From Leptonemataceae bacterium (lineage in GTDB: Bacteria > Spirochaetota > Leptospiria > Leptospirales > Leptonemataceae): a stretch of 64,000 nucleotides of DNA. The position numbers were made by a program, and so were the translations under genes. Location of the stretch: positions 5,536,001 to 5,600,000 of the forward strand of contig OZ245742.1 in the NCBI GenBank assembly GCA_965227295.1, given 5' to 3'. Below the pieces are notes generated by a model. The model searched no databases, was not told where the DNA came from, and was given only the letters and a program-made list of their open reading frames with translations. Positions 1-64,000 of this stretch are shown in pieces (position 1 is the first letter of the stretch; each line of letters opens with the position of its first letter).

Positions 1-138
1 GGTCTTCGTACGAATGCGGGCGATGTGGGTCTTTACGGTGCTGGGGGCGATGCCCAGCTCTTGCGCGATTTCCGGCTGGCGGAGACCGGCGACGAGCATA
101 CGGGCTACGCGCATTTCCTGTTTGGCGAGAGGCGGCAT
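1..138 (-). CDS. LuxR-type HTH regulator, N-terminal part; runs off the window edge
   Basis: Manual translation (not in ORF track): MPPLAKQEMRVARMLVAGLRQPEIAQELGIAPSTVKTHIARIRTKT, the LuxR/GerE HTH pattern EIA..LGI...TVKTH. Confidence 0.8.
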   Translation of the reverse strand, partial: MPPLAKQEMRVARMLVAGLRQPEIAQELGIAPSTVKTHIARIRTKT

Positions 139-397
139 ACGAAAAGCATCTCATTTCACACGCGGATGAGATACAATCATATCCATCAAAAAATATTAAA
201 TTACCCCTGGGCAGAAATGCGTATGCATTCTTAAGATTACATTGTCCTGAGTTAACGCAAATTTCGGCAATCCTGGTGAACCCTTCGCCGGATAAAAGAG
301 GGGTCGCAAATGAAAATGTCCCCTTTTACGGCGAATTACTACTGCGGACCACCGGAAAGTAGGTGTCGTCCGGCGTGCGAATCCGTATTGAGTCTCT

Positions 398-1291
398 ATG
401 AGTGATGCGATTGCCATGCTGATCGAAGCCCGCTCCCGGGACCTGGGCGAGGGCTTCCAGGTCCGCCGGGTCCTGCCCTACGCGAAGCGACGGATGGTGG
501 GACCGTTCATATTTCTGGACCACATGGGGCCGGTCGCATTTCCGCCCGGCGACGGAGCCATGGACGTACGACCGCACCCGCACACCTGCCTGGCGACGGT
601 GACATACCTCTTCGACGGAGTCATCACCCATCGCGACAGCCTGGGCGTGGAGCAGAACATCCGGCCGGGCGACGTAAACTGGATGACCGCCGGGCGCGGC
701 ATCGTGCACAGCGAACGTACCCCGCCGGAACTCCGCCAGTCGGGACAGACGATCCACGGCATGCAGTCCTGGGTCGCCCTGCCCGTGGAGCACGAAGAGA
801 TGGAGCCGGAATTTCATCATCATCCCGGAGAGAGCCTGCCTCGATTCGAGCGCGGCGGTGCGCGGCTCACGCTGATTGCCGGGGAAGCCTTCGGCGAAAC
901 GTCACCGGCGAAAACCTACTCGCCCATGTTTTACTTAGAGGCCGTGCTGCCTCCGGGAGCGTCGTTCGAATTCGACGCCGGGGAGTCCGGCGAGGCCCAC
1001 GAGTGCGCCTGCTACGTTGCCGTCGGCAGCGCAAACATTGCCGGGCAATCCCTGGGAACGGGCGCACTGCCGGTAATGCAAGATGGGGCGAAGTTTACGA
1101 TCGCTCACGAGGGTGACGGGGAAGCCCGGGTGATGATCCTCGGCGGGAAGAACATCGGCGAACGTAAAATCTTCTGGAACTTCGTCGCATCCACTCCGGA
1201 ACGCATCGAAGCGGCGAAGCAGGCCTGGCAGGAACAATCCTTTCCGAAGATTCCCGGCGACGATCAGGAGTTCATTCCCCTGCCCGGGTGA
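398..1291 (+). CDS. Pirin family protein
   Basis: GPFIFLDH, HPH, G..HRDSLG, WMTAGRGIVHSE and Q.WVALP pirin motifs. Confidence 0.95.
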   Translation: MSDAIAMLIEARSRDLGEGFQVRRVLPYAKRRMVGPFIFLDHMGPVAFPPGDGAMDVRPHPHTCLATVTYLFDGVITHRDSLGVEQNIRPGDVNWMTAGRGIVHSERTPPELRQSGQTIHGMQSWVALPVEHEEMEPEFHHHPGESLPRFERGGARLTLIAGEAFGETSPAKTYSPMFYLEAVLPPGASFEFDAGESGEAHECACYVAVGSANIAGQSLGTGALPVMQDGAKFTIAHEGDGEARVMILGGKNIGERKIFWNFVASTPERIEAAKQAWQEQSFPKIPGDDQEFIPLPG

Positions 1292-1308
1292 ACCCCGGGA
1301 CGATCCGC

Positions 1309-1563
1309 TTACCGGTCGTCGTCTTCGGCGACGGCGGCCAGATAGACCAGGGACGCCAGACACGCCGCTTCGATACGCAGGGCAACTTCAGCCGTCTGCC
1401 CGCTGAGACCCACGCGGGAACAGTACACGGCCGCGCCGACCCACGCCACGTATTCCTCGGTATCTCCCCAGGGTTCGAACTCGACGCGACACGACGCGGA
1501 GGACAGCATGGTGATCAGCACCAGGGCCGATGTCATTTTCAGTAAGATCTTTCGCACGTTCAT
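1309..1563 (-). CDS. Small putative lipoprotein
   Basis: Basic N-terminus, hydrophobic stretch, SSAS-C lipobox-like site. Confidence 0.55.
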   Translation of the reverse strand: MNVRKILLKMTSALVLITMLSSASCRVEFEPWGDTEEYVAWVGAAVYCSRVGLSGQTAEVALRIEAACLASLVYLAAVAEDDDR

Positions 1564-1636
1564 GGTCGTCTATTATGCCGGAGTTCCTACCGGAAGTCGA
1601 CCCGGATTATAACACGGGAAGCGGGTCGTCGCCGCC

Positions 1637-2638
1637 ATGAGTTCGATCTACACTGCATTCTTCGTGTTGCTGGCGGTGATGTTGCTCGTGAACGCCGTGC
1701 TCTCCGTGCGTCTGCGTTCGTCGCTGCCGTTGTTCTACGGTGCCGCGCTCCTGTCCTTCGGTCTCGGCCAGTGGTTCGAAGCCGCGGGCGAGACCGCGCC
1801 CTGGATCTCATCTCCGGCAGCGATCTTCGCGGCGATCTTCATCGACCGACTGCTGCTCCTGCGAAAACACGCATCGTTCCTGCGGCCCGCACTCTACGCT
1901 ACCGCCGGGGCCGTACTGCTCACCGGCATTCTGACCTGGCTCTCCGCCGATGCGATCCTCCTGCGCCTGCTCTATGCGGCCAGTGCCGGTTTCATTGCGA
2001 GCCTGGCCGCCGCCTTATATTTTACGGTGCGGCACGGTTTTCGACCGGCCCTCTATTCGGCCATCGGCCTGTCACTGTTTCTTCTGGGCGCGGCCGTCTA
2101 CGTCATCGGCCGCCTGGGCGGCCTGCCGGATGCGGACTGGATGCGCTTCGCCCTGCTCTCCGGCTTCTTCGCCGAGTTCGCGTTTTTTCTCGTTTCGATT
2201 ACCTCGGTGGCGTCCCTCGCCGAACGTAATGCGCCGGCTCCGGCCAACCTGGAACACGGCAAACGCTATGAACGCCGGCGGCTGAACAAAGATCGCGCGA
2301 CGGAGCTGGGCCGCACCATCACACGGTTCATGGAAGACGAACGTTTGTACTGCGATGAGGACTTGAGCCTGGATCGTCTGGCCGATCTCTGCGGCGTTTC
2401 CCGGCACGAACTTTCCGAGTATTTGAACTATCACCTGGGCATCAGTTTCAGTCGCTACATTAACGAGTTCCGCGTGCGCGAGGTGGAACGTTTGCTCCGG
2501 GAAAGTCCGGAACGCAGCGTTCTCGATGCGGCGTTTTCGGCGGGCTTTAATTCGAAGTCGCGCTTTAACAGTGAGTTCCGTCGCATCACCGGACGCAATC
2601 CCCGGGACTTTCGCCGCCACATCATTCAGTCGAAGTGA
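1637..2638 (+). CDS. Membrane-bound AraC family regulator
   Basis: Multiple TM helices, then LSLDRLA...LSEYLN...FSRYINEFRV...AFSAGFNSKSRFNSEFRRITG AraC HTH. Confidence 0.9.
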   Translation: MSSIYTAFFVLLAVMLLVNAVLSVRLRSSLPLFYGAALLSFGLGQWFEAAGETAPWISSPAAIFAAIFIDRLLLLRKHASFLRPALYATAGAVLLTGILTWLSADAILLRLLYAASAGFIASLAAALYFTVRHGFRPALYSAIGLSLFLLGAAVYVIGRLGGLPDADWMRFALLSGFFAEFAFFLVSITSVASLAERNAPAPANLEHGKRYERRRLNKDRATELGRTITRFMEDERLYCDEDLSLDRLADLCGVSRHELSEYLNYHLGISFSRYINEFRVREVERLLRESPERSVLDAAFSAGFNSKSRFNSEFRRITGRNPRDFRRHIIQSK

Positions 2639-2676
2639 AGTGATTGACTTTGCATCACGGCAAACGATCTTCACGA

Positions 2677-3927
2677 ATGCGTGCAATCGTTCGTAGTTTG
2701 ATCTTAACCGCGAGTTTGGCCTGGCTTGCGCTGCCCGCGCCGCGGCTGCATTCCGCCCCGGACAACCTGGCGGCCTGCGATCTGATCCTCGACGCCGGCA
2801 GTTCGAATCTGCGGGCCCACGCCTTTACGGTGAGCGCCGACGGACTCCCCGTCGCGATCTTCGCCGAACCGCCGAAGATGAAAGGTTTCCAACTGGCCGA
2901 CATGCTGCTCGCCGATCATGACGAAAGCCTCGCATCCTTTGAGGCGCTGCGTACGTTTCTCGAATCTGAAGTTATGCCGGAGTTCCGCAAAAAGTGCGCT
3001 CCGCATCCGCGCTCCGCGCGCGTTTACGCCACCGCCGGCATGCGCCTGGCCGAACGTAAACTCATGCATGCGGCAAAGACCGACGATGCAGTTGCCGTGC
3101 GAAACAAGATCGCACTCTTTCGCACGGGTCTGGACGTCAAACTCACGGAAGTACTCGGGACCGACGTGGACACGCGCACGCTCACCGGTTTCGAGGAAGG
3201 GCTCTTCAGTTATTTATCCGTTCTGCAACGACGGCGGCAGAGTGGTTATCCCCGCGAGGCCGCCGTGCGCTTCGGTATCGTCGAACTCGGCGGAGCGTCC
3301 GCGCAAATCGCTTATGGTTGCCTGACGCGGCAGTGCCGTCGCAAGGGTCGTCCGGTTCCGGAATACGCAAAGACCATTCGCCTGAATGCGGAAAATGCTA
3401 CGGACACGATCTACGTCTACGCACGTTCGTTTCTGGGTCTCGGTATCAACGAGGCCTGGGAGAGTTATGCCGCTGCCTGCGAACTCAAGGCCGAAGATCC
3501 GCAGTCGGAACAGCGCTACGAACTCTGCGCCCAGGCCGTAGCGGAAAAACTGCCGGCTCCCATGCGATTCCCGGCGGAACTGAATCCGGAGTACACCCCC
3601 TTTTACGGTATTTCCACGATCAACTACTACACGAAAGAGGCCCCCGGACCGGAGCACCTGCAAAGCGCGGCCGCTAACATTTGTTCGCTAAAATATACCG
3701 CGAAAGACTTTGAGAAGAACCCGTTTCTACCGCGGGTCTGCATGTTGCACCTGTACTTTGCGCGTTTTCTGGAAGAGGGCGGCATTCGCGCGGTGTCCGC
3801 CGCGGACGCAAGTGCCTGGGCGAACGGGGCGGCCTGGTGCGGTCGTAGCGATTGTCTGCGAGACGTTCGGGACCTGGCGAAACTGTGCGAGTGGATGCCG
3901 GAAGGCGCGTGCGCGCAGCCGGAGTAA
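2677..3927 (+). CDS. Secreted GDA1/CD39 family nucleoside triphosphate diphosphohydrolase (apyrase-like)
   Basis: Signal peptide; ACR1 DAGSS, ACR2 YATAGMRL, ACR3 GFEEG, ACR4 ELGGASAQ, ACR5-like W.NG; start chosen at ATG 2677. Confidence 0.85.
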   Translation: MRAIVRSLILTASLAWLALPAPRLHSAPDNLAACDLILDAGSSNLRAHAFTVSADGLPVAIFAEPPKMKGFQLADMLLADHDESLASFEALRTFLESEVMPEFRKKCAPHPRSARVYATAGMRLAERKLMHAAKTDDAVAVRNKIALFRTGLDVKLTEVLGTDVDTRTLTGFEEGLFSYLSVLQRRRQSGYPREAAVRFGIVELGGASAQIAYGCLTRQCRRKGRPVPEYAKTIRLNAENATDTIYVYARSFLGLGINEAWESYAAACELKAEDPQSEQRYELCAQAVAEKLPAPMRFPAELNPEYTPFYGISTINYYTKEAPGPEHLQSAAANICSLKYTAKDFEKNPFLPRVCMLHLYFARFLEEGGIRAVSAADASAWANGAAWCGRSDCLRDVRDLAKLCEWMPEGACAQPE

Positions 3928-3954
3928 ACGGCTGCGCGCCAATATTGGAAACGC

Positions 3955-4224
3955 TTACATGTCGTCGGCAGCGCCACCGCCGCCGCCGCTCTCGAAGTAA
4001 CCTTTGAGACCGGAAGCGCGGACACTGGCTTCGCCCAGGGCCTTCGCCAGGGCGGCCGCCGTGTTCGGGCCCACGATGCCGTCTACGGACACCCCGGCAC
4101 CTTTCTGGAACGACTTAATGGCGGCCTCGGTTTTCGGGCCCATCTTGCCGTCCGCGGCACCGGGAGAGTGGCCGCAGATCGTAAGTCCTTCTTGAATGCT
4201 CTTAACGTCGTAAGAATTGCTCAT
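3955..4224 (-). CDS. Small peptidoglycan-binding domain protein
   Basis: DGKMGPKTEAAIKSFQ...VDGIVGPNT, PG_binding_1 pattern. Confidence 0.9.
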   Translation of the reverse strand: MSNSYDVKSIQEGLTICGHSPGAADGKMGPKTEAAIKSFQKGAGVSVDGIVGPNTAAALAKALGEASVRASGLKGYFESGGGGGAADDM

Positions 4225-4251
4225 GTGATATTAGCCTCCAATCGGCGTTTT

Positions 4252-4701
4252 TTAGTTGATACCCCAGGCCTTCGACCACTCGGAATGAGCGCCGTTGAAC
4301 GCGGCCGGATCGGCACCGCCGACTTCCGCGGCGAGTTTCTTGTACTGGTCCTGAGCGGCCTTAAACGCGGCCTTCTCGGCGTCGCTGGCTCCCTGACCGG
4401 CTTCTTTTGCGGTACGGGCGGCCGCGCGCAGATCGGCAATGTTGTAAGCGCTCATGATGGAGTTGAGTTCCGCCGCGGCCCCGGCCGGATTGCCGGCGTT
4501 GTTTTGCAGAGCCGTTACACCCATCTGCATGACGGTCACCATGTTCTGCGCCGGCGTGCCCGTGAGTTCCTGGGCCGGGGCCGGCGTGCTGCCGCCGTTG
4601 GACTGATCGCCGCCTTTGTCCCCACCGCAGGCGACGCCGCTGAGGGCGAAGACGCTGAGGGTGATCAGTACGGCAACGTTTCGAAAATTCAGTTGTTGCA
4701 T
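4252..4701 (-). CDS. Ala-rich helical lipoprotein, unknown function
   Basis: Signal with GVA-C lipobox; GGAGG RBS upstream; GC-rich codon usage. Confidence 0.75.
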   Translation of the reverse strand: MQQLNFRNVAVLITLSVFALSGVACGGDKGGDQSNGGSTPAPAQELTGTPAQNMVTVMQMGVTALQNNAGNPAGAAAELNSIMSAYNIADLRAAARTAKEAGQGASDAEKAAFKAAQDQYKKLAAEVGGADPAAFNGAHSEWSKAWGIN

Positions 4702-4824
4702 TGAGATTCCTCCGGCGCGCAGTGGAGTTTAGCATGTTAATTTCGGCAACGCGTTTTCGTAAAACTCGTGCGTGGTGAAGCCTAACATTCGGTTAAGATT
4801 TGGTTAGGCCGCGGGAGACCTGGT

Positions 4825-6066
4825 TTATTCCGAAGTGCTCCGCCGATCCATGAGTTCGTACAACCGCCGATCGACGATGAGAATTTCAATGCGCCGGTTG
4901 CGCGCCCGGTTTTCCGGCGAGGTGTTCGGCACCACCGGCCGGTATTCACCCGGCGAAGTTACGACAATGCGAGTCGGGTCCACGTGACCGGCCTCTTCCA
5001 GATACGCGGCCACGCTGATCGCCCGGGCGGCACCCAGAGAACGGTTGTTCCGGTACCTCGATCGCAGCGCCGGCCCGATGGGCACGTCGTCCGTATGTCC
5101 TTCGATCTGCACGACCGGAAGACTCTTCACCACGCCGGCAATGCTGCGCAGGATGGGAAAAGCCCCGGGCTTAACATCTGCCTGCCCGCTGTTAAAGAAG
5201 ATTCCGTCCTTGATGCTCACCGTCAGCGCGCCCCGATACAGCGTAACCTCCGCCTGGGCCGCGTCCACCTCCGAACGCAACGCCGTGATCAAATCTTCGT
5301 AGGCCTGCTTGAGACGCTCCCGTTCCCGTTCCTCCGCCGCACGGCGCAGATCAAGTTCCCGGCGCGCGTCGGCAAGCCGGGAGTCCAGGGCCGTTTTTTG
5401 CGTACTCAACTCCGCCAGGCGCCGACGTAAACCCGCGTCTTCCTGCGACTGAGCCGCCACGTACTCCTTGTGACGCTGTTCGGCCTCCTCGGCTCGTTTG
5501 CGAAGATTTACCAGGCTCACCTCTTTCGAATCGATTTCGTTTTGTAGCCGGGCGATGCGCTCTTCCAGCTTCGCGAGCCGCCCCCGGCTGTCCGCGAGCT
5601 CCGCCCTGGTTTGCTTCAGGAGAGCGGCCTCCTCGGATTTCTTACGATGGTCCTCGCTTAGTTTACGAAGATCTTCTTCTAAGCGTCGCCTGTCTTCTGC
5701 GGCCGTATTCAGGCGCTGATTCAGTTCGTCGTTGCGGGCGGATAGCGCCGATTCGAGTTCATCCCGGCGGCGATTCACCTCGGCCAGTTCTTCCGTCAAC
5801 CGGCGCAGGCCGTCCTCGCGAGCGGCAAGCGTGTCCTCCAGTTGGGTGATGCGATATTCCAGAACGAACTTCTCTTCGGCGAGCCCGGTACTTTCCCGGC
5901 TCAACTCCTGAATCCTGTTGCTCAAAGTGAAGTTCTCCTTACGCAGGTGGTCGGCCTCTCGCATTTTGTCGAGGGCGTGGCAGGAAACGAAGATCGTCAA
6001 TGCGGCGACCAGGACAACGATGCCCCGAAACCGCGGGTTAAATTTAGAAATCATTTTAAATATCAA
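4825..6066 (-). CDS. Coiled-coil protein with C-terminal OmpA/MotB peptidoglycan-binding domain (probable lipoprotein)
   Basis: IFFNSGQA, IEGHTD, N..L...RA..V, RARNRRIEI motifs; long heptad region; FVS-C. Confidence 0.9.
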   Translation of the reverse strand: MIFKMISKFNPRFRGIVVLVAALTIFVSCHALDKMREADHLRKENFTLSNRIQELSRESTGLAEEKFVLEYRITQLEDTLAAREDGLRRLTEELAEVNRRRDELESALSARNDELNQRLNTAAEDRRRLEEDLRKLSEDHRKKSEEAALLKQTRAELADSRGRLAKLEERIARLQNEIDSKEVSLVNLRKRAEEAEQRHKEYVAAQSQEDAGLRRRLAELSTQKTALDSRLADARRELDLRRAAEERERERLKQAYEDLITALRSEVDAAQAEVTLYRGALTVSIKDGIFFNSGQADVKPGAFPILRSIAGVVKSLPVVQIEGHTDDVPIGPALRSRYRNNRSLGAARAISVAAYLEEAGHVDPTRIVVTSPGEYRPVVPNTSPENRARNRRIEILIVDRRLYELMDRRSTSE

Positions 6067-6260
6067 AAACCGGCGACCCGAGACGCGGGCCGCCGGAAAC
6101 TCCTTAACTTTATGGGATGGGATGCTTGCTTACTTGCAGGTTTTGGTTGCAGCGGCCTTTTCGGTTCCGCTGATTCGATAACGCCGCCGGCAGTCTGGAG
6201 CGGACAAAAAAATATTCGACGGCCGAAAATCCGTACGTCCCCCTGGCCCTGCTCCCGGCC

Positions 6261-6797
6261 ATGCCAGACTCGAATACCGTCCAGAAGCTCTTCGGGGAAC
6301 ACCAACAACGCCTGAAGCGCTTTGCTCGCCGCTTTGTCGATGAAAGCGACGCCGAGGACATTCTGCAGGAAGCGTTCGCGCGCCTCCTCGATGAAGGCAA
6401 ACGCGGGCGCCGTCCGCAACTGGACGCGTACGCAGTTCCCTGGTTGTATCGCGTCGTTCGAAACCTGTGCCTGGATCGCCTGCGCCTGGAACGCCGCAAC
6501 GCCTTCCAGGATCCGGCGGAACTCGAAGCCGCCGGACGGCCCGAAAACACCCTGCGTAATCTCTTAAACGATGACCTTCAGGCCTTGCTGCGGAGGACGG
6601 CGAGTAACCTGGCAGAAAACGGGCAATACTTGCGCCTCCTGGAATTGCTGCTCACCGACACCGCGACCCAGGCGGAGATTGCGATGGAACTGGACTGCTC
6701 CGAACGCACGGTGCGGCGCATGACGGCAGCGCTCTTCGAACAACTGGCGCAAGCCCTGGGAAAAGCCGGCATCGACGCAAATTTTTTGGCCGATTGA
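6261..6797 (+). CDS. ECF-type RNA polymerase sigma factor
   Basis: DAEDILQEAF, WLYRVVRNLCLDRLR (region 2), EIAMELDCSERTVRR (region 4). Confidence 0.9.
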   Translation: MPDSNTVQKLFGEHQQRLKRFARRFVDESDAEDILQEAFARLLDEGKRGRRPQLDAYAVPWLYRVVRNLCLDRLRLERRNAFQDPAELEAAGRPENTLRNLLNDDLQALLRRTASNLAENGQYLRLLELLLTDTATQAEIAMELDCSERTVRRMTAALFEQLAQALGKAGIDANFLAD

Positions 6798-6821
6798 GCC
6801 GCTTCCCCGCGTTACACGTGT

Positions 6822-7676
6822 ATGCAATCATCCTCCGAACACATCACCGTGCTTGAGGCCATGTACCTGCGCACGGGCATTCTCGACGCGCGTGCCGCGC
6901 CGACTATCGAGCGCGGCAACCTCGCGGAAGAGACAGTTTCCGCACGCTTGCGTGCACACCTGGGTTACGCGGGAGGGCCGGCCTGCCTGCCCTGTCGCGA
7001 TCTGGCCCGTCGGCTGACGGCGGCGCGCGAAGAATCCCGCGGAAAATCACTAACATTATATCAATCAAAGTCTACCGGCTCTTTCCCCTGGCGATCGCTC
7101 GCGGCCGCACTGGTATTCCTGCCGTTTGCGTATTTTTATTCCGGGCATATTTTCGCCCAGGGCGGCGTCCATGCCTGGAGCGGCCTGGCTCCGATTCCCG
7201 AAGGCGGCATCGTTACCGCCGGCGATTCCGGTCGAAAGATCGTGCTCATATCCGGCTTCATTTATCGCACCGGCGAACTCGAACTCGCCCCGGGCAGCAC
7301 GGTCCAATGGAACGAGGCCGGCGAGACTCCGGAGTGGGAGTTGCTCGAAGGCGGCATGGAAGTTCGCCTCGAAACCGGAGACGCTGAGCCGGAAACGGTG
7401 ATCGTTCGCGCGGGAGAACTCACGGCCGAGCCGTCGGCGGAGAACGACGGCGAGTTCGTATTGCAGATCAGCATCGAACCGGTTAACATCCTGGAAACAG
7501 AAGTTACCGAAGGCGACACGGAAAGCGATCGAGAAGGTGAAACGATTCCGGCCGTGGTCAGCATGACGGTGATCGAAGGCGAAGCCGTGTACAGCGAACC
7601 CGGCGATGCGACGATCCTCCTCGATTCCGGAGAGTCGGCCCGGGTCGAAACGGAAACCGGGGCCGGGTCACCGTAG
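6822..7676 (+). CDS. Putative anti-sigma factor (Zn-finger-like N-terminus, one TM, FecR-like domain)
   Basis: Directly after ECF sigma; HL...CxxC; TM; ELAPGS...ELLEG and V.VIEG.A FecR-like strands. Confidence 0.6.
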   Translation: MQSSSEHITVLEAMYLRTGILDARAAPTIERGNLAEETVSARLRAHLGYAGGPACLPCRDLARRLTAAREESRGKSLTLYQSKSTGSFPWRSLAAALVFLPFAYFYSGHIFAQGGVHAWSGLAPIPEGGIVTAGDSGRKIVLISGFIYRTGELELAPGSTVQWNEAGETPEWELLEGGMEVRLETGDAEPETVIVRAGELTAEPSAENDGEFVLQISIEPVNILETEVTEGDTESDREGETIPAVVSMTVIEGEAVYSEPGDATILLDSGESARVETETGAGSP

Positions 7677-7714
7677 CGGCGGCGAGACGCCCAAAGCAAT
7701 GCTTCATAATGACT

Positions 7715-8983
7715 CTAATCTTCCGGACCGACCACCGGTAACGTCACCTCGGCGACAACTACGTCGGTAACACGATCACCGGTATGATCCTGGGCGTCGA
7801 GGATCTGAAACCGTCCGCCGTGAGCGCTGACCACGTACTGGACGGCGGGCAACCCCATGCCCGCTCCGAAGAGTTCGTAACGCCCGGCTTCGGGAACCGG
7901 GGCGTTGCGTCGAAAGAACGGTTCCAGGACCAGGCTGTGATATTCCTCAGGGACACCGTTAAATCCGTCGCCGACACGATTGCGCACACTGAGGCGGCAA
8001 TGTTTACTGCCGGCTCCGACAAAGACGTCGACGCTACCCCGGGACGGCGAGTACTTGCAGGCGTTGATCATGAGTTCTTCGACGGCGGAGTAGAGCTGTT
8101 TCGCATCCACGCTCAGCGAGCAACGATCCGCCTGGACGCCCAGTGCCGAAGTATCCGGAAAGTTCAATTGAATATGCTGATGCTGCGCGAAGTCCGCCGC
8201 ACGTTTGCAGTGTTCCCCAAGATGCCCGACGAAATCCCGCACGGAGACACGGGCGAACTGCAACGGCCGGGCCGTCATCTGTTCAATGTAACCCAGGCCC
8301 TGGAGCAAACGACGCGTATATTCATTGTTTCGCTTGAGCGATTCCACCAGATGCCGCGGCACCTCGCAGCGATTTTCGGGAAAGCGCGCCTCGTCTCGAA
8401 GCTTTCGAATCAAATCAATCGCCGCCGCCACGCCGCCGCTTTCTCCCAGGGCCGAACGCAAACTGTGCAGCGCGTTGCGTTTCACGGATTCCGCTCCGCC
8501 CTGCATGCGCGACTCTTTGTAACTCAACCATTCCAGTTGACCGCGAAGAACTTCCTCGGAACGATCCCGACCGCGTGCCTGCTTGCGCAAGTAAGCGAAC
8601 TCCAGGGCACGCATGAGAACGTCGCGAAAACGTTCCCGGTCAAAGGGTTTCACAAGATAATCAAAGGCGCCGGCCTTCATGATGCGTACGATGGCCGCGC
8701 GTTCATCCAGGGCCGTCTGTACCAGTACCACGGCCTCCGGTTGCAGGAGGCGCAGTTCGCGAATGAAACTCTCGCCGTCCATACCGGGCATCATCAAATC
8801 CACGACGTATACCGGATAACGCCGTCCCTGCTGGATCAACGCCAGGGCCTCGCTGCCGTCCGCGGCCGCATCGACGCGCAGTCCGATCGTTTCGCACAGG
8901 CGCTGCAAGAGCCGGCGATTCTCGAAGGCGTCTTCGACGATGAGAACCGAACTTGCATCCGCCGGCAGCACGGGAACGTTCAT
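7715..8983 (-). CDS. Receiver domain fused to HATPase_c-like domain
   Basis: IVED..., VDLMMPGMDG, AFDYLVKP; ELMINACKYS, EPFFR, GAGMGL. Confidence 0.85.
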   Translation of the reverse strand: MNVPVLPADASSVLIVEDAFENRRLLQRLCETIGLRVDAAADGSEALALIQQGRRYPVYVVDLMMPGMDGESFIRELRLLQPEAVVLVQTALDERAAIVRIMKAGAFDYLVKPFDRERFRDVLMRALEFAYLRKQARGRDRSEEVLRGQLEWLSYKESRMQGGAESVKRNALHSLRSALGESGGVAAAIDLIRKLRDEARFPENRCEVPRHLVESLKRNNEYTRRLLQGLGYIEQMTARPLQFARVSVRDFVGHLGEHCKRAADFAQHQHIQLNFPDTSALGVQADRCSLSVDAKQLYSAVEELMINACKYSPSRGSVDVFVGAGSKHCRLSVRNRVGDGFNGVPEEYHSLVLEPFFRRNAPVPEAGRYELFGAGMGLPAVQYVVSAHGGRFQILDAQDHTGDRVTDVVVAEVTLPVVGPED

Positions 8984-10299
8984 GCGGCGTCCTCCACGAG
9001 GGGCAGAAAGATCTCAGCATTCACGATCTCGCTGTCACCGTCCGCTTCGGTATGGATCGAAAACAGGCCGCCGTATTTTTTAACGGTGTAGTCTACGACC
9101 ATGAGACCAAGACCGAAATTGAAGGCCCGGGGATCGACCCCTCCTTCCGGAGGAACACGCAGTCGAAAGAAGGGCTCGGTCACCAGGTGCGCCCGGTCCG
9201 CGGGCACTCCCTCGCCCGGACGCACACGATTGCGCACGACAATAAAAGCATAACCGCTCGTAGCTCCCGCCACCGCCTCCACGGAACTTTCCGGCAGACC
9301 GTAGTGATGTGCGTTTAACAGTAACTCTTCGAGGATTAAGGACAAACCCCGGCGATCGACGCGGACGGTGAACTCTTCACCCGGCGTGGCCATCGAAAAA
9401 CGCAGGTCCCGCGCGGCGTAGGCGTCCCGGAGCGGAGCCTGCACCGATTCAATGAGTTCGAAAATACCGTCGCGGTGCAAAAGAGATACTTCCGGCGTAC
9501 GATCGACGATTTCCAGGACCCGGTCCAGGCCGCCGAGCACCCCTTCCACCGAGGGCAGATTATCGAACAACATCTGCGTGACCACGGGATCAACATTGCA
9601 GATGTCCGCCGTTTCTCCGTCCGCGACGGACTCGACCAGAAAATCGATGAGCATGCTCATAGTCCCGATGCCCGCGCCCTGGGACAGAAGGGTGCTCAGG
9701 TTCCGAATGGACTCTCGTTCCAGGGGCACGTCCGCGCGACGCCGATGCACTCCGCCGGTTAACTCCATCAACTGACGACCCAACTTTTCGCGCACGTCGA
9801 CACGCAGGTCGCGCTCCACCGCACGCAGGTGTTGAAACTCAAAGGCCTTCGCGAGGGCCATCTGAAACTGCTCGCGATCCGGCGGCTTTACGACGTAGTC
9901 GAACGCGCCGAGCTTCATGGCGCGGATGACCGCGGCGGGCTCTTCCAGCGCCGTGACAATCAGCACGACGGCGTCCGGGTCTACGGCACGCAAACGTTCA
10001 AGCAACGTAAAGCCGTCCATGATCGGCATGTTCAGATCTACCACGTAGACCTGGGGCCGACGCGAGGCTCGCTCCACATATTCGAGAACGACGCGACCAT
10101 CCGAAAACGTCATAGTGGTAAGGTGGAATTGATTGCAGTATCGCGAAAAGAGGCGTCTTTGTGCTTCGTCGTCCTCTACAATGAGGACCTGGACTTTCGG
10201 TTCATAAGATTTCACGATGATCACGACCGGAGACAGGATGCTTCCTCTTCGCACTCCATAACTCGCCGGGTATCTCGCCAGTATAATTTCAACCGACAC
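8980..10299 (-). CDS. Receiver domain fused to HATPase_c-like domain (paralog of 7715-8983); start uncertain
   Basis: IVEDD, VDLNMPIMDG, AFDYVVKP; ELLLNAHHYG, EPFFR, GLGL; 4-nt overlap with next gene. Confidence 0.85.
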   Translation of the reverse strand: MSVEIILARYPASYGVRRGSILSPVVIIVKSYEPKVQVLIVEDDEAQRRLFSRYCNQFHLTTMTFSDGRVVLEYVERASRRPQVYVVDLNMPIMDGFTLLERLRAVDPDAVVLIVTALEEPAAVIRAMKLGAFDYVVKPPDREQFQMALAKAFEFQHLRAVERDLRVDVREKLGRQLMELTGGVHRRRADVPLERESIRNLSTLLSQGAGIGTMSMLIDFLVESVADGETADICNVDPVVTQMLFDNLPSVEGVLGGLDRVLEIVDRTPEVSLLHRDGIFELIESVQAPLRDAYAARDLRFSMATPGEEFTVRVDRRGLSLILEELLLNAHHYGLPESSVEAVAGATSGYAFIVVRNRVRPGEGVPADRAHLVTEPFFRLRVPPEGGVDPRAFNFGLGLMVVDYTVKKYGGLFSIHTEADGDSEIVNAEIFLPLVEDAA

Positions 10300-10353
10300 G
10301 GCTGTACCGGCGTTAAAAATTCATGAGAGTATGATGAAGCGAATGTTAAAGAA

Positions 10354-12072
10354 TCACAACAATGCACGAACGTCCGCGGACGTATGCGCGGCGCACACCG
10401 AACGCGCGAGTTCTTCGCAGCGCGAGATGTCCAGGTCGCGCAGCGCCGCGAACGAAAAACCCAACGCCGCCGGCGACACGCTGAGATGGCGAATGCCGAG
10501 TCCGATCAGTACGGGGACGAGGTCCGGCCGCGCGGCAATCTCGCCGCAAATCGAAAGCGGAATCGATGTCCGCGACTGAATCATGTCGATCAAACGAAAG
10601 AGGGCGGGCTGATAAAACAACTCTTCCCGGGCGAGGGTATTGTCCCGGTCCAGGCCCAGGGCCAGGCGCGTAAGATCGTTCGAACCGATCGAGAAGAACG
10701 CCGCGTTCGAAGCGAAGACCTCGGCCATCACTGCGGCGGCGGGGGTCTCTAACATCATACCAAGCGGAGTTTCGGGAAGCTGCACACCCGTGTCCCGCAT
10801 GATTTCATGTCGCAGATTACACAGGACTTCGCGCACGGCGGCCATCTCTTCGAAACGAGAAACCACCGGCACCATCAACCGACATAAACCGTTGCCGACC
10901 TTCGCTCGAACACAGGCGTGCAGAATGGCGCGCAACTGAGTTTCGAGGATACCCGGATTCGCCAGCAGAAATCGCACGCCGCGCAGATCGCGATCTTTCA
11001 CCGCCGCCTGGGGCGGATAGGGTTTATCGTCCCCGGCGTCGAGCAGACGCAAGCTCACGCTGCGCCCGCGAAAGCTTTCGAAGATGGAAGCGTACATCTG
11101 GATCTGCGCCTGGAGATCGTTCAAGAGCATCGGCTCTTTTAAGTACAGGAACTCGGTGCGAAACAAACCGACGCCGCTGATCGACGCCAGCCGCGGATCC
11201 TCTTCTTCGAGAATGCCGTCGAGATTGACCCACAACTCCGCGCGGTCCCCCGCGTTGCCCAGGGCGATCGGCGAAACAATCTCGGCCGGGGAAATGTCCC
11301 CCTGGAGATCGTTCAGGCGCAGCCGGAACTCGGCCTCCTCCTCCGGAGAGGGGCGGAGAATCAAACGCGCGTCGCCGTTCGCCGCGTCGAGCAACACCTT
11401 GTCACCGTCGTGAACGTGCTTCAGCAGCCCGTCCACGTGAACCAGAGCCGGGATGCCCCGGGCCTTCGCCAGGATCGCCATGTGACCGGTTACCCCGCCC
11501 TCTTCGGTGGCAATGCCGGCGCAGTTCTTACGCACGTGCAGCATGAGCGACGGCGAAAGATCCTGGGCGACCAGGATGGAGTCCGGCGGCAGGTTTTTGA
11601 GACCGGGGATGCGCACGTCGCCCTCGGCCACGCCCATGAGGTTCGAAAGAATGCGATTCGACATGTCTTCCAGATCCGCGGCCCGCTCGCGAAACACCGG
11701 ATTCTTAGCTTTTAGCAAAAATTCCTTAAGATGCGCCGTTTCCTCGGCCAGGGCCCACTCGGCGTTCATTTTGCGTGAGCGGATCTTTTCCCAGGACTCG
11801 TCGATGAGCATGGGATCTTCCAGGAGCAGCAGTTGTGCCTCGAAGATGGCCTCGATGTCGCCGCCGAGATTGCCGTCGCCGATGAGCTTCTGCATCTGGT
11901 CGCGGCTGCGGGCAATGGCTTCTTTGAAACGCTTCAGCTCCGGCCCCACCTCCTGCGGCATGAGTTCCCGGTGCGGCACCGAACTGGCGACACTCTCCAG
12001 GACATAGACCCGCCCCAGGGCCTGGCCCTCGGAGGCGGCAATGCCGGTCAATTCTAACGAAACTTGCGACAT
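10354..12072 (-). CDS. ptsI: Phosphoenolpyruvate-protein phosphotransferase (PTS enzyme I)
   Basis: GGVTGHMAILA phospho-His motif, GVGLFRTEF, MLETP, FFSIGSNDL, ICGE. Confidence 0.9.
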   Translation of the reverse strand: MSQVSLELTGIAASEGQALGRVYVLESVASSVPHRELMPQEVGPELKRFKEAIARSRDQMQKLIGDGNLGGDIEAIFEAQLLLLEDPMLIDESWEKIRSRKMNAEWALAEETAHLKEFLLKAKNPVFRERAADLEDMSNRILSNLMGVAEGDVRIPGLKNLPPDSILVAQDLSPSLMLHVRKNCAGIATEEGGVTGHMAILAKARGIPALVHVDGLLKHVHDGDKVLLDAANGDARLILRPSPEEEAEFRLRLNDLQGDISPAEIVSPIALGNAGDRAELWVNLDGILEEEDPRLASISGVGLFRTEFLYLKEPMLLNDLQAQIQMYASIFESFRGRSVSLRLLDAGDDKPYPPQAAVKDRDLRGVRFLLANPGILETQLRAILHACVRAKVGNGLCRLMVPVVSRFEEMAAVREVLCNLRHEIMRDTGVQLPETPLGMMLETPAAAVMAEVFASNAAFFSIGSNDLTRLALGLDRDNTLAREELFYQPALFRLIDMIQSRTSIPLSICGEIAARPDLVPVLIGLGIRHLSVSPAALGFSFAALRDLDISRCEELARSVCAAHTSADVRALL

Positions 12073-12237
12073 ACTTACGGAACGATCCGGGCATTTGGAT
12101 CGTCTCATAAAGCAGACTGCGCGGGACTGTCGCATGTATAGTACTTTTGCGCTGGACGGGGCGGCAAAAACGGGCGCGCGACATAATTTTCGCTTGTACT
12201 ATCCCAAATCTTCCTTAATAACGACGGGATAATCACC

Positions 12238-12347
12238 TAACTCCGAGGACCGAGAAGCCGAGGTTTCAGGAGAGCGGTCGTAGCCGGAACGCGTGCAGGC
12301 TGCGCTCGCCCTCACATCTTTACTCGGATCCTCGGTCCTCGGAGTTA
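12238..12347. repeat. 110-nt hairpin with perfect 17-bp terminal inverted repeat upstream of fliI
   Basis: taactccgaggaccgag (12238-12254) / ctcggtcctcggagtta (12331-12347) plus inner pairings. Confidence 0.85.
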
Positions 12348-12357
12348 TCTTTAAAGA

Positions 12358-13737
12358 ATGGCCGAAGAACGCGCAAAGACTCAGGTCCTCCAGAAGTACC
12401 ACGATCTGCTCAGCGGCATGGACCCCATGCGGCCCATGGGCAAGGTCGTGCAAATCGCCGGCATGTCTATCATCAGTGACGGGCCGCCGGAGGCGTGCAT
12501 CGGCGATCTCTGTCGCGTGGAACTGGGCCACCGCCGCGGCCGCCCCGCGCCGGATCAGAAAGAGTACCTCGACTGCGAGGTCATCGGCTTCCAGGGCCAT
12601 CGCCTGGTGCTCACGCCCCTCGGCCCCACGGCCGGCGTCTTCCCGGACGCCATGGTCTTCGGCACCGGCCGTCGTCTCACGATCTCCGTCACCGACGATC
12701 TCCTGGGCCGCATCCTGGACGGCCTCGGACGACCACTGGACAATCGCCAGCCCGTCATCTCCACCGACAACCGTTCCCTCGATCGCGATCCGCCGCCGCC
12801 GACCTCCCGCGAACCCATCCGCAATCCCGTGGAAACCGGCGTAAGAGCTATCGATGGTATGTTAACGGTGGGCGCCGGTCAGCGTCTGGGAATCTTTGCC
12901 GGCACCGGCGTCGGTAAGTCGACGTTGCTCGGCATGATTGCGCGTTACACCCGCGCCGACGTGAACGTGATCTGCCTGGTGGGGGAACGCGGTCGTGAAG
13001 TGCGCGAGTTCCTGGAAAACGATCTCGGCCAGGAAGGCCTGAAAAAGAGCGTCGTTTTCGCGGCGACCTCGGATCGCGCGGCCATGGAAAAGGTCTACGC
13101 CGCCGGTTTCGCCACCAGCGTGGCCGAATACTTCCGCGATCAGGGCCTGCACGTTAACTTATACATGGATTCCCTTACGCGTTATTGCATGGCGCTGCGG
13201 GAGATCGGACTGGCCGCCGGCGATCCCGTGGGCATCGGCGGTTATCCGCCCGGTGTCTGGTATCGTTTGTCGCGCCTGGTGGAACGCGCCGGCGCGAATC
13301 AGCACGGGAGCATCACCGGTTTTTATACGGTCCTGGTCGAAGCCGACGACCTCAACGATCCCGTCGCCGACAACGCCCGCGGGATTCTGGACGGCCACTT
13401 TGTGTTGTCGCGGCGCCTGGCCCAGCGCGGTCACTATCCTTCGATTGAAATCACCGAATCGATTTCCCGGGTCATGGACAAGGTTATTTCCAGCGATCAT
13501 TTAACCGACGCCCAACGCCTGCGCACGATTCTTTCGGCCTATCGCGAGAACGAGGAGCTGATCAATCTCGGCGCTTACGCCCGCGGCTCCAACCCGGACG
13601 TGGACGAGGCCCTGGAAAAGATGGATCGCATCAATCGCTTCTTGCGCCAGGGCGTCGAAGAGAGCACGCGTTTGCCGAATACCGTGAAAGCGCTGCACGA
13701 TCTCGCCGCGGGCCGCGAACAGGAGGAGTTTTACTGA
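12358..13737 (+). CDS. fliI: Flagellar export ATPase FliI
   Basis: GQRLGIFAGTGVGKSTLLGMIA, GERGREVREF, MDSLTR, LDGHFVLSRRLA..GHYP; followed by fliJ. Confidence 0.95.
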   Translation: MAEERAKTQVLQKYHDLLSGMDPMRPMGKVVQIAGMSIISDGPPEACIGDLCRVELGHRRGRPAPDQKEYLDCEVIGFQGHRLVLTPLGPTAGVFPDAMVFGTGRRLTISVTDDLLGRILDGLGRPLDNRQPVISTDNRSLDRDPPPPTSREPIRNPVETGVRAIDGMLTVGAGQRLGIFAGTGVGKSTLLGMIARYTRADVNVICLVGERGREVREFLENDLGQEGLKKSVVFAATSDRAAMEKVYAAGFATSVAEYFRDQGLHVNLYMDSLTRYCMALREIGLAAGDPVGIGGYPPGVWYRLSRLVERAGANQHGSITGFYTVLVEADDLNDPVADNARGILDGHFVLSRRLAQRGHYPSIEITESISRVMDKVISSDHLTDAQRLRTILSAYRENEELINLGAYARGSNPDVDEALEKMDRINRFLRQGVEESTRLPNTVKALHDLAAGREQEEFY

Positions 13738-13816
13738 TGGGCGCTAAGTTTTACGTGGATGATCTTACCGAAATTTCGGTGCCGTCCGGAGAAGGTAGTA
13801 GCAGGGATCTTTTTTT

Positions 13817-14047
13817 GGGCGTGCCCCTCGCTGCGCTCGGGTCGGGCTCTCCAGGGCTCCGCTTCGCTCCGGTCCTTCGGACTCGCGCTGACGCGCGACC
13901 CTTCCGATCCCTCACGCAAGAGCTGCGACTCACAACTCTTGCGCCAGGGATGCGCAGGGTGGCCGAAGGCCAGTCCGCGCGAAGCGCGGACCGAAGCGAA
14001 CGCGGAGCCCGTAGCAGCCCGACCGGCGCGAAGCGCCGGGGGCGCCC
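13817..14047. repeat. ~230-nt imperfect palindrome (REPIN/MITE-like) between fliI and fliJ
   Basis: Left arm ggtcgggctctccagggctccgcttcgctccggtcc...atccctcacgcaagag is the near reverse complement of the right arm ctcttgcgccagggat...ggaccgaagcgaacgcggagcccgtagcagcccgacc. Confidence 0.85.
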
Positions 14048-14101
14048 GAACTGTTACTCGATGTTCATTAAGATTCGCGGACAGTTCTCGATAAACTAAA
14101 G

Positions 14102-14737
14102 ATGGCCCTCAAGAAATTCACATTCAAGCTCGATCCGCTGCTGCGCGTGCGCAAGATCGAAGAGAACCGGGCCCTGGCGGAGCTGGCAAAGGTCATGCTG
14201 CGCGTGAACGCCCAGGAAAGCGCGCGCACCGAGGCCATGCGCCTGTTCGAAGAAGAGATCGATCGCTTCGAACGCGAACAACGGGACAATCCGCGCTTTG
14301 ATCTTACGACCTGGCAGATCTACGATCGCTACTTAGAGCGCCTGGACAACGAGGCCGTGGAGGCCGCGAAGAAACTCGAAGAGATCCGCCCCGAGATGGA
14401 AGCGGAGATGGCCAAAGTCATGGAGGCGCGCCGGCAACGACGCGTCGTGGAAATCATAAAAGAACGAGCCCGCGCGGAGTACGACAAAGAATACCGCAAA
14501 GCGGAACGCCGGGAACTCGAAGAACTCAACCGCCGGAGAAATGTTGGAATCTTCAGGGACGAGTTAACACAAGATGACACCGAACGCAGATCAACAACTG
14601 CAGCTCCGGAGCGGGGCGAATTCTTCGATCCGGACGAATACCACGGCATCGACGAACCCACAACACCAGGCAAAGACCGAGACTACGTTTCCGAGTACTT
14701 TGAAAAAATGGGTCTCGACAAACCTCCGGGCTCGTAG
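14102..14737 (+). CDS. fliJ: Flagellar export protein FliJ with acidic C-terminal extension
   Basis: MALKKFTFKLDPLLRVRKIEE start, coiled coil, position after fliI. Confidence 0.85.
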   Translation: MALKKFTFKLDPLLRVRKIEENRALAELAKVMLRVNAQESARTEAMRLFEEEIDRFEREQRDNPRFDLTTWQIYDRYLERLDNEAVEAAKKLEEIRPEMEAEMAKVMEARRQRRVVEIIKERARAEYDKEYRKAERRELEELNRRRNVGIFRDELTQDDTERRSTTAAPERGEFFDPDEYHGIDEPTTPGKDRDYVSEYFEKMGLDKPPGS

Positions 14738-15047
14738 CGCCGACGCGTCGGGCGCTCTGGAAAAAAACGCTCAGCGCATTAAGGGCCTCACCGAGAATCT
14801 AAAAGAGAACGTTTTTGAAAAGATCATGCGCCCGTTTCAGACGGCGTTGGGCGGCGAAGAATCTCCGCGCACGAAACAGCACGAAATCGGCCGTGCCCGC
14901 GGCGATCTGCGGGGCTTCGAGATGAACATCGCGGACCTGAACCGGCGCATCGCGCACCTGGAACGCATCGCCGATCGCTGGCGCGAGGCGTCGCACGTCG
15001 TCGAAGATCGCGACGACCGCAGCGGCGGCTTCGATCACAGCGTCTAA
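14574..15047 (+). CDS. Hypothetical coiled-coil protein; start uncertain, overlaps fliJ
   Basis: Open frame fills the fliJ-flbB gap with GC-rich third positions in its 3' half. Confidence 0.5.
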   Translation: MTPNADQQLQLRSGANSSIRTNTTASTNPQHQAKTETTFPSTLKKWVSTNLRARSADASGALEKNAQRIKGLTENLKENVFEKIMRPFQTALGGEESPRTKQHEIGRARGDLRGFEMNIADLNRRIAHLERIADRWREASHVVEDRDDRSGGFDHSV

Positions 15048-15087
15048 CGCAAATATCTTTTGAAACAAACTTAACGCAGGAATCACA

Positions 15088-15810
15088 ATGGGCAATTTAT
15101 CGGATAAGTTCAAGATCGGCTACTTAAGCATAGTCATCCTCTTCGCGCTGAGCGTACTGGTGTATCTGCTCGACACCTGGGGCGTCATCAATCTCGAAGA
15201 GTACGTCCCCCTGCTCTCGGAGGAGGCGCCGGTGGTCCCGGAGTCCACGGACGATCCGACGTTGCTCGAATGGGAACGCCTGGAAAAAGAAGAAGCCCGC
15301 ATCGAAGAAGAACGCCTGAAGCTCGAAGAAGAGCGCCTGAAGCTTAAGGAAATGCTCGCGGACATCGAGGCCAAAGAAGGCGAACTCGCCGGCCGGGAGT
15401 CGAGCTTAACGGAAGCTCGCACACAGTTTACGGAAGAACAACAGGCCCAGTTTAAGCGCAACGAAATGATCGCCGACATGGCCACGCGCATGACCAACAT
15501 GCCGCCCCAGGACGCCGTCGCCATCATGGCCGGCTTTTCGAATACCGACCTCGTGGACGTCCTGCTGCAAATGGAAGAAAACGCCGTGCAGGCCGGTCAG
15601 CAATCCATCGTACCGTTCTTGATGACCCTGTTGCCGCGAGACCGCGCGGCGCTTGTGGGCACATTGATGATGGACGAGCAGGCGCGCCGTTTGCCGGAGA
15701 CGGGCGGCTTCGCGGATGAAGACCTGCCGCCGGAAGACGCGGAGGATGCGAACGGCGCGGCCGTCGGCGGCGGGGAGGATGACGGCGGGGCGGAGGATGG
15801 CGCTAACTAA
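15088..15810 (+). CDS. flbB: Periplasmic flagellar collar protein FlbB-like
   Basis: N-terminal TM, coiled coil, MPPQDAVAIM...LVDVL...SIVPFLMTLLP..RAA; fliI-fliJ context typical of spirochaetes. Confidence 0.75.
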   Translation: MGNLSDKFKIGYLSIVILFALSVLVYLLDTWGVINLEEYVPLLSEEAPVVPESTDDPTLLEWERLEKEEARIEEERLKLEEERLKLKEMLADIEAKEGELAGRESSLTEARTQFTEEQQAQFKRNEMIADMATRMTNMPPQDAVAIMAGFSNTDLVDVLLQMEENAVQAGQQSIVPFLMTLLPRDRAALVGTLMMDEQARRLPETGGFADEDLPPEDAEDANGAAVGGGEDDGGAEDGAN

Positions 15811-15909
15811 TGACCATCGCATGTTATACATGATGTGAGCGCCGACGAAAACGAACGCTGGCAAGACCTCCGCGACAGCCGCACCGAAAAGAAGGCGGAT
15901 CAAACAAAG

Positions 15910-16644
15910 CTAAGCCGCAAAGATTCGCCGGCAAACTTCCCGCACGGCCGCATGCATGTCGTCCCAGCCCTGTTCACTCTGAATGTCGATGCCGCCGAAG
16001 AATCGGATCTTCCGACTGCGGATCAAAAGATAGAAGAGCGAACCCGCGAGCATCGGCGCAACGACCAGGCCGACTCGCGTCGCCTCGTCCTTTGAGTCCG
16101 GCTTCGCGTCGTCGACAATGACCCGCATGAGTTCGAGTCCGCGGCGTTCGCGCACCTCTTCGAGGATGGCCGTCAGTTCGTTGCGTTCCACCGTTTCCCG
16201 CGCCATGATTTCCACGGTCTCCGGACGCCGGCGCAACGCCTCGGTAAGATTGTAGAGCACGGTCGCGACGCGATCAGCGAGCGGCAGGGCCTGGATCGAT
16301 TCGAGCAGATCTTGCGGCAAAGACTCGATCGTTTCGTATGTTCGATCATCCGATGCCGGCAAGCCGGCGACGGCCTCGTAAAGATCGGGCCAGAAATCGA
16401 CACCGGCGGCGTACTCCTGGATTACACCCGAGAGTTCGCCGAAGTAGCGATAGATCAGCGTCTTGTTGACCCCGGCCTCCCGGGCCAGGGCATTGACACC
16501 CGGTCGGGCAAAACCGGAGCGGACGAACAATTTTCGAAGGGCCGCGAGAATTTTACGACGGGTCCCTTCACGATCGCGCTGCTTCGGTTCCGTTTTCCGA
16601 TTTGTCGCTTTCCGTTTCTTTGCTGCTTTTCGTTTCTTTGCCAT
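15910..16644 (-). CDS. TetR/AcrR family regulator
   Basis: RDREGTRRKILAA...GVNALAREAGVNKTLIYRYFG HTH. Confidence 0.9.
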   Translation of the reverse strand: MAKKRKAAKKRKATNRKTEPKQRDREGTRRKILAALRKLFVRSGFARPGVNALAREAGVNKTLIYRYFGELSGVIQEYAAGVDFWPDLYEAVAGLPASDDRTYETIESLPQDLLESIQALPLADRVATVLYNLTEALRRRPETVEIMARETVERNELTAILEEVRERRGLELMRVIVDDAKPDSKDEATRVGLVVAPMLAGSLFYLLIRSRKIRFFGGIDIQSEQGWDDMHAAVREVCRRIFAA

Positions 16645-16663
16645 GCCTGCGCGTTGAGCAGGA

Positions 16664-17839
16664 TCAAGATACGAGCATGTCCCGCACTGACCTGCGCGGG
16701 GCCTTGAAGCTTTCGCTTCCGCGCCCGAGCCGCACGATCATCTGCACGCGACCCCGGATTCCGAGCTGTGCATTGAATTCCTTTTGCAGATCGGCCATCT
16801 CCGGGTATTCCTGTAGAACCTGGCTCAGGGGATGCATGCGCAAACCCACGGCGGTCACCGCCAGTTGCAGACGCGCGTAGTCCCGCCCGGTCTTGACCCA
16901 GTCCGTTTGTGTATTGTTTTGCGTTTCGAGATATGCGAAGGCCTTTGAGCTCTCCACGGTCTCCTTCCACGACGTGAGATACATCTGCTTGTTCGATTCG
17001 TCGTGCCACTCCTCTTTGCTGCGACCCACAAAGGTCTGCGCCAGGATTCGTTTGAACGTACTCATGCCGGCCGTGCGCCAGGAAATCCCATCGCGCTTCT
17101 CGTAGATTTCCTCGTCGTTGTAGCGAAACCAGATGCGACTTTCTTCGTAGGTATCATGCGTAAGAACTTCAATCTGCATCCCTTTATCGAAGATGTCGTG
17201 CAGACTCTTGAGTTCAGCCGGCGTATTCACGGTCTTCAGTTGCGCATGCGTCGGGCCCATGAGTTGCTCGATGCGTGCGAACTCCGCATCCGTAACGTGC
17301 GGTCCGTCATACGGGGTGCGGTCCGTCAGACGCCGTGAGATCTGTTTGTACAGCGGGTCTTTGTCTGTACTGTTCCCGGAAACCAACCGAATGCGCGCCA
17401 CGGGCTTACGTCCGACGTCCCGCAGTGGGTACTCACCCTCGGGGAAATAAGTGACCTCGGCCGTGCTGCCCATCTCTCGCGCGCCGATCGCCAGGTGTTC
17501 GAGGAAGGTCCCGCAGCCGATGTGGATCTGCCGCGCGGGGGGATCCGTTTCGGGCAACAGCCGGTTCTCATCGACGTAAAGCAGTGCTTCAGTATCGCCG
17601 CGCAGTCGAAACTTCCAGGACTGCGTGTTGTGCGGATTCGGCGCGGTAATGCCGCAGTTGATGGCTCGCAGGATGGGCTCCTGCATTCCACTGGCAGCGG
17701 CGTTTTCGAGGGGATCCGCTGCGCCCGAACCAGCCAGACGTCCCCGTCCCGTTGCGCATCCCCCCAGGAAGGCCGGCATGGTGAGCATGGCGCCCGTTGC
17801 CATGGCTCCTTTCAGAAAGGTCTTTCGATTGTATTGCAT
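16664..17839 (-). CDS. Acg-like FMN-binding nitroreductase family protein with Tat-like signal
   Basis: APNPHNTQSWKF, DPPARQIHIGCG, R.TDR..Y, HPLSQVLQE, VRLG; NRKTFLK Tat-like start after GGAGG RBS. Confidence 0.85.
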   Translation of the reverse strand: MQYNRKTFLKGAMATGAMLTMPAFLGGCATGRGRLAGSGAADPLENAAASGMQEPILRAINCGITAPNPHNTQSWKFRLRGDTEALLYVDENRLLPETDPPARQIHIGCGTFLEHLAIGAREMGSTAEVTYFPEGEYPLRDVGRKPVARIRLVSGNSTDKDPLYKQISRRLTDRTPYDGPHVTDAEFARIEQLMGPTHAQLKTVNTPAELKSLHDIFDKGMQIEVLTHDTYEESRIWFRYNDEEIYEKRDGISWRTAGMSTFKRILAQTFVGRSKEEWHDESNKQMYLTSWKETVESSKAFAYLETQNNTQTDWVKTGRDYARLQLAVTAVGLRMHPLSQVLQEYPEMADLQKEFNAQLGIRGRVQMIVRLGRGSESFKAPRRSVRDMLVS

Positions 17840-17871
17840 CTTGTTCCTCCCGGCCCGGCAAACGCGGACCA

Positions 17872-17914
17872 TTTGTATCCGAATGGTTACTTATTGTAAC
17901 CATATGGATACAAA
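17872..17914. promoter_or_regulatory. Large inverted repeat, candidate TetR operator
   Basis: tttgtatccgaatggttac-ttatt-gtaaccatatggatacaaa (17/19 complementary) upstream of the nitroreductase-tetR operon. Confidence 0.7.
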
Positions 17915-18058
17915 ACAAGCCTTTTTTTTTCGGGGGAGGACCGAGACCACAGCATAAGCAATGCCTTCGCATTATTGACAGGCGTTCCGGACCGCGGTTG
18001 GCGGCAAATATGATCCACGCACGCGCGAACATTTTCGAGGATAAGCCAGGCGAACCGA

Positions 18059-18679
18059 TCAGACTTCCCGCAATCGCCGCAACACACCGCGCACCAGAAA
18101 CAACGCCGCGCCACAGTACAATACCAGTCCCAATGTGCGCACCGGAATTGCCGCGCCGTTGCCGAACAACACCACGCCGACGACCCACAGCCAAACCGCC
18201 GCACGCGGCAGCGCCGTGCGTTTCGTAAGATCCAACGCCAGCAACACGAATCCGATCGCGAGCAACGCACCGGACGTCGCCAGCGGTACCATCACACGCA
18301 AATCACCGAACACCAGCGCGCCGTCGAGCGACACCAGCTCCGGAGCATGCGCGGCCGCCACCGGCCACAAGAACGTTTCGTAGTATTGAATTGCGGCGAA
18401 GAGCACCACACCTATCTCCGCCACGATGAGTCCCGCAAAACCGATCGAGCGCGCGGCTTCGACGCGAAACAGAAACAGCGCGGGCAACGACACGGCCCAC
18501 AGCAAACACGCCACGAGACCGATGACGTTGACGGGCAACCATAACTCGTGGCGCACGAGATCCTCAAACGGGCCCGTCACCGGCAACACCAGGCCGACGG
18601 CGAACCACCAGACGATCAGAAGTAACGTAGAGATGAGATACAGGATGGTTAAGATACGGAGGTATGACTCTGTGCGCAT
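18059..18679 (-). CDS. Hypothetical integral membrane protein
   Basis: About 5-6 hydrophobic segments; start chosen at MRTESYL. Confidence 0.75.
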   Translation of the reverse strand: MRTESYLRILTILYLISTLLLIVWWFAVGLVLPVTGPFEDLVRHELWLPVNVIGLVACLLWAVSLPALFLFRVEAARSIGFAGLIVAEIGVVLFAAIQYYETFLWPVAAAHAPELVSLDGALVFGDLRVMVPLATSGALLAIGFVLLALDLTKRTALPRAAVWLWVVGVVLFGNGAAIPVRTLGLVLYCGAALFLVRGVLRRLREV

Positions 18680-18879
18680 GGGATCGATATCACAGAATGC
18701 GCCGGAGTACACAAGTTGAAATTGCGGCCAACGTCTTCGAGAGAAACGCCACCATAGATGAGTCGCACAACCAGCGCCCGGGTCGAAGTTAGCGTTCATA
18801 GCAAAACGACTATCCACAACATTTCTGAAGTCGGACAGGCCCCGGCTTATCCCTTAATCTCGCTGAAGCGAGATTAAGG

Positions 18880-19122
18880 CTCCCGCTCAGCCGCAGCCAA
18901 AGAATCCCCTTCAAAGTTTGGCGACTTACTCTTTTTTCTACGGCAAACGCAACGAACCACAGCTCTTGAACTACCGGAAACGCTCGGACAGTTCGCGCAC
19001 GCCCCGAATCGTGATGTAAGTTGCGGCCAGTTTGCATTAAGGCTTTTTTGGGTACGGCTGGTTCCAGCAGATGAACGGAGGTCATGCCGGGGAATATGGT
19101 AAGGCGCACCGGAACGGCGTCT
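18880..19122. repeat. Non-coding direct repeat, copy 1 (candidate structured RNA)
   Basis: Aligns end to end with 19208-19452, including identical 43-, 24- and 23-nt blocks. Confidence 0.9.
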
Positions 19123-19207
19123 CCGTCGTAAGAAACGTTCCGATCGCTGAGTCACAAACCGACGTCCGGGTCGAGGCGGACAATCTTTGCAAAACGAATC
19201 ACCACAA

Positions 19208-19452
19208 CTCCCGCTCAGCCGTAGCCAAATGAATCCCTTCACCATTGCGCAACTCACCTTGTGTGTCTCACGGCAAATGCCGCGAACTACAGCTCTTGAA
19301 CTACCGGAAACGTTTTATTCATTCGCGGACGCCTCGAATCGTGATGTAAGTTGCGGCCAGTTTGCATTAAGGCTTTTATGGTCACAACCGGTTCCAGCTG
19401 ACGAACGGAGGTTGTGCCGGGGAATGTACTAAGGCGCACCGGAACGGCGTCT
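19208..19452. repeat. Non-coding direct repeat, copy 2 (candidate structured RNA)
   Basis: Aligns with 18880-19122; start-to-start spacing 328 nt. Confidence 0.9.
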
Positions 19453-19517
19453 TCACCCCGGAAAAACGACACTTTCGCTTGCAGAACCATCGGCCTCGGG
19501 CAATCTGCGAGTTAGCA

Positions 19518-20159
19518 ATGCCTCCCGATACATCCGAACGCTTTCGGGTCCAGGGGCCCTCCCGCGCCCTGCGGCGCTATGTGTGGTTCATGTTGCCCCT
19601 GGTATGGGGCCTCTTCAGTAGCCTGGGTCTGCTGGATTTCGATCTTTCGCGCAAACAGATCCCGAAGGCTCCCCTTCCCGGGGCACCGGGGTGGAACCCG
19701 TGCGCAAACATTGATTGGGAGAGAACGGCGCAGGATTATCAGCTCGGCGTGAGCCCCCTCGAAGATTCCGTGATCTATCGCTATCGTGTCGGCCGTCTGA
19801 AAGATCTTCATTTCCGCGCTGCGTACGTATTCAAGAGCCGCAGGGATCGCCCGCTACAGTTCATCCAGGTTCGTTTTCCCGTGAAACTCATCGAGCCGTC
19901 GTTCCTCGATGCACTCAGCGAGCGTAAGGCCGTGGCCCGGCGCAGAATTCAGGCTGAACTCGACGAAGCCATGGAGGCCCCCGCCACAACCGGGCGGCGA
20001 CAGGGTGATCCTGCCTGGGATCGCGTAACACGCACCCGCGTCAGCGCCTGGGGCGATGCAAGCACGCGATGTTTCCTTCTGAACCGGGACGAAGTGCTCC
20101 CGAAACTGAAATCCACGAATAGCGACGACATCTATCTCCAGGTCGAACCGCGCCATTGA
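19518..20159 (+). CDS. Hypothetical protein with N-terminal TM segment
   Basis: Open frame fills the gap before aroC; hydrophobic YVWFMLPLVWGLFSSLGLL. Confidence 0.55.
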   Translation: MPPDTSERFRVQGPSRALRRYVWFMLPLVWGLFSSLGLLDFDLSRKQIPKAPLPGAPGWNPCANIDWERTAQDYQLGVSPLEDSVIYRYRVGRLKDLHFRAAYVFKSRRDRPLQFIQVRFPVKLIEPSFLDALSERKAVARRRIQAELDEAMEAPATTGRRQGDPAWDRVTRTRVSAWGDASTRCFLLNRDEVLPKLKSTNSDDIYLQVEPRH

Positions 20160-20198
20160 TTGACTTGACCCCCGTCCCCGTCGTCCCACACTGAACCC

Positions 20199-21464
20199 GT
20201 GTCGAGCACCACGGGACAGCTCTATCGCATCACAACGTTCGGCGAGTCGCACGGCCCGGGCGTCGGCTGCGTCATTGACGGAGTGCCCGCCGGCGTGCCG
20301 ATTGATCCGGCCGTCATCCAGCATCAGCTCACGCGACGCCGGCCCGGGCAGAGCCGGTTGACCACGCCCCGCAAAGAAGCCGACGAACTCGAGATCTTGA
20401 GCGGCGTCTACAACGGCCGCTCCCTCGGCACACCCATCGCCGTCCTCGTACGCAACACGAACAACAAGGGCAAAGACTACGATCGCTGGGCGCGGGTCTA
20501 CCGCCCGTCCCACGCCGACTATACCTATCACATCAAACACGGCTATCGCACGCCCCACGGCGGCGGACGCGCGTCCGTGCGCGAGACCATCGGACGCGTC
20601 GCGGCCGGAGCGCTGGCCGAACAAATCTTGCGCAACGATCTCGGCATCGAAATCCTCGCCTGGGTCGAGAGTATCGCCGGGGTCAGCACACCGATTTACC
20701 GTCAGTTGTTAAAGGATCCTGGCACCGCGCAGTACGACGACTTCCTGCAACGCGAGGCCGTCGACGCGTCCCTGGTACGCTGTCCCGATCCCGCCGTAAG
20801 CGATCACATGATTCAAATCATAGACGAGGCGCGCAAAGAAGGCAACAGCCTGGGCGGCACGATCGCTTTGCTCGTCCGCAATGTACCGCCGGGCCTCGGC
20901 GAGCCGGTCTTCGATAAGCTCGAGGCGGAACTGGGCAAGGCCTGCCTCAGCATCTCGGCGTGCAAGGGCTTCGAAAGCGGCAGCGGCTTCGACGGAACGC
21001 GCATGTTCGGCAGCGACCACAACGATCTCTTCTACAACACAAACGATCCCGACGCCGGCGCGGCGGAGACGATCGCCGACGGCAGCCCGGTGAACTACCA
21101 CACCGTGCCGGACCTGCGCACGCATACGAATCGCTCCGGCGGCATCCAGGGCGGCATCACCAACGGCATGCCCGTCCTGCTGCGCCTGGCCTTCAAGCCC
21201 GTGGCGACCATTCAGCAATTCCAGGAAACCGTAAATGAATTCGGCGAAACCGAGGAGCTCCGGCCCGGCGGACGCCACGATCCGTGCGTGCTGCCCCGGG
21301 CCGTGCCCATCGTGGAAACCGTCGTAGCCAACGTACTCATGGACATGTACCTGCGCCAGCGCGCGGCGAACCCGAACTGGTGGGAACGCTACGCCCGCCC
21401 GGAAGCCCGGCAGCAGCTCGATCATCTCGCCGACCGGCCGGTGCCGGATGGAGTGCAATCGTGA
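20199..21464 (+). CDS. aroC: Chorismate synthase
   Basis: TTFGESHG, RRRPGQS, RPSHAD, GGGRASVRET, GGIQGGITNG, GRHDPCVLPRA. Confidence 0.97.
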   Translation: MSSTTGQLYRITTFGESHGPGVGCVIDGVPAGVPIDPAVIQHQLTRRRPGQSRLTTPRKEADELEILSGVYNGRSLGTPIAVLVRNTNNKGKDYDRWARVYRPSHADYTYHIKHGYRTPHGGGRASVRETIGRVAAGALAEQILRNDLGIEILAWVESIAGVSTPIYRQLLKDPGTAQYDDFLQREAVDASLVRCPDPAVSDHMIQIIDEARKEGNSLGGTIALLVRNVPPGLGEPVFDKLEAELGKACLSISACKGFESGSGFDGTRMFGSDHNDLFYNTNDPDAGAAETIADGSPVNYHTVPDLRTHTNRSGGIQGGITNGMPVLLRLAFKPVATIQQFQETVNEFGETEELRPGGRHDPCVLPRAVPIVETVVANVLMDMYLRQRAANPNWWERYARPEARQQLDHLADRPVPDGVQS

Positions 21465-21754
21465 AGACTATTCTGCCTGTGCTGCGTACGATCCGCCGCT
21501 TTATTCCGCGCATTTCTTTGCCGGCGGTATTGCTCATCCTGGCACTGCTCTGGAACGGCTGCGGCAACACCTTCGAATCGCAGTCGTGTCTCCGCGGCTG
21601 CGACGACGATCACGACATCTGTCTCATCACCGGCGCGCTCTACAGCCGCACGCCGGACGGCTACGCCTCCTCCTGGTCGCTGCTGTTCCTGGGCTGCCAG
21701 TCCGCGTACTACGTCTGTCAGGATACGTGCAACGGCGGTACGTCGCGACTCTGA
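21461..21754 (+). CDS. Small Cys-rich lipoprotein
   Basis: GTG start overlapping aroC stop (GTGA); LLWNG-C lipobox; paired CxxxC motifs. Confidence 0.7.
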   Translation: MKTILPVLRTIRRFIPRISLPAVLLILALLWNGCGNTFESQSCLRGCDDDHDICLITGALYSRTPDGYASSWSLLFLGCQSAYYVCQDTCNGGTSRL

Positions 21755-21847
21755 AAAACGCTTGCGATACGAATGCACGGGGCGGCTCATTCAAATCATC
21801 ACTTTCGCCGGTCCGTCCGGCTCGCTTTGTTTTACGAGTTACTCTTT

Positions 21848-23113
21848 ATGAAATCATATAAAAAATATCTTACCACCTGCGTCCCGGTCGCGCTGGCGTT
21901 CGTCGCGGCCTGCGGCGAAGAGAAGTTGCCGCCTCTGAATCCGGAGAAACTCTTCGCGGAAACCGAAGAGGCCATCGAGGAATACTACTATTTTCCGCCC
22001 GGCACCGGCTGGACGAAGAGCGGCATCTATACCGCCGCCATCAGCGCCGCCAATGCCGACAGTGACATCCAGCGCCCGGGCAATCGCAAACTGCTGGTGG
22101 AGTACCTGCAATCCCTGCCCGCCGAAGACGGCACCCGCCGCACGAAAACCTACGCTGCCCTGGGGGCGTTGCTCAGCGCGTTGCCCGCGGGCTACAACTC
22201 GTTCACGAAACCCGAAAGCCTGGAGTGGTCCCGGGATCCTTCGCGCGGCGCCGGCGTGGGCCTGGTCATCCGCATGGAACAAACGGGACGGTTCTATGCC
22301 GTGGATACCCTGGAAGGATCTTCATCGTACCGCGCGGGCATGGAACCGGGGCGCTACATTTCTAAGATCGACGGCACGTCAGTTAAGAACATGGACCTCG
22401 AAGAAGTCGTCGGACGGATTCGCGGGCCGGCGGATACCGAGGTCGTCATCGAGTACGACACCGGCAAGAGCTACAATCTCGTTCGCGGCGAGGTCAGCTT
22501 TCGCAATCTTCTGAACGCGTCCTGGGAACTCCCCGGCGGCGCGAAGGCCGAGTACATCATGCTCCGCTCCACCCTGGCGGATACCGTCGGCCAGGTGCGC
22601 GGCCTCATCTCGCGCATCGGCGCGCGCAAGGCCCTCATCCTGGATCTGCGACGATTGCATCACGGCGACTACGAAAACTGCTTCGGCGTCGCGAATCTAT
22701 TCGTGCGCACCGGCTCCCTGGGCGGCATGCGCTTCAAGGAACGCGAGCCGGTGGAGTTCGTGGCCAACTCGGAAAAGATTTTCGGCGGCCGGCTCTACAT
22801 CATCCTCGGCGAAAACGCCTCTCCCTTCGCGGAGGTACTGGCGGCGGCCCTGTCGGTATCCCCGGAGGCGAAACTCGTCGGCGCCCGGGGAGGCGGGCGC
22901 GCCTTCGTCTCGCAGATTCGCGAACTGGCCGGCGGCGTGGAACTCACGCTGACCGAGGGACTGGTCCTCGGTCCCAACGGCGACGCCCTGTATCAGTCCG
23001 GAGTGCCGGTGGACGTCAGCATCAAATCACCGCCGCCTAAAAATCCGCCCCTGGCCGCTCCGGATCTCGCGGACCCCGTCCAGGCCTATCTCGCCAGAGA
23101 GCTGGGACTCTGA
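21848..23113 (+). CDS. S41/CtpA-like lipoprotein with PDZ domain, apparently catalytically degenerate
   Basis: VAA-C lipobox; GVGL...IDG..V......VVGRIRGPADTEV PDZ; LILDLR; catalytic motifs altered. Confidence 0.8.
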   Translation: MKSYKKYLTTCVPVALAFVAACGEEKLPPLNPEKLFAETEEAIEEYYYFPPGTGWTKSGIYTAAISAANADSDIQRPGNRKLLVEYLQSLPAEDGTRRTKTYAALGALLSALPAGYNSFTKPESLEWSRDPSRGAGVGLVIRMEQTGRFYAVDTLEGSSSYRAGMEPGRYISKIDGTSVKNMDLEEVVGRIRGPADTEVVIEYDTGKSYNLVRGEVSFRNLLNASWELPGGAKAEYIMLRSTLADTVGQVRGLISRIGARKALILDLRRLHHGDYENCFGVANLFVRTGSLGGMRFKEREPVEFVANSEKIFGGRLYIILGENASPFAEVLAAALSVSPEAKLVGARGGGRAFVSQIRELAGGVELTLTEGLVLGPNGDALYQSGVPVDVSIKSPPPKNPPLAAPDLADPVQAYLARELGL

Positions 23114-23301
23114 GAAGGCGACGCAAAGGAACGCGTCCAAACGGCGCGAGCACGAACAATATGCGCACCCCCGCGGAACAAAACTGAGCGCCAGGAACGC
23201 CGGGATCGTAGCGGAATCCGCTACAAACGATTCGTGGGCCTACCGCGAGCTGTGTACAATTTTTGAATTGCCTGCACATTCTCTCGCGATTCCATAGTCC
23301 C

Positions 23302-24384
23302 ATGAGCGCACAAACTTTAGATTCTTTACAATTAGAGCATGACCGCCCCATCGCCGCCGAAGACCTGCTGGAACAATACCGCTTCGCCATCGACAAGAGC
23401 ACCATCCTGTCGAAAACGGATTCGAAGGGATTCATTACCTACGCCAACGACGAGTTCTGCCGCATCTCGAAGTACCGCCTGGACGAACTCATCGGTCAAC
23501 GTCACAACATCGTGCGCCATCCGAACATGTCCAAAGAAGCGTTTCGCGAACTGTGGGATACCATCCGCGGACACCGGGCCTGGCACGGCGTAATTGAAAA
23601 CCGCGCCAGGGACGACTCCAGCTACTGGGTAAAAACCACGGTCATTCCCATCATCGGCTCCGGCGGCGAGATCCGCGAACACATCGCCATCCGCAGCGAT
23701 ATCACCGAACAAATCAACGCTCAGCAGCAGTTAGAGCGCGTCCTGGAAGCCACGAGCCGTTTCGTGCCGGAACGTTTCCTGCAACTCCTGGAGCGCGGCG
23801 ATATCGCCGAGGCCCGGCTGGGCGACTCCCGCATGGTGGACGTGACCGTACTCTTCGCCGACATCCGCGGTTTCACCACCATGTCCGAACAGCGTAATCC
23901 GGACGAAATCCTGCACGACCTCAACGCTTTCTATGCGCACATCAATCCGGCAATCCACGATCACGGCGGCGTCATCGACAAGTACGTCGGGGATGCGATC
24001 ATGGCGCTGTTCCCGGAACCGTCCCAGGCCCTCGTCGGCGCCCGGGCCATGCTCCGCCAGCTCGAAGATTTGAACGACCTGCGGCGGAGTGCGGATCTGC
24101 TGCCGTTCAAGATCGGCATCGGCCTGCATACGGGGCGGGTCATCCTCGGAACGGTGGGAACGGAGAACCGGGTGAGTACGACCGTGCTGGGCGACGCCGT
24201 AAACGTGGCCGCCCGCCTGGAGCAATCCACCAAGCGGGTGGACTACGATATCCTGGCTTCGGAGGCCACCATCGCCCTCATTCAGGACCGGACGGACATG
24301 GAACGACTGGGCCGGGTTCAACTGCGCGGACGCCGGGAACCGATTACGGTTTACGGGATCCGTTCCGAAACGCGAAACACATAA
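23302..24384 (+). CDS. PAS domain + class III adenylate/guanylate cyclase
   Basis: GFITYANDEFC...ELIGQRHNIVRHP PAS; LFADIRGFT, DKYVGDAIMALF, GDAVNVAARLE. Confidence 0.93.
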   Translation: MSAQTLDSLQLEHDRPIAAEDLLEQYRFAIDKSTILSKTDSKGFITYANDEFCRISKYRLDELIGQRHNIVRHPNMSKEAFRELWDTIRGHRAWHGVIENRARDDSSYWVKTTVIPIIGSGGEIREHIAIRSDITEQINAQQQLERVLEATSRFVPERFLQLLERGDIAEARLGDSRMVDVTVLFADIRGFTTMSEQRNPDEILHDLNAFYAHINPAIHDHGGVIDKYVGDAIMALFPEPSQALVGARAMLRQLEDLNDLRRSADLLPFKIGIGLHTGRVILGTVGTENRVSTTVLGDAVNVAARLEQSTKRVDYDILASEATIALIQDRTDMERLGRVQLRGRREPITVYGIRSETRNT

Positions 24385-24415
24385 GATCCGCACCGCAGAG
24401 CGCCCGGGCGCGGGC

Positions 24416-26731
24416 TCACTGATACCCCAGGGCCCGACCGGCCTGGTAGACCGCAAGCCCTGCAATGTAAGCGAAGACCGTCATGTACACGAACAGAAAG
24501 GCGGCCCAGCGCCAGTCGTTCAATTCACGCCACACCGTTGCCAGCGTACTCATGCACTGACTGCACAGCGCGAAGAAGACCATCAACGTCAGCGCTACAA
24601 GGGGCGTGTAGACCGGCGTGCCGTCGGGATGTGTTTCGGCGGCCATGCGCGATTTGAGATCGGCGGATTCTTCGTCCACCGCGTCTCCGGCGTTGTAGAT
24701 GATGCCCAGGGTCGCGATGATCACTTCCCGCGCCGGGAACGCACCCAGGATACCCACCGAGATCTTCCAGTCAAAGCCCAGGGGCGCGAAGATCGGCTGC
24801 ACCGTCTTTCCCAGACGCCCGAGATAACTCTGTTCCAGGTACGCACTCGCGATCGCATTGTCCCGTTCGGCCCGCAGTTCTTCGACTACGCTAACATCAT
24901 CTGAAGAGAAGTCAGCGTCTTCCGGGGCTTCGGCGAGTTCCACGGGAACGAGCTCGGACTCCGCCGCCGCGATCATGGGATCGTAACGGGAGTGGATGTT
25001 CTCCGCCACAGAGTCCGGGCGGGGAAAGTAGGACATGGCCCAGATGATGATCGACATGGCGAAGATGATCGTGCCGGCGCGTACGAGAAACTTCTTCGCC
25101 GCCTCTAATGCGCGCCAGAGGACGTTCAATGGATCCGGCCAACGATAGGGCGGTAACTCCAGGACGAACGGAATGGCCGGCGTCTTCAGCACGCCGCGAT
25201 TCAAGAACCAGGCGAAGGGCAACGCCACAAGCGGACCGATGCCGTACATTATAAACAACGTGAGGGCCGCGATGCCCGCGCCGAAGTGCGGTTCAATGAA
25301 CGCGCTGATCATTAAGAGATATACCGGCAGGCGCGCCGAACACGACATCAATGGAGCCACCAGGATCGTGGACAGGCGGGCGCGCGGATCGGGCATGACC
25401 CGCGCGGCCATAATGCCGGGGATGGCGCAGGCGAACGAGGACAGCATGGGAATGAACGCACGGCCGTTGAGACCGGTCCAGCCCAGGAGGCGGTCCATTA
25501 AAAACGCGGCGCGCGCCAGATAGCCGCTGTCCTCGAGAAAGGCGATGAACAAAAAAAGAATCAGGATCTGCGGCAAAAAGATCACCACCGATCCCACGCC
25601 CGCAATGAGGCCGTCGCTTACGAGAGACTGCAACATGGGCGCGGCGGTGAGATAAGCGCCGGCGAGTCCGCTCATCGAACCGAAGGCCTCGTCGATGAGA
25701 TCCATGAACGGCGTGGCCCAGGTATAGATGGACTGGAAGACCAGATACATCACGCCGGAGAAAGCGGCGAGACCCAGGACTCGATGCGTGAGCAGGCTGT
25801 CCAGGCGCGAACTGAAGTCGGAGCTGCTGCGATCCTCGCCGTCCTGTTTTTTTTCGCGTTGCTCCACGCCGCCGAGCACTCCCTCGATCCACTGATAACG
25901 TGCCAGGGCCAGGGACGCCGGATTAAAGTTCAGTGAATGTACCTTAGCGCGGGTATCGTCGAGCACGCCCGCGGCGGTGGACGCCACGCGTTCCGCCAGC
26001 GGGTGCCGGGGATTCAACAAAAGATTGCGCGCTTCGAAACCGGATAGACGAATCCCCTGGGACGCAACGCCCTCGCGCAATTCCGTAACGATGGTTTCCA
26101 TGTCCGACGGAAAGTCCAGCGCAAGCCGCGGACTCATGCCCTGCTCCGGCTCAAGGGCCGCGGCCAGTTCCTCGCGCAGATTCTCCAGGTGTTCCCGCCG
26201 CCGACCGATCACCGGCACCACGGGCACACCCAGGCGTTCCCGGAGCGCCGTCACGTTCACGTTCATGCGCGCCCCGCCCAGAAGATCCGTCATGGTGAGG
26301 GCCACCACCACGGGCAGGTCCAGCTCGGCGATCTGCGTGAACAAAAATAGATTTCGCCGCAGGTTGGTGGCATCGAGGACGAAGAGCACCAGGTCGGGCC
26401 GGTGCACGGCCTCCGTGCGGCGACGATCTTCGCTGACCGGAACGCGCCCCATGAGTACGTCGGCGGCGATCTGTTCGTCCGGTGAGACGGCGCCCAGGCT
26501 GTAGAGTCCGGGCAGGTCCACGACGTCTACGCTCCCCGTTCCAGGGAGCCGCGCCAGGCCGATCTTCTTTTCGACGGTTACGCCCGGATAGTTGCCCACG
26601 CGCTGGCGGGTACCGCACAGGGCGTTGAAGACGGTGGACTTGCCGGTGTTCGGATTGCCCGCCACGACAATAACGGGACGCGCGGGCGGCACCACCGTGG
26701 CGGCGTCGTTCATACTGGGACTCGATTGCAT
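24416..26731 (-). CDS. feoB: Ferrous iron transporter FeoB
   Basis: GNPNTGKS, NYPGVTVE, DLPG.YSL, LEDSGYLARAAF, MSCSARLPVY, AREV. Confidence 0.96.
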   Translation of the reverse strand: MQSSPSMNDAATVVPPARPVIVVAGNPNTGKSTVFNALCGTRQRVGNYPGVTVEKKIGLARLPGTGSVDVVDLPGLYSLGAVSPDEQIAADVLMGRVPVSEDRRRTEAVHRPDLVLFVLDATNLRRNLFLFTQIAELDLPVVVALTMTDLLGGARMNVNVTALRERLGVPVVPVIGRRREHLENLREELAAALEPEQGMSPRLALDFPSDMETIVTELREGVASQGIRLSGFEARNLLLNPRHPLAERVASTAAGVLDDTRAKVHSLNFNPASLALARYQWIEGVLGGVEQREKKQDGEDRSSSDFSSRLDSLLTHRVLGLAAFSGVMYLVFQSIYTWATPFMDLIDEAFGSMSGLAGAYLTAAPMLQSLVSDGLIAGVGSVVIFLPQILILFLFIAFLEDSGYLARAAFLMDRLLGWTGLNGRAFIPMLSSFACAIPGIMAARVMPDPRARLSTILVAPLMSCSARLPVYLLMISAFIEPHFGAGIAALTLFIMYGIGPLVALPFAWFLNRGVLKTPAIPFVLELPPYRWPDPLNVLWRALEAAKKFLVRAGTIIFAMSIIIWAMSYFPRPDSVAENIHSRYDPMIAAAESELVPVELAEAPEDADFSSDDVSVVEELRAERDNAIASAYLEQSYLGRLGKTVQPIFAPLGFDWKISVGILGAFPAREVIIATLGIIYNAGDAVDEESADLKSRMAAETHPDGTPVYTPLVALTLMVFFALCSQCMSTLATVWRELNDWRWAAFLFVYMTVFAYIAGLAVYQAGRALGYQ

Positions 26732-26761
26732 AGGTTTCGGTAGAAAGAAGTTAGTGGCGAC

Positions 26762-27025
26762 TCAGATCGTTTCGACGTAAATCTTCGCGGCCTCGCTCTT
26801 TCGGATGCAGAGGTTGTAGTGCATGATGCGGACTTCCAGCGGGTCGCCCAGGGGCGCACACTTGATGCAGCGTACGTCCTGGCCTGGAACGAAACCCAGC
26901 TCCATGAGGCGCAGCATGTCCGCGTCCCCCGGTTCCGCATCGATGCGCTGGATACGAGCCCGGCGACCGGGCTTTAATTCCGCGAGGCAAAGGACGACCG
27001 GCCCCGAACCAATGGGGGCGTTCAT
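26762..27025 (-). CDS. feoA: Ferrous iron transport protein FeoA
   Basis: RLMELGFVPG...APLGDPLEV...IRKSEA; upstream of feoB. Confidence 0.9.
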   Translation of the reverse strand: MNAPIGSGPVVLCLAELKPGRRARIQRIDAEPGDADMLRLMELGFVPGQDVRCIKCAPLGDPLEVRIMHYNLCIRKSEAAKIYVETI

Positions 27026-27213
27026 GATTTTCTCCGGAGCAGGGTCTCGGGGCGATCGGCCACCCGACACGTTGCGGCGCAGCCGGCGAGGTCCTCGTTG
27101 TCGCGCAACGCCGTGCGCGGTTGCGCCAGCACCCGATAGAAATGTCGCCCCACGTACGCGAGCGCTGCGCCGAGAATCAGGAGGACCGAAAAGCCGTCGA
27201 GAAGGCCGAACAT
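27022..27213 (-). CDS. Small FeoB-associated Cys-containing membrane protein
   Basis: One TM then GCAATC; 4-nt overlap with feoA start. Confidence 0.65.
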   Translation of the reverse strand: MFGLLDGFSVLLILGAALAYVGRHFYRVLAQPRTALRDNEDLAGCAATCRVADRPETLLRRKS

Positions 27214-27275
27214 ATACGGACAGGGTCGCCAGGAAGCGCGCAGTCGGCAAAGATTTTTTTGAGACTCAGTCGCGG

Positions 27276-28070
27276 TTAGCCGGCTGCGAAGATGCTCCGC
27301 CAGGTCGCCGGAATATCGGCGCTGCGCATGAGGGCCGTGCCGATCAGCACGGCGTCGGCGTGGGGATCGACCCGGGCCAGGCCCTCGGGATTTTCCACAC
27401 CGGACTCGCCGATCAGCACGACGTCCGGCAGGGCGGAGCGGATGTCCGGGGCGACACGCTCCGTGAGGCTCAGGTCCATGCGCAGGGTGTCCAGGTCGCG
27501 GTGGTTGATGCCGATGATGCCGGCCCCGCTGTCCATGGCCGTGCGGGCCTCATCTTCCGTATGCACCTCCACGAGCGCGCTCAGGCCGTACTCCCGGGCC
27601 GCCTGCAGGAGTTCCGACAGTTGCGTTTTTCCCAGAATGCGCACGATCAGCAGCACGGCGTCGGCGCCGGCGCGCGCGGCCTCCGCAATTTGCAGGGGGG
27701 AAATCGTGAAGTCCTTCCGTAATATGGGCAGGCCGCCCGCCCGCGCCGCGGCAATGTGGCTGAGATCGCCCTGGAAAAACGTGCGGTCCGTGAGTACGGA
27801 AAGCGCGGCGGCCCCGCATTCCGCGTACGTGCGAGCGATGGACCCGGGATCGTACTCCTCGCGGATGAGCCCCATGGACGGGCTCGCTTTTTTGCATTCG
27901 GCAATGACGCGCAGGGGAGCGCCGGGGGGACGGCGCAGGGCGTCGGTGAATCGGAACGAAACGGGATGGGCTGGAGCGGCAGGACCGTGGGATCCGGAAG
28001 CCGCCAGCGCGGCGACTTCCCGCTCCTTCTCAGCGACAATGCGCTCGAGCAGCCCGGGCTCCGAACTCAT
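27276..28070 (-). CDS. trpC: Indole-3-glycerol phosphate synthase
   Basis: IAECKKASPS.G, LSVLTD..FFQG, LRKDF, GADAVLLI, LVEVH, ESG. Confidence 0.95.
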   Translation of the reverse strand: MSSEPGLLERIVAEKEREVAALAASGSHGPAAPAHPVSFRFTDALRRPPGAPLRVIAECKKASPSMGLIREEYDPGSIARTYAECGAAALSVLTDRTFFQGDLSHIAAARAGGLPILRKDFTISPLQIAEAARAGADAVLLIVRILGKTQLSELLQAAREYGLSALVEVHTEDEARTAMDSGAGIIGINHRDLDTLRMDLSLTERVAPDIRSALPDVVLIGESGVENPEGLARVDPHADAVLIGTALMRSADIPATWRSIFAAG

Positions 28071-28074
28071 GGAC

Positions 28075-28401
28075 TCAGGCGCTGAGGGCTTCTTCTTCGG
28101 TATCGAAAATGTCGAAGAGGGAAGTGAGTTCGATGACGTCGAAGATGCGGCGGACCGACGGGCGGATGGCACACAGCTTCAGTGTTCCTTCCCGGGCGTT
28201 CAGTTTCCGCAGAGTGGCGATGCAGGCTCGAAAGCCCGAGGAACTCATGTACTCCACCTGATCCATGTTCAGAATGATGTGACGGTTCCCATCATCGATG
28301 AGCTTGCCCAGCTCCTCTTCCACTTCGTTGGCAACGGAGACGTCCAGCCGTCCTTCGAGATATACAATCAGCTTATCTCCGCTCTTTTTTGTATTTAACA
28401 A
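28075..28401 (-). CDS. STAS domain anti-sigma factor antagonist
   Basis: GRLD...VEYMSSSG STAS motif. Confidence 0.9.
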   Translation of the reverse strand: MLNTKKSGDKLIVYLEGRLDVSVANEVEEELGKLIDDGNRHIILNMDQVEYMSSSGFRACIATLRKLNAREGTLKLCAIRPSVRRIFDVIELTSLFDIFDTEEEALSA

Positions 28402-28602
28402 GATCCTGCTCCGTATCTATGCTGCGCCACGTCGGGCGTGAATCCCCGACTACAGGAATCGGCCTCGGACCAACCTGTCAATAAAATATGCCGGGCATTC
28501 CTCCGTTTCCGGCTAATTTCCGCGAAAATTAAGCCTGCAAACCGGGCGCTGAGCGTTACGCGATTGCGTTGACGCCCGGTGGGGCTCGATGTTCGAAGGG
28601 GG

Positions 28603-31449
28603 ATGCCCGCTGCCGCAGCCTCCCGCTCGTCTCAGAAAACCGACCTGCTCGTCATCGATGCCCACGCCATGGCCTATCGAGCCTACTACGCGCTCCAGGG
28701 TCAGAACCTCACGCATCCGGTCTCCGGCATGCCCACCAGCGCGATTTTCGGGTTCTTTCGCATGTTCTTCAAGATTCTGCTCGATTACGAACCGACGGCG
28801 ACGGCCGTCGTGTGGGACCCGCCCGGCGGTTCGTTTCGAAATCAGATGTACACGGAATATAAGGCGAATCGTAAGCCGACACCGGACGATCTCCGCCCGC
28901 AAATCGATGAAATCAAAGAGCTTCTAATTAAGTGCGGATTCCCGACGCTTATGGTCAAGGGCTTTGAAGCGGACGATCTCATCGGCGCTCTGGCCGCGCG
29001 CTTCGGAAAAAAGAGACGGGTGCTCCTGCTCTCCGGCGACAAAGACCTGTACCAACTCCTCTCCAAAAAAGTTACGATGTTACGCAGCACGAAGGGCGTC
29101 AGCGAATTTACGGAGATCGATCCGGCCTGGGTCAGCCAGGAACTGGGCATCGAGGTCAAACAGATCACGGACTACATGGGACTGGTCGGAGACTCCGTGG
29201 ACAACATTCCCGGCGCCCGGGGCGTCGGCCCGAAGACGGCAGTCAAACTCTTACAGGAGTACAAGACCCTCGGCGGCATCTACAAGAACCTGAGCAAGAT
29301 CGAAGGCAAGTCGGTGCGCACAAAACTCGAAGAGTGCAAGGACGACGTCATGCTTTCGAAGGACCTGGCGACGATCCGTACCGACGTCAAAGAAATCGCC
29401 GATCTCGACGAGGCCGCGCTCACGACGCCGAACTATCTTACGGATGAAATCATCCAGTTGTTCCAGGACGAGGGTTACAATGCCGTCTTCGCCGAACTGA
29501 AGCGGGCCCGGGACAACGGCCGCGGTCCGGCCGCCGATGCAAGCGGCGGCAAGTCTGCGAAAAAAAAGGCGAGCGGCAAAGGCAACAAGGCCGACGCCGC
29601 CGAAAGCACCACGGGAAAGTCGGAGCAAGGCAGCGAGTACATCCTCGTGGACGATGCAAAGAAACTGAAGAACTGCCTGGCCCAATTAAAGAAGGATCTC
29701 GGCAAAAAGAAGGTCCTCGCGGTGGACACTGAAACCACACACCAGGAACCCATGCGCGCCGAACTCGTGGGCGTATCGCTCTGCGCGAAACCCGGCCGGG
29801 CCTACTACATCGCCGTGCCGCCGGGGGACTCGCTGTTCGCGCAGCAGGGCGTCCCGAAAGACGAGGCCCTGGCCGCACTGAAGAAATTTCTCGAAGACAA
29901 ATCGCTTAAGATCGTCGGGCAGAACATTAAGTACGACATGATCGTGCTCGCAAAGAACGGCATTCAACTTCCGGCACCGTTCTTCGATACCATGATCGCC
30001 TCGTATTTGAGCAACCCGAACGTGCGGCGCCACAACATGGACGACATGGCCCTGGATATCCTGGGCCACGAGACGATCAAGTACGCGGACGTGGTGGGCT
30101 CGGGGAGAAACAAGAAGACCATGGACGAGATCCCGCCGGAGGAAGTCCGGGACTACGCCTGCGAGGACGCCGAGATCACGCTCCAGCTTCAGGAGGCGTT
30201 GCTCCCGCGATTGAAGCAACACAAGCTCACGAAGGTCTTCGAGGACGTGGAACTGCGACTGTTGCCGGTGCTGCTGGACATGGAGATGACCGGCGTCACC
30301 ATCGATACGAAGTACTTCAGTAAACTCAGCGGAGACTACGCCAAAAAGTTGAAGGCCCTCGAGAAGAAGATGTTCAAGGAAGTCGGCTACGACTTCAACA
30401 TCGCTTCGACCAAAGAACTCCAGAAGGTCCTGTTCGAAGATTTGAATCTGCCGAAGGGCAAGAAAACCAAGACCGGTTACTCCACGGATCAGTCGGTTCT
30501 GGAAGAACTCAAGGGCAAACACCCGTTCGTGGACATGCTGCTGGAACATCGCAAGTACGCGAAGCTGAAGTCGACCTACGTGGACACCCTGCCGGAACTG
30601 GTGAATCCGAAAACGGGGCGCATCCATACTTCGTTCAATCAGACCATCGCCGCCACCGGCCGCTTAAGTTCCAACGACCCGAACCTGCAGAACATTCCCA
30701 TCCGCGAGGACACCGGCCGGGCCATTCGTCGGGGTTTCGTAGCGTCGAAGGGCAACGTGCTCCTGAGCCTCGACTACTCGCAGATCGAACTGCGCATCAT
30801 GGCGCATTACTCGAACGACAAAGCGCTGATCGAAACGTTCGAGAAAGAACACCTGGACATCCACGCCCGCACGGCCGCCTCGCTCTTCGGCGTCGAAGAG
30901 AAAGACGTGGATCCGGATATGCGTTCAAAGGGCAAGGCCGTAAACTTTTCGATCATCTACGGCGTCACCGAGTTCGGCCTGTCCAGGAACCTCGGCATCT
31001 CCCGCGAAGAAGCACGCGGTTACATCGATCGCTTTTTTGCGAAGTATCCCGGTGTGCGCAAGTACATGGACGACACCATCGAGTTCGCCAAAGAGCACGG
31101 CTACGTGCAGACGCTATCCGGTCGCATCCGGCAGATTCCGGAGATCGCCACGTCCAATCGCTTTCGCCGCGAGGGCGCCGAGCGCACGGCCATCAACACG
31201 CCGATCCAGGGGACGAGCGCGGACATCATCAAGATGGCGATGATCGCGATTCACGCGGACCTGGAGAAAAAGAAGCTTCAGTCGAAGATGATTCTACAGG
31301 TGCATGACGAACTCCTGTTCGACGTGGTGCCGAAAGAAAAAGACGAGGTGCGTAAGATCGCGCAGAGTCGTATGGAAAGCGCCATGAAACTAAAAGTGCC
31401 GCTGGACGTGGAGCATCGGTTCGGGCAAAACTGGGATGAGGCTCATTAG
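28603..31449 (+). CDS. polA: DNA polymerase I
   Basis: 5'-3' exo (YKANR, EADD), 3'-5' exo (DTET, NIKYD, YACED), polymerase (TGRLSS.DPNLQNIP, DYSQIELR, QVHDEL). Confidence 0.98.
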   Translation: MPAAAASRSSQKTDLLVIDAHAMAYRAYYALQGQNLTHPVSGMPTSAIFGFFRMFFKILLDYEPTATAVVWDPPGGSFRNQMYTEYKANRKPTPDDLRPQIDEIKELLIKCGFPTLMVKGFEADDLIGALAARFGKKRRVLLLSGDKDLYQLLSKKVTMLRSTKGVSEFTEIDPAWVSQELGIEVKQITDYMGLVGDSVDNIPGARGVGPKTAVKLLQEYKTLGGIYKNLSKIEGKSVRTKLEECKDDVMLSKDLATIRTDVKEIADLDEAALTTPNYLTDEIIQLFQDEGYNAVFAELKRARDNGRGPAADASGGKSAKKKASGKGNKADAAESTTGKSEQGSEYILVDDAKKLKNCLAQLKKDLGKKKVLAVDTETTHQEPMRAELVGVSLCAKPGRAYYIAVPPGDSLFAQQGVPKDEALAALKKFLEDKSLKIVGQNIKYDMIVLAKNGIQLPAPFFDTMIASYLSNPNVRRHNMDDMALDILGHETIKYADVVGSGRNKKTMDEIPPEEVRDYACEDAEITLQLQEALLPRLKQHKLTKVFEDVELRLLPVLLDMEMTGVTIDTKYFSKLSGDYAKKLKALEKKMFKEVGYDFNIASTKELQKVLFEDLNLPKGKKTKTGYSTDQSVLEELKGKHPFVDMLLEHRKYAKLKSTYVDTLPELVNPKTGRIHTSFNQTIAATGRLSSNDPNLQNIPIREDTGRAIRRGFVASKGNVLLSLDYSQIELRIMAHYSNDKALIETFEKEHLDIHARTAASLFGVEEKDVDPDMRSKGKAVNFSIIYGVTEFGLSRNLGISREEARGYIDRFFAKYPGVRKYMDDTIEFAKEHGYVQTLSGRIRQIPEIATSNRFRREGAERTAINTPIQGTSADIIKMAMIAIHADLEKKKLQSKMILQVHDELLFDVVPKEKDEVRKIAQSRMESAMKLKVPLDVEHRFGQNWDEAH

Positions 31450-31590
31450 GGCGCCGTACCACAGGTCGGCCGGGTTTTGGGTTGCGGGGGTGCTTCGCCG
31501 TCCATGGCTACGCAACAACCTCCCCATGGACCAGTTCCCGAAGTCGTCGGGCATCGCGCTTGTGTGTTGAAATAATCTAAAGGGATCTCA

Positions 31591-32301
31591 ATGAAATCTA
31601 AAATACTTATCGTGTCGTTAATTCTCCCCGTCTCGCTGCTCCTGGCCGATCAGAGTCAGACGCACGCGTTCGCAAAGAAGCCGCCACGGATTGCCTGCGG
31701 GGATTCGCCGGCGCAATTGCTTAAGAAACGCGCACCGTATGTTAAGATCGCCGATACATACATCTTCGCCGGCTACCGCCAGGTCTCCGCGAAGAACCAG
31801 GACCCGGTGATCCTGCGCTTCGACGGCGGCAAACGGACCTGGTGCCGCAAAGACTACGAAACCAACAACGACGACGGCCGGGCCTACGCCCTCTTCTACG
31901 ACGGCACCCGACTCTATGCGGCCTTCAGCGCGACGGGCACCCAGGGCAAGGCCTCCCGGGATTTCCGGCGCTTTACGCAACAGGGCTGGATGAAGAGTTA
32001 CGGTCGCGGCGGCGGCGCAAAGTCGGCCGTGATCCTGAAGCTGAATCCCGACACCGGCGAAGGCATTTCCGGTACTTTCGTGAATGCTGTGCTGAAGAAC
32101 GGCAAAAGCAACTCGCTCGTTGTAAATCACATGAACCTGAGCGACGGCGCGCTCGTCGTACAGGCCGACTCCTGGTACTCGCCGCGACGGCCCGACCGCC
32201 AGGCCCTGTCGTGTTCCGGGAAATCGCCCTTCGCGGTTCGTCTGCAATTCGAACAGGATCTCTCGGCGTTACGCTCGGTCGAGGCCGACGGCTGCAACTG
32301 A
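31591..32301 (+). CDS. Secreted hypothetical protein
   Basis: Signal peptide; beta-rich sequence; GC-rich codon usage. Confidence 0.75.
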   Translation: MKSKILIVSLILPVSLLLADQSQTHAFAKKPPRIACGDSPAQLLKKRAPYVKIADTYIFAGYRQVSAKNQDPVILRFDGGKRTWCRKDYETNNDDGRAYALFYDGTRLYAAFSATGTQGKASRDFRRFTQQGWMKSYGRGGGAKSAVILKLNPDTGEGISGTFVNAVLKNGKSNSLVVNHMNLSDGALVVQADSWYSPRRPDRQALSCSGKSPFAVRLQFEQDLSALRSVEADGCN

Positions 32302-32337
32302 CATCAACAATACCGAAGCACTACAGGAAGGCACCCC

Positions 32338-33435
32338 ATGAAACGTTTTATCTTCGCGCTGATCTTACTCGCCCCCGGCGCGCTCTTCGCCCAGGAGGCG
32401 TCCGCTTTTCAGCTCGGCGCCGACTCTCTGCAACTCCGCGCCGGTGGTTCGGCCGATCTGAAACTCGACGTCCGACTCCCGCAGGACAATCACATCTATG
32501 TCAAACACGCGGGGCCGAGCCTCAACATCGTGACCGAGTTCTCCACCGACAGTCCGGGCTGGATCGTTGCCGTGGAGAAAGCGCCGCGAGGTCTGCGCCA
32601 CGAAAACGATATGATCCTCAAAGGTCGCGGCGAATCAAAAAGCGCCGGCAGCTATACGCTGGGCATTTACGAAACCAAAGGCCGCGAACCTTCTTCTAAG
32701 AAACACTCCGTGAACATTAAGATTTCCACGCAAATGTGCGACAGCAAAACGAACCGCTGCTTTCGTCCGAAAACCATCGAAAAGACCGTGAGTGTACTGG
32801 TGAACGCGCAGAAAGCGGAAAGCGCCGCAGCCCCGGTAAAAACTCGCGGCGGCATCCAGTGGGTAACGAAGTACGACGACGCCCTGAGCCGGGCGAAGCA
32901 GAACGGCCGCAACATCTTCGTGGTCATTACCGCGCCGTCCTGGTGCGGTTACTGCAAGGTTCTCGAGCGCAACGTGTTTTCGAAGGCCTCCGTCGCCCGC
33001 ACGTTGAACTCGAAGTTCGTGCCCCTGCGTATTCTGGATTCGAATCCGGATCGCAGTCGTTTCGATTTCAGCGGCTATCCTACCATGTTCGTCGCCGCGT
33101 CCGGCGGAAAAATTCTCAGTGAGATTTACGGACGCAACGAAAGCGCGTTTCTCAACTCCGTGAAGAAATTCGAAAACGACGGCGACGAGGACTCCGGGGC
33201 CGCCGAAAGTTTTGCTTACACCGTGCGCCTTTCGGGCAAGTTCGAACGCGAAGGCGACGAGTGGATTCGTCGTGAGGGCGATACGGTGCGGCGTTACACC
33301 GAAACCCGCCGCGACGCTAACTTCATCGTACTGAAAGATAAAGAATCCGGTGAGTTCATTGCGCTGCCGCTGAAAAAGGGCAAGGGTTTCGTCTACCGCG
33401 ACGGACAGTGGATCGAAGCCTTCACCGTGGATTGA
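32338..33435 (+). CDS. Secreted DsbD-N-like + thioredoxin-fold protein
   Basis: Signal peptide; HIY...QMCDSKTNRCFRP; WCGYC and cis-Pro GYPT. Confidence 0.75.
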   Translation: MKRFIFALILLAPGALFAQEASAFQLGADSLQLRAGGSADLKLDVRLPQDNHIYVKHAGPSLNIVTEFSTDSPGWIVAVEKAPRGLRHENDMILKGRGESKSAGSYTLGIYETKGREPSSKKHSVNIKISTQMCDSKTNRCFRPKTIEKTVSVLVNAQKAESAAAPVKTRGGIQWVTKYDDALSRAKQNGRNIFVVITAPSWCGYCKVLERNVFSKASVARTLNSKFVPLRILDSNPDRSRFDFSGYPTMFVAASGGKILSEIYGRNESAFLNSVKKFENDGDEDSGAAESFAYTVRLSGKFEREGDEWIRREGDTVRRYTETRRDANFIVLKDKESGEFIALPLKKGKGFVYRDGQWIEAFTVD

Positions 33436-33478
33436 GTCGCAGCCCCCAAAGCCGCCGGAGTTCATACGGCACTGCACT

Positions 33479-33510
33479 AAAACCCTCTCCAATGGAGAGG
33501 GTTTTTTGTT
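33479..33510 (+). terminator. Rho-independent terminator
   Basis: aaaaccctctcc-aat-ggagagggtttt followed by T-rich tract. Confidence 0.85.
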
Positions 33511-33591
33511 TTCCCACTGCTCGTAATTCCAATCATTTAGACTCCTCGCAGCGATTCTGTGCCAGGGTCCCGCTCACACAGGGACAGAATC

Positions 33592-36500
33592 ATGCAGAAC
33601 AAGAGATTTCACAACCTACAAACCTTCACTAAAAGCAAGCTTGCGGTCCTCGTCGCCGCGCTCCTCGCGTTTTTCGCCGCGACGCCGGCGCTCCAGAGCA
33701 GCGGCGGCGGGAACGCCGGGGGAATGCTGGAAGGTCAGTTCGACCCCGGCCCCGCCGGCGGAGCGGGATTTCAGATCCCCGTCTACATGCCGCCCGGCGT
33801 GCGGGACTTTCAACCGCGGCTGAAGCTGCAATACTCCAGCATCAACCAGGATCGCGGCATGCTCGGCGTGGGCTGGGACCTGAGCGGGCTGTCGCAGATC
33901 GAACGCTGCGGCAAACGCCGCCACCTCGACGGACACAACGCTCCGGTACGCTACAACAAAGGCGACCGTCTCTGCCTGGACGGCAGCCGTCTGGTCGGCC
34001 GAAACGGCAACGACAACAACGCCTACTGGAACGGCCCGTTCAGCAAAGAAGTCGAGGACTGGAACGAGATTCGCCTGCACGGCAATTGTGGCAACGGCCC
34101 CTGTCGTTTCACGGTGCACGAGACCAACGGTTCGATGCGCACGTACGGCGGCGCGGGCCATGCTCGCATTTACGCGCGCAACAACACGGCCGTGCGGGTC
34201 TGGCTGCTGAGCGAGATGCGCGACCCGAACGGCAATCGCATTGAATTCAAGTACCGCAGCGGCTTCGGCGCCGGCACCGCGTACATCGATCGCATCGAGT
34301 ACGAGGGTCGTGGCGCGCGCTTCTTCTACGATCGCATCGACGACGCCCGAAACATCAACTACAGCTATGACGGCACCGGTCGTACCGCGCAGCGCAATCG
34401 CCTGAAGCGCATTGAGGTCTTCACCGCCGCCGGCGTCTTTCAAAGCTATCGTTTCTCGTACGAAAGAAGTCAGCTCACGAAGCGCAGCCGGCTGCGCCGC
34501 ATTGATCGCTGTGATTCCAACAACCGCTGCCTCGATCCCATGGAGATGTCGTACAACGACGCATCGATGAACGGCGAGTTCCGCATCGTCAGTCCGGGCG
34601 GTCACGTTTACCAGGACTGGCTGCGCTACGATCCCGGTGTAAACATCATTACCGGCGACTTCAACGGCGACGGCAAACAGGACTTCATCCGCCAGGAGAA
34701 AGGCGACCGGGGCAAGGACCGCAACAATACGTTCAACGTCTACCTGTCCCGGGGCGACGGAAAATTCAACATCGTCACGCCGGGCGTAAACGGCCGTCAG
34801 GACGATCCGTTCCAACACCATCTGCGCTTCGATCCGGGTGCGAACATCATTACCGGCGACTACAACGGCGACGGCAAAACCGACTTCATCCGCCAGGAAA
34901 AGAATGACTGGGACAACAACGACAAGTGGACCTTCCGTGTATACTTTTCCCGCGGCAACGGACACTTCAACGTCGTCACGCCGAATGGCCACGCCTACCA
35001 ACACAACCTGCGCGCGGACGACGGCGCCATCATCATCCCCGGCGACTACAACGGCGACGGCAAGACGGACTTCATCCGCCAGGAACGCGGGGGCTGGGAC
35101 GACGACACCACGGGCACCTTCGAGGTCTACTTCTCCCGCGGCAACGGCTACTTTAACATTGTCCGCCCCAACGGCCACGTTTACCAGGACTGGCTGCGCT
35201 ACGACCCGGGCGCAAACATTATCCCGGGCGACTTTAACGGCGACGGCCGCACGGACTTCCTGCGCCAGGAACGCGGCGACCGGGACAACGACGCGAACAA
35301 CACCTTCAATGTATACCTGTCTCGCGGCAACGGTTACTTCGACATCGTCACTCCCGGCGGCAGCGCCTTCCAGTCCAACCTCCGTTCGGACAACGGCGTA
35401 AACATCATCCCGGGTGACTTTAACGGCGACGGCAAGACCGACTTCATCCGCCAGGAAAAAAAGGACTGGGACCACGATACGAACAATACGTTCAACGTCT
35501 ACTTCTCCCGGGGCAACGGCCACTTCGACGTCACGACTCCCTCCGGCGGCGTATACCAGGACTGGCTGCGCGCGGACCCGGGCGCCAACATCATTCCGCT
35601 GGACTACAACGGCGACGGCAAGACCGACTTCATTCGCCAGGAAAAAGGCGGCCGGGACGACGACACGAACAACAGCTTCAACGTCTACGTCTCCCGCGGT
35701 GACGGCACCTTCGACATCCGGACGCCCGACGGCTACCTCTATCAGAGCTACCTGCGCGCCGATCCCGGAGCCCGGCTGATTCCCGGCGACTTCGACGGCG
35801 ACGGCCGGGACGACTTCATCCGCCAGGAGAAAGGCGGCTGGGACGACGATACGCATCTGTCTTTCGGCATCTACTTCGCCGGCGCACACCGGGCCCAGGC
35901 GGCGGATACTCTAAAACGCATCGTCCACGGTCCGGTGGATCATCGTTTCACGTATCGCCGCCTGACCGAGTACAACGCCAACGGCGGCATCAACTTACCG
36001 GGCGGCCATCGCGGTTTCCTCGCGCCGTTCACCGTGCTTAAGTCTTACCAGAGAATTGTTAAGACCCAGGCGGGCAAACAAACCATCAATCGTCATTACA
36101 CGTATAAGGGCGCGGCGCTGCATCCCGGCGGCCGGGGTTTCGTGGGCTTTCGCCAGATGCATGTCCGCGGGCCGGAGGAAAACTTTCGCACGGAAAACAT
36201 CTTGCGGGTGGACTTCCCCTTCACCGGCCAGACCGAACGCAAGACCACGTTCAACGCCAACCGCTCACGCGTGCTCAACGTCGAGAAATTCCAGTACAAC
36301 AAGGCGAACGGCCTCGCCCCGCAAAGCCGTATCGCCCAACTCACGCGCAAAACTTCCGAGGCGCGCGAAAGCTCCGGCAGTCGCACGGCCGTGCAGAACA
36401 TCCAATACGACGCCGGCAATCCGGCGCTGGTCAAACAAACCGTCGGTTCGAGCTCCATGGCCACGTGCACGGAGTACTCCGGCGGACAGATCGCGGCCAT

Positions 36501-39500
36501 CATTCGCGCCGACAGTTGCGAGTACTCCGGCGGCAGTTGCAGTTGCTCCGGTGTGCTTACGGAGGAACGTTTCGAGCGCGATACGTCCGGCAACGTAAAG
36601 GAGCGCCGCAACTTCGATAGCTCTCGCAACGCCTGGCTGGTGGAGCGCTACGATTACGACTCCCGCGGCAATCGCATTCGCACGTATCTGCCCACGGGGG
36701 CCGTGCAAACGGTGCGTTTCGATTCCACGTACCGTACGTATCCGGTGGAGATCACCACGAACGCGAACGGTCAGAGTTACACGGAGACCCTGGAGCACGA
36801 TCCGCGGAACGGTCGCCCGCTGCGCGAAACCGATCCCAACGGCATCACCGCCCGCAACGCCTACGACGACTTCGGCCGACTGACCGAGGCCTACCATACC
36901 TCGCCGTCCGGCGACGAAGAACTCGTCGGCGCGCACCAGTACACCCGCCAGGGCAATCTCTACGTGCGCACCACGCACCTGCTCCATACCTGGGATAGCG
37001 ATCATCGCACGGTGAACGTCCTGGCCGTGGACGGCCTGGGTCGCGAGATTCGCCGGGAAGAGGGATCGTCCGCACAACGGGTCATCGTGCAGACGGAGTA
37101 CGATGTACGCGGCAGCATCAAACGTCGCTCCGAGGGCCATCTCTCCGGCGAGAGTCCGCAGTGGACGCAGTACACACGTGACGTGCGCGGTCGTCCGGTA
37201 CGCGTCACTCAACCGGGCGGCGCCGTCACCAACGTAAGTTACGCCTACGGCGGCGGCGATTGCGCCGCGGACCAACTGCGCGTCACCGCGGTAACCTCCG
37301 TGAATCGCGGCGCGGGTCGCCACGTTACGCGCTGCCGCAACGCTTCGAACGAAACGGAACGCCTGGTCCTGCGCGATCCGGTGAGCGGGGCGAGCACGAC
37401 CCACGAGTACGACTTCGACGCCCTCGGTCGCATGACCGCCGCGCGGGACGGTCAATCGGCCACGAACATCAGCGTCGATTCCCTCGGCCGGCGCGTGCGC
37501 ATTGAAAGCACGGAGCGCGGCAGCATCGAATACATCTACGACGACCGGGGCCAGCTCGCCCTGGAACGCCGCAACGGTGAGGACACCTACTTCACGTACG
37601 ACGCGCTCAATCGCGTTACGGAGATCGTTTATCCGGACGGCAGTCGCGCGGTCTATGAGTATGATGATACGACCTTCGCGAATACCATCGGCCGCATCAG
37701 CACGGCCGCGATGGTTTCCGGCGCGGGCAAAGAAATCGCCCGACGGGAGTACTCCTACGGCGTGAGCGGTCGCGCGGAAGTGATCATCTCGCACTTCCCC
37801 GATCTCGCCGAACCGCAGGTCATCGAGTACCGCACCAACGTCATGGGCGACACCACCTCGGTGCATTACCCGAGCGGACGGATCGCGTGTTACGAGTACA
37901 ATGATCGCGGACTGCTCGCGCGCATCGACGTCGCCTCCGGCACCTGCGCGGATCCGAACGCGGAGACCTTCGTCCGTTACAAACAGTACACGGCCAACAA
38001 TCAACCCGGGCTTGTGGAGTACGGCAACGGCGTCGTCACGGGCTTCGAGTACGACGGCAACCACCGCGTGCGCGGCATCCACACCACGGACGCCGAAGAC
38101 GTTACGATCCTGGAACACGATTACACCTGGACCTCGCTGAACGAGGTGGAGTCCATCACCGACGACCTGGGCGATGACGACGCGCAGTACACCTACAACG
38201 GCCTGGGCTATCTCACCCGCGCCGTCGGCCCGTACGGCGACCTGAGCTACGAGTACAACGCCGACGGCAACCTCATTCGCAAAGATGGACTGAATGTAAG
38301 TTACGAGGGCAGTCGCCCGGAGGCCGCCGGCGACGGCCGCACCCTGGAGTACGACGCCCACGGCAACATCACGCACCGCGTCAAGAACGGCGAAACCTTT
38401 GCCTATGAGTACAACGGCCGCCGGAAGATTCAGCGCGTGTTGCGCAACGGTAAGATCGCCGGCCTCTACGAGTACGACGCGGCCGGCGACCGCGTTACGA
38501 AGATAGACGGCAGCGGCAACAAGACGATCTACGTCAGCCCCGAGTACGAGATCACCGACTTTGCGGGCGACCGCAATCTGCGGACCGAGTACATCAGCAC
38601 GCCGACGGGCCGCGTGGCGGCCATCTCCAACGAAGAAGGCATTCGCTACGCGATGCACAAGTCCGTGCAGCACGGCCTCCAGGCCCGGGCCTATAACACC
38701 GGTTCGGTGACGGGTCTGGCCGGCTTCCTGAATCACACCATCATGTCGTACGCCTACGACCCCGTTACGATCCGGCACGGCATCATCGCCTTCTGGGCCC
38801 TGGCCGGAGCCGCGGCCCTGGCCATGTTCGTGTGGATGCTCCGGCGTCCGGCCCGCTCGGCCTACCGTCGCCGGCGGATGCGTCTCGCCTACCCGGCTCC
38901 CTTCGTCGCGGTGACGATGCTCGCCATGAGCATTTCCTGCGGCGGCGGAGATTCCGGTATGCTGGTTCCGCCGGGCGGACTGAATCCGGGCTTCCTCTTT
39001 CAGAACGAGTCCTCCTCCGGGGAGAACAGTCCCGAGGCCTACGGTTACGCCGAGGAAGGGACCTACTACTTCCAGTACAACCAGGTGGGTTCCACGATCC
39101 TGGTAACGGACGAGGCCGGCACGCCGGTCGGCCGCACGGTGTACAAACCCTACGGCGAACTCTACGAGGATGCGAGCGACGGACGCGGTTACTTCCGGAG
39201 CAAGTTCAACGATCGTGAATGGGATCGCGACGCGGAGATGTACTACTTCAACGCGCGCTACTACGATCCGGCGACCGGTCGTTTCCTGCGCGCCGACGAT
39301 TTTCTCTTCGGCACGAGCTCGGACAACGCCGCGCAGATGAACCGCTACGCGTTCTCCGCGAACAACCCGATCACCTACTCGGACCCGGGCGGTAACTTCG
39401 CCTTCATTCCGATCCTCATCGCCATCGGCATCGGGGCGGCGGCCGGGGCCGCGGCCGGGGCGATCGCCTACGGCATCTCGGTGGCGATGAACGGCGGCAC

Positions 39501-40170
39501 CTTCAATGTCGGTGACTTCTTTAAGTATATCGCCATCGGCGCCTTCGCCGGCGCTCTGGGCGGCGGAGTCGGACACGTTCTCACAGCGGCCTTCGGCGCG
39601 TCCATGGCGGCCACCGGCGCCGTGGTGGGTGCCACCGTCGGCACCGCCGTGGATACGATGGTCTTTTCGATCCTCACGCAGGTGGCCGATACCGGCCGCG
39701 TCGACTGGCGCAGCGTGGGCATCGATATCGGCTTCGGCCTGGTCGGTGCCGGGGCCGGGGCGGCACTGGGCAAAATGGGCAGCGCCGCTTCGAAATCGAT
39801 CTACCGCGGCGGCCAGAAGGCCGTGAGCAAAATCTCATCGAAAATGAGCCGCAGCGCTCCGACCGCGAGCCGAACCGCCGGCCGTGCCATGGGAAAAACC
39901 GGACGCGTCGTGGGCCCGGACGGTGAGGTCCTGACCCGCATGGCGGGCGTGCGGCAGCACATCGGCCGGGTCATTGGACCGGACGGACAGATCATGCTGC
40001 GCCAGCCCGGCACGCGCAATCTGCCGATCCACCGGAGCTTCAGTGACCAGATCCAGGCGGCTCTGCCCAGCGCCGGCCCCATCGCCGCGAAGGTCGGCCG
40101 GGCCGTCCTCCGCAGCGCGGGCGCGGCCGGCATCGGCACCACCGGCGGCAACGGAACGAACGAGGACTGA
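33592..40170 (+). CDS. Large RHS/YD-repeat protein with SpvB-like N-terminus, FG-GAP repeats, RHS core and Gly/Ala-rich C-terminus
   Basis: IPVYMPPG...LQYSS...G.LGVGW.LSGLS.IERC; 7x GD(F/Y)NGDG.TDF; GRGFVGF; YD repeats; YYFNARYYDP.TGRF; NNPITYSDPGG. Confidence 0.92.
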   Translation: MQNKRFHNLQTFTKSKLAVLVAALLAFFAATPALQSSGGGNAGGMLEGQFDPGPAGGAGFQIPVYMPPGVRDFQPRLKLQYSSINQDRGMLGVGWDLSGLSQIERCGKRRHLDGHNAPVRYNKGDRLCLDGSRLVGRNGNDNNAYWNGPFSKEVEDWNEIRLHGNCGNGPCRFTVHETNGSMRTYGGAGHARIYARNNTAVRVWLLSEMRDPNGNRIEFKYRSGFGAGTAYIDRIEYEGRGARFFYDRIDDARNINYSYDGTGRTAQRNRLKRIEVFTAAGVFQSYRFSYERSQLTKRSRLRRIDRCDSNNRCLDPMEMSYNDASMNGEFRIVSPGGHVYQDWLRYDPGVNIITGDFNGDGKQDFIRQEKGDRGKDRNNTFNVYLSRGDGKFNIVTPGVNGRQDDPFQHHLRFDPGANIITGDYNGDGKTDFIRQEKNDWDNNDKWTFRVYFSRGNGHFNVVTPNGHAYQHNLRADDGAIIIPGDYNGDGKTDFIRQERGGWDDDTTGTFEVYFSRGNGYFNIVRPNGHVYQDWLRYDPGANIIPGDFNGDGRTDFLRQERGDRDNDANNTFNVYLSRGNGYFDIVTPGGSAFQSNLRSDNGVNIIPGDFNGDGKTDFIRQEKKDWDHDTNNTFNVYFSRGNGHFDVTTPSGGVYQDWLRADPGANIIPLDYNGDGKTDFIRQEKGGRDDDTNNSFNVYVSRGDGTFDIRTPDGYLYQSYLRADPGARLIPGDFDGDGRDDFIRQEKGGWDDDTHLSFGIYFAGAHRAQAADTLKRIVHGPVDHRFTYRRLTEYNANGGINLPGGHRGFLAPFTVLKSYQRIVKTQAGKQTINRHYTYKGAALHPGGRGFVGFRQMHVRGPEENFRTENILRVDFPFTGQTERKTTFNANRSRVLNVEKFQYNKANGLAPQSRIAQLTRKTSEARESSGSRTAVQNIQYDAGNPALVKQTVGSSSMATCTEYSGGQIAAIIRADSCEYSGGSCSCSGVLTEERFERDTSGNVKERRNFDSSRNAWLVERYDYDSRGNRIRTYLPTGAVQTVRFDSTYRTYPVEITTNANGQSYTETLEHDPRNGRPLRETDPNGITARNAYDDFGRLTEAYHTSPSGDEELVGAHQYTRQGNLYVRTTHLLHTWDSDHRTVNVLAVDGLGREIRREEGSSAQRVIVQTEYDVRGSIKRRSEGHLSGESPQWTQYTRDVRGRPVRVTQPGGAVTNVSYAYGGGDCAADQLRVTAVTSVNRGAGRHVTRCRNASNETERLVLRDPVSGASTTHEYDFDALGRMTAARDGQSATNISVDSLGRRVRIESTERGSIEYIYDDRGQLALERRNGEDTYFTYDALNRVTEIVYPDGSRAVYEYDDTTFANTIGRISTAAMVSGAGKEIARREYSYGVSGRAEVIISHFPDLAEPQVIEYRTNVMGDTTSVHYPSGRIACYEYNDRGLLARIDVASGTCADPNAETFVRYKQYTANNQPGLVEYGNGVVTGFEYDGNHRVRGIHTTDAEDVTILEHDYTWTSLNEVESITDDLGDDDAQYTYNGLGYLTRAVGPYGDLSYEYNADGNLIRKDGLNVSYEGSRPEAAGDGRTLEYDAHGNITHRVKNGETFAYEYNGRRKIQRVLRNGKIAGLYEYDAAGDRVTKIDGSGNKTIYVSPEYEITDFAGDRNLRTEYISTPTGRVAAISNEEGIRYAMHKSVQHGLQARAYNTGSVTGLAGFLNHTIMSYAYDPVTIRHGIIAFWALAGAAALAMFVWMLRRPARSAYRRRRMRLAYPAPFVAVTMLAMSISCGGGDSGMLVPPGGLNPGFLFQNESSSGENSPEAYGYAEEGTYYFQYNQVGSTILVTDEAGTPVGRTVYKPYGELYEDASDGRGYFRSKFNDREWDRDAEMYYFNARYYDPATGRFLRADDFLFGTSSDNAAQMNRYAFSANNPITYSDPGGNFAFIPILIAIGIGAAAGAAAGAIAYGISVAMNGGTFNVGDFFKYIAIGAFAGALGGGVGHVLTAAFGASMAATGAVVGATVGTAVDTMVFSILTQVADTGRVDWRSVGIDIGFGLVGAGAGAALGKMGSAASKSIYRGGQKAVSKISSKMSRSAPTASRTAGRAMGKTGRVVGPDGEVLTRMAGVRQHIGRVIGPDGQIMLRQPGTRNLPIHRSFSDQIQAALPSAGPIAAKVGRAVLRSAGAAGIGTTGGNGTNED
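34582..35880 (+). repeat. Seven tandem ~186-bp (62-aa) FG-GAP-like coding repeats
   Basis: GD.NGDG.TDFIRQE recurs at 186-nt spacing, e.g. 35041 and 35227; first unit slightly longer. Confidence 0.9.
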
Positions 40171-40177
40171 GGCCGAA

Positions 40178-41062
40178 TCAGAATAGAACGAGACTGGCAG
40201 CCATCACCGCCATCCCGGCAATGAGTCCGTAGATGGACAGGTGATGGTTGCCGTACTCTTCGGCGGCGGGCAGAAGTTCGTCGAGGCTGATGAACACCAT
40301 GATGCCCGCCACGAGGGCAAAGAGCACGCCGAACATCGACTCGTTTAAGTACGGGTAGAGAAACAGAAAGGCGAGCACGGCTCCCAGGGGCTCGGCCAGC
40401 CCGGACAGAAAAGAAAGGCCGAAGGCTCGACTGCGATTCCCGGTGGCGTAAAAGATGGGAACGCTCACGGCGATGCCTTCGGGAATGTTGTGCAACGCAA
40501 TCGCGAAGGCGATCGCCACGCCCACCTCGGGATGACTCAAGGCCGCGGTAAAAACGGCGATGCCTTCCGGAAAGTTGTGAATCGCAATCGCCAGCGCGGA
40601 GAGGATACCGGTGCGCAGAAGCTGTGCCCGCGCAGTGGATCGCGTCGGAACATCCGCCGTCGCCGGATAGACCGAGGCCAGGCCCAGCTCCGCGCGTCCC
40701 CGTTCGATCTTCTCGTCATGGCCCATGTCCTCGGTGATGCGCGCCTCGTGGGGATTCACAATGTGCGGCACGAATCGGTCGATCAACGCGATGAGTGCGA
40801 TGCCCGCGAAGAACGCGAGCGTGGTGTAGAGCGTGCCCGTTCGTTCATCGTAAACGGAATGCATGGCCTCGGACGCCTTGGGCAAAATCTCCATGAACGA
40901 AACGTAGATCATGACACCGGCGGAGAATCCCAACGCCAGCGAAAGAAAACGCGTGTTCGTGCGTTCGGTAAAGAACGCGAGGGCACTGCCGATGCCCGTG
41001 GCCAGGCCGGCGCCGAGGGTAAACAGAAACGCGATCAGGATGGTTTCGTAGTCGGCGTTCAT
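40178..41062 (-). CDS. zupT: ZIP family zinc transporter ZupT
   Basis: LAGLATGIG-like TM1, FSAGVMIYVSF.E, HNFPEG, HNIPEG, ISLDELLPAA. Confidence 0.95.
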   Translation of the reverse strand: MNADYETILIAFLFTLGAGLATGIGSALAFFTERTNTRFLSLALGFSAGVMIYVSFMEILPKASEAMHSVYDERTGTLYTTLAFFAGIALIALIDRFVPHIVNPHEARITEDMGHDEKIERGRAELGLASVYPATADVPTRSTARAQLLRTGILSALAIAIHNFPEGIAVFTAALSHPEVGVAIAFAIALHNIPEGIAVSVPIFYATGNRSRAFGLSFLSGLAEPLGAVLAFLFLYPYLNESMFGVLFALVAGIMVFISLDELLPAAEEYGNHHLSIYGLIAGMAVMAASLVLF

Positions 41063-42100
41063 TTATGTAATAGAGATAGGCGCGGAATCGGAAACGGCCA
41101 GGGAATTCCTGCGCAACGCACGCACGCGCTCGACGGCCGTAACATAATCCCGCACGATCGCCTCGATCCGCGCCGCGCCGTTTGCCCGGGCATCCGCCGG
41201 CACTCCTGTTGCATCGACACTGCAACGCAACGACGTCCCGGTTCGCAAACGCAGCGGCCCCGACACATCCGCGTACAGAAACAGCCCCACGCCGCGCACG
41301 AATTCCGCCGCGGCGGTGAGATCGGCCAGGGCTCCGCGCGCGCCGCGGAGGCGCGGTCGTGTAATCACCGCGGAAGCCCGGGCGGCCGGACTGCCGTAGG
41401 TTAAGCGCGCGCTGTCCCGCTCACAGCCCAAACGCAGGTTGCTCAGACGCGCCCCGGCCTCGGTACCGTAGAGCACGGCTACTAATCTGCGTTCGCCGAA
41501 TGTTAATCCGCGTTCCCGTTTCCCGAAGTTCCGCGCCGTGACGAGATCCACGGCGTCGAGACTCAGGCAACGCATGGTATAGTATGCCAGCAGGACTTCC
41601 CGGGGTTCCAGGCCGCCGCCGGGGCGGCCGTCGCTGAAGGCCTCGTAGAGATCGTTCACGTCCTCGAAGCCGGCGACCGCGGCCAGGGCTGCGCTATTTT
41701 GAATGCGCGCATCCTCGCGCAGCCAATCTTCCAGGCCCCGCCCGGCGACACGCAGGCAAAGCGCACGCTCCTGTGGTTCGCTGCGAAGATAGCGCGCAAA
41801 TTCGCCGGCGTCGAAGTTCATGCCGCGCACGCTGCGCAGCCGACCGAAGCGCCGCACCAGGGTCGGCAGAGCGGCCGCATCACACTCGTTCGCGTACATG
41901 AGATAGGCCAGCACGTCCTCGGGGCGGCGATCCATGCGATGGGCGAGAAACGTAACGCAGCGATGCAGCAGCCGCTGCGCGGCGGCCCGGGAAAGGTCGC
42001 GACCGCTCGCCAGTTCGAGATGATCGATCTCGCAGCCGCCCGGATAGTCCGCGTGCACGATGTCCGCCGGCGTCGGCTGCGGCGACGTCGGTGAGTACAT
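41063..42100 (-). CDS. Hypothetical protein; start uncertain
   Basis: Long ORF whose stop directly abuts the zupT start; no motif recognised. Confidence 0.6.
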   Translation of the reverse strand: MYSPTSPQPTPADIVHADYPGGCEIDHLELASGRDLSRAAAQRLLHRCVTFLAHRMDRRPEDVLAYLMYANECDAAALPTLVRRFGRLRSVRGMNFDAGEFARYLRSEPQERALCLRVAGRGLEDWLREDARIQNSAALAAVAGFEDVNDLYEAFSDGRPGGGLEPREVLLAYYTMRCLSLDAVDLVTARNFGKRERGLTFGERRLVAVLYGTEAGARLSNLRLGCERDSARLTYGSPAARASAVITRPRLRGARGALADLTAAAEFVRGVGLFLYADVSGPLRLRTGTSLRCSVDATGVPADARANGAARIEAIVRDYVTAVERVRALRRNSLAVSDSAPISIT

Positions 42101-42339
42101 GCGCACGAGACGATACTCGCGGAAGCCGTGATGCAGGAGCGGCGGCGTCACTGCAAGTGCGGACAAGGGAAATGACGGTCCACCGTTGCGCGGACGGGAT
42201 GTTACGTGTACTTTTTGATACATGTCGTGTGTTTGTTGACGATTTCAGGCGGGCCCTGATTCGGCAAGAAGCTATTGCACGGCCCCGTCATCGCAGCGAA
42301 AACGAATGACAGGCCCCGCCTCCGCCGCGAGCATGGCCC

Positions 42340-43128
42340 ATGCACGGAATCCTGCGCACCCTTCTTAAAGTTCTTTTAATTTCAGTTAGTGTCCCGCTCC
42401 TGGCCTGCGGGGGCTACGAGGAGCATCCCTCGGGCCTCAAGTTCCGCGACGAGGTCGTGGGCAGCGGCGAATCGCCCGAGGCCGGCGACTACGTTACCGT
42501 CCACTACACCGGCCGCCTCTACGACAGCGGGGCGAAGTTCGACTCCTCCCTGGATCGCGACCGGCCGTTTACGTTTCAGATCGGCCGGGGCCAGGTCATC
42601 CAGGGCTGGGACATCGGCGTCATGAGCATGAAAAAAGGCGGCAAGCGCATCCTGGTCATTCCGCCGGACCTGGGCTACGGCGAACGCGGGGCCGGGCCGC
42701 GCATCCCGCCGAACTCCACGCTCAAGTTCGACGTGGAACTGCTCGACTTCCGCAAACCGCCGGAACCCTGGCCGACGCCGGAAACGGCGGCACGGCGCGC
42801 CGCCGGCGGTCTTCAGTACTACGTATTATCCGAAGGCGAAGGCGAACGCCCGCAGGCCGGTCAAACCGTGGCGGTCCACTACTCCGGGTACCTGGAGGAC
42901 GGCACGCTCTTCGACAGCTCACGGACCCGGGGCGAACCCATTGAGTTCGTGCTCGGTCAGGGCCAGGTCATCAAGGGCTGGGACGCCGGCATCGCCCTCA
43001 TGAAACCGGGCGCGAAGTACAAGCTGGTCATCCCGCCGAATCTGGGCTACGGCGATCAGGGCGCCGGTCGGGTCATTCCGCCGAACGCAACGCTCATCTT
43101 CGATGTCGAGTTGGTGGAAGTAAAATAA
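42340..43128 (+). CDS. Lipoprotein with two FKBP-type peptidyl-prolyl isomerase domains
   Basis: LLA-C; two copies of VHY.G.L..G..FDSS...GQVI.GWD.G...IPP.LGYG...IPPN.TL.FDVEL. Confidence 0.95.
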
Positions 43129-43206
43129 ACATCACAGCCCCGGTCACCGTGCCCCGCTGCGAATGAAGTTGACGGATCTCTTGCGCTGAAGTACGAGCGT
43201 CCTGGC

Positions 43207-43695
43207 ATGAAAGATCTTGCAATGAATCTCTCACGTCCGGCGTTCCTCCTGCTCCTTGCCACAACGACGTTCCTCGCCTGCACGTTCAGCCAGAACATCG
43301 GCGGCTCGTACGAAATCGAGGGCCCGGGGGATATCGAAAGCCGGGTCGCCATCGTGAACGCAGCCCTGGTGGAACGCTTCAAGGATTCCGAAACCATGCA
43401 GGCCGAACTGGCGGAGCACTTCGAGATCGCGTCGGAGGACATTCGCTCGGTCCGGCTCACCGCCGGTCAGTATACGAGCAGCACGGAGGAGGGCGAGACG
43501 CGCCGGGCCATCTTGCAGATCAACGTATCGGTAGCCGCCTCGTTGGAACTGGATCCGAACGAAATCGTCGAGTATCTCAGCGAGGAAACCGGGAAGGTCC
43601 TGCGACCGAAAGGCTTCACGCTAAAGAGGTTCGCGTCCCCTCTGGGAATCTTCGCGCTCGCGCGAAACCTGCGGGCCGCCGCTCAGCCCGCGTAG
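43207..43695 (+). CDS. Hypothetical lipoprotein
   Basis: TFLA-C lipobox after hydrophobic stretch. Confidence 0.7.
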   Translation: MKDLAMNLSRPAFLLLLATTTFLACTFSQNIGGSYEIEGPGDIESRVAIVNAALVERFKDSETMQAELAEHFEIASEDIRSVRLTAGQYTSSTEEGETRRAILQINVSVAASLELDPNEIVEYLSEETGKVLRPKGFTLKRFASPLGIFALARNLRAAAQPA

Positions 43696-43958
43696 TCGCG
43701 AACGTTCTCGTCGAGCAACACGCGGCGGTCGGTGATCCTGTCGCGCAGAATGATGTAGCCGTCCCGATCACAGTCCAGCTCCAGGCGCGATGTGCCGGTC
43801 TGGCTCCGGAAGTACTTCTCAATAAAACAATTCGGCTCCAGGCCGAGCGCGCGGAGCAAGTGGTGATGATGCTGGATGATTTCAGCTTTGTGCGCGTCCA
43901 GGATCTCCCGCCAGTTGCCGGGGATTGGAAACGATGATGATGCGGAGGCTGCACTCAT
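43683..43958 (-). CDS. Small hypothetical protein
   Basis: Open frame with GC-rich codons, downstream of an AT-rich promoter-like region. Confidence 0.6.
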   Translation of the reverse strand: MSAASASSSFPIPGNWREILDAHKAEIIQHHHHLLRALGLEPNCFIEKYFRSQTGTSRLELDCDRDGYIILRDRITDRRVLLDENVRDYAG

Positions 43959-44062
43959 GATGACTCTCTACTGCCTCTTAGATTTTCGCCAATTCTAATG
44001 GTTCAACTAAATCTGTGCAATCCCGATTCTTGCTGATTTTTAACAATCATAGCCATCTTTCA

Positions 44063-44912
44063 CTAAAAAACTACGGTTTTAGCTGTAAAATATGAACAAT
44101 TTCTCCGCGCGCATTCACAATTCGCACAGTCATGTTTCCGTTTGAGTCGATCTCGATCTCGCCGAAGTTGAACCAGCCCAGGGCTTCCTCAAAACTCCGC
44201 ATAATTTGCCAGGCCCTCGAGCAACCATCGCAGTTATTCGACGCCGAGCATGGACTTGCCGTGGTCGGCGGCTTTGCGCGGGTCGCGGTACTGGCGATTG
44301 TCGAGCAGGAAGATTTCTAAATGTTTGCCGAAACGAAGTTTACGATAGATGCGGCCGGTTTCTTCCAGCTGTGATGAAATGGGATTCCACTCGAAGAAGG
44401 CCGCCCGGCCTGTTGCCGTACATGCCGGCTTCTTCGCAACGATTGTCGGCGTAGATCATGTCTCCCAGGCCGATGAAAAAATCATAACCGATACTTTTCT
44501 TTGACTGCGTCACCGGGACCCGTGCCGCCCTGTCCCGGAGGACGCGCACGATCGGAAAGCCGAGCTCGCGATCCCGGCAAACATTCTGTCCGGCGATGTC
44601 ACCGCCGAAGGCGAAACGTACCGGCGCGGGAAAATTCGCCGGAGGCGCCGTGCGAAACGAACCGCGCGCGATCCACGTCGCATCCTCCGGCGCCGCGGCG
44701 TTCCGCCATCCCGCGAAAGGACCGGTGTCGAACCACACGGTGTAACGATAGTTCTCGTGCGGGGCCAGTCCGCCGATCGTAACCTTGCCGGTGAAGTCGC
44801 CGGCCGCGTCGATAACATCGCCGGCGGCGACACCGTGCGTGATGGTGCCGTAGCGCGGGCCGCAGGCGAGACCGGCGACGAACAGAAAGACGAAACAACG
44901 CGAGAGATGCAC
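44063..44912 (-). pseudogene. phoD: Alkaline phosphatase D (PhoD) family pseudogene with deletions, frameshifts and a nonsense codon
   Basis: Ordered fragments in different frames: THGVAAGDV; FAFGGD; DFFIGLGDMIYAD; YRKLRFGKHLEIFLLDNRQYR...MLGVE*LRWL (TAA at 44234-44236); FNFGEIEIDSNG. Confidence 0.8.
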
Positions 44913-44994
44913 GGCGCGAGACTGGCAGGCCTTAATCGGGCGGCAATCGGAAATCGATGGACGCCTGCCCGCGAACCGCGAGAAAGTTCGTCGC

Positions 44995-45852
44995 ATGAGC
45001 GATCGTCCCGCACAGCAGTCGCCCTTCGCGCCGGCAGAAGCCCCCGGCGCCGGCATTCGCGAACGCCTGCACGAAATCATCTTCGGCGCGGAAACGCCCT
45101 TGGGCAAGGCCTTCGACGTGGCGCTTCTGTGGGCCATCGTCATTTCGGTGGTGGCCGTGCTCCTGGAAAGCGTCCCGGAAATTCGCGGGCGTTACGGCAC
45201 CGAACTCAAGTACATTGAGTGGGCCTTCACCATCGTCTTTACGATCGAGTACTTCGCCCGCCTGTGCGCCGTGCGCCGGCCGCTGCGCTACGCACGCTCG
45301 TTCTTCGGCATCGTGGACCTGCTGGCCGTCGTGCCGACGTACCTCAGCATCGTGTTCATTGGCACGCACTACTTTCTGGTGGTACGCATCTTACGATTGT
45401 TGCGCATCTTCCGGGTATTCAAACTCGTCCGCTATACCGGCGAGGCCGATCTCATTCTGCGTGCCCTCATGCTGTCCCGCGCAAAGATCACGGTCTTCCT
45501 CGGCGGAGTGCTCACGCTCGTGGTCATCATCGGTTCGCTTATGTACGTCATCGAAGGCGAGGCCAACGGTTTCACGAGCATCCCGAAGAGCATCTACTGG
45601 GCGATCGTCACGCTGACCACCGTGGGATACGGCGACGTCACTCCGCAAACGCCCCTGGGCCAGATGCTCTCGGCGCTGGTCATGCTGATTGGTTACGGGA
45701 TCATCGCCGTGCCTACGGGCATCGTGACGGCGGAGATTACGTCGGAGGTGCAACGTCGCGCGAAGCTCGACCATCGCACCTGCGCACACTGCGGGGCGGA
45801 AGGCCACGAGCGCGACGCGGAGTTCTGTAAGTTTTGCGGAGGTGAACTTTAG
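44995..45852 (+). CDS. Voltage-gated-type potassium channel / ion transporter
   Basis: S4-like RILRLLRIFRVFK; selectivity filter TTVGYGD; C-terminal CxxC...CxxCG. Confidence 0.92.
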   Translation: MSDRPAQQSPFAPAEAPGAGIRERLHEIIFGAETPLGKAFDVALLWAIVISVVAVLLESVPEIRGRYGTELKYIEWAFTIVFTIEYFARLCAVRRPLRYARSFFGIVDLLAVVPTYLSIVFIGTHYFLVVRILRLLRIFRVFKLVRYTGEADLILRALMLSRAKITVFLGGVLTLVVIIGSLMYVIEGEANGFTSIPKSIYWAIVTLTTVGYGDVTPQTPLGQMLSALVMLIGYGIIAVPTGIVTAEITSEVQRRAKLDHRTCAHCGAEGHERDAEFCKFCGGEL

Positions 45853-45857
45853 GAATT

Positions 45858-48800
45858 CTACCGCCGTCGCAACGTCAGGTATTTGTAGTCTTTCTCAAAC
45901 CCGAAGTCGATCAACGCCTGCGCGTATTCGCTTTTCGGCGCGGCCGTGTCGTTGATCGTCTCGACGCGCACCTGCCCCGGCGGCTGAAACGCGCGCCCTA
46001 AGATGCGTTCAAATAACTTTAAGTAGAGCTTCAGACGCTCGTTCTCCGGCGGGCGACGAATCTCAAGCACGGCGCCGTTGCGGCGCGAAATGAGCACAAC
46101 CTCCGCGCCGTCCATCACGAAGTGCGTGCCGCTCTTGCGATCCGGAAAACTCGCGAACGGCCGCGGGTCCACATTCGTTACGGCGCCGTCGAAACGCAGG
46201 CCGCAAACCGAAGCCGGATCCTTCGCGGACATCGCATACACACGATCTTCCTCCAGGCCGCGACGCAACACACGGTAGGCCGCGGCGGAGGCGAATTGCA
46301 GGCCGGGGACGCCTTCGAAAAAGTAACCGCCCAGAATCTCACCGGAGAGTTCCATCAAACGCAACTGGCGAAGCACCGCCGACCAGCGCAGCGCCGGTAA
46401 CTCACGCTGCAACAATTCACGAAACAACACGCCGTAGCGCGCGAACAACAATCGAATGCGTTCGCGAACGAGCTCCTCTTCTTCCAGTAGATCGTCCGCG
46501 CGACTTTCCGGCAGGTTCAAAAAATACCAGCGCCCGCCCGGCTGCCGGCCCTGGGACCAGCGTCCTTCGAGGGTCGCGCGAAAGGCCGCACGACGCGCCT
46601 GTTGCGGTGGAATCGCCTGAAACTTTTTTTCGATACCGCGGCGCACCGTGACGAAGGCGTCACTCGCAATCTCCCCACGCCAGGCCGCACGCCAGAGCAA
46701 CTCCACAAGTTCCCCGGCATCGCGATCGGCGCGCTGGGCCAGCTCCAGCGCGTCGTAACGCGCGGCGGGATCGATCCACAGTTGCCGCAACGCCTCGCGG
46801 TCCGCCGCGGCCTGTTCGTCTTCATCGTCAAGCGGCGCGCGCGGAAATAAATCGAGATCTTCGGCGAAGGCGAACGCGATGGTTTCTTTGCCGCAACCGA
46901 ACCAGGCCAGACTGCTCTCCTGAAACAAACTATCGAAGAAAGCAGTATGATAGGGCGACACTCGAAACGGAAGGATGTCCTGCTCCCACTGCGCAGCCTG
47001 CGCCGGATATCCCAACAGTGATTCCAGGCGCCGCTTCATGACTTCCAGGGGACCTGCGCCGGCCGCGTCGGCGTCGATTTCCAGCGGAATCAATCCCTGA
47101 TACTCCGCCAGAAAAACGGGCAGCAGCCGTACCGGCAACGTCCGTTCCACGGCTCCCCGGGCGCGGCGACGCACCAGGCGCAGGAGATGTTCCAGGTTGT
47201 CCGCGTCGCAGAGACGCAAGCGGGATTCGCCCAGGTGATCCGGGGCCGGCGTCCGCACGAGCAAATGTTCGCGCAAAAGATCGTCCAAAAGAGACGCCCA
47301 CGCGTCTCCCGCGAGTCCGAAGCACACGGGCACGATGTCCTCGTTCGCGGGGCCGTAGTAACGCAGGAACTGCGCCACGAGACGCGCGGCGAGCCGGCGA
47401 TCCCCGTTCGTCGCAAACGTACCCAGGTCCCCGAGGTTCTCGAGGGCCGTCACGACGGGCACGCCGGCCCCGGGCAGCAGGATTTCGCACAGGTGCTCGC
47501 TTAACTCTTTCTGTACAGAAGCTAAGAACGAAGACCGCGCGTTGCCGGACTCCTCGGCCGCGTCCGCACCGGCGGCCGCAGCCTCAAACAACTCACGGCC
47601 GTCCCGTTGCATCGCCGCGAGCAAGGCCTGCCACTCCGGCCGCGGGATGATCAGGCGCTCTTTGACCCACTCGACAAGGTCCTGGACCGAACGCGGCGAG
47701 TACTCCGGCGCCGTGCGCTGGAGCTTCGCACGGAACTCCTCGTAGAGTTCGCGCGAAATCTTCGGCCGGCGCTGTTCATCGAACACCACGCGATCCAGCA
47801 GCTCGCCGTCGAGGGTGCTGCGCCGATCCCGCGTGGGCGTGTCATCTGCGTACATAAAGTAGTTCGTCTCGCGCCACACCAGGTCCGCGGCGAAGGGCGA
47901 GGCCCGACGGGTCGTCGTTTCGCTGACAGTGATTTCGCCGCGCTGAATTTCCTCCAGGCGTTCGCGTAACGTATCCAGTTCGAACTCGTCGCGCAGACAC
48001 GTGCGCCAGGTTTCGAGCATGATGGGAAAATCTTTGTAACCACTGACGGCCTCGAGCAACTTCTTCGAACGCAAACGATTGAACCACAACGGCAGGCGTT
48101 GGTCAAAGCCGGACGGCGGGAGCAGCAACGCCCGCCCGGCGTTTTCGCGAAAGCGCGCACCGAAGTAGCCGCTGCTTTCCAGGGACTCGCGCAGCAGATC
48201 TTCCAGGTCCCGCGATGGTACCAGGTCCCATAGATCTTCCACGGCGAAGTCGTCGGGCAGGATCAACAACACACCGTCGTCGTTGTGGGTGGTTTGCAGC
48301 GGGAACGATTGCAAACGCCGCCAGGCGGCGCGCAACGCCAGCGAAAGCGGCCGGTTCGCGCGACCGCCCCAGAATGTGTGCAGGATAACCTGCTTTTGAT
48401 CGCTGCGGTTCAACGGGTCCTGGAAGTGCTCGACGAGCACATGATGACGATGCGGCAACGGCGCGTTCGCGGCGGATCGTTGTGCTTCCAGAAACTCAAG
48501 CAGTTGATTCGCCGCGACTTCGTCCAGGAAGTAATCGCGACGAAATTCACTGAGCAACTCCGCGCGGTACTCCGGCGCCGCGGCATGGGCTAACCTTCCG
48601 TCAATGTCTTCTAAGAATTCACCCAGGCGATCGCAGAGATGCCGGCCGCGGTCGTCGTCCTCGGCGCGCCAGAAAGGCACGATGGCGTGTTTTGCTTCGC
48701 CGGGGACCACAAGCACGTCATTGTGCGTGATCTCCGCGATCTTCCAGTAACGATTGCCCAGATGAAAGACGTCGCCCAGGCTGCGTTCCCAGACGAACTC

Positions 48801-50498
48801 TTCGTCGAGCTGGCCGATCTTCGCGCGGGAATCCTGCACGCGCAGATCATAGTAGCCGCGATCGGGAATCGTGCCGCCGCTCATGTAGAGCACGCGCTCG
48901 GCGCCGTCCCGGGCCCGCACGCGTCGGCGAATGCGATCGTAGGCGATGCGCGGACGCAGTTCTCGTACGCGGGAGTCCGCGAAACGGCCGGAGAGCATAT
49001 CGAGGACCAACTCGAAACCTTCACGGCTTAATTTGCGATACGGATAACTTTGCTTCAGGGTAACGTAAAGGTCGAGGACGTCGCGGTCCGTTCCGGCGCA
49101 CATCGAAACGATCACCTGGGCCAGGACGTCCAGGGGCGCATCCGGCGGGCGCACGGGTTCGATGCTGCGTTCGTCCACGGCCCGGGCCATCACCGCGGCG
49201 TCGAGGACGTCCCGGCCGTGGGCGGGATAAATCCAACCGCGCGAAGTTTCACCGACGCCGTGCCCCGCCCGGCCGATGCGTTGCAGCGACGACGACACCC
49301 GGCGGGGTGTCTGGATCATCACCACCTCGTCCACACTGCCGATGTCGATGCCCAGTTCCAGAGAAGACGTCGCCACGATGGCCGGCAGCTCACCGGCCTT
49401 CAAGCGTTCCTCGACCAGCAGTCGAATGTCCCGGGACAACGAACCGTGATGACACAACGCGAGCTGTTCGTCCTCGCCCTCGTTCAGGAAGCGCGCGATC
49501 TTTTCGGCCAGGGCCCGGCTGTTCGTAAAGAGCAGCGTCGATCGATTGCGGCGAATGATCGCCTTAAAATCGACGCACATGCGCTGCCAGAGGGCGTCCG
49601 GATCTTCCTCATCGTCCGCGGCAATTTCGTCGTCGGCCGCAGCGTCGGCCGCCGGGAGCATTTCCCCCGGCGGAATGCAACGCACGCCGATCTCTACCCG
49701 CTTTGCGTCACGGGACTCGATGATGCTGACTTTCCGTGGCGTTAAGTTTACCTCGTCAAAACTTTGCACATCCTGCGATACTAGTTCAGAGCCGCCGACA
49801 AAGTCCGCCACCGTTTCCAGCGGACGCACCGTGGCCGACAACGCGATGCGCTGCAGCTCCGGGTTCCCGACGGCCAGGCGTTCCACCGCCGTCATCAAAT
49901 GCGTGCCGCGCCGGCTCCCCGCCACGGCGTGGATCTCGTCGAGAATCACCGTCGTCACCCCGACGACGTTCGCCGTAGCGTTTGCGTTTGCATCATGCTG
50001 CTCGTAAAACAACGCGCGGCCGCGGCGAGACGTGAGCAGGATGTTCAACGATTCCGGCGTGGTGATGAGAATCTCCGGCGGCTTGCGCAGCATACGCTGG
50101 CGCTCGTTCTGCGGCGTGTCGCCACTGCGCACGGCGACGCGCAGGTCCGGGAAGGGCTCGCCGCGCAGCGCGAAGAGGCGTCGGAGTTCCGACAGCGGGC
50201 GCAAGAGATTCCGCTCGACGTCGTTGTTCAACGCCTTGAGCGGCGAGATATAAACCACCCGTACACCGCCGGTCGGCCACACGCCGGTGATGAGCCGATC
50301 CAGCGCCCACAGAAAGGCGCTCAGGGTCTTGCCGCTCCCCGTCGGCGCGGTGATCAGAACGTGCTCGCCCGCGGCAATGCGCGGCCAGGCCTGGCGCTGG
50401 ACGTCCGTAGGTGTTCCTACAATTCCGGCGAACCACTCCGCGACGAGAGGATGAAAGATCTGCAACGAATCTTCGGGCGGTGGTTCCGGGGGCGGCAT
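45858..50498 (-). CDS. lhr: Lhr family large DEAD/DEAH-box helicase
   Basis: APTGSGKTL, SPLKALNND, TTPESL, DEIH, LSATV, HHGSLS, SSLELGIDIG, QRIGRAGH, GGTIPDRG, C-terminal GYF.EG..G.QFA. Confidence 0.92.
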   Translation of the reverse strand: MPPPEPPPEDSLQIFHPLVAEWFAGIVGTPTDVQRQAWPRIAAGEHVLITAPTGSGKTLSAFLWALDRLITGVWPTGGVRVVYISPLKALNNDVERNLLRPLSELRRLFALRGEPFPDLRVAVRSGDTPQNERQRMLRKPPEILITTPESLNILLTSRRGRALFYEQHDANANATANVVGVTTVILDEIHAVAGSRRGTHLMTAVERLAVGNPELQRIALSATVRPLETVADFVGGSELVSQDVQSFDEVNLTPRKVSIIESRDAKRVEIGVRCIPPGEMLPAADAAADDEIAADDEEDPDALWQRMCVDFKAIIRRNRSTLLFTNSRALAEKIARFLNEGEDEQLALCHHGSLSRDIRLLVEERLKAGELPAIVATSSLELGIDIGSVDEVVMIQTPRRVSSSLQRIGRAGHGVGETSRGWIYPAHGRDVLDAAVMARAVDERSIEPVRPPDAPLDVLAQVIVSMCAGTDRDVLDLYVTLKQSYPYRKLSREGFELVLDMLSGRFADSRVRELRPRIAYDRIRRRVRARDGAERVLYMSGGTIPDRGYYDLRVQDSRAKIGQLDEEFVWERSLGDVFHLGNRYWKIAEITHNDVLVVPGEAKHAIVPFWRAEDDDRGRHLCDRLGEFLEDIDGRLAHAAAPEYRAELLSEFRRDYFLDEVAANQLLEFLEAQRSAANAPLPHRHHVLVEHFQDPLNRSDQKQVILHTFWGGRANRPLSLALRAAWRRLQSFPLQTTHNDDGVLLILPDDFAVEDLWDLVPSRDLEDLLRESLESSGYFGARFRENAGRALLLPPSGFDQRLPLWFNRLRSKKLLEAVSGYKDFPIMLETWRTCLRDEFELDTLRERLEEIQRGEITVSETTTRRASPFAADLVWRETNYFMYADDTPTRDRRSTLDGELLDRVVFDEQRRPKISRELYEEFRAKLQRTAPEYSPRSVQDLVEWVKERLIIPRPEWQALLAAMQRDGRELFEAAAAGADAAEESGNARSSFLASVQKELSEHLCEILLPGAGVPVVTALENLGDLGTFATNGDRRLAARLVAQFLRYYGPANEDIVPVCFGLAGDAWASLLDDLLREHLLVRTPAPDHLGESRLRLCDADNLEHLLRLVRRRARGAVERTLPVRLLPVFLAEYQGLIPLEIDADAAGAGPLEVMKRRLESLLGYPAQAAQWEQDILPFRVSPYHTAFFDSLFQESSLAWFGCGKETIAFAFAEDLDLFPRAPLDDEDEQAAADREALRQLWIDPAARYDALELAQRADRDAGELVELLWRAAWRGEIASDAFVTVRRGIEKKFQAIPPQQARRAAFRATLEGRWSQGRQPGGRWYFLNLPESRADDLLEEEELVRERIRLLFARYGVLFRELLQRELPALRWSAVLRQLRLMELSGEILGGYFFEGVPGLQFASAAAYRVLRRGLEEDRVYAMSAKDPASVCGLRFDGAVTNVDPRPFASFPDRKSGTHFVMDGAEVVLISRRNGAVLEIRRPPENERLKLYLKLFERILGRAFQPPGQVRVETINDTAAPKSEYAQALIDFGFEKDYKYLTLRRR

Positions 50499-50565
50499 TT
50501 GTAAGAGTTCCTACAATTTTGACTTGCGGCACGCGCGATTGCTGGTATTCTTACCGGTAAGTCAG

Positions 50566-51150
50566 ATGGCACGCAAACCGCGCATCAAAACCGAGCTGAA
50601 GAAGCACGCCCGCAAGCTCTTTTATGTCCAGGGATATCCGAACACGGGGATCAGCCAGATCATCGAGTCGGCCGGGACGAACAAGGCAACCTTCTATTAT
50701 AACTATCGCAGCAAAGAACAACTCGGCCGCGAGTATCTCCACGAGTACAGCGATTATCTGCTCATCCGCCTGGCGCGGCAAATGAAACGCTCCGCTTCCC
50801 CCGAAGACTTCATCCGTCGCTGGGTCACACTGGTAAAAAAGGACGTCACCCTGCACGACGATACCTTCAACGGCTGCCCCCTCGGCAACTTCATCAATCA
50901 AATCGACATTCGCGGCACCGAGTTCGCGCCGTTCATCGGTGAGCTGGTGAAAAACTGGGAGGCCCAGCTCTCGCGCTTCTTTGCGGAGATGCAGGCCTCC
51001 GATCGTTTCCCGAAGGACCTCGATCCCACCGCCGCGGCGGCCCGCTGTCTGGCCATCTATCACGGTTGCATGGTTCTGTGGAAAGCCACGCGAGAGCTGA
51101 ATTACATTGAGCAGGCGGAAGAGATGATGATTCGCTGCGTGGCGCGGTGA
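50566..51150 (+). CDS. TetR/AcrR family regulator
   Basis: LFYVQGY.NTGI.QII..AG..KATFYY...SKE.L; GCPLGN. Confidence 0.9.
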   Translation: MARKPRIKTELKKHARKLFYVQGYPNTGISQIIESAGTNKATFYYNYRSKEQLGREYLHEYSDYLLIRLARQMKRSASPEDFIRRWVTLVKKDVTLHDDTFNGCPLGNFINQIDIRGTEFAPFIGELVKNWEAQLSRFFAEMQASDRFPKDLDPTAAAARCLAIYHGCMVLWKATRELNYIEQAEEMMIRCVAR

Positions 51151-51156
51151 ACGCGT

Positions 51157-52347
51157 TCAGCGCGGGCGCCCGTCCGAGGCATAGTACACGAAATCCACCC
51201 GGCCACCGTCGGCATCGCGGATTTCCAGTTGTTTCGGCCGCCCCATAAATGCCTGCGCTTCGAAAGCCCAGCGCGTACCGGCTGCATTCCAGCGCACGTC
51301 GCGGCCGCGCGCGGTCGTAAGCAGAGTTTCCGAAGTGAAACCGACCGGGAAGATATCAACGGGCGGAGTGGCCTCCCCGCTAAGAGCATAGAGTTTTATG
51401 TGATACGTGGTAGTACCCTCCGGCCACTGCCCGGTAACAAAACGCTCAGAAATCAAGAGACGATCGGAGTCACCACCCCACCGCAAGTCAGCTACCAGAT
51501 GCTCCCAGAGCGGCTGGCATCTGACTCCGCTGCGTACCGCCCGCGGATCACTGCCGTCTGCGGCGCGAGTCCAGACGTCGCAACGGCCGAAGCTGTACGC
51601 GATTCGACCGCCATCCGGCGAAACCCGCAGATGCGAGATGCCGTAGCGCCCGTACGGAGTAGCCGATGAAATATCACTGAACGTCAACAACTGTAGATCG
51701 CTGCCGTCGATATTCACCGCATACAGAAAATAACAGCCGCCATGATACACGGTAAATACGATCCGACTGCTGTCAGGAAACCAGTCGGCAGCATTCACGC
51801 GCGCAGGATAGACTGATGTTTCCGTACCGGATGTGAGATGGTGAACCCTGAGGCCCGTCGCATCCTGAAGGAGCATGTATTCCCCGTCCGGCGACGTAAG
51901 CACCGGCGCCTGGCCAGGTTGTTTCACGAACCTCCGCTCCACTGGATCGTAATCCATCCGGAAATAGTTGCCGCTCTCATGAAAGCGAAACTGCGGACCG
52001 GGTCCGGACCATTCCAGGCCTTCCATCGCATGTGCACCGCCCTCGTACAACAGCCAGACCGCATCGGAGCCGATCATCTTGCCGTAGATATTTTCCCGCC
52101 ACGTCGAAGTAGAAGGCGGCGCAACGAAAATCAGGTCCACCTCCGGTACGTTTTGCCTCAGCGCGTTTGGAAACAGCGGGCGGCTGACCGGCGAGGTCGG
52201 TGCCGCGTCCACGGCGTCCTCGACATCCGACACCGGGGCCAGCGCCCCCAGCAACGCCAGGGCCTCACCGCCGTCGGAACCACCGGAGCCGCCGCAAAAC
52301 GTAAGCAGCACAAGGAATGTGGCCGGCAGGCTAATGTTTGCGCGCAT
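51157..52347 (-). CDS. Lipoprotein with TolB/PD40-like beta-propeller
   Basis: LTF-C; SPDG, WFPDS.RIVF, N.DGSD...LT, SPDGGRIAY repeats. Confidence 0.7.
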   Translation of the reverse strand: MRANISLPATFLVLLTFCGGSGGSDGGEALALLGALAPVSDVEDAVDAAPTSPVSRPLFPNALRQNVPEVDLIFVAPPSTSTWRENIYGKMIGSDAVWLLYEGGAHAMEGLEWSGPGPQFRFHESGNYFRMDYDPVERRFVKQPGQAPVLTSPDGEYMLLQDATGLRVHHLTSGTETSVYPARVNAADWFPDSSRIVFTVYHGGCYFLYAVNIDGSDLQLLTFSDISSATPYGRYGISHLRVSPDGGRIAYSFGRCDVWTRAADGSDPRAVRSGVRCQPLWEHLVADLRWGGDSDRLLISERFVTGQWPEGTTTYHIKLYALSGEATPPVDIFPVGFTSETLLTTARGRDVRWNAAGTRWAFEAQAFMGRPKQLEIRDADGGRVDFVYYASDGRPR

Positions 52348-52447
52348 GACAATACATGTACCCGGTCGACCCGAAAGCGTCTCATTCCGGACTCATAACG
52401 GCAGATCCGCCAACATCCAGGCATTTACGCCTGCATTTTTCACTTTT

Positions 52448-52473
52448 CTAGCAGTCCCGCCTCCGAGTGCTAA
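52448..52473 (+). promoter_or_regulatory. CIRCE-like element with 8-nt spacer
   Basis: CTAGCAGTC-N8-GAGTGCTAA versus consensus TTAGCACTC-N9-GAGTGCTAA. Confidence 0.65.
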
Positions 52474-52518
52474 AAAATGCTCGACACCCGCTCCTCTATC
52501 ACTTATTTGGCGAAGAAA

Positions 52519-52545
52519 TTAGCAGTCTCGCAAGGCGACTGCCAA
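52519..52545 (+). promoter_or_regulatory. CIRCE element (HrcA operator)
   Basis: TTAGCAGTC-N9-GACTGCCAA upstream of groES. Confidence 0.85.
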
Positions 52546-52614
52546 CGCGAGACACAGCGTCCCCCCGCCCGCAAAACGGACGGCCCGGGACAGCAAACAA
52601 GGGAGAACAAGACC

Positions 52615-54581
<1,967 letters not shown>

Positions 54582-54712
54582 TTCGTCGCAACGGTCGCCC
54601 ACTCCGGCCCGCGATAGAGCGGGCCTCCGGAGTGGGTCAGCGGCGGGTGGGGTTGGATGGTTCGAATCGGCCCTGTCTTACCGTTTGTGTTTTTCAGATT
54701 CGTTTCTTAAAC

Positions 54713-54751
54713 AAAAGGCGTGGTTCCGGTTTTCGGGGCCGCGCCTTTTTT
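54713..54751 (+). terminator. Rho-independent terminator after groEL
   Basis: aaaaggcgtggttccg-gtttt-cggggccgcgcctttt plus T-run. Confidence 0.8.
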
Positions 54752-54764
54752 GGTAGAGAACTGT

Positions 54765-55367
54765 ATGTCGGATATTCTAAAAGCGGCGGGGGAGTTGGAT
54801 ATCGGGAACGTCGCCTTGATCCTGCTGTTCTTGATTCCTGGCTTTCTTTCGCTGAAAGTTTATGACACACTGTTTCCGAGACAGCCGCGTGATCTTTCTA
54901 AATCGATTATCGAAGTGCTGATGTACAGTGCGCTGAATTACGGCGCGCTTTCTTGGCTCATTTACCTGAGTCTTTATATCCAGATCGCCTGGCTGAAAGC
55001 GCTTACATTGATTCTCAGCGTTCTGATCATGCCGATTGCGTGGCCGGTGGGCTACTACAATCTCCTCAAGATCAGTTGGTTTCGAACCCGCCTGGGAATT
55101 CATCCGATTCCGGTCCCCTGGGACTATGTTTTCGGTAAAGGGAAACCGTACTGGATTATCGTCCATCTGAAGGACGGCCGAAAAATTGGGGGTCGTTATC
55201 ATACCGACTCTTTTGCCTCTTCGTTTCCCGAATCTCCCCAGATCTATGTCGAGGAAGTCTGGAAACTCTCAAAGACCGGCAAATTCCTGAAACAAATCGA
55301 ACGCTCTCAGGGGATTATTCTTTTCTCTGAAAGCATTGACATGGTCGAATTCTTCGAATACGATTAA
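54765..55367 (+). CDS. DUF6338-like membrane protein
   Basis: Three TM segments with IPGF, then P..WDYVF, VHLKDG..IGG.Y...SFASS.P...QIY.EE.W; family name recalled from memory; AT-richer than flanks. Confidence 0.7.
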   Translation: MSDILKAAGELDIGNVALILLFLIPGFLSLKVYDTLFPRQPRDLSKSIIEVLMYSALNYGALSWLIYLSLYIQIAWLKALTLILSVLIMPIAWPVGYYNLLKISWFRTRLGIHPIPVPWDYVFGKGKPYWIIVHLKDGRKIGGRYHTDSFASSFPESPQIYVEEVWKLSKTGKFLKQIERSQGIILFSESIDMVEFFEYD

Positions 55368-55373
55368 GACAGA

Positions 55374-55529
55374 ATGAGCGATAAAGAAAAAACCCAAAAA
55401 GTAAATAATGGCTACCAACCTACGTCAGGTGTAAAGGGGGGATACCAACCCGTCTCACAGGGCGGCTCCCAATCCCCGCCCAATCCTCCGAAAGGTGGAT
55501 CCGGAGTCCCCGAGAAACCCAAATCGTAA
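55374..55529 (+). CDS. 51-aa Gly/Pro-rich peptide with two GYQP motifs
   Basis: Manual translation MSDKEKTQKVNNGYQPTSGVKGGYQPVSQGGSQSPPNPPKGGSGVPEKPKS*; 6 nt after the previous stop; not in the ORF track. Confidence 0.65.
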   Translation: MSDKEKTQKVNNGYQPTSGVKGGYQPVSQGGSQSPPNPPKGGSGVPEKPKS

Positions 55530-55625
55530 CCCGGTTCGTCCCTCTTGCGTTAGCGATCCGCAGCGCGTAGCGCGGACGGGAACGCCTAAAAACTGTTTCA
55601 ATTTTTTTATGTTCCGGATGATCCT

Positions 55626-56093
55626 GTGATTATGATACGTCCTTGCCAGACTCTGTTTTTCTTGTTCCTCACGCTCCCCCTCCTCTCCTGCTCCGTCATG
55701 CTTAACGCCGACCTCTCCTACATCTACGCCGACGGCAGCGGGAACCGGTACATCCTGCGCCAGGCCGATGCTTCGCAACGAGATTCCATCGACGATGCGC
55801 GGCGCATTGAGCTCGCGTACGAACCCGTAACGCCCACGCAATCTTCCAGCGGCGTCTACAGCGGCGGCGAACCCTGGACCGTCGCCCTCTCAAACGAGGA
55901 CGCGGCCGCGCTCGCCCGCCTGTTCGAAGATGCATTGCACGAAGTAAACGCCCACCAGGAGAATCGTGCCATGGGTACCGGTGAAGTCAGCCGCAAGACG
56001 TCGACGAACAGTACCCGCCGCGTTTTGCAAAGCGGCGCCCCGATCAAAGCGAAGCTCGAAGCGGCACTCTCGAAGTTCGCGCCGACGCCGTAA
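55626..56093 (+). CDS. Hypothetical lipoprotein
   Basis: LLS-C lipobox; YADGSGNRY, Y.PVTP..SSSG.YSGGEP. Confidence 0.75.
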   Translation: MIMIRPCQTLFFLFLTLPLLSCSVMLNADLSYIYADGSGNRYILRQADASQRDSIDDARRIELAYEPVTPTQSSSGVYSGGEPWTVALSNEDAAALARLFEDALHEVNAHQENRAMGTGEVSRKTSTNSTRRVLQSGAPIKAKLEAALSKFAPTP

Positions 56094-56105
56094 CTTCCCG
56101 CGATC

Positions 56106-57866
56106 TTATCTTACGGTGAATGCGAATTGCGTGGTGTTTTCCCCGGTGATGATGAAGTCCGCGCTCGTCACGCTTCCCGACGTCGGTAGACTGCCGGAGA
56201 TGCCGGTGAAAATGTAGAGTTTGCCGGGAGTTCCGCCCGAGTCTCCGATCATCAATTCACGAATACCGTCGCCGTTGACGTCCGCCGCACCGAGTTCGTC
56301 CTGGCCGGTTCCGGCCGTTACGCTGGTATAGATGCCATCGGCGCCGGACAGGGTCGGCGCGACCGTCGGAATGCTGCCGCTTCCACGAAAGACATAGACC
56401 GTGCCGAGGTTCGAAGACGCGTCGAAGTTGTAATTCGGGGCCGATGCAATAATGTCATCGAAGCCGTCACCGTCCAGATCCTTTAACAATATATCATCGT
56501 CACCTAAGCGCGCGCCAGCCTGATCGCCGGTGATCATGAGCGACGCCGTTCCGTCGGCCGTGCCCGTGCTCAAGCGCGTCGTCCCCCCCGGGAAGAGATA
56601 GACCGCCCCCCGGGTCGAGTTAAACGTCGGCCCGGATGCCACAAGGTCCGCAAAGCCGTCGTTGTTGTAGTCCCCCGTTTCGACGTACGCGAAGTTGCTG
56701 TTCGCACTACCGGTGATGGTAGCAGTGGCGACGGCGCCGATGTTCCCGCCGGATATGCGCTCCGCGTTACCGTAGAGAATGTACACCCGCCCGGTCTCGG
56801 CGGTGGCCGGATACAGATTCGAGCCGACGATGACGTCCATGTATCCGTCCGCGTCGAGATCGCCGCTGGCTAATGTTCCCCGGCCGCTACCTAACTCATC
56901 ACCCACATTTTCTCCAACGAGCAACGTATTCACGGATGCGTCCACCGTGGTCACCCCGACGGACTCCGCCCGGCCATGTAAAATGTACAGCTCACCCCGC
57001 GTGCCCGAGGAGTTATTCGAAATGCCGATGAGATCGTCGAAGCCGTCACCGTTGACGTCTGCCAGCTCCAGCCCCCGGCCGGAACTGAGCTCGGCATACA
57101 GCTGCACTTCAGCATCCGCATACGCCGTACTGTTGAGTCCGGTACTGCTTCCAAAGAAAACCGCGTGGACCCCCTGACCGCTGCCCGGCGCTAAGTCCGC
57201 ACCGGGAACAGTTATCCCGAGATCGCCGTAGCCGTCGCCGTTGAAGTCGCCGAACGCCAATCGTTCGCCGGCCCGATCCGCGACCGCGCTCCCCGGGAGC
57301 TTTAAGTTCGCCGCCGACGCGTTCCGGGATACCAGCGCGTCGGGGCCGCCGTAAAACAGATAGGCCGCACCGGAGTTAGCTCCCGCCGACGCATCGGTGT
57401 TGTCGTGAGCAGCGTAGTCTGCATAGCCGTCGCCGTTGACGTCCCGATTGAAATCCTTCTTGATCGTAAAGGTTTGTGCGACCGAGGGCGAGTAATAGAT
57501 GGACCGCGAACGTACCTGAACGCTGTGGCTCGTGCCGTGCCGCCAGGTATCGGCTCCGGTTGGCAGAGCGTAACTCCAACTGTTGCCCGAAACCGTCCCT
57601 GGAAAAAAGGCGCCGCCGTCGATCGACACCTCTACGGACAGGCCCGGCTCCGCAATTACGCTACCGACCAGAAAACCGGACTCGATCGCGCCCCCGTCTC
57701 GAACGTTCAAAGCGACGGGCTGCACGGGAAGATTGACCGCGAAAAAGACGAGCGGATTGCAGAAAACATCCGTGAAGGTGCAGTCCGTGGATGAGGTGCA
57801 ACCCGAAGCGAAGACCGCGGGGAATGCAATCGCCGCGAAGCCCACAGATCCGAGAAAACGAAGCAT
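56106..57866 (-). CDS. FG-GAP (integrin-alpha-like) repeat lipoprotein
   Basis: ASG-C; repeated D.NGDG..D and G.VY.F.G motifs; Ig-like N-terminal region. Confidence 0.9.
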   Translation of the reverse strand: MLRFLGSVGFAAIAFPAVFASGCTSSTDCTFTDVFCNPLVFFAVNLPVQPVALNVRDGGAIESGFLVGSVIAEPGLSVEVSIDGGAFFPGTVSGNSWSYALPTGADTWRHGTSHSVQVRSRSIYYSPSVAQTFTIKKDFNRDVNGDGYADYAAHDNTDASAGANSGAAYLFYGGPDALVSRNASAANLKLPGSAVADRAGERLAFGDFNGDGYGDLGITVPGADLAPGSGQGVHAVFFGSSTGLNSTAYADAEVQLYAELSSGRGLELADVNGDGFDDLIGISNNSSGTRGELYILHGRAESVGVTTVDASVNTLLVGENVGDELGSGRGTLASGDLDADGYMDVIVGSNLYPATAETGRVYILYGNAERISGGNIGAVATATITGSANSNFAYVETGDYNNDGFADLVASGPTFNSTRGAVYLFPGGTTRLSTGTADGTASLMITGDQAGARLGDDDILLKDLDGDGFDDIIASAPNYNFDASSNLGTVYVFRGSGSIPTVAPTLSGADGIYTSVTAGTGQDELGAADVNGDGIRELMIGDSGGTPGKLYIFTGISGSLPTSGSVTSADFIITGENTTQFAFTVR

Positions 57867-57964
57867 GACCGATCAATAGATACGAATTGCGAAATACCGC
57901 GCAACCACAAAATTTCGCGAGCCAGGTTCCGCGGCGATTCTTAACTTTCTTCGCGCGTATGTTT

Positions 57965-58278
57965 ATGCAATAACGCACTCACGTATCGCGGCAGCACGCG
58001 CTCGTAATTCGTGAAAAAAGACCGCGGCTGACGATGATGCATGCGGCCTCCAGATAATCCAGATGGGCATGCCAGCCGGCACCGGCCTGGGGTATATGAT
58101 TCGCGGGCAGACGCCATATCTTTCGCGCTCATCGATCCTTCTTGCGCTTGCGCACCGCACGCAGCAGTTCTTCCAGCCGGTCCAGCCGCGGATTCCAGAA
58201 CGATCGCACGCGAACAAACCAGTTCTCCAGGTCTTCAAAGCCGGCAGGCTCCACGGAGTACCAGCGCGATTGCGCATC
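57965..58278 (-). pseudogene. Remnant of an ArsR regulator-SRPBCC gene pair
   Basis: 58129-58278 reads DAQSRWYSVEPAGFEDLENWF...FWNPRLDRLEELL* (ArsR C-half, preceded by TAA); ATGA overlap; then out-of-frame AGWHAHLDYLEAA (SRPBCC C-terminal helix). Confidence 0.7.
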
Positions 58279-58335
58279 TTACCGGCCGGGCTGAGAAAGG
58301 CTTGCCTTCGCCCGCGAACGAAGCAGAAACTTGCC

Positions 58336-59532
58336 ATGCAGCGTTTTCTCCTGCGAGCTTTGACCGGCCTTCTGATTCTCGCCGTCGCCGGCACCATCTA
58401 CAAGTGGCCGTCCATCCGCCGGCTGCACGCGGCCGTTACCCTCTTCGATAAAGAACACATCGTAGAAAACTTCCGGAGCATGGATCGCCTCTTCCATTCG
58501 CGGAAGATCGAACCCGCGCAAACGCCCTTCGAATTCCGGCGTCGTTCGGTGACGTTACCGGAGTCTTACGCTTATAACGGCGAACGTCGCAATCTCGAAG
58601 ACTTCCTCGAAAAGACGGCCACCGTCGGCCTGCTCGTCCTGCGTGATGATACGATCCTGCACGAAGACTACCGCCGCGGCTATGACGCCACGACCCGGCA
58701 CATCTCCTGGTCCATGGGCAAGTCCGTGGTCTCGGCGCTCGTGGGCATCGCCGTAGCCGAGGGCCGCATCGATTCCATCGAGGATCCGATCACGAAGTAT
58801 GTACCGGAGCTGAAGGGCAGCGGCCTCGACGGTGTATCCATTAAGAACGTCTTACAAATGTCTACTGGTTTGCAGTTTAACGAGGATTACGGCGATTTCT
58901 ATTCGGACATCAATCGTCTGGGAAGGGTGATCGCCTTCGGCAGTTCCCTCGACGAATTCACCCCCACGTTCCAGCGCAACCGGGAGCCCGGCACGTATCA
59001 CCATTACGTCAGCGTGAATACCCAGGCCCTGGGCATGCTGCTGGTTCGGGTTACGAACAAGAACCTGTCCGAGTATCTCGGTGAAAAGATCTGGCAGCGC
59101 ATGGGTACCGAGGCCGCGTGCTACTGGCTCACCGACGATTACGGCATGGAGTTCGCCATCGGCGGATTGAACGCGGTGCTCCGCGATTACGGCCGCTTCG
59201 GCCGGTTGTATCTGAACGGCGGTTCGTGGGAGGGCGAGCAGCTCGTCCCGAAAGATTGGGTGCGCGCTTCGATTACCCCGGACGCCCCGCACTTGATGCC
59301 GGGCGAGAATCCCGCCTCGGCCCACACGGCCGGCTACGGCTATCACTGGTGGATTCCGCCGGAACCGGACGGAGAGTTCCTGGCCATCGGCATATACAAC
59401 CAGTACATCTACGTCTATCCGAAGAAGGACCTGGTGATCGTCAAACTTTCAGCGAACGCAAGTTACACGAAAAACTCGCGAACCCTGGAAAGCGTCGCCG
59501 TCTTTCGGGCGATCGCCGCCGCCATGAACTGA
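58336..59532 (+). CDS. Serine hydrolase, beta-lactamase class C/AmpC-like family
   Basis: SWSMGKS (SxxK), LQMSTG, Y.S.NT, RDYGRFG.LYL..G.W.G.Q, YGYHWW. Confidence 0.9.
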   Translation: MQRFLLRALTGLLILAVAGTIYKWPSIRRLHAAVTLFDKEHIVENFRSMDRLFHSRKIEPAQTPFEFRRRSVTLPESYAYNGERRNLEDFLEKTATVGLLVLRDDTILHEDYRRGYDATTRHISWSMGKSVVSALVGIAVAEGRIDSIEDPITKYVPELKGSGLDGVSIKNVLQMSTGLQFNEDYGDFYSDINRLGRVIAFGSSLDEFTPTFQRNREPGTYHHYVSVNTQALGMLLVRVTNKNLSEYLGEKIWQRMGTEAACYWLTDDYGMEFAIGGLNAVLRDYGRFGRLYLNGGSWEGEQLVPKDWVRASITPDAPHLMPGENPASAHTAGYGYHWWIPPEPDGEFLAIGIYNQYIYVYPKKDLVIVKLSANASYTKNSRTLESVAVFRAIAAAMN

Positions 59533-59539
59533 ACCGCGC

Positions 59540-59845
59540 TCAGCGATCGCTCACCGGGTGGCGTGCATCGCATTCCGAGGCGCAGGCGTCGTTGCAGTAC
59601 TGGAACTTGATGTCGCACTGATTACGGCAGGCATTGATGGCCGGGGACATGCCCTTGCCTTCGCAGTCTTCGTAACACGCGGAATACGCGGCGCATTTCT
59701 TTTCTTTGCACGCGCTCATGCACGCCTCGTTGCGCACGATCTCCTGCGTGGGCTCGTCTTTCTCCGGCTGGCTCTTGCACGCGGCGAACAACAGCATCAC
59801 GGCGGTAACCATCACGAATGTGTTTCGAAAACGGGAAAGGATCAT
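59540..59845 (-). CDS. Small Cys-rich lipoprotein
   Basis: FAA-C lipobox; repeated CxxxC. Confidence 0.75.
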   Translation of the reverse strand: MILSRFRNTFVMVTAVMLLFAACKSQPEKDEPTQEIVRNEACMSACKEKKCAAYSACYEDCEGKGMSPAINACRNQCDIKFQYCNDACASECDARHPVSDR

Positions 59846-59893
59846 GCATGCAATCTCCGTCGTCGCGAGATTTCCGCAACCAGAAATCCAGGC

Positions 59894-60667
59894 TCACCGC
59901 GCCGTCGGCGTGCCGATCAAGTACGTCACCACCGTACCACCATCGCGCAGCTCACCACTCTCCCAGTCGAAGGTTCGATCCTCCGGTTCCGCCAGTTCGA
60001 GCAACTCCCCGGCACGATAGGCGCGCAGCACGGAAACCGCGCCGTCCCAGGCGATGCTCAGCGGGATTAACGGCAGCACATAGGTAAAGAGCAGGCGCAG
60101 GCCGGGCCGCTCCGGGTTCCGGGCCAGGATTGCCGGTGTCAGGATCCACACAATCCAGGGCACGAGCAGGACCATCGCAAAGAACTGCAAGGCGCTCCGT
60201 TGCACCGGTTCGAAGACGGCGATCCCCCGACGCTTGCGTCGTGCGTCGGCGAAGATCGCACGCAGGGTATCCGGACGAAAGTGATGGGCCACTGTAAACA
60301 TCGTACGAAAACCGGTTAGTTCCTCGGGCACGTTCGTTGCGTCGACGCTCGTCGGATGCGCCGTGATGCCCGCGTCCGCATACTCGCGGCGCAGCGGGCA
60401 CGGAAACTTATCGCTCATCGTCACATTCAGGTTCGGAAACTCTTCGCGCAGATTCTCCCAGACGTGCAACGTGCCCCCGCCGGCCCCGGAACCGAGGTCC
60501 ATGACGCGGTGCTCGCCGCTTTTGCGCAGGGCCCGGGCCAACAGCGGCACCACGCCGGCAAACACCCGCATCTTAGAAGAAACGTAGTCGAGGTAATCCT
60601 GAATCGGCTGCTTCAGGAAGCCCGGGTACCAGGCCAGATCGGTAAACTCGAACAACTGCAATCGCAT
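59894..60667 (-). CDS. Class I SAM-dependent methyltransferase-like protein
   Basis: VMDLGSGAGG motif I, VDAT, HHFRP, WDG.VS.LR.Y. Confidence 0.8.
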   Translation of the reverse strand: MRLQLFEFTDLAWYPGFLKQPIQDYLDYVSSKMRVFAGVVPLLARALRKSGEHRVMDLGSGAGGGTLHVWENLREEFPNLNVTMSDKFPCPLRREYADAGITAHPTSVDATNVPEELTGFRTMFTVAHHFRPDTLRAIFADARRKRRGIAVFEPVQRSALQFFAMVLLVPWIVWILTPAILARNPERPGLRLLFTYVLPLIPLSIAWDGAVSVLRAYRAGELLELAEPEDRTFDWESGELRDGGTVVTYLIGTPTAR

Positions 60668-60746
60668 CACAAGCCTCCGTGCGGGAAGATGCCGTGATGA
60701 TACACCGCGAGCGGGCGAGTGTCGTCCGGATACCGGTTTTCGGACA

Positions 60747-61751
60747 TCAGCCCCCGCGACGCCAGTCGGACGGGCTCCGGCCGAGCTCACGCTGGAAAGC
60801 CTCGTAGAAACTGGAACGAGAATTGAAACCCACGGCATACGTGATGCTCAGGATCGATCGCTCCGGCTCCTCGATCAACAGGCGCTGCGCCTCTTCCACG
60901 CGATAGCGATTCACGAACGTCGCGAAATTCAAGCCCAGGCGATCGTTGAGGTAAGCCGAGAGTTCACGCTCGTTGACGTTCAACAGATCGGCCAGACGAC
61001 GGCGGCTCAGGTCTTCGTCGAGATACGGCCGCTCCGTACGCATGCAGGCTTCCAGGCGTTCGCCGAAATCCTGGGCGTGCTCCGTCCCGGACCGCCGCAC
61101 ATGCAAACGCAGGCCGAGCAGCGCCGGATAACGTCGCACCAATATCGAATAAACGAAGAGTAAGATCACCACGCTGACGTTGCCGGCGAGGGCCGGCAAC
61201 GGCCAATCCAGGAACATGCCGACGGCAACGCTTATGAAGGCCAGGCCGAGAAGCATCAAAAACCCCGTCGCCGGCCGAACGAGTTCCTGCGCGTCGCTCC
61301 GGCGATCCACGGCCCGCAATCGCAGGAGCGCCGCGGCGATGCAGAACAACATCTGCACGGGTATGCCGCCGGCCGCAAGGCGCAGAACTTCCAGGAAAGC
61401 ATCGGCACGAACGGCCAGGCTACAGGCAACGAGCGGAGCGATGAGACTTGCCAGGATGATCGGATCGCGCCGCCGGGACTGCGGCGAGATCAGTTTCGTG
61501 AAGTAGGTCAGCAGCAGCGGCCCCGCCGCGTACTGGCTGAGCACAAGCAGGACCAACACCGACCGGTAAACCTCCGGCCCGGCACTCATGAGCATGATCG
61601 GCGGCACGAGGCCGAGGGCGGCCGTGAACAACAACGCCGCAAGAAAACGATGCGCGTTATGACGAACCGGTTGCACCAGGACGCCGAAGCCTCCATACAC
61701 AGCGAAGGCAATTCCCAGCAGGAAGACGTATATCAGCACCGCCGCGGCCAT
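60747..61751 (-). CDS. Membrane-bound AraC family regulator
   Basis: TM helices then YLDEDLS...LSAYLN...NFATFVNRYRVEEA...VGFNSRSSFY.AF. Confidence 0.9.
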   Translation of the reverse strand: MAAAVLIYVFLLGIAFAVYGGFGVLVQPVRHNAHRFLAALLFTAALGLVPPIMLMSAGPEVYRSVLVLLVLSQYAAGPLLLTYFTKLISPQSRRRDPIILASLIAPLVACSLAVRADAFLEVLRLAAGGIPVQMLFCIAAALLRLRAVDRRSDAQELVRPATGFLMLLGLAFISVAVGMFLDWPLPALAGNVSVVILLFVYSILVRRYPALLGLRLHVRRSGTEHAQDFGERLEACMRTERPYLDEDLSRRRLADLLNVNERELSAYLNDRLGLNFATFVNRYRVEEAQRLLIEEPERSILSITYAVGFNSRSSFYEAFQRELGRSPSDWRRGG

Positions 61752-61840
61752 GCTGACAGATGCCGGACTCGCCGGTGCTTGCGAGCCTTTCTCCGGCACG
61801 CGTAACTTTTTTTGCCGACCGGCCGCGGAGCGCCAAAATT

Positions 61841-61870
61841 TAAGTGGACGCTTATGTAAGTGTATGCTTA
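61841..61870. promoter_or_regulatory. Two tandem TAAG-N6-CTTA palindromes, candidate ArsR operator
   Basis: TAAGtggacgCTTA (61841-61854) and TAAGtgtatgCTTA (61857-61870) just before the arsR start. Confidence 0.65.
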
Positions 61871-61881
61871 AATATATTTTG

Positions 61882-62217
61882 ATGGATGTCGCCCTGAAAG
61901 CCGTCGCTGAACCGAGGCGCCGGGAAATCTTACGCCTGGTCCAGGCCGAAGAACTGAGCGCCGGAGAGATCTGTGATTTCTTCGACGTCAGCGGCCCGGC
62001 CATCTCCCAGCATCTCGCCGTCCTGCTGGACGCGGAGTTGGTGGAGGTCCGACGGGAGGGTACGCGACGTCTGTATCGTGCCAATATGACCCGCATCCGA
62101 CAATTACGTGCCTTCTGGGAAGAGTTCTGGGACGTCAGCCTGCTACGACTGAAGCTCGAAGCGGAAAAGAAGCACAGGGCGGATCAAAACAAGAAGAAGA
62201 AAAAGAGGAAACGCTGA
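61882..62217 (+). CDS. ArsR/SmtB family regulator
   Basis: ALKAVAEPRRREIL...AISQHLAVL..AELV..RREGTRRLY. Confidence 0.9.
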   Translation: MDVALKAVAEPRRREILRLVQAEELSAGEICDFFDVSGPAISQHLAVLLDAELVEVRREGTRRLYRANMTRIRQLRAFWEEFWDVSLLRLKLEAEKKHRADQNKKKKKRKR

Positions 62218-62218
62218 T

Positions 62219-62674
62219 ATGAGTACTACAGGTTATGATCAAGCGGTCGTAAAGAAGACCGTCGAAATTCAGGCGCCGCCGGAGACGGTGTTCGAGTTCT
62301 TTCGTAAGCCGGAGTTGATGACGAAATGGATGGGCATCGAAGCCGAACTCGATCCGCAACCCGGCGGCATCTACCGGGTGCAAATGGCGACTAAAGACCG
62401 CGACGTCGCCCTCGGCAAGTATCTGGAAGTGGATCCGCCGCGACGGATCGTATTTTCCTTCGGCTGGGTCGGCGGAGAATTCGTGCCGCCGGAATCCACC
62501 CGGGTGGAGATCGATCTGGAGCCCTGCGAAAAGGGCACGCGCTTAACTCTCTCTCACTTTCTGTTACACGAAGCGCGACGCGACGCTCACAACAAGGGCT
62601 GGGACTATCACATGGACCGACTGGTTACCGCGGCCGAGGGTCGTGATCCGGGGCCGGACACGCTGGGTGGCTGA
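62219..62674 (+). CDS. SRPBCC (AHSA1-like) domain protein
   Basis: I.APPETVF.....PE....W, G.YLEVDPPRRIVF..GW, GTRLTL.H, GW. Confidence 0.9.
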   Translation: MSTTGYDQAVVKKTVEIQAPPETVFEFFRKPELMTKWMGIEAELDPQPGGIYRVQMATKDRDVALGKYLEVDPPRRIVFSFGWVGGEFVPPESTRVEIDLEPCEKGTRLTLSHFLLHEARRDAHNKGWDYHMDRLVTAAEGRDPGPDTLGG

Positions 62675-62734
62675 GTTCCCGAAACTCAACCACTCTTAGA
62701 TTTAGAGAAGGATAACTTACCACAGGAGACTCAA

Positions 62735-63373
62735 ATGAAACCGAAACTACACGCTCTGCCGGGCTCGCCGAACAGCCGGAAGGTCCTTGCACTCGTCAGA
62801 TACCTGGATCTCGAACCGGAACTGAACCTCATCGATCCTTCCACCGGCATTCACAAACAACCGGACTTTCTTGCGAAGAACCCCAACGGCCTCTTACCGC
62901 TGCTTGAGGTCGGCGACTTCTGCCTCTGGGAGTCCAACGCGATTCTCCAGTACATCGACGACACACACGGCAACCGACTGGGATCCACCGACGCCCGGGA
63001 ACGCGCCGAAATCTCGCGCTGGCAGTTCTGGGAGACGGCCCACTGGGGACCACAAACGGGTATCCTGACCTGGGAAAAACACTTGAAGCAGCTCTTTACC
63101 GGCGCACCGGCCGACCCCGCCCGAGTCGAAGAAGGCATCGAGGCGTATCATAAGATCGCTAAGGTCCTGGAATCGCATCTTAAGAACCGCGACTATGTCG
63201 CCTGCGATCGCCTGACCATCGCCGACTTTTCCGTGGCCGCGCCGCTGACTTATGCGAAAGAATCGGAACATCCCCTGGACGAGTACAAAAACATCGCCGC
63301 CTGGTTGGAGCGCGTGAATACCGTGCCGGCCTGGAGCGAAACCGCACCGCAGAAAATGTTTGCGACGGCATAA
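62735..63373 (+). CDS. Glutathione S-transferase family protein
   Basis: SPNSRKV, NPNG.LP.L, LWESNAI.QY, LTIADF. Confidence 0.93.
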   Translation: MKPKLHALPGSPNSRKVLALVRYLDLEPELNLIDPSTGIHKQPDFLAKNPNGLLPLLEVGDFCLWESNAILQYIDDTHGNRLGSTDARERAEISRWQFWETAHWGPQTGILTWEKHLKQLFTGAPADPARVEEGIEAYHKIAKVLESHLKNRDYVACDRLTIADFSVAAPLTYAKESEHPLDEYKNIAAWLERVNTVPAWSETAPQKMFATA

Positions 63374-63399
63374 AACGTTCCCGGCGCAAAGTTCTTTAC

Positions 63400-63456
63400 G
63401 ACCGGCCGGGCATGCGGATGATCGTATCCCATGCGCTTCGGCCGGTCTTTTTATTT
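63400..63456 (+). terminator. Stem-loop followed by T-tract after the GST gene
   Basis: gaccggccg...cggccggtc-tttttattt with inner gcatg/catgc pairing. Confidence 0.6.
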
Positions 63457-63602
63457 CTGCGCCGCCGTCCTTGCGCTGGCCGGCACCGGTCGCCGCGCAA
63501 GCGAAACCGGCGCCTCCCGATCTCGGGCGACGTGTACACCGGCACGCGCCTGCGAATCAACACGGACTACTATGCGTTTCTGATCAGCACGTCGTACTAT
63601 CT

Positions 63603-64000
63603 TTAACCCCGCTCAATCAGCATCGACCCACCGACGCCGTCACCGGCGCACGAAGTAATCAGCACGCGCTGCGCGTTTGTATCTTCGGCGAGGTCCATGA
63701 CGGCGTTGATCACCAACCGCGCGCCGGTGGCTCCGAAGGGATGGCCGGCGGCAATCGAAGAACCGTTCGGGTTGATCTTCTTCGCGTCGAAGCGCGACTC
63801 CCAATCGAAGCCGGTCTCCTGGCGAATCTCCTCGAGCGCTCCGACGGCCGTGGCGGCAAAGGCTTCGTGAATTTCGATGTAATCGAGATCCTCGAAATTC
63901 AGGCCCAGCTCTTCCATGAGCGGCAGGGCCGAGCGTGATTGGCCGAGGCCCATGAGTTCCGGCGCGACACCGACCATCTTCCAGCCCCGCAACACGCCGG
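63603..64000 (-). CDS. Thiolase (acetyl-CoA acyltransferase), C-terminal part
   Basis: MGLG, EIHEAFAA, NPNGSSIAAGHPFGATGAR, SCAGDG.G. Confidence 0.9.
   Translation of the reverse strand, partial: GVLRGWKMVGVAPELMGLGQSRSALPLMEELGLNFEDLDYIEIHEAFAATAVGALEEIRQETGFDWESRFDAKKINPNGSSIAAGHPFGATGARLVINAVMDLAEDTNAQRVLITSCAGDGVGGSMLIERG

Follow-up and report, generated by a model that had tools for sequence, protein, structure and literature searches.

A probable family of ~330-bp non-coding repeats, interspersed and in tandem, in a Leptonemataceae chromosome

Organization of the Locus

The window, that is, the whole 64-kb (64,000-nt) stretch of DNA that was analysed, has the gene content of an ordinary chromosome (FliI/FliJ/FlbB, PTS enzyme I, chorismate synthase, IGPS, PolA, FeoB and GroES/EL), and a giant protein of the RHS type is also encoded in it. 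The NCBIfam match of FlbB, of the "periplasmic-type collar" kind, hints at a flagellum like that of spirochaetes. The region considered here separates two divergently oriented genes (Table 1). The longest ORF of the left-hand gene extends to 18817 and thereby enters a repeat fragment, for which reason the ATG at 18680 is the likelier start of this gene. The product of the right-hand gene, P0016, has one homologue (P0017, 86%).

The divergent intergenic region is filled by an array of two full repeat units and a fragment, arranged head-to-tail. A first-pass annotation of the same DNA had described two copies of ~245 nt with shared blocks in an AT-richer gap, and both observations hold: the copies lie at 18880–19122 and 19208–19452 and nowhere else in the window, and the GC content of the gap is 0.51–0.55 vs 0.60–0.67 in the flanks. 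In a repeat search of the window, the two units were detected as three pairs of direct repeats, 18880–18929/19208–19257 (76%), 18940–18982/19270–19312 (91%) and 18992–19122/19322–19452 (131 nt, 89%), with a spacing of 328–330 between the members of each pair. The body boundaries annotated earlier were thus right, but the true period of the unit is ~330 nt, being composed of a 243-nt body and an 85-nt spacer.

Table 1. Coordinates, within the window, of the repeat array, its parts and the adjoining genes.
Feature	Position	Strand	Basis or remark
Left flanking gene, membrane protein	18059..18680	-	Weak ABC2_membrane_5 match (E 0.0047); no NCBIfam family
Partial unit ("copy 0")	18732..18820		Local alignment to 19118–19208: score 42 vs 15.2 (sd 2.0) in shuffles
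Spurious 99-aa ORF over unit 1	18810..19109	-	No Pfam family
Insertion of 59 nt at a spacer/body junction	18821..18879		No counterpart at 19207/19208
Unit 1 body (copy 1 of the first-pass annotation)	18880..19122		Repeat search and exact blocks
Identical 43-nt block	19005..19047 (twin 19335–19377)		Exact-match count and list of inter-copy differences
Hairpin described earlier as co-varying	19053..19086 (twin 19383–19416)	+	Same shape predicted in both copies
Unit 1 spacer	19123..19207		Part of the ~330-nt period
Unit 2 body (copy 2 of the first-pass annotation)	19208..19452		Array ends here
Spurious 67-aa ORF over unit 2	19287..19490	-	Same frame as the 99-aa ORF; no Pfam family
Right flanking gene, 213-aa protein P0016	19518..20159	+	No Pfam or NCBIfam family

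Besides the 43-nt block of Table 1, the units share exact blocks of 24 nt (18959–18982/19289–19312) and 23 nt (19100–19122/19430–19452); each of the three occurs twice in the 64-kb window, vs none of 100 shuffles. The differences between the two copies are clustered (11 adjacent-difference pairs, permutation p = 0.0001), and the uninterrupted identity over 43 nt has itself a permutation p of 0.012. The motif ACCGGAA can be read twice in each unit, and the only edge motif common to the unit ends is CGTCT.

Neighbouring units abut at 19207/19208 without interruption. The fragment on the left, designated "copy 0", is made up of the end of a body (cgtct) and a spacer-like segment, part of which (18769–18820) was matched to 19157–19208 at 71% in the repeat search, and it borders on the region where the left-hand gene starts. 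Between this fragment and unit 1 lies the 59-nt insertion, made of 31 unique nt and then a perfect palindrome (18852–18879), which the inverted-repeat search reported with 13-nt arms and 2 nt between them and which, when folded, gave a 12-bp stem with a 4-nt loop (-18.6 kcal/mol, z = -5.1). The perfect 12-bp hairpin abutting copy 1 that had been noted before is therefore real, but it belongs to the junction insertion. It occurs a single time in the window and, as read from the sequence, no T-run follows it on either strand. Its interpretation as a TetR operator was dropped, because a better operator-like palindrome (17872–17915) lies directly upstream of the Acg/TetR pair; its half-site, moreover, has no further copies above chance. 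At the other end, the sequence right of 19452 resembles the spacer at shuffle level only (score 15 vs a mean of 16.2), for which reason an extension of the array into the start of the right-hand gene was rejected. The array is absent from the output of Tandem Repeats Finder.

Copies Elsewhere in the Genome

When the 99-aa minus-strand ORF of unit 1 was used as query against 5.8 billion proteins, five annotated proteins with 65–75% identity were found among 9 candidates. A profile of seven minus-strand translations, run against the same 5.8 billion proteins, brought the number of related ORFs to 15 (48–106 aa, among 7103 candidates). All 15 are located on one contig of 5,938,550 bp, and P0016, the right-flank protein of the window, has its self-match on a contig of 5,938,550 bp. 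We infer from this that the 15 ORFs correspond to further repeat copies in the window's own chromosome, in which case the family would comprise at least 17 copies in 5.94 Mb. These additional copies are known from their minus-strand amino-acid translations, which serve here as a proxy for their DNA.

When 1.84 billion representatives were searched exhaustively with HMMER, the only additions were P0018 and three long repeat proteins (P0019–P0021) that are unrelated; these three were rejected as chance matches, having weak similarity over multiple stretches and no resemblance by eye. The first 43 residues of P0018 equal the repeat translation and are followed by an unrelated protein, and it seems that the start of this gene was called inside a repeat copy. 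At this locus a repeat copy lies directly upstream of an unrelated ORF, in the same orientation.

At the DNA level, an 18-mer from the 43-nt block was sought in 185,579 species-representative genomes, a collection that does not include the window's own genome, and was found at 18 loci vs ~17 expected by chance (our own estimate, 2 x 596e9 / 4^18). When the region was compared with each of these loci by blastn, a seed of 19–22 nt was all that emerged in three (L004, L009 and L013), and the remaining 15 gave no match at all, so that the 18 loci were rejected as true relatives. The 18-mer is too strict as a probe for the family, given that other copies vary inside the 43-nt block (at a few codons, Q/Y/N and N/H/Y/D). 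Blastn in distant mode against plasmid and phage collections gave no match to the region. In all collections searched, the family is confined to one genome.

The amino-acid proxies also inform on how the copies are organized. The 85-nt spacer is conserved family-wide, since the related ORFs read through it (VVDFRFAK..DPDVGLRLSYRSVSYGEDAVPVR), and 6 of 16 related ORFs read across the unit junction (KGLIWLRLFG/VV, the slash marking the junction, or MATAKRELW in another frame), which indicates that head-to-tail units are present at other loci as well. The blocks AVPVR, TS, LEP, TGR.LHHDS and FPVVQEL, as written in the minus frame, are kept in copies that otherwise diverged by 20–40%. Identity to the nearest copy reaches only 72–89% at the amino-acid level, so that no recent burst of copying has taken place.

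RNA Structure

The conservation of blocks across the family, together with the lack of a coding frame (see below), raises the possibility that the units are genes for structured non-coding RNAs of ~250–330 nt on the plus strand, for example tandem regulatory sRNAs like NsiR1, in which a conserved scaffold would carry dimorphic specificity or helix variants. We consider this unlikely, because the evidence for RNA structure is weak. The first-pass annotation had proposed that selection acts on RNA or ssDNA structure, a proposal that folding of the whole units does not support: their minimum free energies were no better than those of dinucleotide shuffles on both strands (z = +1.21, +0.48, +0.18 and +0.19 for the two units on either strand, that is, from +0.2 to +1.2), and plus-strand domains reached z values of -0.1 to -1.2 only.

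One argument for structure is the hairpin of Table 1, which on the plus strand is kept in both copies. Comparison of its arms (19053–19059/19080–19086 and 19383–19389/19410–19416) reveals one double, compensatory change (G-C to A-U) and three wobble changes, with the seventh position of copy 1 (19055/19084) being an unpaired C-A mismatch. The co-variation claimed for this stem thus stands within the window pair; across the family, however, the arms are concordant in six and discordant in three of nine informative copies, as judged from amino-acid proxies in which third codon positions are unseen, while in other copies the paired stem positions fall mostly at third codon positions or past the ORF ends. 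On the plus strand the z values of the hairpin domain are -0.84 and -1.16; when the minus strand is folded, the hairpin forms in copy 2 only (z = -2.9). The second pairing that had been pointed out, gcgacttac with gtaagttgc, is predicted in both copies as a closing stem of 9 bp. It is indeed kept on the plus strand, but with one C-A in copy 2; folding of either strand yields it, the z values ranging from -0.96 to +0.30.

Nor do the folds single out the plus strand: the consensus fold of the two copies computed by RNAalifold scores better on the minus strand (-59.1 kcal/mol with five compensatory pairs, several of them in a poorly aligned tail) than on the plus strand (-45.15 kcal/mol, one compensatory pair). 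In addition, the block 19052–19059 has, besides the local hairpin, an alternative long-range pairing with 18888–18899 on the minus strand, in which five of five one-sided changes are wobble-compatible. As both pairings can form, they point to no single strand or fold.

Features expected of RNA genes were equally sought. Rfam 15 returned no match between 18000 and 20500 on both strands at E<=10, and none in the whole window at gathering score, so the Rfam search that the first-pass annotation had called for gave no known family. No tRNA was found in the window and no sigma-70-like promoter, a consensus that may not be the host's promoter type. Terminator-like sites are at chance level (2 vs 1.4 expected), one of them lying at the unit junction on the minus strand (19225–19201), and the T-run that follows the 43-nt block is not conserved in other copies (KK, IQ, IF, TK). 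The frequent indels and internal rearrangements among copies likewise speak against a set of functional RNA genes.

Nevertheless, bacteria usually delete useless DNA, and the blocks are kept in diverged copies, which together make a constraint at the nucleic-acid level plausible. For the units as a whole we hold a function at the RNA level to be possible, though improbable. In the most elaborate form of this idea, which we find distinctly unlikely, the units would be modular genes for non-coding RNAs (~250–330 nt), at least 17 in number, forming an orphan family restricted to one lineage, with scaffold blocks, with dimorphic blocks that switch between two helices (the local hairpin 19053–19086 vs long-range pairing of its block with 18888–18899) and with a partner protein encoded elsewhere in the genome. 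If selection at the RNA level on the conserved blocks were true, a new lineage-specific RNA class would be at hand.

Cis-Acting Modules

A function of the repeat as double-stranded DNA, or as the 5' leader of a minus-strand gene, was also weighed, the units being in that case cis-acting modules (promoter, operator, leader or array of protein-binding sites) upstream of genes. Their position agrees with it: the array occupies a divergent intergenic region, its fragment adjoins the start of the left-hand gene, and in P0018 another copy stands directly upstream of, and co-oriented with, an unrelated ORF. The two occurrences of ACCGGAA per unit would also be in keeping with a binding site. Yet no sigma-70-like promoter was found, a tandem unit of 330 nt is far longer than known operators, and truncated or internally rearranged copies are common. 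Considering, in addition, that the orientation information comes from two loci only, we judge a regulatory role of this kind to be very unlikely.

Coding Potential

Given that ORFs related to the repeat have been annotated 15 times on the minus strand, one should ask whether the units are, or derive from, a family of minus-strand genes for small proteins of ~70–105 aa with the pattern M(I/V)RFAK...FPVVQEL, of which a few would be intact and the rest pseudogenes. An open frame spans RFAK/RFVK to QEL in three of the related sequences (P0001, P0003 and P0004), copy 2 contains an ATG-to-stop ORF of 67 aa, and its stop position is common to P0001, P0002 and P0003. The comparison of the two window copies by the Nei–Gojobori method gave, however, pN/pS values of 0.65–1.18 over the six frames, and the 0.75 of the frame of the annotated minus-strand ORFs is not below the other frames, meaning that there is no sign of purifying selection. 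The whole stretch is open in only three of the 16 related ORFs and in neither window copy.

The prevalence of minus-strand ORFs is itself explained by conserved stops on the plus strand, the conserved blocks of both copies having three, one and two stops in its three frames, so that only minus-strand ORFs are called. Boundaries of the 16 related ORFs are not constant: they start at many places and stop at more than 10, some switch frame (MATAKRELW.. and MLSADAESRRF.. are starts in other frames), one (..TSVVAWNQLYP) leaves the frame inside the hairpin loop, and P0010 and P0011 bear internal duplications or deletions. No relative of the minus-frame "protein" was found in Pfam or PDB; AlphaFold modelled it with a pLDDT of 38, and its Atlas recognition score is 1024, below 2300 and in the range typical of shuffled sequences. 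Among 5.8 billion proteins and 1.84 billion representatives, no homologue was found outside this genome or off the one contig, apart from the start-extension artefact of P0018. A protein family of this sort is consequently very hard to sustain.

On the plus strand, ORFs of 33/34 aa ending in SRTPRIVM and another one (MPGN..) after a GGAGG were judged to be chance occurrences, neither having usable Shine-Dalgarno spacing; in the frame of the first of these small ORFs pN/pS is 1.18.

Overall, the repeat units do not code for protein, and where other copies have been annotated as small "hypothetical proteins", these look like mis-called ORFs. This agrees with the first-pass annotation, which had reported that indels and stops break the reading frames between copies, a statement now backed by the pN/pS values and by the inconsistent starts, stops and frames of the 16 ORFs. 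The same annotation had considered that a translated search might expose the units as decayed copies of a protein gene. Such a search does match annotated proteins, but these look like spurious ORFs over other copies and do not resemble a parent gene.

Variable Blocks and the Guide-RNA Layout

The alternation of constant and variable blocks had led to the proposal that the units follow the layout of guide-type RNAs, with a scaffold and variable windows, which would act, in bridge-RNA or omega-RNA style, with an RNA-guided enzyme (recombinase or nuclease) whose gene lies in another part of the genome. The clustering of the variable blocks within a constant scaffold, the multicopy nature of the repeat and the room left for a partner enzyme elsewhere in a 5.94-Mb genome were compatible with this idea. 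A guide segment should nevertheless differ from copy to copy, and the block states, read in 18 copies from amino-acid strings as DNA proxies, do not behave in this way.

The 9-nt block falls into two classes, (I/T)(T/V)R in three copies and (T/M)N(K/Q) in four. In the loop block VHL is found in four copies and ARQ in seven, plus single-step variants, and the left hairpin arm reads AVP in seven copies and VVT in three, plus variants. The states of different blocks are combined in mixed ways: VHL is paired with ITR/TVR in three copies and with TNK in one, ARQ with TNK/TNQ in two copies, ARL occurs with an IT- block in P0008, and all four combinations of the right arm (M/T) and the left arm (AVP/VVT) are seen. 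The variable windows are therefore not unique to each copy but present two or three recurring states in mixed combinations, which fits recombination among copies rather than guide segments.

The genomic context does not favour guide RNAs either. The statement of the first-pass annotation that no partner enzyme is encoded in the window is supported, no transposase, recombinase, integrase, RT, TnpB/IscB or IS110-type domain having been detected in the 56 window ORFs outside the repeat that were scanned, nor in the four inside it. The IS110 bridge RNA is a ~177-nt RNA encoded in the non-coding end beside the IS110 (DEDD/Tnp) recombinase gene, and target and donor DNA covary with its two loops (PMC11208160). 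The likeness of our units to it, a constant scaffold with short variable segments, is superficial, since no recombinase gene was found nearby, their blocks, as judged from the proxies, look dimorphic rather than programmable, and they match no RNA family. As to TnpB/IscB omega-RNAs, which overlap or adjoin a tnpB/iscB gene and the IS200/IS605 right end, no TnpB, IscB or Y1 transposase domain was found in the scanned window ORFs and there was no Rfam match at the locus. Rfam includes models of the HEARO/omega type. Taken together with the lack of phage or plasmid matches, these data render guide RNAs a highly improbable identity for the units.

Two further systems were discarded: the template/variable repeat pair of a diversity-generating retroelement, because the differences involve all base types and not just adenines of one copy and no RT domain was present in the scanned ORFs, and an integron attC/CALIN array, because the junction ..CCACAAC/CTCCCGC.. 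(slash at the junction) fits by eye neither core (R''/R', RYYYAAC and GTTRRRY) of the imperfect palindrome expected at each unit boundary and no integrase was present in the scanned ORFs.

A Non-Coding Repeat Family

The reading that we favour, and hold to be probable with some reserve, is that the array belongs to a lineage-specific family of ~330-bp non-coding DNA repeats that are both interspersed and tandem. It is part of the same reading, and held with the same reserve, that the copies often stand in tandem in intergenic DNA beside gene starts. The suggestion of a non-autonomous repeated element, which the first-pass annotation had kept as a fallback, turned out to fit better than its leading proposal of guide RNAs.

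In this model, the family would be repeated DNA, probably selfish or structural. Unequal crossing-over between units may cause arrays to grow and shrink, while recombination or gene conversion among dispersed copies may reshuffle block variants. A reshuffling among copies of two old variants would account for the fact that, in two neighbouring units, perfectly identical blocks lie beside fully divergent ones. No signature of mobilisation was found: the window ORFs that were scanned gave no transposase, and the repeat shows neither terminal inverted repeats nor a target duplication. An inverted-repeat scan (seed 6) did not link one unit end to the other, and the longest inverted pair (I1, 18888–18907/19041–19060) is internal. 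The label "selfish DNA" should accordingly be taken as our interpretation.

At least 15 "hypothetical proteins" in the public annotation of this genome look like artefacts of one repeat family. A bacterial chromosome may, on this reading, carry a moderately old, recombination-prone and array-forming repeat whose dimorphic blocks mimic the layout of guide RNAs, which serves as a warning that a "constant scaffold plus variable windows" is unsafe to read from two adjacent copies alone.

Comparison with Known Repeat Systems

The best-supported classification places the units among bacterial non-coding repeat families, with this particular family found only in this genome. MITEs and the REP/BIME/ERIC elements are lineage-specific, multicopy, non-coding and intergenic, and are often mis-annotated as small hypothetical proteins; the repeat described here shares these traits. 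Terminal inverted repeats and target-site duplications mark a MITE, and a REP is a short palindrome (20–40 nt); neither feature is seen in our repeat, which forms head-to-tail arrays and whose copies are 10–30% diverged, with no near-identical recent ones among them.

Mycobacterial MIRUs and other minisatellites resemble the family in having tandem intergenic units at many loci of one genome, and the copy number of bacterial minisatellites changes by slippage or unequal exchange. MIRUs are, however, 46–101 bp long, lie within operons and have small overlapping ORFs, while the unit described here is ~330 bp and lies between divergent genes. The cyanobacterial NsiR1 locus offers another parallel as an intergenic tandem array of direct repeats in which each unit possibly gives an RNA. 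Each unit of NsiR1 is short, with a promoter and a terminator of its own. Our units are about five times longer and their copies are dispersed over the genome; a scan for sigma-70-like sites found no promoter in them, and terminator-like sites were at chance level.

The closest system in behaviour is that of the neisserial intergenic mosaic elements (NIME arrays), which are non-coding, intergenic and mosaic, differ in how many units they hold and are regarded as both substrates and products of recombination (PMC1797815). NIMEs consist of RS elements of 50–150 bp bracketed by the 20-bp dRS3 inverted repeats (ATTCCC-N8-GGGAAT) (PMC1797815). The present family differs in its ~330-bp units, joined directly head-to-tail with no bracketing inverted repeat of the dRS3 type (the units abut at 19207/19208 and the single palindrome at 18852–18879 occurs once), and it belongs to another host lineage with no sequence similarity. 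What both have in common is that they are multicopy, mosaic, intergenic arrays located next to genes.

Sequence elements related to the repeat

The 59-nt insertion that precedes copy 1 of the ~330-nt non-coding repeat, at a junction between repeat units, has as its terminal part a perfect palindrome (18852-18879) composed of 13-nt arms around a 2-nt centre. No T-run flanks this palindrome on either side, and a search of the whole window found neither a second copy of it nor a half-site above chance. It may be a binding site for a protein, a scar left by recombination, or some other element. Reading by eye, the 8-mer TCGGACAG was seen both in the insertion (18831-18838) and in a variable block of copy 1 (18984-18991), a double occurrence that may be due to chance.

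In the representative protein library, the minus-frame translation of the repeat corresponds to residues 1-43 of P0018, a 238-aa ORF retrieved with that translation. After residue 43 the protein continues into unrelated sequence belonging to no known family, and its start codon was probably miscalled within a repeat copy lying upstream of the real gene.

Other features of the window

Additional repeated or palindromic sequences were observed in or beside several of the genes listed in the table.

Genes and ORF associated with the features described in this section
Feature	Coordinates	Strand	Remarks
FliI ATPase gene	12358-13737		
ORF after fliI/fliJ	15088-15810		NCBIfam "periplasmic-type flagellar collar protein FlbB"
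TetR regulator	15910-16644	minus	19 nt after the Acg-family gene
Acg-family FMN oxidoreductase	16664-17872	minus	
2203-aa protein	33559-40170		SpvB, FG-GAP and RHS/YD-repeat domains, RHS-associated core
FKBP-type isomerase gene	42340-43128		

Immediately upstream of the Acg-family gene lies a long palindrome (17872-17915), TTGTATCC..ATGGTTAC-TTAT-TGTAACCAT..GGATACAA, which looks like an operator for the TetR regulator.

Two of the genes carry internal repeats. The one encoding the 2203-aa protein has 186-nt tandem DNA repeats, in-frame, at 34570-35853, while the isomerase gene contains a 209-nt direct repeat (42538-42746 and 42910-43118, 70%), consistent with the two FKBP-like stretches of its product.

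Among the flagellar genes, a 25-nt inverted repeat (12238-12262 and 12323-12347), with arms 92% complementary and separated by 60 nt, is located a short distance upstream of the gene encoding the FliI ATPase. The ORF found after fliI/fliJ matched the FlbB model with 143.6 bits against a cut-off of 110, which hints at the flagellar type or the lineage of the host.
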